Below are positions 1-23,824 of a stretch of DNA of 23,824 nt, piece by piece (position 1 is the stretch's first letter; the number at the start of each line of letters is the position of its first letter). A program made the translations under genes and the position numbers. The notes under the pieces are model-generated. The model had not been told where the DNA came from. It was given only the letters and a program-made list of their open reading frames with translations, and ran no database searches. This DNA comes from Capsulimonadales bacterium (GTDB lineage: Bacteria; Armatimonadota; Armatimonadia; Armatimonadales; Armatimonadaceae): contig JANRLW010000128.1 of NCBI GenBank assembly GCA_033762295.1, forward strand, positions 1 through 23,824. The letters run 5' to 3'.

Positions 1-749
1 TGATAGGCGTCGATCACCCGTTCGACCTCGCCTTCGGCCGATATTCTGCCGCGATCGATCCAGACGGCACGGGTAGCTACCCGGCGAACCGCCTGCATAT
101 CGTGGGAAACCAGGAGAATGGTGCGGCGTTCCGCCTGAAACTCATGAATTTTCCGGTAGCACTTTTCCTGAAAAGCCTCGTCGCCGACGGCGAACGTCTC
201 GTCCATCAGGATGATTTCCGGGTCCGTGTGTACGGCGACGGCGAAACCGAGGCGGACTTTCATTCCGGAGGAGTAGGTCCGAACTTCGGACTGGAGGTAA
301 CGTGGCTCGGCGAAATCGGCGTAGGCGACGATATCGTCGTAACGTCGGGCCATTTCCGCGCGGGTGATTCCGAGGATCGACCCGTTGAAATAGACGTTGC
401 GTTCGCCGGTCAGGTCCGGGTGGAAGCCCGCGCCGACCTCCAGCAGGGGGGCGATTTTCGGGTGTCGCGGGTCCTGGGACGCCGGAAAAGCGATCGTGCC
501 GCTGTCCGGTTTCATGACGTTGGCGACCAGCGAGAGGAGCGTCGATTTACCGGAACCGTTTCGCCCGATGACTGCGAGTGTCTCGCCGACCGCGACGTCC
601 AGGTGGACATCCCGAAGGGCGTTGATGACCGCCGTCTCCGGACGGACGCCGCGCAGCAGTGCGCCGAGTTGCCCCTTGATCCCGGCGAAACGGCGTTCGA
701 CGACGCGAAAGGTCTTGTGAAGCCCCCGGATTTCGATCGCGTTCGGCAT
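1..749 (-). CDS. Polysaccharide/O-antigen ABC transporter ATP-binding subunit (Wzt/TagH-like), 3' end runs off the window
   Basis: Manual translation from ATG 749 gives MPNAIEIRGLHKTF..., with Walker A GRNGSGKST, GAGFHPDLTGERN, signature YSSGMKVRLGFA, Walker B IILMDE and H-loop VSHD. It starts 2 nt after the permease stop. Absent from the ORF track because there is no stop in the window. Confidence 0.93.
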   Translation of the reverse strand, partial: MPNAIEIRGLHKTFRVVERRFAGIKGQLGALLRGVRPETAVINALRDVHLDVAVGETLAVIGRNGSGKSTLLSLVANVMKPDSGTIAFPASQDPRHPKIAPLLEVGAGFHPDLTGERNVYFNGSILGITRAEMARRYDDIVAYADFAEPRYLQSEVRTYSSGMKVRLGFAVAVHTDPEIILMDETFAVGDEAFQEKCYRKIHEFQAERRTILLVSHDMQAVRRVATRAVWIDRGRISAEGEVERVIDAY

Positions 750-751
750 CG

Positions 752-1648
752 TTACTGTTGCTCCACAAACCGCCATTTCCGGCGATTGAAAAACCGGTAC
801 CCGCCAAAAAAGATGGCGAAGCAAAGGAGAATCGAGAGAAGGAAGTAGGGCCACGGAACGCCCTGATTGATGGTCACCGGTTCCGAGAGTCCGAAACGCC
901 CTTCTCCCATCTCCTGGGGGTGCAGCAGAAAACGCCGGTAACAGATCAGGATGACGCTGATCGGGTTGAGGAAGTAGAGTTGATGGACGAAGGCGGTGAC
1001 GGCCGGAGGGAGGGTGCGCATGACCGCGACCTGTTCGACGAAGTAGACGATGGGAACGGCGTACAGGAGCAGGTCCAGGAGAACGGCGGCGATAAATTTG
1101 GTGTCCTCGAAGAAGACGTTCAGGGCGGAAAGGTAGAAGGCGATACCACCGATCAGCAGGGTCTGCATGACGATCAGGATCGGCAGCAGGAAAATCTCGG
1201 CGGGAGGCAGGGACAACCGATGGGTGAGGAAGGAGTCGCGTCCGTAGAGGAAGACCAGATAGAGGCCAAGGACGCAAAGGGACAGCAGAAAGTGGCGCAG
1301 GTTGGCCAGGGTCGTGGCGAGGGGCAGTAATTCTCGCGGGAAGTAGACCTTCTTGACGAGTTCCATCTGCTTGGAGACGGAATCGGCGGCGTCCAGGACG
1401 CCGGTAAGAAAGAAGGTCCAGGGGAAGAAGGCGGTCAGGAGGTAGGCCGAATAGTCCTTGACGCCGTAGTTGAGAATGAGATCGAATACCGCCCAGAGCA
1501 CGATGGCCCGAATGATCGGATTGGCCAGCGACCAGGCGATTCCGAACCGGGAACCTTTGTAGCGAACGTCGAGTTCGCGTTGAACCAGATTTTGCAGGAG
1601 TTCTCGATAGCGCCAGACCTCCTGCGCCTCGGCAATCAGGGTATTCAC
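752..1648 (-). CDS. Polysaccharide ABC transporter permease (Wzm/TagG-like, ABC-2 type)
   Basis: N-terminus WRYRELLQNLVQRELDVRYKGSRFGIAWSLANP, motif LVKKVYFPRE, about 6 hydrophobic segments, coupled to the ATPase gene. GTG start. Confidence 0.92.
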   Translation of the reverse strand: MNTLIAEAQEVWRYRELLQNLVQRELDVRYKGSRFGIAWSLANPIIRAIVLWAVFDLILNYGVKDYSAYLLTAFFPWTFFLTGVLDAADSVSKQMELVKKVYFPRELLPLATTLANLRHFLLSLCVLGLYLVFLYGRDSFLTHRLSLPPAEIFLLPILIVMQTLLIGGIAFYLSALNVFFEDTKFIAAVLLDLLLYAVPIVYFVEQVAVMRTLPPAVTAFVHQLYFLNPISVILICYRRFLLHPQEMGEGRFGLSEPVTINQGVPWPYFLLSILLCFAIFFGGYRFFNRRKWRFVEQQ

Positions 1649-1774
1649 AGGGTTTCGCTCAGGGTTCCGCGAATGGGCGTTATCGGTGGTCGGTCATCTC
1701 CGAACGGGACCGACGCAACCGGAGGATATACCGTCTTCGTTACGGCGATTCGGGAGCGTCGGTTCCGGGGCAGG

Positions 1775-2017
1775 CTAACGTCGGGGCGGAAGATTGCTCG
1801 GCGGTTTGCGATCGGATTCGCCTTCCTCCTCGTCCCCCCGGGCCGGTTCCAGAAGTTTCAGCAGTTCATCACGCGGAATCAGCACTTTTCGTTTTCCAGC
1901 CACGCGGAAGGCTTTGAGCTTGCCCTGGCGGATATACGAACGAATACTGGACTGCGAAAGTTGTAAATAATTGGCGGCCTGTTCCACCGTCAGTAAGTCG
2001 CGGCTTTCCGCTTCCAT
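1775..2017 (-). CDS. Small excisionase-like (HTH_17/BldC-like) DNA-binding protein
   Basis: LLTVEQAANYLQLSQSSIRSYIRQGKLKAFRVAGKRKVLIPRDEL fits the Xis/MerR-like HTH pattern. ATG 2017 chosen because AGGAG lies upstream; the ORF track starts at 2068. Confidence 0.85.
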   Translation of the reverse strand: MEAESRDLLTVEQAANYLQLSQSSIRSYIRQGKLKAFRVAGKRKVLIPRDELLKLLEPARGDEEEGESDRKPPSNLPPRR

Positions 2018-2218
2018 GCTAGGCTGTCGGCTCCTATTCGTCGTCCGGCGTCGGGAAAAGGGCATCATCGGACCGCGTCCGGGTCCGAAGGAAACAGCCC
2101 CGACTTACTCGGTCGAAACATCGTAGGTCAATAATCATCCGGCAGAGAAGCGATCCGTACCTTCTCCGGTTCCGTGCTCCGTCGCTATCGGCAAAAACCC
2201 CTGCCTGATACCCTCGTG

Positions 2219-2248
2219 AGTATATCCCGGATTGTCGTTGACTGTCAA
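2219..2248 (-). promoter_or_regulatory. Putative sigma70 promoter for the HTH_17 gene
   Basis: Minus strand TTGACA (2248-2243), 18 nt spacer, TATACT (2224-2219). Confidence 0.6.
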
Positions 2249-2359
2249 GAAGTAGCGTCACTTCCCGTCAAACGCCCGAAACAACGAAAAAGCGTCATCG
2301 GTAAGAAAGAGCGTTACCGGGCATGGTTTTCGGGGAGGAATGGCTCGTTCGAAAAGGAT

Positions 2360-2388
2360 TTGACAAACGACGGCGCAGACTGTAAGGT
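2360..2388 (+). promoter_or_regulatory. Putative sigma70 promoter for the membrane protein/regulator operon
   Basis: TTGACA (2360-2365), 17 nt spacer, TAAGGT (2383-2388). Confidence 0.55.
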
Positions 2389-2399
2389 GAAGGAAAGAA

Positions 2400-2414
2400 C
2401 TTTGCAAAACAAAG
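2400..2414. promoter_or_regulatory. Putative operator palindrome CTTTG-N5-CAAAG
   Basis: Perfect 5-bp inverted repeat between the predicted -10 and the RBS (GAGG) of the operon encoding the winged-HTH regulator. Confidence 0.5.
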
Positions 2415-2428
2415 AGGACAACAGCACG

Positions 2429-3070
2429 ATGTATCAGCCGCAGCGTCCGGTATTCCGGGTCGTGACGTCGGCCAGCGAAGCCGAGGAGCATTTGCGGGTC
2501 ATTCGTCAGGCGATGGAGCGGTCGACGCGTCACTCGACACTGTCCGGGCTGTCGGGCGTGTTGATCGGCCTGCTCTGTCTGGGCGGCTGTGCTCTGACCT
2601 CTTCGGTCACCCAGTGGCCGCCGGTGCCGCAGGAGGCGCCGCTTTTCGTCGGTGTCTGGGCGGGCGTCCTTCTGATCGCTCTGCTGATCGACTACCTGCT
2701 GACGAAGCGCCGGGCGGCGCAGGTCGGCAAAACGGCGTTCTCGCCCCTCGGCCGCCATCTGGCGCGGGCCGCGGCTCCGGGATTGCTGACGGCGACCGCC
2801 CTGTCGTTGTTTTATCTCGTTCATCCGGACCTGATCGGCCCGTATATTTATGGTGTCTGGATGCTGTGTTATGCCGTTTCCCTCCTTTCCGTCGGGATGT
2901 TTTCCCTGAAGGAGGTGTCGGTACTGGGCTGGGCGTTTCTGGCGGCGGGAACGATCACCTTGCTGCTTCCGGTCGGCTGGTGGATCGGTCCGCGCGGTGT
3001 TATGGCGCTGACGTTCGGTGGTTTGCATATCGCGTACGGAATCCGGATGGGCTACAAGTACGGCTGGTAG
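2429..3070 (+). CDS. Polytopic membrane protein (about 6 TM), unknown function
   Basis: ATG 2429 with AGAGGA RBS; AEEHLRVIRQAMERS followed by hydrophobic segments and the C-terminal FGGLHIAYG. It sits 6 nt upstream of the regulator gene. Confidence 0.8.
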   Translation: MYQPQRPVFRVVTSASEAEEHLRVIRQAMERSTRHSTLSGLSGVLIGLLCLGGCALTSSVTQWPPVPQEAPLFVGVWAGVLLIALLIDYLLTKRRAAQVGKTAFSPLGRHLARAAAPGLLTATALSLFYLVHPDLIGPYIYGVWMLCYAVSLLSVGMFSLKEVSVLGWAFLAAGTITLLLPVGWWIGPRGVMALTFGGLHIAYGIRMGYKYGW

Positions 3071-3076
3071 AGGCTC

Positions 3077-3379
3077 ATGGCAACGGTACGTAAAATCGAC
3101 GCGCTCGACGATGTGATCCACCAGAAGGTCCGACTGGGGGTGATGTCCTCGTTGATGGCCTCCGGGGACGCGGATTTCAACTTTTTGAAGGCGGCTCTGG
3201 GGGTGTCCGACGGCAACCTGTCGACTCACCTGACGGTCCTCGAGGAGCATGGCTATATTTCGGTGCGCAAGGAGTTTGTCGGGCGCAAACCACGAACGAC
3301 CTATTCGCCGACGCCGCTCGGGCGGCAGGCGTTCGAAGCCTATGTCGCCGCCCTGGAAGCGATCGTCCGCGCCGGTTAG
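3077..3379 (+). CDS. Winged-HTH transcriptional regulator (MarR/ArsR-like, HTH_34 type)
   Basis: LDDVIHQKVRLGVMSSL...DFNFLK...SDGNLSTHLTVLEEHGYI...KEFVGRKPRTTY...GRQAFEAY matches this family pattern. GAGG RBS. Confidence 0.9.
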   Translation: MATVRKIDALDDVIHQKVRLGVMSSLMASGDADFNFLKAALGVSDGNLSTHLTVLEEHGYISVRKEFVGRKPRTTYSPTPLGRQAFEAYVAALEAIVRAG

Positions 3380-3382
3380 CCC

Positions 3383-3931
3383 TTACTCGTTACCCCGGTA
3401 TCCGTTGAAACGGTAGATGACGACGGAGGAGTCCTCTTTGTTCGGGGCGCGTTGCGCCTGAACCAGCACCATTTCATCCCCCCGACGGTAGTGATGGGTG
3501 GCTACGGGCAGGTTTTCCGAGTCGAAATCCGGGACGATCGAGTAGCCCCGTTCCTGCATTTTGGCATCGTACCAGGCGGCGATAAAGTAGGGCTGAGAGA
3601 ACGACTTGTAGGCGATGACCGAACTCTTCTCCGCGGGATAACTCAGGCGGATGGTGGTGGGCAGAACGATCCGGGTCTGAATCTTCGTCTGGATCTCGTC
3701 GTAAACGGCATCGTCAAAGGGAGGCACCCCCTGCATGGCGGTCAGGACGGCGGATTTATCGAGCGGTGTGGCGATCGCCACGCCCATGCTGAGCAGATAC
3801 AGGGCGACCAGCGATCCGACGAGGACGAGCAGAGCGGTACCGGCGATACCGGCATACCAACCGGGGGACCGTTTACGCGGTCCGGTGACGGGTGGTGCCG
3901 CAGCCAGGGTTGCGGGACTTCGGTAGGACAT
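3383..3931 (-). CDS. Hypothetical protein with a single N-terminal TM anchor
   Basis: 182 aa; hydrophobic segment [25 protein letters not shown]; starts 3 nt after the lon stop. Confidence 0.7.
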
Positions 3932-3934
3932 GTT

Positions 3935-6385
3935 CTATGCTGCCTTCAGAAGAGCCAGTCGCAGCACCTCGTCGGCGTGGGAAACCAGTTCGAAACGCAG
4001 GCTTTCCCGGACGTCCGCCGGAATCTCCTCAAGGTCCTTCTCGTTTTCGGCAGGGAGAAGAACGCAGGTGATGCCGGCTCGGTGCGCGGCCAGTACCTTC
4101 TCTTTCACCCCACCGACCGGAAGTACCTTCCCGCGCAGGGTAATTTCTCCGGTCATGGCGACGTCCTTTCGGACCGGGAACCCGGAGAGGGCCGACGCGA
4201 GGGCGGTGGCGATCGTGATCCCGGCGGATGGTCCATCTTTCGGCACCGCTCCGGCGGGAACATGGATATGGATATCCCGGCCGATTCCGCTTTGTTCATC
4301 GACGCCCAGTCCGGTCAGTCGGGACCGTACGAATGTCCAGGCCGCCTGCGCCGATTCCTTCATGACGTCTCCGAGTTGTCCGGTGAGTGTTAAACGGCTA
4401 TCGGGTCCGGCGGACCGGTTGAGCATGACCTCGACCGAGACGATATCGCCGCCGGTTTCGGTATAAACCAGACCGGTGGCCGCGCCGACCTCGTCGTTCT
4501 CCTCGGCGACGCCCCACTGGTAACGCCGACCGCCCAGGTAGTCCGGAATATTCCGTTCGGTGATGACAAAGGGATCGGTGGCTCCGGTCGCCACTTTCCG
4601 GGCGATCTTCCGGCAGATCGCGCCGACCTGACGTTCGAGATTGCGTACACCGGCCTCGCGGGTGTATTCGCGGACCAGTCGGCGCAAGGCGTCCCTTTCG
4701 AACGTGATTCGTTCCGAGGTCAGGCCATGATTTTCGATCTGCTTCGGCGCGAGGTACCGTTCGGCGATCGCCAGTTTTTCCGCCTCGATGTACCCGGAGA
4801 AGTGGATTACCTCCAGACGGTCGCGCAAGGCCGACGGGATCGGGTCCAGCAGGTTGGCCGTGGTGATGAAAAGCACGTCGGAAAGGTCGAACGGCACCTC
4901 CAGATAGTGGTCGGAGAACTCGCTGTTCTGTTCCGGGTCCAGGGCTTCCAGCAGGGCGGAGGAGGGGTCTCCGCGGAAATCGGAGCCGAGTTTGTCGATC
5001 TCATCCAGAAGGAAGACGGGATTCTTGCATCCGCACTGCTTCATTGCCTGTATGATACGGCCGGGCATCGCTCCGACGTAGGTGCGTCGGTGGCCGCGGA
5101 TTTCCGCTTCGTCGCGAACGCCGCCGAGGGAGATGCGGATAAACTTCCGTCCGAGCGCCTTGGCGACCGACCGTCCGAGAGAGGTTTTGCCGACTCCCGG
5201 CGGACCGGCGAAGCAAAGGATCGGGCTTTTCAGCGTCCCCCCGGAAAGCTTCCGTACGGCCAGGAACTCAAGGATTCGCTCCTTGACCTTTTCAAGTCCG
5301 TAATGATCGGCTTCGAGGATATTTTCCGCCTCCGCCATATCCAGGCATTCCTCGGTCGACGCGGACCAGGGCATGGCGACGAGCCAGTCCAGGTAGTTGC
5401 GGATCACGCCGGATTCCGGGGAGGCGAGTGGGGTTTTTTCGAAGCGGTCCAGTTCCTTGTTGGCCCGCGCCCGGATCTCGTCGGGCATGCCGGCGGCGTG
5501 GATCTTCTGCCGGTATTCGGCGATCTCATCGCCCCGCTCATCGCGTTCGCCCAGTTCCTGCTGGATCGCCTTCATCTGTTCTCGCAGGATGAACTCCCGC
5601 TGATTGTCGCCCATTTCGGATTCGACACGGGACCGGATGTTTCGCTGGACATCCAGGATTTCCTGTTCGCGGTTCAGGACGGCGACGAGTTTTTCCAGGC
5701 GTTCGCGGACATTGGCGGTTTCGAGCAGATGCTGTTTCTGATCGACGCGGAGGTTGAGATAGGGAACGATGGTATCGGCGATCTGGTCGGCATCCGAGAG
5801 GTTCATTACCGAGACGAGCGATTCGGGCGGAATGCCTTTGCCCTCGGTCACAAGCCGTTCGAACAACTGGGTGACGACGCGAATGATCGCCTCGATTTCG
5901 ACGTCGCTGCCGCCCCGGATGATTCGAACGGAGTCGGTGCGGACCTCGAAATAGGGATCGGTACGTTCGAAACTCCGCAATCGGGCGCGAGGCCCCCCTT
6001 CCAGCATGACCCGGACGGTATTGTCGGGCATACGAAGGATTTGCATCACCTCGGCGATGATACCGACTTCATAGATATCCTCCGGGGTCGGGTCCTCGGT
6101 AATGACGTCCCGCTGCGCGGCAAGAAGAATATAGCGGTGGCTGCTCTCCATGGCGGCTTCGACGGCCCGGACGGACCGGTCTCGGCCGATAAAGAGGGGG
6201 AACAGCATGTGCGGGAAGTAGACGTTATCGCGAATCGGCACCAGAGGCAGTACGGGAGGCAGGGAGGATGCCTCGGCGACGGACCCGTTTTCAAACAGGG
6301 AATGCAACTCTTCCCCCGGCTCGAATCCGAGTTCCAGAGGTTCCGGCGGGGCGGGTGGAAGTTTCGTTTTGGGCGTTCGAGCCAC
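3935..6385 (-). CDS. lon: ATP-dependent protease La (Lon)
   Basis: LON N-domain ([15 protein letters not shown]), Walker [22 protein letters not shown], Walker B LLDEIDK, catalytic PKDGPSAG and GGVKEK. GTG 6385 with AGGAG RBS is preferred over the ORF-track start at 6652. Confidence 0.97.
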
Positions 6386-6673
6386 GCGGTTCTTTCTCCT
6401 GACGCCGTATTCTACAACGTCCTCCGGAGGCCTGCTACTGGCGGAGACCGCGGAAGTGCCGGGAAGTACACCGGTCAAATGGCCGGTTTTCCGGAGGGCG
6501 GAACGGATTCCCGTACAAATGGCGGCCCGGTCAGGCGGGGCGCGTGGCAAATTTACCGGTTTGCGGAAGCAGGATTCCGGGCGGGCGATGAAGAACGGAG
6601 TGACGTTTGCGAAGGAGGGGAAAGAGGAGTTTCCCTGAGCGCGGTTTGACAAACGAATACCAACGTTAGCTTT

Positions 6674-6815
6674 GAGTGCGGCTTGCCGTGCTCGCTGCGA
6701 TGTTTCGTCGCGGCCGCTGTGAAGCCAACTTCACGCCACCGAACGCCGATTCTACTCAGCCCACCCGCGGGTGGGCCTACAGTGATCGTCGCCGGTCACC
6801 GGAGAGTTCGTAGCG
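6674..6815 (+). ncRNA. Putative structured leader or cis-acting RNA upstream of the 1143-aa gene
   Basis: Five hairpins (6674-6693, 6694-6714, 6719-6734, 6759-6776, 6782-6799) plus a 9-bp long-range pairing 6715-6723/6807-6815. Multiple G:U pairs favour the + strand. No family recognised with certainty. Confidence 0.5.
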
Positions 6816-9800
6816 TTGGACGATCGCCGACGGGAAACCCCTCCTTTTCCTCCGCTCTTTCCCCCGACCGGGAGCGTCGCCGGGGAATCGGGAGGCGTTT
6901 TTCCGATCGTGGACACATCATCTTTTTCCCCGCGCGATCCCGCTCGACGGGCGCAACTCCTGGAGTTCATCCGTACCACTCCCCTGGTTTTTGGCCACTG
7001 GCGACAGTTCAAATCGCTCTACAAAGCGACCGAGACCGCCCTGACAGCGCACTTTGACGAAGACACGGCCGAGCGGTTTGCCGAATTGGCGGCGCGCCTC
7101 GATACGGTCCCCTTCCAGACCTCGCGGCCCGACCCGCTCCTCGCGATGAACGGCGTCCACTACCTCACTCAGTTCGCCCTGAAGGAGAACCTGGCGTTCG
7201 CATTCCACCGGGACCGGCGCGGAAACAGGATCGATATCTTCGCCATCCGGCCGAACGATCCGCTGGCAACCGACAAACGGGGCGAGATTCGTCCGCATGA
7301 CGGTACGGACGCCTTTCTTTTCTGTGATCCGTACCTGGTGACGGTCGACGAGGCGTATCATTCGGACCAAGGTTCGATCACGATCTACGATGTCCGGGAT
7401 CCGGCCCAACCGACGAAAAAAGGCATCCTGCGCGGACCGTTCACTCAAAATACCGTCGGCCATTACCCGTTTCTCTTTTCCCTCACGTCCGGTGGCCGGA
7501 ACCGTTCGCCGGAACTGGTGATCGCCTCCCTTGCCGATCCCGATCACCCGGTGGAGATCCACAGGATGCGAAACGTCGATTCGGCGAGCGGACTTGCCGT
7601 ACTGAACCAGGGGCGGACTCTGATGGTCGCGACGGGCGGCCGGAACCTGTCATGGAACCGTCTGCCGAAACCGCCCGCCCTGCAATTCTATGATCTTTCC
7701 GATCCGTTCGATCCCCAGGCGGTCGGGAAAATCGACATTCGCGAAATGATCGGCGGTGAAGGCCACGGTTCCCAGGTTCACGTGCTGGTCCGATCGGCGA
7801 ACGGAAGGACCGGATACCGGATTATTGATGCCGCCGATCCCCGTCGCCCCGTGGAAGTGGGCGGACTGGAACTGACCGGCAACGGTTATTCGACCGCCAT
7901 AGCGGTTCGGGGGACGACAGCGTTTGTCAGCCTGGATCAGCATGGGACGTATATGGTCGATTTTTCGGAACCACGTCAACCGCGCCTCATCCGGCGATTG
8001 CCCGCCCCCCCGACCCGGACCCTGCAGATTGCGGGGGAGCATCTTTATGTCAGGAGCGGTAACGGAGTCGAGGTGTGGAACCCTGAGGGCGGACGCATCG
8101 GCATGCCGCCGTCCGACCTGACGATCGGTTATATGAAGCGGCGCGCCCGTCGCGCGCTTCGGAACATGGCGAAGGTCTCGTCGGACCGGTACGTGGAACT
8201 GGCGACCGCGATCCTGCGCCGTCTCGGCGACCGGGAGATCACCCCGGAAACGCACTGGATCGCGTTCGATATCCTGTACGGCAACGGCGAACGCTGGAAG
8301 CAGTCGTCGCACGGACGTGGGGCCTATGTGATGATCGGCGGACGAAAACGGATACGGAGGACCCGGGAGGAGCGTTTCCCGCAAGCCTGGTCCGCGCGCC
8401 CCGATCTGTTGAGGGAACTGTTGATCACACGGGTGCCACCGGCCGTTCAGGCGTTCGCTGCCCGGGTGTTGCTCTCCGCCGGGGAGCCGTTGCCCGCGAT
8501 CCCGGCTCCGGTTCTGGCCGCCTGGGTGGAGAGTGACTCTCCGCTGCTGGTGCCGTTCGCCGTTCGACGCCTGACCGAACAGTGGCAGAACGGCGACGTT
8601 CCATCGGGCCGGACCGCCGCGTACGCTTACCATCGGGCGACCCCGGCCCTTCGATCGGCGCTTCTGCCTCTGCCGGGAAAGGTCACTGACAAAGCGTGGC
8701 GGGACGCCTTTTCCTTGGCGCTGTTCGAACGCCTGACCTTCGGTCCGGGACCGGCCGGCCCGGCCACGGTGCGAAATGTCGCGACTGCCGCCTTGCTCGC
8801 CGATCGGTTTCCGAAGCGGATCGGACCGGATTTGGTCTTGCAGGTGGCCGGTCTACTGATGAGGAGCCGGAGGGGCGATCATTCTGACGCGGCGCGTCGT
8901 CTGGCATCGGGAGCGACCGTCCGTTCGCTTCCGTTATTGAACGCGCTTCTGGCGGTGCCGGAGGCACGGCGCGAACCCATACTGGCAGGTCTCGAGTCCG
9001 CCTTCTCCACGACGGCGTTCGACGGACCGACACTGCAACAGATGGTCATCAACGAACGGAACGTGTCGATCGCGCCGTTCGGATGGCGGATTATCGCGGC
9101 TTCGACGACCTCAATGGATGCAGTACGGACGATCTGGCGGGAACTGCTTGGCCGACCGACGGAAACCCCGGCGGTACGAGCGGCGATGGGATCGCCGTCC
9201 GCGCTCGATTTGCTCGCCCGTTCCGGAATCTCTCAGGCGGAGATCGGCGAGAGTTTGCGGACTCGACCGTTTTTGATGGCACTGTTGACGGCGGAAACTT
9301 TCGAACACATCGTGGAGTCGGCGGCGCCCGAATCGCTTTTCACGCTGACGGCGGCGATGGAGGACGAGGTCTGGGCGCGGCTCGGAGACGTCTGGCGTGT
9401 GCGGCTGGAGCGGGGGGAGGGGTTGGAGGGATTCTGGCTGGGACTTGATGCCGCACTTCGATCCGATGCGACCGGGCGGATCGCCGCCCGTCTGGCCGGG
9501 GACCCGCGTTTTATCCGGACGATCGCGCGAATCGGCCGGGAACGGACGGAGGCGTTACTGGCCGCCCGCGAACCGGCGATGGACGAACCGCTGTCCCGTT
9601 TCGTCGAGGCTCTGATCGGCGAGTTCCCCCGCGATTCCGGGACGCTGCTGATAACGGCGACCCACCTTTTACCGGGAGTTCGCGCCATCGGACTGCGACG
9701 GGTGAAAGAGGTCGGCATGTCCCTGCCGTTCGCCCTTCGTCTGATGGAATCCGGACTGCCGGAAAGCGTCGCGGAAGGCGAAGCCTTCTTTGCCGCCATT

Positions 9801-10247
9801 CCCGGCCACGGTCCGCAAGCGCTGGAGGCGGCCCTGGCGCTCTGTGACAGCCCGGTCCGGTCGGTCCGGCGTTACGGGAGAGCGTATGTGACGGAGCGAA
9901 GGGCGGAACTGCCGACGAACGATCTGCTGACCGCGTTGGTGGAAAACCCGGACGCCGAAACCCAGCATTTCGTGGTCGGAATGATCGCGGAAACGCCGGT
10001 AACGGACGGGCTGGAGCGGTTTGAACGGGAGGTGCTTCGCCGCCGGAACGCCGCACGAAAGGCGAAGGAGGCCATCAAATCCCGTCCGGAACTCGCGGAG
10101 GCGACGGATGTGGAGACGTTGCTGGAACTGGCGCGCGGCGTCGGAACGCCCCGGGACGCCGAGTGGGCGCTGACCCAACTGGCCCGGCGCGCCCTCGCCG
10201 GAGAACGGATCCCCGGTTTCGCCATCGAGGGCGTTACCGGGGCTTAG
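6816..10247 (+). CDS. Large modular protein: short helical N-domain, LVIVD-like beta-propeller repeats, long Leu/Ala/Arg-rich helical (HEAT-like) region
   Basis: 1143 aa, TTG start with GGAGAG RBS. Repeats IYDVRDPAQP, LVIASLADPDHP, FYDLSDPFDP, IIDAADPRRP and MVDFSEPRQP, then PSDLTIGYMKRRARRALR and a C-terminal ALALCDSPVRSVR...LLELARG...RDAEWAL. Confidence 0.75.
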   Translation: MDDRRRETPPFPPLFPPTGSVAGESGGVFPIVDTSSFSPRDPARRAQLLEFIRTTPLVFGHWRQFKSLYKATETALTAHFDEDTAERFAELAARLDTVPFQTSRPDPLLAMNGVHYLTQFALKENLAFAFHRDRRGNRIDIFAIRPNDPLATDKRGEIRPHDGTDAFLFCDPYLVTVDEAYHSDQGSITIYDVRDPAQPTKKGILRGPFTQNTVGHYPFLFSLTSGGRNRSPELVIASLADPDHPVEIHRMRNVDSASGLAVLNQGRTLMVATGGRNLSWNRLPKPPALQFYDLSDPFDPQAVGKIDIREMIGGEGHGSQVHVLVRSANGRTGYRIIDAADPRRPVEVGGLELTGNGYSTAIAVRGTTAFVSLDQHGTYMVDFSEPRQPRLIRRLPAPPTRTLQIAGEHLYVRSGNGVEVWNPEGGRIGMPPSDLTIGYMKRRARRALRNMAKVSSDRYVELATAILRRLGDREITPETHWIAFDILYGNGERWKQSSHGRGAYVMIGGRKRIRRTREERFPQAWSARPDLLRELLITRVPPAVQAFAARVLLSAGEPLPAIPAPVLAAWVESDSPLLVPFAVRRLTEQWQNGDVPSGRTAAYAYHRATPALRSALLPLPGKVTDKAWRDAFSLALFERLTFGPGPAGPATVRNVATAALLADRFPKRIGPDLVLQVAGLLMRSRRGDHSDAARRLASGATVRSLPLLNALLAVPEARREPILAGLESAFSTTAFDGPTLQQMVINERNVSIAPFGWRIIAASTTSMDAVRTIWRELLGRPTETPAVRAAMGSPSALDLLARSGISQAEIGESLRTRPFLMALLTAETFEHIVESAAPESLFTLTAAMEDEVWARLGDVWRVRLERGEGLEGFWLGLDAALRSDATGRIAARLAGDPRFIRTIARIGRERTEALLAAREPAMDEPLSRFVEALIGEFPRDSGTLLITATHLLPGVRAIGLRRVKEVGMSLPFALRLMESGLPESVAEGEAFFAAIPGHGPQALEAALALCDSPVRSVRRYGRAYVTERRAELPTNDLLTALVENPDAETQHFVVGMIAETPVTDGLERFEREVLRRRNAARKAKEAIKSRPELAEATDVETLLELARGVGTPRDAEWALTQLARRALAGERIPGFAIEGVTGA

Positions 10248-10263
10248 ACGACAACCGGCGGGT

Positions 10264-11631
10264 TCAGTTTTCGACGTTGCCGTTCGCGCGGAGCCGTTCC
10301 TGCGTTTTCGGCGCCTGCTCCTTGAATTTGTTGACGCCGTTACGCTGTTTTTCCAGCGTGAAGGCGTCGTACAACTCGCCGGTCACCGTCCGCGCTTCGT
10401 AGATGACCTTGTTTCCGTCGACACGAATAACCTGATAGAGCTGGGTATCCTCGGCGGCCCGGGACATCCATGGTTCCCGCTCCAGATTGTACATCTTCGG
10501 CCCGCTGACCGACACCACGTAAACCGTGCCGCTCTCGCCGTTGCGGGCGTTGACCCCGGCGCGCATGTTGCGCGAACGGGCGTACGTATGGTCGTGGCCG
10601 GTCAGGACCAGGTCGACCCGATACTTGTCAAAGATCGGCATCCACATCTCCCGGAGTTCCTTGTTGTCCCGCCCTTTGGCGGAGGAGTACATCGGGTGAT
10701 GGAAGGTCAGGACGGTCCAGCGGTTCGGGTTATTGGACAGTACCTTCTCGAGCCACGGCACCTGATCCGGCTGTTTTTCATTGGAGTTGAGAGAGATAAA
10801 CCGGACACCCTGGTAGTCGACGTAGTAGCAGGTCTCCTCCAGTCCGGCGGGTCCGTTTTCCGGCAGGGTGAACTGCGGCCGCCAGTGGTCCGAAAGACCC
10901 CGTCCGCGCGTACCTTTGGAGGATCGCCCGCCGTATTCGTGGTTGCCCGGCGTCGGGAGGGAGGGCATCATGCCGTTTACCCAACCACCGGCGTAAAACC
11001 ATTCACCCCACTGACCATCGGTATCCGAGTCGTTCACCAGGTCACCGGCATGGATCATGAAGGCGGCTTTCGGCGCGTCGGAATACGCGGAGCGAATGGC
11101 CCGTGACCAGAGCGATTTGATATCGTTCTGAGCATCGCCGAAGTAGATGAACGAAAACGGCTCCGGGCGATCGCTCGCCGTTTTGAAATGGATCCACTCG
11201 CTCCAGTTCGCTCCGTCGCCGACACGGTAGACATACTGGGTGGCGGGCTTCAAATCGGTGAACTCGGCGGAGTGGCAGTGAAACGGACCGAGGTCGGAGT
11301 CGAGCGGGGTCGAGGTCGCCGGGACGCGCACGGACTTCGCCTCGAACTTCGGGTACGCGGTGGCCGGGGCGATCTGCGCGAACGCCTGACCGGGCGCAAC
11401 CGTCGTGTCGGTTCGCCAGGTGACTGCCATACCGCGCGCCGGATCGCCCTTGAACGTCAGAATGATACGATCCGGCGTCGCCAGCGGACGCCAGAGAGTC
11501 GCGTCCGGTTCCTTCTGACCCGGCAAGCGACCTTCGATACTCCGGGCGACACGGGTCAACAGACCGACGCTGACTCCCAGCGTCACGGCGATCGCCACCA
11601 TTCGCAGATTCGACCACTGCATCCTCTGCAT
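10264..11631 (-). CDS. Secreted purple-acid-phosphatase-like metallophosphoesterase (FN3-like N-domain plus calcineurin-like domain)
   Basis: Motifs FGDAQ, AGDLVN, GNHE, FHHP, GHDH; LKPATQYVYRVG FN3 motif; N-terminal signal-like segment. Start is 11631 or 11622; the ORF track gives 11676. Confidence 0.88.
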   Translation of the reverse strand: MQRMQWSNLRMVAIAVTLGVSVGLLTRVARSIEGRLPGQKEPDATLWRPLATPDRIILTFKGDPARGMAVTWRTDTTVAPGQAFAQIAPATAYPKFEAKSVRVPATSTPLDSDLGPFHCHSAEFTDLKPATQYVYRVGDGANWSEWIHFKTASDRPEPFSFIYFGDAQNDIKSLWSRAIRSAYSDAPKAAFMIHAGDLVNDSDTDGQWGEWFYAGGWVNGMMPSLPTPGNHEYGGRSSKGTRGRGLSDHWRPQFTLPENGPAGLEETCYYVDYQGVRFISLNSNEKQPDQVPWLEKVLSNNPNRWTVLTFHHPMYSSAKGRDNKELREMWMPIFDKYRVDLVLTGHDHTYARSRNMRAGVNARNGESGTVYVVSVSGPKMYNLEREPWMSRAAEDTQLYQVIRVDGNKVIYEARTVTGELYDAFTLEKQRNGVNKFKEQAPKTQERLRANGNVEN

Positions 11632-11808
11632 CCTCGAAAATTTACCTTCCGTATTAATGGCAAAATAACGCCTCAATGTACCAGAGGATTGTTAAATAAA
11701 GATTAAATGCCGTCCGGACAACACGGCTTTTTCCGGTCGATCGGGCTGCGACGTAAGATCGAGAGGATGCTTGCCAAGGAGGGAGGCGGATGCTACACTG
11801 GTTTCGCT

Positions 11809-13038
11809 ATGTCCGAACTGACCGATTCTACCGAACTCACCATCGACGAACAGGTCGCCCGACTGTCCCGTGGCGTCCAATTGATCGTCCCGGAAAACGG
11901 CCTTCGAGCAAAACTGGAAAAGTCCCGTAAGACCGGGAAGCCGCTGATCGTCAAACTCGGACTGGACCCGACGGCACCGGATATTCACCTCGGATTCGCC
12001 GTCGTTCTGCGAAAACTCCGCCAGTTTCAGGACCTCGGGCATACCGTGGTCATTATCATCGGGGACTATACCGCACTGATCGGCGATCCGTCCGGACGTT
12101 CGGCGACGCGGCCCATGCTCTCGGAGGAAGAGATCCGTCAGAATGGCGCGACGTATGTCGACCAACTGGCGTCCATTCTGGATCGGGAACGGACGATCGT
12201 TCGGTTCAACAGCGAATGGCTCGGAAAGCTGTCCTTCGCCGATCTGGTCCGATTGACCTCCCGGATGACGGTGGCGCAGGTGCTGACGCGCGAGGATTTC
12301 GCCCGGCGTTTCGAGGCGAAACAACCGATCTCTCTTCACGAACTGCTTTACCCTCTGGCTCAGGCCTATGATTCCGTGGCGATCGAGGCCGATGTGGAAA
12401 TGGGCGGGCAGGATCAGACATTCAATATTCTTGCCGGACGCGACCTCCAGGAGAGCGTCGGTCAGGATCAGCAGATCGGCGTGTTTATGCCGCTTCTGGT
12501 CGGCCTCGACGGCCAGAAAAAGATGAGCAAATCGCTCGGGAACTATATCGGTATTCGCGAAACGCCGCTCGATCAGTACAGCAAGGTCATGAGTCTCGGC
12601 GACGACCTGATGCGGGAGTATTTCCTGCTGTGCACGGACGTTCCGGAGAACGAATTTTCGGCCATGATCGCCGGGGCAGGGAACCCGATGGAGGTCAAGC
12701 ACCGGTTGGCCGGGGAGATCGTGAAAATCTATCACGGTCCGGAGGCGGCGGAACAGGCGGGAGCGGAATGGAGGCGGATCCATAGCAAAGGGGAGTTTCC
12801 GGCCGATGCGCCCGAAGTGACCGTTTCCGAAAATCCGATCGGAATCGTTGCGCTGATCCGACAGTGCGGATTCGCGCCGTCGAACGGGGAAGCCCGGCGT
12901 CTGGTCGAACAGGGCGGCGTCTCCGTCAACGGAGAGAAAGTCGCCGATCCGACCGCACAGGTCGCGGTGACGGATGGCGCCGAGTTCAAAGTCGGTAAAC
13001 GGAATTTTGCGCGGCTACGAACCGCCGGTCAACCATAG
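11809..13038 (+). CDS. tyrS: Tyrosine--tRNA ligase
   Basis: GLDPTAPDIHLGF (HIGH), IGDPSGRS, YPLAQAYD, GGQDQ, KMSKS and a C-terminal S4 domain (SNGEARRLVEQGGV...KVGKR). Start at MSELTD. Confidence 0.97.
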   Translation: MSELTDSTELTIDEQVARLSRGVQLIVPENGLRAKLEKSRKTGKPLIVKLGLDPTAPDIHLGFAVVLRKLRQFQDLGHTVVIIIGDYTALIGDPSGRSATRPMLSEEEIRQNGATYVDQLASILDRERTIVRFNSEWLGKLSFADLVRLTSRMTVAQVLTREDFARRFEAKQPISLHELLYPLAQAYDSVAIEADVEMGGQDQTFNILAGRDLQESVGQDQQIGVFMPLLVGLDGQKKMSKSLGNYIGIRETPLDQYSKVMSLGDDLMREYFLLCTDVPENEFSAMIAGAGNPMEVKHRLAGEIVKIYHGPEAAEQAGAEWRRIHSKGEFPADAPEVTVSENPIGIVALIRQCGFAPSNGEARRLVEQGGVSVNGEKVADPTAQVAVTDGAEFKVGKRNFARLRTAGQP

Positions 13039-13167
13039 TCGTCGTCCGGCGTCCCGTTTTACACGGAAACGAGGAAATTCTACGCGAACGGGGAAAAAAA
13101 CGGGGATTCATGGGGATAATATGTCCGTCAGCCTCGACGGATTGCCCCTACCTCGAAAGGAAAACCC

Positions 13168-14307
13168 ATGCCCGTTTCTCGTGTTCGCGTTGCCGCAGCA
13201 ACGGCGTGCAGTGTCGCCGCCCTTGGCGCCCTCATGTCGGCCCGCGCCGACGCCGCCTTCGACATCAACCTGATCGCTCCCTCCGGAATCAACCCCCTGG
13301 CGCTGCAAGGATTCCAACAGGCCGCCGCTCTCTGGGAGAGTGTTTTCACCGACGACATCACGGTCAACATTCAGATCGACTTTGCCGCACTTGGTCCGGG
13401 CGTACTCGGGTCGACGAACCCGTTCGGCGATAAGGACAATAACGATACGTCCTTTATCGCGTCGTATGCACAACTGCGAAACGCGCTGGGAAACGACGCG
13501 ACCTCGGTCGAGGATGGAACGGCGGTTGCCAACCTGCAGACCGGAAACTCGCTGAATTTCGTCACCAATAATTCGGCGGGGGCATCCGTTGTCGACACCG
13601 ATGGCAGTAACAACAATTCCCTGTTCCAGTTGTCCGGCGCGAACGCCAAAGCGCTCGGACTGATCGCCGGCAATGATGCGCAGGTTGACGCCTTTATTGC
13701 GTTCAGTACGGGTTTCTCCTTCGACTTCGATCCGACGAACGGGATCAATGGAAGCCAGTTTGACTTCGTCGGGATCGCCGCGCACGAAATCGGGCATGCT
13801 CTCGGTTTTGTCAGCGGGGTGGATTTCGTGGATTATCTCTCCGGCCCTAACCTTCTGCCCGGGCAGACCGCGACGAACCTGAATAACTTCGCGGTTTTCA
13901 ACCCGCTCGATCTGTTCCGTTACAGCAATTCCGCTCTGACCCTGTTCAACGGAAACCGCATTCAGGACCTGCGCCAGGGGCGTGACTCCTCCGGGACCAC
14001 CATCACCCCGTTCTTTTCGCTCGATGGCACCACGGAACTGGTCCGGTTTGCCACCGGTCTCTTCGACGGGGATGGTCGCCAGGCGAGCCACTGGAAGGAT
14101 AACCTGGGGCTGGGAATCATGGACCCGACCGCCGGACCGGGCGAGCGATTGCAGGTCGGCGCGAACGATCTGCTGGCCTTCGATGTGATCGGTTATAACC
14201 TTCCGCGCCTTGCCGCCGCCGCGCCGGTACCGGGAACGCTCGCTCTGCTGTCTCTCCCGCTGGTCGGCATAGTTCTCCGCCGCCGGAAGCGGAACCCCGC
14301 TCACTAG
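13168..14307 (+). CDS. Exported Zn-metalloprotease-like surface protein with a PEP-CTERM-like sorting signal
   Basis: Signal peptide ending ARADA; AHEIGHALGFVSG (HExxH at 13783-13797); ASHWKD; C-terminus APVPGTLALLSLPLVGIVLRRRKR. AAGGA RBS. Confidence 0.82.
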   Translation: MPVSRVRVAAATACSVAALGALMSARADAAFDINLIAPSGINPLALQGFQQAAALWESVFTDDITVNIQIDFAALGPGVLGSTNPFGDKDNNDTSFIASYAQLRNALGNDATSVEDGTAVANLQTGNSLNFVTNNSAGASVVDTDGSNNNSLFQLSGANAKALGLIAGNDAQVDAFIAFSTGFSFDFDPTNGINGSQFDFVGIAAHEIGHALGFVSGVDFVDYLSGPNLLPGQTATNLNNFAVFNPLDLFRYSNSALTLFNGNRIQDLRQGRDSSGTTITPFFSLDGTTELVRFATGLFDGDGRQASHWKDNLGLGIMDPTAGPGERLQVGANDLLAFDVIGYNLPRLAAAAPVPGTLALLSLPLVGIVLRRRKRNPAH

Positions 14308-14326
14308 GCGACCGGCAAGAGCAACG

Positions 14327-14363
14327 AAACGTCCGGGCGGAGGACACCGCCCGGACGTTTTTT
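14327..14363 (+). terminator. Rho-independent terminator, possibly bidirectional
   Basis: AAACGTCCGGGCGG-aggaca-CCGCCCGGACGTTT followed by TTT, lying between convergent genes. Confidence 0.85.
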
Positions 14364-14376
14364 CGTTCGATCGAGC

Positions 14377-15780
14377 CTAATGGGCCGTGACCGATGCCGA
14401 AACCACCGGTTTGGAGGAATGATCGGGCGACGGTGCGGCCAGAGTCGCCAAATACTCCGCCAGTCCGTTGACCTCCTCCGGCGTTCCGACCAGCGGCGGC
14501 ATGTACCGGGCGTACGGCGAGTCCGGTTTCGGCTCGTGCAGCATTGTCAGCAGGGAGGCGATCGCCTCGGTATTGCGATCGGCCAGCAGACGGCGCATGG
14601 ACCGGTAACCGTCGTTCGTATGACAGTTCATACACTGCCCGCGATACATCGCTTCGCCGATTTTCAGGCTATCCCCGTCGGCGCGAGCCTTTTGCCCCCA
14701 GACCGACTGCGCCAGATAACCCTCCCGGTTGAACTTCTCGATCTCACTCACCCGGATACCGTTCGAGTACATATGCTGTCCGATCACGTACGGCTTGCGC
14801 AACGCTTCACGGGCATACTCGGTGGAGGCGGTCGCCGCGAGGGCGAGTCCGAGAACGGAAACGGCGTGTCCGATGGCGAAGTCCCGGGGCGATTTATAGG
14901 CGAAGAAGTAGACGACCGCCGAAATGGTGAACGTCGTCATGACCGAGAGCAGTACAATGCGGGTAATCTGCGTGAACGCGCCCGAACCGATGGTCGACAT
15001 ACCGAGTTGCAGCAGCCCGCGGTTCGAAGCGGGGACGTTCGCCATGAACCAGAGCATGCAGACCGGCATCAGCAGGAAGGCGGGAATCAGCCAGGAGGCG
15101 CTCCAGCGGATCAGAGTGACTTTGGTCCGTTCGAATTGCGGAGCCTGCAGCCGGGACAGCGTCACCAGCGCCCAGACACCCGCCAGCGACGTGCAGACCA
15201 GCACCCGAAGTAACAGAGACGGCCAGTAGGTCGGGTTGAAGAAGGCATACCAGAACTTGCTCGCTTCCTGACCGGTTCCGGCGACCGAGAGCCAGGTCTG
15301 GCCGGGGGTCAGCATGAAGGTCAGGATGCCGTTGATAATGACCAGAGTCAGAATCGAGGCTCCGGCATAGATGTAACCGACCGTGAGGTGCGTTTTGTCG
15401 TCAATCCGTCGCCAGGTGTAGTAGTACACGGCGGCGGCGGTCAGTTCGACAATAAAGAACACCCATTCGATCGCCCAGCCGAACACGAAGTTATGGATCA
15501 GGGTGCTCGTCGCCTCCGGGTGCGCGAGGCCGATGGCGAACCAGATTCCGACCCCGGAGACCGCGCCGAACACGCCGGTGAGGATCAGGAAGAACTTCGA
15601 GTGCTTCTCCAGAATCGGAAGCCAGTCCCGTCGGTTCTCCTTTAGCGCCTTGTGTTCCGCCAGGGCGAGGTAAAGGCCGCCGCCGACAGCGAAATGGGAG
15701 ATCATGACATGGTAGATGGCGATGAGGCCGATCACCCACGTGCTCCCGATCACGGGTACGTCCCAGAAAGGATAGTTCAT
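14377..15780 (-). CDS. Cytochrome bd subunit I-like (CydA-like) membrane protein fused to a C-terminal monoheme cytochrome c
   Basis: IYHVMISHFAVGGG, GAVSGVGIWF, WAIEWVFFIVE, FFNPTYWP and EYAREALRKPYVI parallel CydA motifs; C-terminal CMNCH followed by YMPP. Confidence 0.78.
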   Translation of the reverse strand: MNYPFWDVPVIGSTWVIGLIAIYHVMISHFAVGGGLYLALAEHKALKENRRDWLPILEKHSKFFLILTGVFGAVSGVGIWFAIGLAHPEATSTLIHNFVFGWAIEWVFFIVELTAAAVYYYTWRRIDDKTHLTVGYIYAGASILTLVIINGILTFMLTPGQTWLSVAGTGQEASKFWYAFFNPTYWPSLLLRVLVCTSLAGVWALVTLSRLQAPQFERTKVTLIRWSASWLIPAFLLMPVCMLWFMANVPASNRGLLQLGMSTIGSGAFTQITRIVLLSVMTTFTISAVVYFFAYKSPRDFAIGHAVSVLGLALAATASTEYAREALRKPYVIGQHMYSNGIRVSEIEKFNREGYLAQSVWGQKARADGDSLKIGEAMYRGQCMNCHTNDGYRSMRRLLADRNTEAIASLLTMLHEPKPDSPYARYMPPLVGTPEEVNGLAEYLATLAAPSPDHSSKPVVSASVTAH

Positions 15781-15849
15781 CGTTTTTTGCTCCGCGGTTA
15801 CCGGCGATCACGGATGGCTGTCGCCGGTAACCCTTCCACCGAAGTCCTT

Positions 15850-16983
15850 CTAATGCAGCGCCAGGTAGCCCCACGCCGTCGTCACCAACAGAATTCCAAG
15901 GGCGAGGAGACCGAAGTAGGTCGCCCACTTTGCCCGGTTTCCTCCCGCCTGCTTCGTATCGAAGAAGGGGATGATCGTCCACAGGACCAGACCCAGGGTA
16001 AAGATCACCATTCCGAGTCCTTCGCCGATTGCGCCGGGGATCAGGTTTCCGACGACCTTCAGTGTCTGGAAGGGGGACATGAAATACCACTCGGGGTGGA
16101 TGCCTGCCGGCGCGGCGGCGATCGGGTCCGCGGGTTTTCCGAGCTGCCAGGGATAGAGGGACGCCAGCATCGCGATCACGTTGAGCGTGATCAGCCACAT
16201 CGCCAGATCCTTCATCAGGAAGTTCGGGAAAAACGGAATCGATTTTCGTTCCGAGGCCGGTTTCTCCTCTTCGGACGGCGGCAGGGCGTTGCCATGTTTC
16301 TGCACCAGGAACAGGTGGAAACCGAGGAGCGGCAGGTAGCAGAGCGGCAGAATGACCGCGTGCAGGGCGAAGAACCGCTGAACGGTAAACTCGGAAACCT
16401 CGAGTCCGCCCCGGAACAGATTGGCGATCGGCGCGCCGATCACCGGCAGTGCGTTCGGGATCTCCAGGCCGACTTTGGTGGCGAAAAAGGCCAGTTCGTC
16501 CATCGGCAGCAGGTAACCGCTGAAACCGAACAGCAAACCGAGAATCAGGAGCGCCATTCCGCTCCACCAGCCGAACTCACGGGGTTTCCGGTAACCCTTC
16601 ATAAAGTACACCGAAAACATATGGATGAAGATCGACGCGATGAAGAGGTTGGCGGACCAGTTATGGACCGACCGGATCAGCCAGCCGAAGTGGATATCGT
16701 ATGTGATCTGGCGGACGGACTCATAGGCGTCCGGACCCGGACGGTAATAGACCAGTAGCAGGATTCCGGAAAACGCCTGGATGAGGAAGCAGAACAGGGA
16801 GATCCCGCCCCAGTAGTACCAGAACGATTGGCGGTGGACCGGAACCGTCTTGTGTTTGCCGAGTTCGACGAGGGTGTTGAGGTCCAGGCGTTCGTCCACC
16901 CAGCCGTAAATCTTCGCGCCCACGCCCGTTTTTTTCTCCGGCGCCGCAGGACGGGCGGCGTCATTTTTGATACCGGTAACCAT
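15850..16983 (-). CDS. Cytochrome b of a Rieske/cytochrome b complex (unsplit)
   Basis: YYWGGISL; heme His pairs RSVHNWSANLFIASIFIHMF and FFALHAVILP...GFHLFLV; FSGYLLP; PEWY motif. ATG 16983 with AAGGAG RBS. Confidence 0.93.
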   Translation of the reverse strand: MVTGIKNDAARPAAPEKKTGVGAKIYGWVDERLDLNTLVELGKHKTVPVHRQSFWYYWGGISLFCFLIQAFSGILLLVYYRPGPDAYESVRQITYDIHFGWLIRSVHNWSANLFIASIFIHMFSVYFMKGYRKPREFGWWSGMALLILGLLFGFSGYLLPMDELAFFATKVGLEIPNALPVIGAPIANLFRGGLEVSEFTVQRFFALHAVILPLCYLPLLGFHLFLVQKHGNALPPSEEEKPASERKSIPFFPNFLMKDLAMWLITLNVIAMLASLYPWQLGKPADPIAAAPAGIHPEWYFMSPFQTLKVVGNLIPGAIGEGLGMVIFTLGLVLWTIIPFFDTKQAGGNRAKWATYFGLLALGILLVTTAWGYLALH

Positions 16984-17003
16984 CGAAAACTCCTTCAAAA
17001 GGG

Positions 17004-17567
17004 CTAAGCGCGTGAGACCACCACCGACCCCGGCGAAACCTTGGCAACGAAGGTGGGCAGCGGTTTGGGCGGCGGACCGGCGATATTCTTTCCGGTTTTG
17101 GCGTCGTATACTCCCCCATGGCAGGCGCACGTGATCGCCTTCCGGTTCGGATCGAACTGCACGGTGCAGGCGAGGTGGGTGCAGACCGCCGAAAATGCCG
17201 TCCAGGAATCGTCGTCGTGGTGGATGAGAACGGCGGGCGATACCCCGAATTTGAACATCAGGGCGCTGCCCCGGGGCAGTTTATCCGCGTCCTTCAGGGT
17301 CACTTCATGTACGGCGGAGGCGGCCTGAGACTTTTCGACGGGCGAATTCAGGAACCGGTAGAGCGGATAGCCTACCGCGCCGCCGTACACCGCGCACATG
17401 CCACCGACGGCGATTTTCAGGAAACCGGCGCGGGACAGGCCGGCGGTCTCCTCCGGATCTTCGGCATCCTCCGCCGGGTCGGTCATCGGCTCGCGCCGTG
17501 CCGTCATATCTTCGTCCTGCTCGGCGGTCCGGTTCTGCGACAGGGCAGGGGATATGGTGTTGCTCAT
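17004..17567 (-). CDS. Rieske 2Fe-2S protein of a bc-type complex
   Basis: CTHLAC and CACHGGVY boxes, GPPPKPL, Tat-like anchor SRAGFLK. ATGA overlap with the upstream gene and GAGGAGG RBS. Confidence 0.93.
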   Translation of the reverse strand: MSNTISPALSQNRTAEQDEDMTARREPMTDPAEDAEDPEETAGLSRAGFLKIAVGGMCAVYGGAVGYPLYRFLNSPVEKSQAASAVHEVTLKDADKLPRGSALMFKFGVSPAVLIHHDDDSWTAFSAVCTHLACTVQFDPNRKAITCACHGGVYDAKTGKNIAGPPPKPLPTFVAKVSPGSVVVSRA

Positions 17568-18718
17568 GCGATTAAAGCCTCCTCGGTAAACACGACCGGT
17601 TCCACCGGCGCCGCCTCCGATCGGGGAGCGGCGCGCAGGGCGACGGCGGCCAGCCAGCCGATGACGCCCAGGCCGGCGACCAGTAACAACAGGAACAGAG
17701 CGATGACCGACCAGTTGGAGACCACCTCTCTCTGCCAGACATCGAATCCCTTACTCAGCAGGGTCACATCGCGGATGCCATCCCGGTAGATCACCTGACC
17801 GGCAACGGCGACGACCGCTCCGAGCGCTCCGCCGATCGGAGCCAGGAGTCCGCCTTTGCCCGTCAATCCGAGCAGCGAGGTGGCAAGGACCAGCGCCAGA
17901 CCGACCAGACAGGCAATGCCGGAGATCAGGAACAGCGGGGAAGCGTTCACGGAGGCGATAATGCCCTCCGGCTGTGAAGCCTGGACGACGAAGGCGAGAG
18001 CGATTTGTGCGCCCGCACCGACCACCGACAGGACACTTCCGACCCGGCTCAATAGCGACCTGACGTCGGCGGAGAGCGACTTCGCCAGGGAGACCAGCAC
18101 GAGGCCCAGACCACCGAGGGTCAGTCCGCCGGCCAGCACGAACAGGAACCGGGGGGCCATGGTCGGGTCACGCGGCGGCGTCTGCAGTCCGAGGGCGGTC
18201 CGGGAGTACATCTCCTGCCAGACGTCCGGACGCAGCATCAGGGTCATGTTGAACGCATAAATCTGACCGATCGTCAGGGTCAGAAGCAGAGCGGCCAGTC
18301 CCCAGGTCCAGCCGGCCCGTCCTTTTTCAATGCGGTCGGTCATCCGGTAGAGGAAGAAATAGGCGAAGGTCAAAATCGGAATGACCGCGATCCAGAGAAC
18401 GCCGATCAGGACGCTGCTGGTGTAGAGGGCGCGACCGTAAAGGACCTGCGCGAAGAGAAGCGGAGGGATGCCGAAGTTAATGACGTAGGTCATTACCACC
18501 GGAAGACGCCGGGAGAGGGCGAGCGATGCCGAAAGGAACGCCGCGCGCGCCGGGCCGTTCTGCCGGCCGCCCAGGAAGTTCAGGGCGCAGGCTGCCAGAA
18601 GACCGCCCAGAAAGAGCTGGAGGGCGATGAAGTGCAGCGTCAATGTCAGCAGACTCAGCGCCTTCATCAGCCAGACGGGCGCCGGCAGTGGGATTGGGTC
18701 GACACCAGGAAACAGCAT
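17564..18718 (-). CDS. Polytopic membrane protein, probable second divergent CydA-like subunit
   Basis: About 9 hydrophobic segments; LTLHFIALQLFLGG and VINFGIPPLLFAQVLYG resemble CydA TM1/TM2. First gene of the respiratory operon. Confidence 0.65.
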   Translation of the reverse strand: MLFPGVDPIPLPAPVWLMKALSLLTLTLHFIALQLFLGGLLAACALNFLGGRQNGPARAAFLSASLALSRRLPVVMTYVINFGIPPLLFAQVLYGRALYTSSVLIGVLWIAVIPILTFAYFFLYRMTDRIEKGRAGWTWGLAALLLTLTIGQIYAFNMTLMLRPDVWQEMYSRTALGLQTPPRDPTMAPRFLFVLAGGLTLGGLGLVLVSLAKSLSADVRSLLSRVGSVLSVVGAGAQIALAFVVQASQPEGIIASVNASPLFLISGIACLVGLALVLATSLLGLTGKGGLLAPIGGALGAVVAVAGQVIYRDGIRDVTLLSKGFDVWQREVVSNWSVIALFLLLLVAGLGVIGWLAAVALRAAPRSEAAPVEPVVFTEEALIA

Positions 18719-18887
18719 AGGGTTATACCGCCTGCCACTAGAATTTTCGCCGACGGAAACCGGGCGTTCCCGCGGGCTTTGTTCCTATTTTCACGGACAA
18801 GCGTCCGACGAGAATCCCCGGTTTAGCCGATTATTCAAAGGAAGGAAACGGCATGCCGATCAGGAAAAGACTTTCGGAGGCGTCCGT

Positions 18888-20039
18888 ATGCCACTTTCGT
18901 CGTTCGTTCAAAAAGAGTTTGCGATCGGTTTCTGGGTGGAACCGCCGTTCGATCGGCGTGCCGAAGCGCGTTATCGGGAAATCAAGGAGGCAGGTTTCAA
19001 TCTGGTGCTTGCCGGGTTCTCCGGGGCGGAACCGACCGCTCTGGTCCGTGTACTCCGGCGAACGGGTTTGAACGCCATCGTGACCGCCAAGGGGGACGTT
19101 TTTACCGATTGGCCCGATGATCCGGTCGTTCTTGGTTACTCCCTGAGGGACGAACCGGGGGCGGCGGACTTTCCGGCCCTGAAAACCCGTGTCGAGGCGG
19201 TTCGCCGGGAACGGCCGGGGCGGCTCGGCTATATCAACCTGTTTCCCAACTATGCCAGCCCGGCCCAGCTCGGGGCGCCGACCTATGAGGAATATGTACG
19301 GCGGTTCCTCGACGAGGTGCGGCCCGATGTCCTTTCGATGGATCATTACCCGATTTTTCTTCCGGACCGGGATGGGAGGGACCGTTACTGCGAGAACCTG
19401 GCGACGATGCGGGAGCACAGCCTGCGCGCGCGAGTCCCGTTCTGGAACTTCTTTAATTCCATGCCGTACGGGCCGCATACCGATCCGACCGAGGCGCAGT
19501 TACGCTGGCAGGTCTTCGCGTCGCTCTGTTACGGCGCGAAGGGCGTTCTGTACTTCTGTTATTTCACGCCGCGCGGGGACGAGTTTCCGAAAGGCGGGGC
19601 GATCATCGCCACGGACGGAACGAAAACGCGGCATTATGCCCACGCACAGCGGATTAACGCCCTGCTGAAAGCCTACGGGCCGACTCTGATGCGAACGACG
19701 ACTACCGGCGTATACCGCGTAGGACCGACCGACCGGCCCGCCGATCTGTTGAAAGGCTCCGGAATCGTCGACCTCAAATCCGCCCCCGTCGATCCGCCGG
19801 GCGATTACCTGGTCGGTTCGTTCCGGCATCAGAGCGGTCGTCGCGCGGTGTTGCTGATGAACTACCGGTTCGCCTTCTCCGCCTGGCCGACGGTTGTGTT
19901 TGACGCCCCGGTCGAGGCGGTTCGGGAGGTCGATCCGACGACGGGCCGAGCGGTTCCGGTCCGGGACGATAGCCCGGATATGCCCGGCCTCCAGATTTCG
20001 CTGGCGGATGGCGAGGGGCGACTTTTCCTGTTGCCCTAG
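18888..20039 (+). CDS. Putative glycoside hydrolase (clan GH-A-like TIM barrel), no signal peptide
   Basis: EIKEAGFNLV, GYSLRDEP, YINLFP, LSMDHYP and YGAKGVLYFCY patterns. ATG 18888 with GGAGG RBS. Confidence 0.62.
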   Translation: MPLSSFVQKEFAIGFWVEPPFDRRAEARYREIKEAGFNLVLAGFSGAEPTALVRVLRRTGLNAIVTAKGDVFTDWPDDPVVLGYSLRDEPGAADFPALKTRVEAVRRERPGRLGYINLFPNYASPAQLGAPTYEEYVRRFLDEVRPDVLSMDHYPIFLPDRDGRDRYCENLATMREHSLRARVPFWNFFNSMPYGPHTDPTEAQLRWQVFASLCYGAKGVLYFCYFTPRGDEFPKGGAIIATDGTKTRHYAHAQRINALLKAYGPTLMRTTTTGVYRVGPTDRPADLLKGSGIVDLKSAPVDPPGDYLVGSFRHQSGRRAVLLMNYRFAFSAWPTVVFDAPVEAVREVDPTTGRAVPVRDDSPDMPGLQISLADGEGRLFLLP

Positions 20040-21655
20040 GTCGCGGATTTCAGATGACGGACAAAGTAGCCCGGCTGCAACGGTTCGCCCGTCGCGGACC
20101 GTATAAGTTCATCCCAGCGCAGTCGTGCGCCGGGGGCGAACACGGACCGACGGAAATAGTCTCCGACCAGCGGTGAGGTGACCAGCGAACGCTCGGTGTC
20201 GCCGGAATTCCCCAGAACCGCCGTGCGAACGTATTCGAGCACCTGGGACGCCATCATTTCGCCGAGAAGATAGTTATGGTAGTAGACCGGCGCGAGAGCC
20301 AGGTGCAGTTTGGCGGCCCAATCGGGCGCGTTCCGGTCGGGCGGGGGCGTGACGCCCTGGAACGTTTCCACCAGTTGCCACCAGAGACGGTTCAGGTCGC
20401 GCGCCGGATTTTCGTACATCGCACGTTCAAAGTGGGCCATCACCAGAACCCAGCGAACGAAAATCAGGAGGAATTCGCCGATCTGCCGCTGACCGGCCGC
20501 GGCCACGTCGGCCGCCTCCTCCGGGGAAACGCCGACAAACTCGGTGAGAAACGCCGCGTTTTTGGAGAGTCGGCCCATCCATTGCGCCACCGCTTCCGTC
20601 GTCAGGGTATGAGAAACCTCCCTCAGGAAGAACGGCAGATCATCGCCGAGGTAACGATCGTACACGGCATGCCCGAATTCGTGCAGCATCGTCCCCATCC
20701 AGCGTTCGGTGTCGGTACAGTTGCACAGAACGCGGACGTCCTCGAAACGTCCCACATGAAGGCAGAAAGCATGTTCGCTTTTATCGGCCCGTTCGTAAAG
20801 ATCGGACCGGCTCAGAAGGTCGGAGACATCGAGTCCGATCCGCTCGAAAAAGGTTGCGGTCAGGGTTTCCAGGTTCTTGCCCTGGTAGAACCGGTCAAAA
20901 TCGATGTCGCCGGGCGGCGCTTCCTGAAAGAACGGATCGAAGAAATGCCAGGGATAGAGGGTTTCGGTCCTGAATCGACGTCGAAGCTGGTCGTCCAGTC
21001 GGGCTTTGTAGTCCCGGAACAGCGGTTCGGTTTGCGCGGCGAGGTCATTCAGCAGGGCGAAGACGGACTCGACTTCCTGCTCCTGAAGGGCGAGCGCCAT
21101 CTCATAGTAGTTGGCGTACCCCTGTTTTCGCGCCTCGGCGTTTCGAAGGGCGACCAGATGCAGAACGTCGTCGCGAACGAGGGGGCCGATTTCCTTGGTC
21201 GCTTCCCAGGCATGGCGGCGCGTCAGCGAATCGTCGGACGTTCGCAGAATCTCCCGCAGAGCGTTCTCCCCGGACGGCTTGCCGTCGAACAGGGGGCGGT
21301 GTGTGTTATATCTCGTTTCGATGCGTCGTTCGGTATCGACGAGTTCCTCGATGACGGCGTCCTCCATCTGGTTGCCGGCGAAGCGAAGGTAGAGCAGCCT
21401 GTGCTGCCGTCGTTCGTCCGGTGTCAGCGGTGCGGTGTCGAGGTCGCGCAGGTAGGCAAACGCGGCCCGGTCGGAGTAAAGCCGTGTCTGGGCTTTCTGC
21501 GTTTCGGCGGCGCGGGCCTCATTTTGCGGGGTGGCGAGCGTACTGGCATCCCACCAGGCGACGGCGGCGTCCCGTTCGACCGGTTCGATGCGGGCGCGGT
21601 GCCAGTCGAGGAAGGCGGAGAAAGAAGAGAAAAAAAGGGGTGGGGTATCGGCCAT
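20036..21655 (-). CDS. M2/M3-family zinc metallopeptidase (peptidyl-dipeptidase/oligopeptidase-like)
   Basis: MLHEFGHAVY (HExxH), downstream TEAVA, DWAAKLH...PVYYHNY and RNAEARKQGYANYY. Confidence 0.88.
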   Translation of the reverse strand: MADTPPLFFSSFSAFLDWHRARIEPVERDAAVAWWDASTLATPQNEARAAETQKAQTRLYSDRAAFAYLRDLDTAPLTPDERRQHRLLYLRFAGNQMEDAVIEELVDTERRIETRYNTHRPLFDGKPSGENALREILRTSDDSLTRRHAWEATKEIGPLVRDDVLHLVALRNAEARKQGYANYYEMALALQEQEVESVFALLNDLAAQTEPLFRDYKARLDDQLRRRFRTETLYPWHFFDPFFQEAPPGDIDFDRFYQGKNLETLTATFFERIGLDVSDLLSRSDLYERADKSEHAFCLHVGRFEDVRVLCNCTDTERWMGTMLHEFGHAVYDRYLGDDLPFFLREVSHTLTTEAVAQWMGRLSKNAAFLTEFVGVSPEEAADVAAAGQRQIGEFLLIFVRWVLVMAHFERAMYENPARDLNRLWWQLVETFQGVTPPPDRNAPDWAAKLHLALAPVYYHNYLLGEMMASQVLEYVRTAVLGNSGDTERSLVTSPLVGDYFRRSVFAPGARLRWDELIRSATGEPLQPGYFVRHLKSAT

Positions 21656-21725
21656 GAGCCATTGTACCGTGTCAGGCGGCGGTCCTCCGTTCGGACCTGC
21701 GCGGTAAATGCGGTATCATCGAAAG

Positions 21726-22823
21726 GTGACCCGCGATACGGAAATCGAACCCAACAAGCGTGACCTGGCCGCCGTCCGTCTGACGGCGCGGGTCCGCTGT
21801 GCCGGCTGAGCGAGCAAGATCGGGCCGTCGGCCCTGAAGGAAGTTCTGGCCGGACTGCCGATCGAGCGGCATCCCGATCTGATCGTCGGACTGGACACGT
21901 CCGACGATGCGGGGGTCGTTCGCCTCTCGTCGGACCTGGCATTGATTCAAACGGTCGATTTCTTTACCCCGATCGTGGATGATCCCTACTGGTTCGGCGC
22001 GATTGCCGCCGCAAACTCCCTGTCGGACGTCTACGCGATGGGCGGAACGCCGCTGACCGCGCTGAACATCGTCTGTTTTCCGATCAAGGAGCTGCCGGGA
22101 ACGATCCTGGCGGAGATTCTGCGCGGCGGCAGTGACCGGTTGCGGGAAGCGGGCGTTCATCTGGCGGGTGGCCACAGCGTGGATGATCCCGAACCGAAGT
22201 ACGGGCTGAGCGTCACCGGAACCGTCCATCCGGAGCGGATCACCACCAATGCCGGGGCGCGTGTTGGGGATATTCTGGTACTGACGAAGCCCCTCGGGAC
22301 CGGAATCCTGACAACGGCGGCGAAACAGGAGGCGCTGGACGGCGAAACGCTGACGCTGGCGATCGAGACCATGGCGACACTGAACCGGGACGCGGCGGAA
22401 GCGATGCGTCGGACGGGGGTCGGTCCCTCAGGGGTCCATGCGGCGACCGATATTACGGGGTTCGGACTGCTGGGGCATCTTTCGCATATGGTGCGCGCCG
22501 CCGGCGTCGGGATGCGTCTGACGGTCGATGCGCTGCCGTTGCTGCCTCGTGTCCGCGAACTGGCCTCCGCAGGTTTCACCACCGGGGGAGGGCTCTCCAA
22601 CGGCAAATACCTGGAGGGGATGATACGGTTCGATCGATCCCTTCCGGGCGATCTCATCGACGTTCTGCTCGACCCGCAGACATCGGGCGGTCTGTGTATT
22701 GCGGTCGCGCCGGAGAGGGCGGAAACGCTGGTCGGGCATCTGCGCGATTTGAGCGACGAACGGACCGGCGCGTGGGTCATCGGCGAGGTGACCGACGAAC
22801 GGGAAACGTTACGGCTCGTTTGA
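21726..22823 (+). CDS. selD: Selenide, water dikinase (selenophosphate synthetase), selenocysteine-containing
   Basis: The frame extends 5' of the ORF-track start: GTG 21726...VRLTARVRCAG[TGA 21807-21809]ASKIGP...TSDDAGV...QTVDFFTP, NSLSDVYAMGG, GGHS, LTKPLGTG, TDITGFGLLGH, DPQTSGGL. An alternative in-frame ATG lies at 21708. Confidence 0.95.
21820..21837 (+). promoter_or_regulatory. Putative bacterial SECIS hairpin
   Basis: TCGGGCC-GTC-GGCCC(T)GA stem-loop starting about 11 nt after the UGA, with G first in the apical loop. Confidence 0.6.
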
Positions 22824-22830
22824 CGGCGTC

Positions 22831-23619
22831 TCAGGGCAAAATCCCGATCATTCCCGCCATTCGGCCTGTTTTACCCTGGTCCCGGCGATGGGAGAAGTAG
22901 CGATCGGGGCGAGAGAACGTGTCTTCCGTGCCGTCGGGGCCGGGGTCGATGAACTCCGGTGGGATACCGATCGCTTCGAGTCGCCGCCGGACGGCGGCCG
23001 CCAGGTCGACATGCGGTTTTCCCGTCCTTGGCGAACGCACCACCACTTCCGGCGGGAACCGCACGGCCACCTCCTCTCCCACTTCGAAAGATTCGACCCC
23101 GATGCAGGGACCGATGGCGGCCCTTAACCGGTCAGGAGAACTGTCGGGAAATCGGTTCATGGCGTCGACCGTGTTCTCGACCACATCGGCGACGATGCCA
23201 CGCCAACCGGCATGGGCAATCGCGATGACCGTGGCATCCGCGTTCGTAAGAAAGACCGGGAGGCAGTCGGCGAAGAAGAGGGCGAGCAGAATTCCGGGAA
23301 CGTCGGTGACGAGGGCATCAGTGCCGGGGACGGCGGATTCGAGGTCGAGGGCGCCCCGTCCGGCGTCCGCTTCGGTGACGACCGCCACCCGATGACCGTG
23401 GATTTGTTCGGCGCAGACCATTCTCCTGAGGAGAAAGCCCAGTTCGTTCGCCGCTCGCCGGCGGTTTTCACGAACAGCCTCCGGGTTATCGCCGACGTGA
23501 AACGCCAGATTGAGGGAGTGGAACGGCGGATCGGAAACGCCGCCGTGACGGGTTGTGAATCCCTGTCGAAGGCGTGGAGGATGGAACCGCGGGGACGAAT
23601 CGATGACGATCGGAGGCAC
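22831..23619 (-). CDS. pgeF: PgeF/YfiH family protein (purine nucleoside phosphorylase, 'laccase-domain')
   Basis: FTTRHGGVS, SLNLAFHVGD, QIHG, DALVT, ADCLPV, HAGWRG, IGPCI and YFSHRR...GRM. Start uncertain (GTG 23619 versus 23655). Confidence 0.93.
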   Translation of the reverse strand: MPPIVIDSSPRFHPPRLRQGFTTRHGGVSDPPFHSLNLAFHVGDNPEAVRENRRRAANELGFLLRRMVCAEQIHGHRVAVVTEADAGRGALDLESAVPGTDALVTDVPGILLALFFADCLPVFLTNADATVIAIAHAGWRGIVADVVENTVDAMNRFPDSSPDRLRAAIGPCIGVESFEVGEEVAVRFPPEVVVRSPRTGKPHVDLAAAVRRRLEAIGIPPEFIDPGPDGTEDTFSRPDRYFSHRRDQGKTGRMAGMIGILP

Positions 23620-23706
23620 GTTTTCCAGTGAACCACGAAGGAAGCCCACGGACAACCGGGGGACCGGCGCGATGAGAAACCGGGAACGTCTCGGACGGGT
23701 GTATCG

Positions 23707-23734
23707 TTGACGTAAAAGGGACGTATGGTATAAT
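23707..23734 (+). promoter_or_regulatory. Strong sigma70 promoter for the tRNA
   Basis: TTGACG, 16 nt spacer, TATAAT with an extended -10 TG. Confidence 0.75.
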
Positions 23735-23766
23735 GCGTCTCGGCGTCAGCGAATGCGTCGCGCCGT

Positions 23767-23824
23767 GAGTCGTTAGCTCAGTCGGCAGAGCACCGCCCTT
23801 TTAAGGCGGGTGTCCTGGGTTCGA
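23767..23824 (+). tRNA. tRNA-Lys(UUU), truncated at the window end
   Basis: GAGTCGT-TA-GCTC AGTCGGCA GAGC-A-CCGCC CT TTT AA GGCGG-GTGTC-CTGGG TTCGA; anticodon TTT at 23800-23802. Confidence 0.95.

Follow-up and report, generated by a model that had tools for sequence, protein, structure and literature searches.

Cytochrome bd oxidases are textbook quinol oxidases that bypass complex III, and the locus described here raises the question of whether a bd-type site can be fed through a Rieske/cytochrome b complex. The window, a stretch of 23,824 nucleotides from a Capsulimonadales bacterium, contains four co-directional genes on the minus strand at positions 14377 to 18718, which were read from the ORFs in the order P1, Rieske, cytochrome b and P4. 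P1 (17564 to 18718) encodes a 384-aa membrane protein of nine helices that folds like a cytochrome bd subunit and belongs to no sequence family. The Rieske [2Fe-2S] protein (17004 to 17567) has 187 aa and an N-terminal membrane anchor, cytochrome b (15850 to 16983) is a 377-aa protein of the fused b6 plus subunit-IV type, and P4 (14377 to 15780) is a 467-aa fusion of a CydA-like protein with a cytochrome c. The most likely start of cytochrome b is the ATG at 16983, and the longest ORF begins at 17130. An ATGA overlap joins the stop of P1 to the start of the Rieske gene; the gaps that follow are about 20 nt (Rieske to cytochrome b) and 69 nt (cytochrome b to P4).

Beginning 17 nt past the P4 stop, an intrinsic-terminator-like hairpin of 14 pairs, 10 of them G-C, lies on the same strand (14327 to 14360). 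Terminator-like sites as a class were not enriched in the region (6 versus 4.9 expected), and this hairpin was by far the strongest of them and was correctly placed. A promoter-like site upstream of P1 (18830 to 18859, minus strand; TCGGCA, 18-nt spacer, AATAAT; 9 of 12 positions matching) is weak, one such site being found against 1.5 expected by chance. The ORF coordinates and the hairpin confirmed an earlier note on this DNA, which had described a co-directional four-gene set with an ATGA overlap and a single terminator. Pfam matches and translations likewise bore out its statement that a separate cytochrome c1 and a canonical cydB are missing: the operon contains no separate c1-type cytochrome, no cytochrome f, no di-haem c gene and no CydB, and the sole CxxCH motif among the four proteins sits on P4.

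P4 matched the Pfam profile PF01654 over aa 15-213 with 57.8 bits (E 9.8e-16; cut-off 26.2), a match spanning only profile positions 4-200 of 418, and by this gathering score it is a member of the cytochrome bd superfamily with the subunit I fold. In its model, eight long helices lead into a further helical domain (aa 344-448). The CydA-like membrane domain (aa 1-340; 14761 to 15780, minus strand) holds the eight helices, and the fold of P4 aligned with CydA (5ir6_A) at Z 25.4 (VIA; rmsd 4.0, 328 residues aligned), unrelated chains reaching at most 11.1. Towards the C-terminus, a periplasmic domain of the monohaem cytochrome c type (aa about 344-448; 14437 to 14751, minus strand) carries one haem motif, CMNCH (C383-x-x-C386-H387), together with M427. 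This domain scored 21.4 bits (E 3.3e-4) against PF13442, under the cut-off of 27, and the homologues of P4 in two-gene cassettes reached 34-37 bits, above it. With a PF01654 score above threshold and the CMNCH motif, P4 is the CydA-like/cytochrome c fusion that had been proposed.

Alignment to AppC/CydA paired H24, E105, E112 and H131 of P4 with H19, E99, E107 and H126, respectively. All four residues were invariant in 29/29 four-gene rows and 11/11 variant rows, and C383, C386, H387 and M427 were invariant in 40/40 rows. In profile alignments to 7d5i_A and 7ose_A, the position of the b558 ligand His186 is taken by L191/R192, and P4 has no Q-loop. Because the b558 histidine is absent, the haem content of P4/P1 would differ from that of canonical bd enzymes. 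Sequence comparison gave no residue equivalence for P4 beyond helix 5; when aa 285-345 were searched against the PDB with phmmer for residues like E445/R448 in helix 8 (E321/R324), only a chance GST match appeared.

P1 had no family match in Pfam or NCBIfam, including none to PF02322 (CydB) or PF01654, and for lack of the latter it is not a bd-superfamily member by the PF01654 criterion. Its AF2 model (pLDDT 85.4, pTM 0.84) aligned with CydA (5ir6_A) at Z 27.3 (rmsd 3.4, 325 residues aligned) and with the CydB-type AppB (7ose_B) at Z 24.4, unrelated chains reaching at most 9.2, and bd subunits made up 20 of the 21 top Foldseek matches. Both membrane proteins thus have the bd fold, the pair of four-helix bundles common to CydA and CydB, for which the earlier note had proposed a search. 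Its claim of two CydA-like subunits held for P4 in sequence and fold and for P1 in fold only, since sequence kinship between P1 and P4 was rejected (BLASTP E 0.21, hhalign probability 0.5%). H29 in TM1 of P1 was invariant in 28/28 four-gene rows and 13/13 variant rows, and its correspondence to H19 comes only from how the aligned ranges are offset in the structural comparison; the TM3 glutamate pair and a CxxCH motif are absent. At an E value of 1e-10 or better, P1 has relatives in 1059 representative clusters.

P4 (aa 1-345) and P1 were predicted to pair, with ipSAE values of 0.86, 0.89 and 0.89, the best of three controls giving 0.00. The ipSAE mark is one attained by 116/157 solved complexes and by 2/215 mismatched pairs. 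The partners had a pLDDT of 86 or more, and at least 86% of the contacts agreed between runs. Complex prediction, a check proposed beforehand, therefore favoured binding between the two bd-like subunits, with a score that may reflect likeness to CydAB, since CydAB structures have been solved.

The pair has counterparts in the OR-C1 family (OR-C1a/OR-C1b) of the cytochrome bd superfamily, which Murali, Gennis and Hemp defined in 2021 from genome data (10.1101/2021.01.16.426971). As described there, OR-C1a resembles P4 in the absence of quinol-binding features, in its roughly eight helices and C-terminal periplasmic CxxCH domain, and in its equivalents of E99 and E107 with a one-residue deletion between them. 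A homologue of P1 occupies the OR-C1b position in two-gene cassettes, and the OR-C1 'b' subunits, like P1, keep an H19-like histidine and not the two glutamates. P1 would take the subunit-II (OR-C1b-like) role in a P4/P1 heterodimer. It differs from OR-C1b in being modelled with nine helices rather than eight and in having no CxxCH. Whereas OR-C1b adjoins OR-C1a, P1 here comes first and P4 last, with the Rieske and cytochrome b genes between them, and the four-gene P4 and four-gene P1 each form a clan of their own (support 100/100). The word 'Rieske' occurs 0 times in the main text of that paper, and our literature searches found no paper describing the P1-Rieske-cytochrome b-P4 layout. In part the layout is nonetheless familiar, the P4/P1 pair corresponding to OR-C1a/OR-C1b.

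The two genes in the middle encode a recognisable quinol-oxidizing module. The Rieske protein matched PF00355 (E 2.9e-13) and, in the PDB, best 8hn2_A (E 1.3e-18); its cluster boxes, CTHLAC and CACHG, are canonical, as in b6-type complexes. In the window's own Rieske the sequence SRAGFLK stands where 58/73 homologues have a twin-arginine motif. Cytochrome b matched PF00033 (E 1.5e-44) and PF00032 (E 8.5e-8), and in phmmer searches its aa 23-233 matched the b6 chain 6rqf_I (E 7.1e-55) and its aa 250-343 the subunit IV chain 7r0w_J (E 9.5e-8). It has the four haem-ligand histidines and a PEWY motif, read from the translation, which together with the CxH...CxxH boxes mark a Rieske/cytochrome b complex. 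Its likeness is thus to cytochrome b6f (PDB 6rqf, 1vf5), with a b6 part followed by a subunit-IV-like part. In contrast to b6f, the two parts are fused into one 377-aa protein, and the haem ci-binding Cys of b6 faces Tyr in 3/3 alignments, which also sets the protein apart from Bacillus-type bc complexes with haem ci; in contrast to both b6f and bc1, there is no f, c1 or di-haem c gene, and the only c-type haem would sit on the bd-like subunit. Within the genome, PF00033 matches the cassette cytochrome b and no other protein.

The earlier note had also called for a survey of operon conservation, and of 80 related loci, which span several phyla, 73 had the order P1-Rieske-cytochrome b-P4 on one strand; contig ends cut the remaining 7. 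Among 20 metagenome loci inspected, 17 showed the same order. At least 597 species genomes carry a P4 relative. The window's phylum was sampled with 301 genomes, of which 64 carry P4, all 64 of them with P1, and 66 carry P1. All-against-all ORF clustering revealed no conserved accessory gene, no neighbour being common to more than 28 of the 80 loci. Most named carriers come from groups that are known to be aerobic, among them Acidobacteriaceae, Armatimonadota, Verrucomicrobiota and Chloroherpetonaceae, and close homologues are present in the cultured aerobe Armatimonas rosea. The cassette, common in bacteria of soil and fresh water, probably operates as a single hard-wired respiratory machine.

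In two-gene cassettes the neighbour of the P4-like gene is likewise a P1 homologue (tblastn E 1e-13 to 1e-40), and the adjacent partner was of this kind in 12 of the 13 two-gene or variant loci compared. Five residues of P1, K19, D313, D317, W328 and N335, are specific to the four-gene type (26-28/28 four-gene versus 0-2/13 variant rows) and lie at the chain start, where helix 8 ends, and in the loop that follows. A 'P1 then P4' type (f31) as sister of the four-gene clan was absent from the best tree, an arrangement that was not rejected (p-AU 0.204).

A natural fusion links the two halves of the cassette. A 554-aa P1::Rieske protein forms a cluster of 27 members, with sequences on 63, 32, 23 and more contigs, and a second fusion cluster of the same architecture is 44% identical to the first. 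The fused ORF is free of stops in metagenome loci L107-L109, and the operons of this lineage at L107 and L108 have no cytochrome b gene, so the Rieske/bd-like association is not always accompanied by cytochrome b. Since this derived lineage joins Rieske to subunit II where cytochrome b is gone from the operon, docking of the Rieske head on the bd-like module is hinted at. The proposed coupling of a Rieske/cytochrome b unit to a bd-like part is thereby supported, the natural fusion tying both parts together. Among 301 Verrucomicrobiota genomes, 4 cassette matches were found and 0 were fused. Ten genome loci in which tblastn HSPs span both genes were rejected as P1::Rieske fusions, having one in-frame stop each; a candidate P4::P1 fusion (P0377) was likewise set aside as a probable frameshift artefact, with a single contig and an Arg-rich linker.

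We then considered the other oxidases of the carrier genomes. The genome under study holds, on another contig, a complete alternative complex III directly upstream of a caa3-type oxidase, for which it is an independent feeder. Linkage of the cassette to a haem-copper oxidase was considered because bc1-caa3 'superoperons' have been described in Acidobacteriaceae (Trojan et al. 2021, PMC8407424), and it was ruled out within 7 kb of the cassette, where COX1-4, ActC, ActD and SCO were found in 0/80 loci while the positive control worked. For CydB, the whole genome gave only a sub-threshold PF02322 match elsewhere (22.6 bits versus a cut-off of 35.6). Four of 16 cassette genomes (98, 93, 91 and 80% complete) had no COX1 and no CydB match; these could equally be anaerobes in which the cassette serves some purpose other than O2 respiration.

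On the basis of these results, we consider it somewhat probable that the products of the four genes form a single quinol:O2 oxidoreductase in the membrane, with the Rieske protein feeding the haem c of P4 and a bd-type di-haem site. The b6-type Rieske/cytochrome b unit, without haem ci, c1 or f, would oxidise (mena)quinol at its Qo site. The second module would be the P4/P1 heterodimer, with P4 as a bd-type subunit I from which the quinol loop and b558 ligand have gone and to which a periplasmic haem c would have been added, and P1 as the bd-fold subunit II. The Rieske cluster would hand the high-potential electron to P4's fused haem c, which would replace both cytochrome c1 and haem b558. The electron would then move on to a di-haem site that His24 and Glu105, both conserved, presumably hold; there O2 would be reduced with protons entering through a Glu105/Glu112 channel. 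The outcome would be a copper-free terminal oxidase with a Q-cycle added to a bd-type site, moving about two charges for each electron rather than one. More tentatively, the cassette may be an obligate (Rieske/b)-(bd-like) supercomplex, a third quinol-to-O2 wiring beside bc1-aa3/cbb3 and ACIII-caa3, the first without copper, and the sole terminal oxidase in some lineages.

The same architecture and electron path could end at an acceptor other than O2, such as NO, H2O2, nitrite or another small oxidant, which would make the enzyme a detoxifying or anaerobic reductase with a Q-cycle feed. None of the residues examined is O2-specific, and reactivity towards NO and peroxide is also a property of canonical bd enzymes. 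The four genomes without any other recognisable oxidase might be those of anaerobes, and the bd superfamily beyond the quinol oxidases is described as functionally uncharacterised (10.1101/2021.01.16.426971). We nevertheless regard such an acceptor as unlikely: the equivalents of H19, E99, E107 and H126, which belong to the O2-reducing site, do not vary, the 80 loci show no conserved nitrogen-oxide or peroxide genes next to the cassette, and the named carriers are mostly from groups known to be aerobic.

Two further explanations take the P4/P1 pair out of a quinol:O2 supercomplex. If the cassette were simply a complex III, the haem c of P4 would be an anchored substitute for c1 that passes electrons to soluble cytochromes or the caa3 oxidase, with the bd-like membrane domains of P4 and P1 serving as scaffolds poor in haem. 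The lack of a c1 or f subunit, the loss of the b558 histidine and the presence of the genome's only cytochrome b in the cassette agree with this, and some Rieske/b complexes do use unusual c-type partners. A scaffold role is, however, hard to reconcile with active-site His and Glu residues and a two-glutamate channel that stay invariant across sequences only 30-47% identical. The caa3 oxidase already has alternative complex III directly upstream, an oxidase lies near the cassette in 0/80 loci, and P4/P1 exist as stand-alone two-gene cassettes without a Rieske/b gene nearby, so that we judge a plain complex III improbable, somewhat more so than a different acceptor. Those same two-gene cassettes, with cytochrome b elsewhere in the genome (for example in G105 and G177), would fit a bc-type complex that is co-transcribed with, but separate from, a bd-like oxidase dependent on cytochrome c, the two enzymes meeting by collision and forming no stable supercomplex. 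This is the least likely of the three and quite doubtful, given a P1::Rieske fusion that persisted through divergence to 44% identity on many contigs, bd-like subunits that bracket Rieske/b in an invariant gene order, and P1 residues found only in the four-gene type.

Taken as a single quinol:O2 oxidoreductase, the cassette can be set against known enzymes. It shares with canonical CydAB/AppCB (PDB 6rko, 7ose, 5ir6) the fold of both subunits (Z 24-27), the TM1 histidine, two TM3 glutamates and H126 equivalent kept in P4, and a subunit I/subunit II heterodimer, here predicted for P4-P1. Unlike CydAB, P4 has neither Q-loop nor b558 histidine and carries a covalent haem c domain instead, subunit II (P1) falls outside PF02322, and the donor is presumably the Rieske centre rather than quinol. 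The actinobacterial III2-IV2 supercomplexes (bcc-aa3, PDB 6hwh, 7rh5) and ACIII-caa3 are alike in that a quinol module is hard-wired to an oxidase through a bound c-type haem, with no soluble carrier; their partner is a haem-copper oxidase and not a copper-free bd-superfamily member, and their association is known from structure, whereas ours is inferred from synteny and gene fusion. In cable bacteria, which also have a partial complex III (PetAB), a CydA homologue bearing a cytochrome c domain has been proposed as an O2 reductase (BMC Genomics 2026, PMC13047784). By its description, that homologue resembles P4 in the periplasm-facing cytochrome c domain, and the study presents it as a gene on its own in the context of a metabolic model.

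A bd-type site fed via a Rieske/b Q-cycle would be a widely distributed exception to the bypass rule, with a higher energy yield for copper-independent respiration, doubled relative to a bd-type enzyme. Oxygen metabolism would then have to be reread in the genomes of abundant soil and freshwater phyla (Acidobacteriota, Verrucomicrobiota and Armatimonadota). The cultured carrier, Armatimonas rosea, and the compactness of the four genes make the question directly testable. In current annotation, P4 is named 'cytochrome ubiquinol oxidase subunit I' and P1 is a hypothetical protein.

As the earlier note had described, four co-directional genes occupy 14377-18718 of the window, on its minus strand, and all four open reading frames were found. 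The first (17564-18718) encodes P1, a membrane protein of 384 aa, and its stop codon overlaps the start ATG of the gene for a 187-aa Rieske protein (17004-17567) as ATGA. The cytochrome b gene (377 aa) runs from a likely start ATG at 16983, about 20 nt past the Rieske stop, to 15850; its longest ORF would extend to 17130. The last gene (14377-15780), 69 nt past cytochrome b, encodes P4, a 467-aa fusion of a CydA-like domain with a cytochrome c. A 14-pair hairpin with 10 G-C pairs begins 17 nt beyond the P4 stop (14360-14327, minus strand), and a weak promoter-like site was located by sequence match at 18859-18830 on the same strand. None of the neighbouring genes is respiratory; they encode a tyrosyl-tRNA synthetase, an M3-like peptidase and two plus-strand ORFs without a Pfam family. 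One of these ORFs (13168-14307, 379 aa) has a signal-like stretch at its N-terminus and a C-terminal tail, ...PVPGTLALLSLPLVGIVLRRRKRN, which we take to resemble a PEP-CTERM sorting signal. The other (18627-20039, 470 aa) is divergent from the operon and, in its listed extent, runs over the opening 92 nt of P1, which makes a later true start probable.

The Rieske gene product matched PF00355 in Pfam (E 2.9e-13) and carries the cluster boxes CTHLAC and CACHG. After the second box it reads CHGGVYD, a stretch shared, by alignment, with the Thermus Rieske chains 3fou and 1nyk; from what is understood of Rieske tuning, it presumably indicates a moderate, menaquinol-type potential. Cytochrome b matched PF00033 (E 1.5e-44) and PF00032 (E 8.5e-8), and most resembled b6 (E 7.1e-55), with a subunit-IV-like part after it. 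The protein retains the four His ligands and PEWY, whereas Tyr replaces the haem-ci Cys of b6. The N-terminus of the window's Rieske protein reads SRAGFLK (17400-17450) in the place taken by a twin-arginine RRxF[LIVM] motif in 58 of 73 homologues; the single-Arg form occurs also in an Armatimonadetes locus (L009).

The N-terminal half of P4 matched PF01654 with 57.8 bits (cut-off 26.2), over profile positions 4-200 of 418. P4 contains one CMNCH, and its Pfam match to cytochrome c fell below threshold. Its model (pLDDT 76.6) scored Z 25.4 to CydA and Z 19.1 to AppB in the VIA structure search. Residues were paired by aligning a profile of P4 homologues to solved CydA and AppC chains, in E. coli numbering. 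P4 H24, E105 and H131 correspond to H19, E99 and H126, and E112 corresponds to E107, one residue less separating the two glutamates of P4. The position of the b558 ligand, E. coli H186, is occupied by L191/R192 in P4 and is not conserved, and sequence comparison of P4 E321/R324 with the E445/R448 pair of CydA established no equivalence. In all 29 four-gene rows and all 11 more distant P4-like rows, H24, E105, E112, H131, R192, E321, R324, E325, R328, K329, C383, C386, H387 and M427 are invariant. A cluster 73% identical to P4 includes Armatimonas rosea WP_184193641.1.

P1 had no family match in Pfam or NCBIfam, and no sequence relation between P1 and P4 was detectable by BLASTP (E 0.21) or profile-profile comparison (probability 0.5%). 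Its AlphaFold model, built from a 34-row alignment, is confident (pLDDT 85.4, pTM 0.84) and has the fold of a cytochrome bd subunit; 20 of its 21 best Foldseek matches in the PDB were CydA or CydB chains. Exhaustive VIA search gave Z 27.3 to Geobacillus CydA (rmsd 3.4, 325 residues aligned), Z 25.6 to E. coli CydA and Z 24.4 to AppB, followed by the NrfD-like subunits of alternative complex III (ACIII) and PsrC at Z 15-17, with unrelated chains at or below 9.2. Because the models of P1 and P4 both match CydA, the earlier description of two CydA-like subunits is right for both at the level of fold; at the level of sequence it fails for P1. Among 1.84 billion representatives, the P1 profile found 1468 representative clusters at E<=1e-3, 1059 at 1e-10 and 412 at 1e-30, and the nearest ESM Atlas clusters are labelled 'hypothetical protein' and share no common Pfam family. 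H29 in helix 1 of P1 is an invariant His; the glutamate pair is missing from P1. One P1-like protein on a single metagenome contig (P0343, 560 aa) carries a C-terminal Tll0287-like domain (PF11845, E 3.3e-28).

The earlier note had also proposed a survey of operon conservation. In a scan of one genome per species, P4 relatives were found in at least 597 genomes (of at least 599 matched stretches), and 80 loci were kept. P1, Rieske, cytochrome b and P4 occur in this order on one strand in 73 of them (tblastn), and the other seven (L008, L010, L025, L034, L043, L076 and L078) end at a contig edge just upstream. By their record titles the loci come from Acidobacteriota (many), Verrucomicrobiota, Armatimonadota, Chloroherpetonaceae, Thermochlorobacter, Hydrogenedentota and Sumerlaeia. 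All 80 loci are free of haem-copper oxidase and ACIII genes within 7 kb of the cassette, and no extra neighbour is common to more than 28.

Searching 301 sampled genomes of the window's phylum, we found matches to the P1 profile in 66 and to the P4 profile in 64, all 64 of which also have P1. Coordinates assign 16 genomes, the window's own among them, to the four-gene type, each with a cytochrome b match between P1 and P4 (one cassette, in G231, is split across two contigs). In the remaining genomes, P4-like and P1-like genes are directly adjacent (mostly P4 then P1), are ordered P1 then P4, or are unlinked. Fourteen loci that did not look like the four-gene type were fetched; one (L099, from G129) turned out to be a true four-gene cassette, leaving 13 variants. 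Their P4-like genes are 30-47% identical to the window's P4, each with exactly one CxxCH, and the partner genes are 26-37% identical to P1, with no CxxCH and no Pfam family; no Rieske or cytochrome b gene was found near any of the 13. Murali, Gennis and Hemp (bioRxiv 10.1101/2021.01.16.426971) named the OR-C family of the bd superfamily from genomes in 2021 and described OR-C1a and OR-C1b as encoded adjacent to each other. The two-gene adjacency matches that description, so far as the main text gives it, and P4 would therefore be the counterpart of OR-C1a, with P1 in the OR-C1b position. That main text contains 'Rieske' 0 times and 'bc1' once, in an unrelated sentence, and draws no link to a Rieske or bc complex. 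Full-text literature searches found no description or characterisation of the four-gene layout. A 2026 paper on cable bacteria (PMC13047784) proposes a CydA homologue that carries a cytochrome c domain as a possible O2 reductase.

The maximum-likelihood trees separate the four-gene rows from the variants with support 100/100, for P4 (29 rows) and P1 (28 rows) alike; L001 (P4) and L007 (P1) were left out as wrong ORFs, and L027 (P1), a bad long row, was retained. The window's P4 and P1 group closest to rows from Armatimonadota and Verrucomicrobiota; together with the Armatimonas rosea member of the cluster near P4, this makes the source organism probably an armatimonadote. The mixing of phyla within the four-gene clan suggests that the linkage arose once and was then transferred. 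P1 residues K19, D313, D317, W328, N335 and Q249 are present in 26-28 of 28 four-gene rows versus 0-2 of 13 variant rows. These residues sit at the chain start, where helix 8 ends and in the loop after it; were P1 oriented like CydA they would be periplasmic, making them a candidate docking face.

Complex prediction for P4 (aa 1-345) with P1 gave ipSAE values of 0.86, 0.89 and 0.89, against 0.00 for the best of three controls, with 193-200 contacts, partner pLDDT of at least 86 and at least 86% of contacts agreeing between runs. The ipSAE mark was passed by 116 of 157 solved complexes versus 2 of 215 mismatched pairs. Structures of CydAB complexes have already been solved, so this predicted pairing would indicate likeness to them and is no independent proof. 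Stronger evidence of association is a natural P1::Rieske fusion. A Rieske domain follows a complete P1-like part in the representative proteins P0254 (554 aa) and P0269 (556 aa); the two are 44% identical over their full length. In the P0254 cluster there are 27 members, which NCBI names 'Rieske (2Fe-2S) protein [Verrucomicrobiota bacterium]'; single sequences occur on 63, 32, 23 and fewer contigs, and the fused ORF is free of stops in metagenome loci L107-L109. If P1 is oriented like CydA, as we assume, its nine helices would place the C-terminus in the cytoplasm, where the Rieske anchor begins, and the topology fits the fusion. Among the Verrucomicrobiota four-gene rows the two fused P1 parts make up a single nested clade (SH-aLRT 96-100), so the fusion was one old event, derived from the four-gene type. 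P4 begins 27 nt after the fused gene in L107 and L108, and the P4 of this lineage retains CMICH, YMPP and the His/Glu residues; unexpectedly, neither locus contains a cytochrome b gene. The fused lineage is represented by L107 (4501-7535), L108 and L109, and by proteins P0403 and P0411 besides P0254 and P0269.

We lean, by a small measure, towards reading the whole as a path from quinol through Rieske and haem c to a bd-type site that reduces O2. The architecture alone, apart from the acceptor, is probable; O2 is the weaker link. The Qo site of cytochrome b/Rieske would oxidise quinol, and the haem c tethered to P4 would receive an electron from the Rieske cluster, standing in for cytochrome c1 and haem b558 alike. 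The electron would then pass to a bd-type di-haem site with H24 and E105 as ligands, where O2 would be reduced with E105 and E112 delivering protons. An acceptor other than O2 is unlikely in our judgement, and the genomes cut both ways: neither COX1 (E<=1e-3) nor CydB gave a match in 4 of the 16 four-gene genomes, namely G054 (98% complete), G043 (93%), G194 (91%) and G069 (80%), so that either the cassette is their sole oxidase or they are anaerobes using it otherwise. The P4 match in G069 (C279:274-2108) falls into four pieces, so that either the gene is broken or the assembly is in error.

More doubtful still is a complex III with a novel c1 substitute, in which the bd-like parts would be haem-poor scaffolds. 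Least probable is that two enzymes are merely co-transcribed.

The window is the entire contig C128 of a 5.16-Mb assembly (94.5% complete), and the cassette holds that genome's only PF01654 match and only PF00033 match. Another contig (G000:C34:27500-42000, L088) encodes a complete ACIII with multihaem ActA, ActB, NrfD-type ActC, ActD (E 1.3e-62) and a monohaem c. After these come SCO1 and a caa3-type oxidase whose subunit II is fused to cytochrome c. A quinol:cytochrome c feeder is thus already present for the haem-copper oxidase, which is an argument for assigning the Rieske/b unit to the bd-like pair.

Several cassettes showed further variation. In 14 of the 80 loci, all Acidobacteriaceae, a gene for a 131-aa '23S rRNA-intervening sequence protein' (PF05635, E 1e-37 to 1e-38) lies between cytochrome b and P4 (for example L035:6511-6906 and L038:6555-6950), and L038 also has a short-chain dehydrogenase gene between Rieske and cytochrome b (4542-5306); both look like hitch-hiking insertions within the operon. 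In family f31 of the phylum sample (with L095:5249-6217, from G077), P1 is followed by P4 without Rieske/b, sometimes with a DUF1559/N-methyl protein gene between them and sometimes with the two on separate contigs, and the family's cytochrome b genes have open frames of about 800 aa. The P4 of L023, titled Actinomycetota, is nearly identical to that of L026 from Blastocatellia (branch lengths 0.014 and 0), and L002, titled 'uncultured archaeon', clusters with Armatimonadota; both titles are probably binning or labelling errors of the public records.
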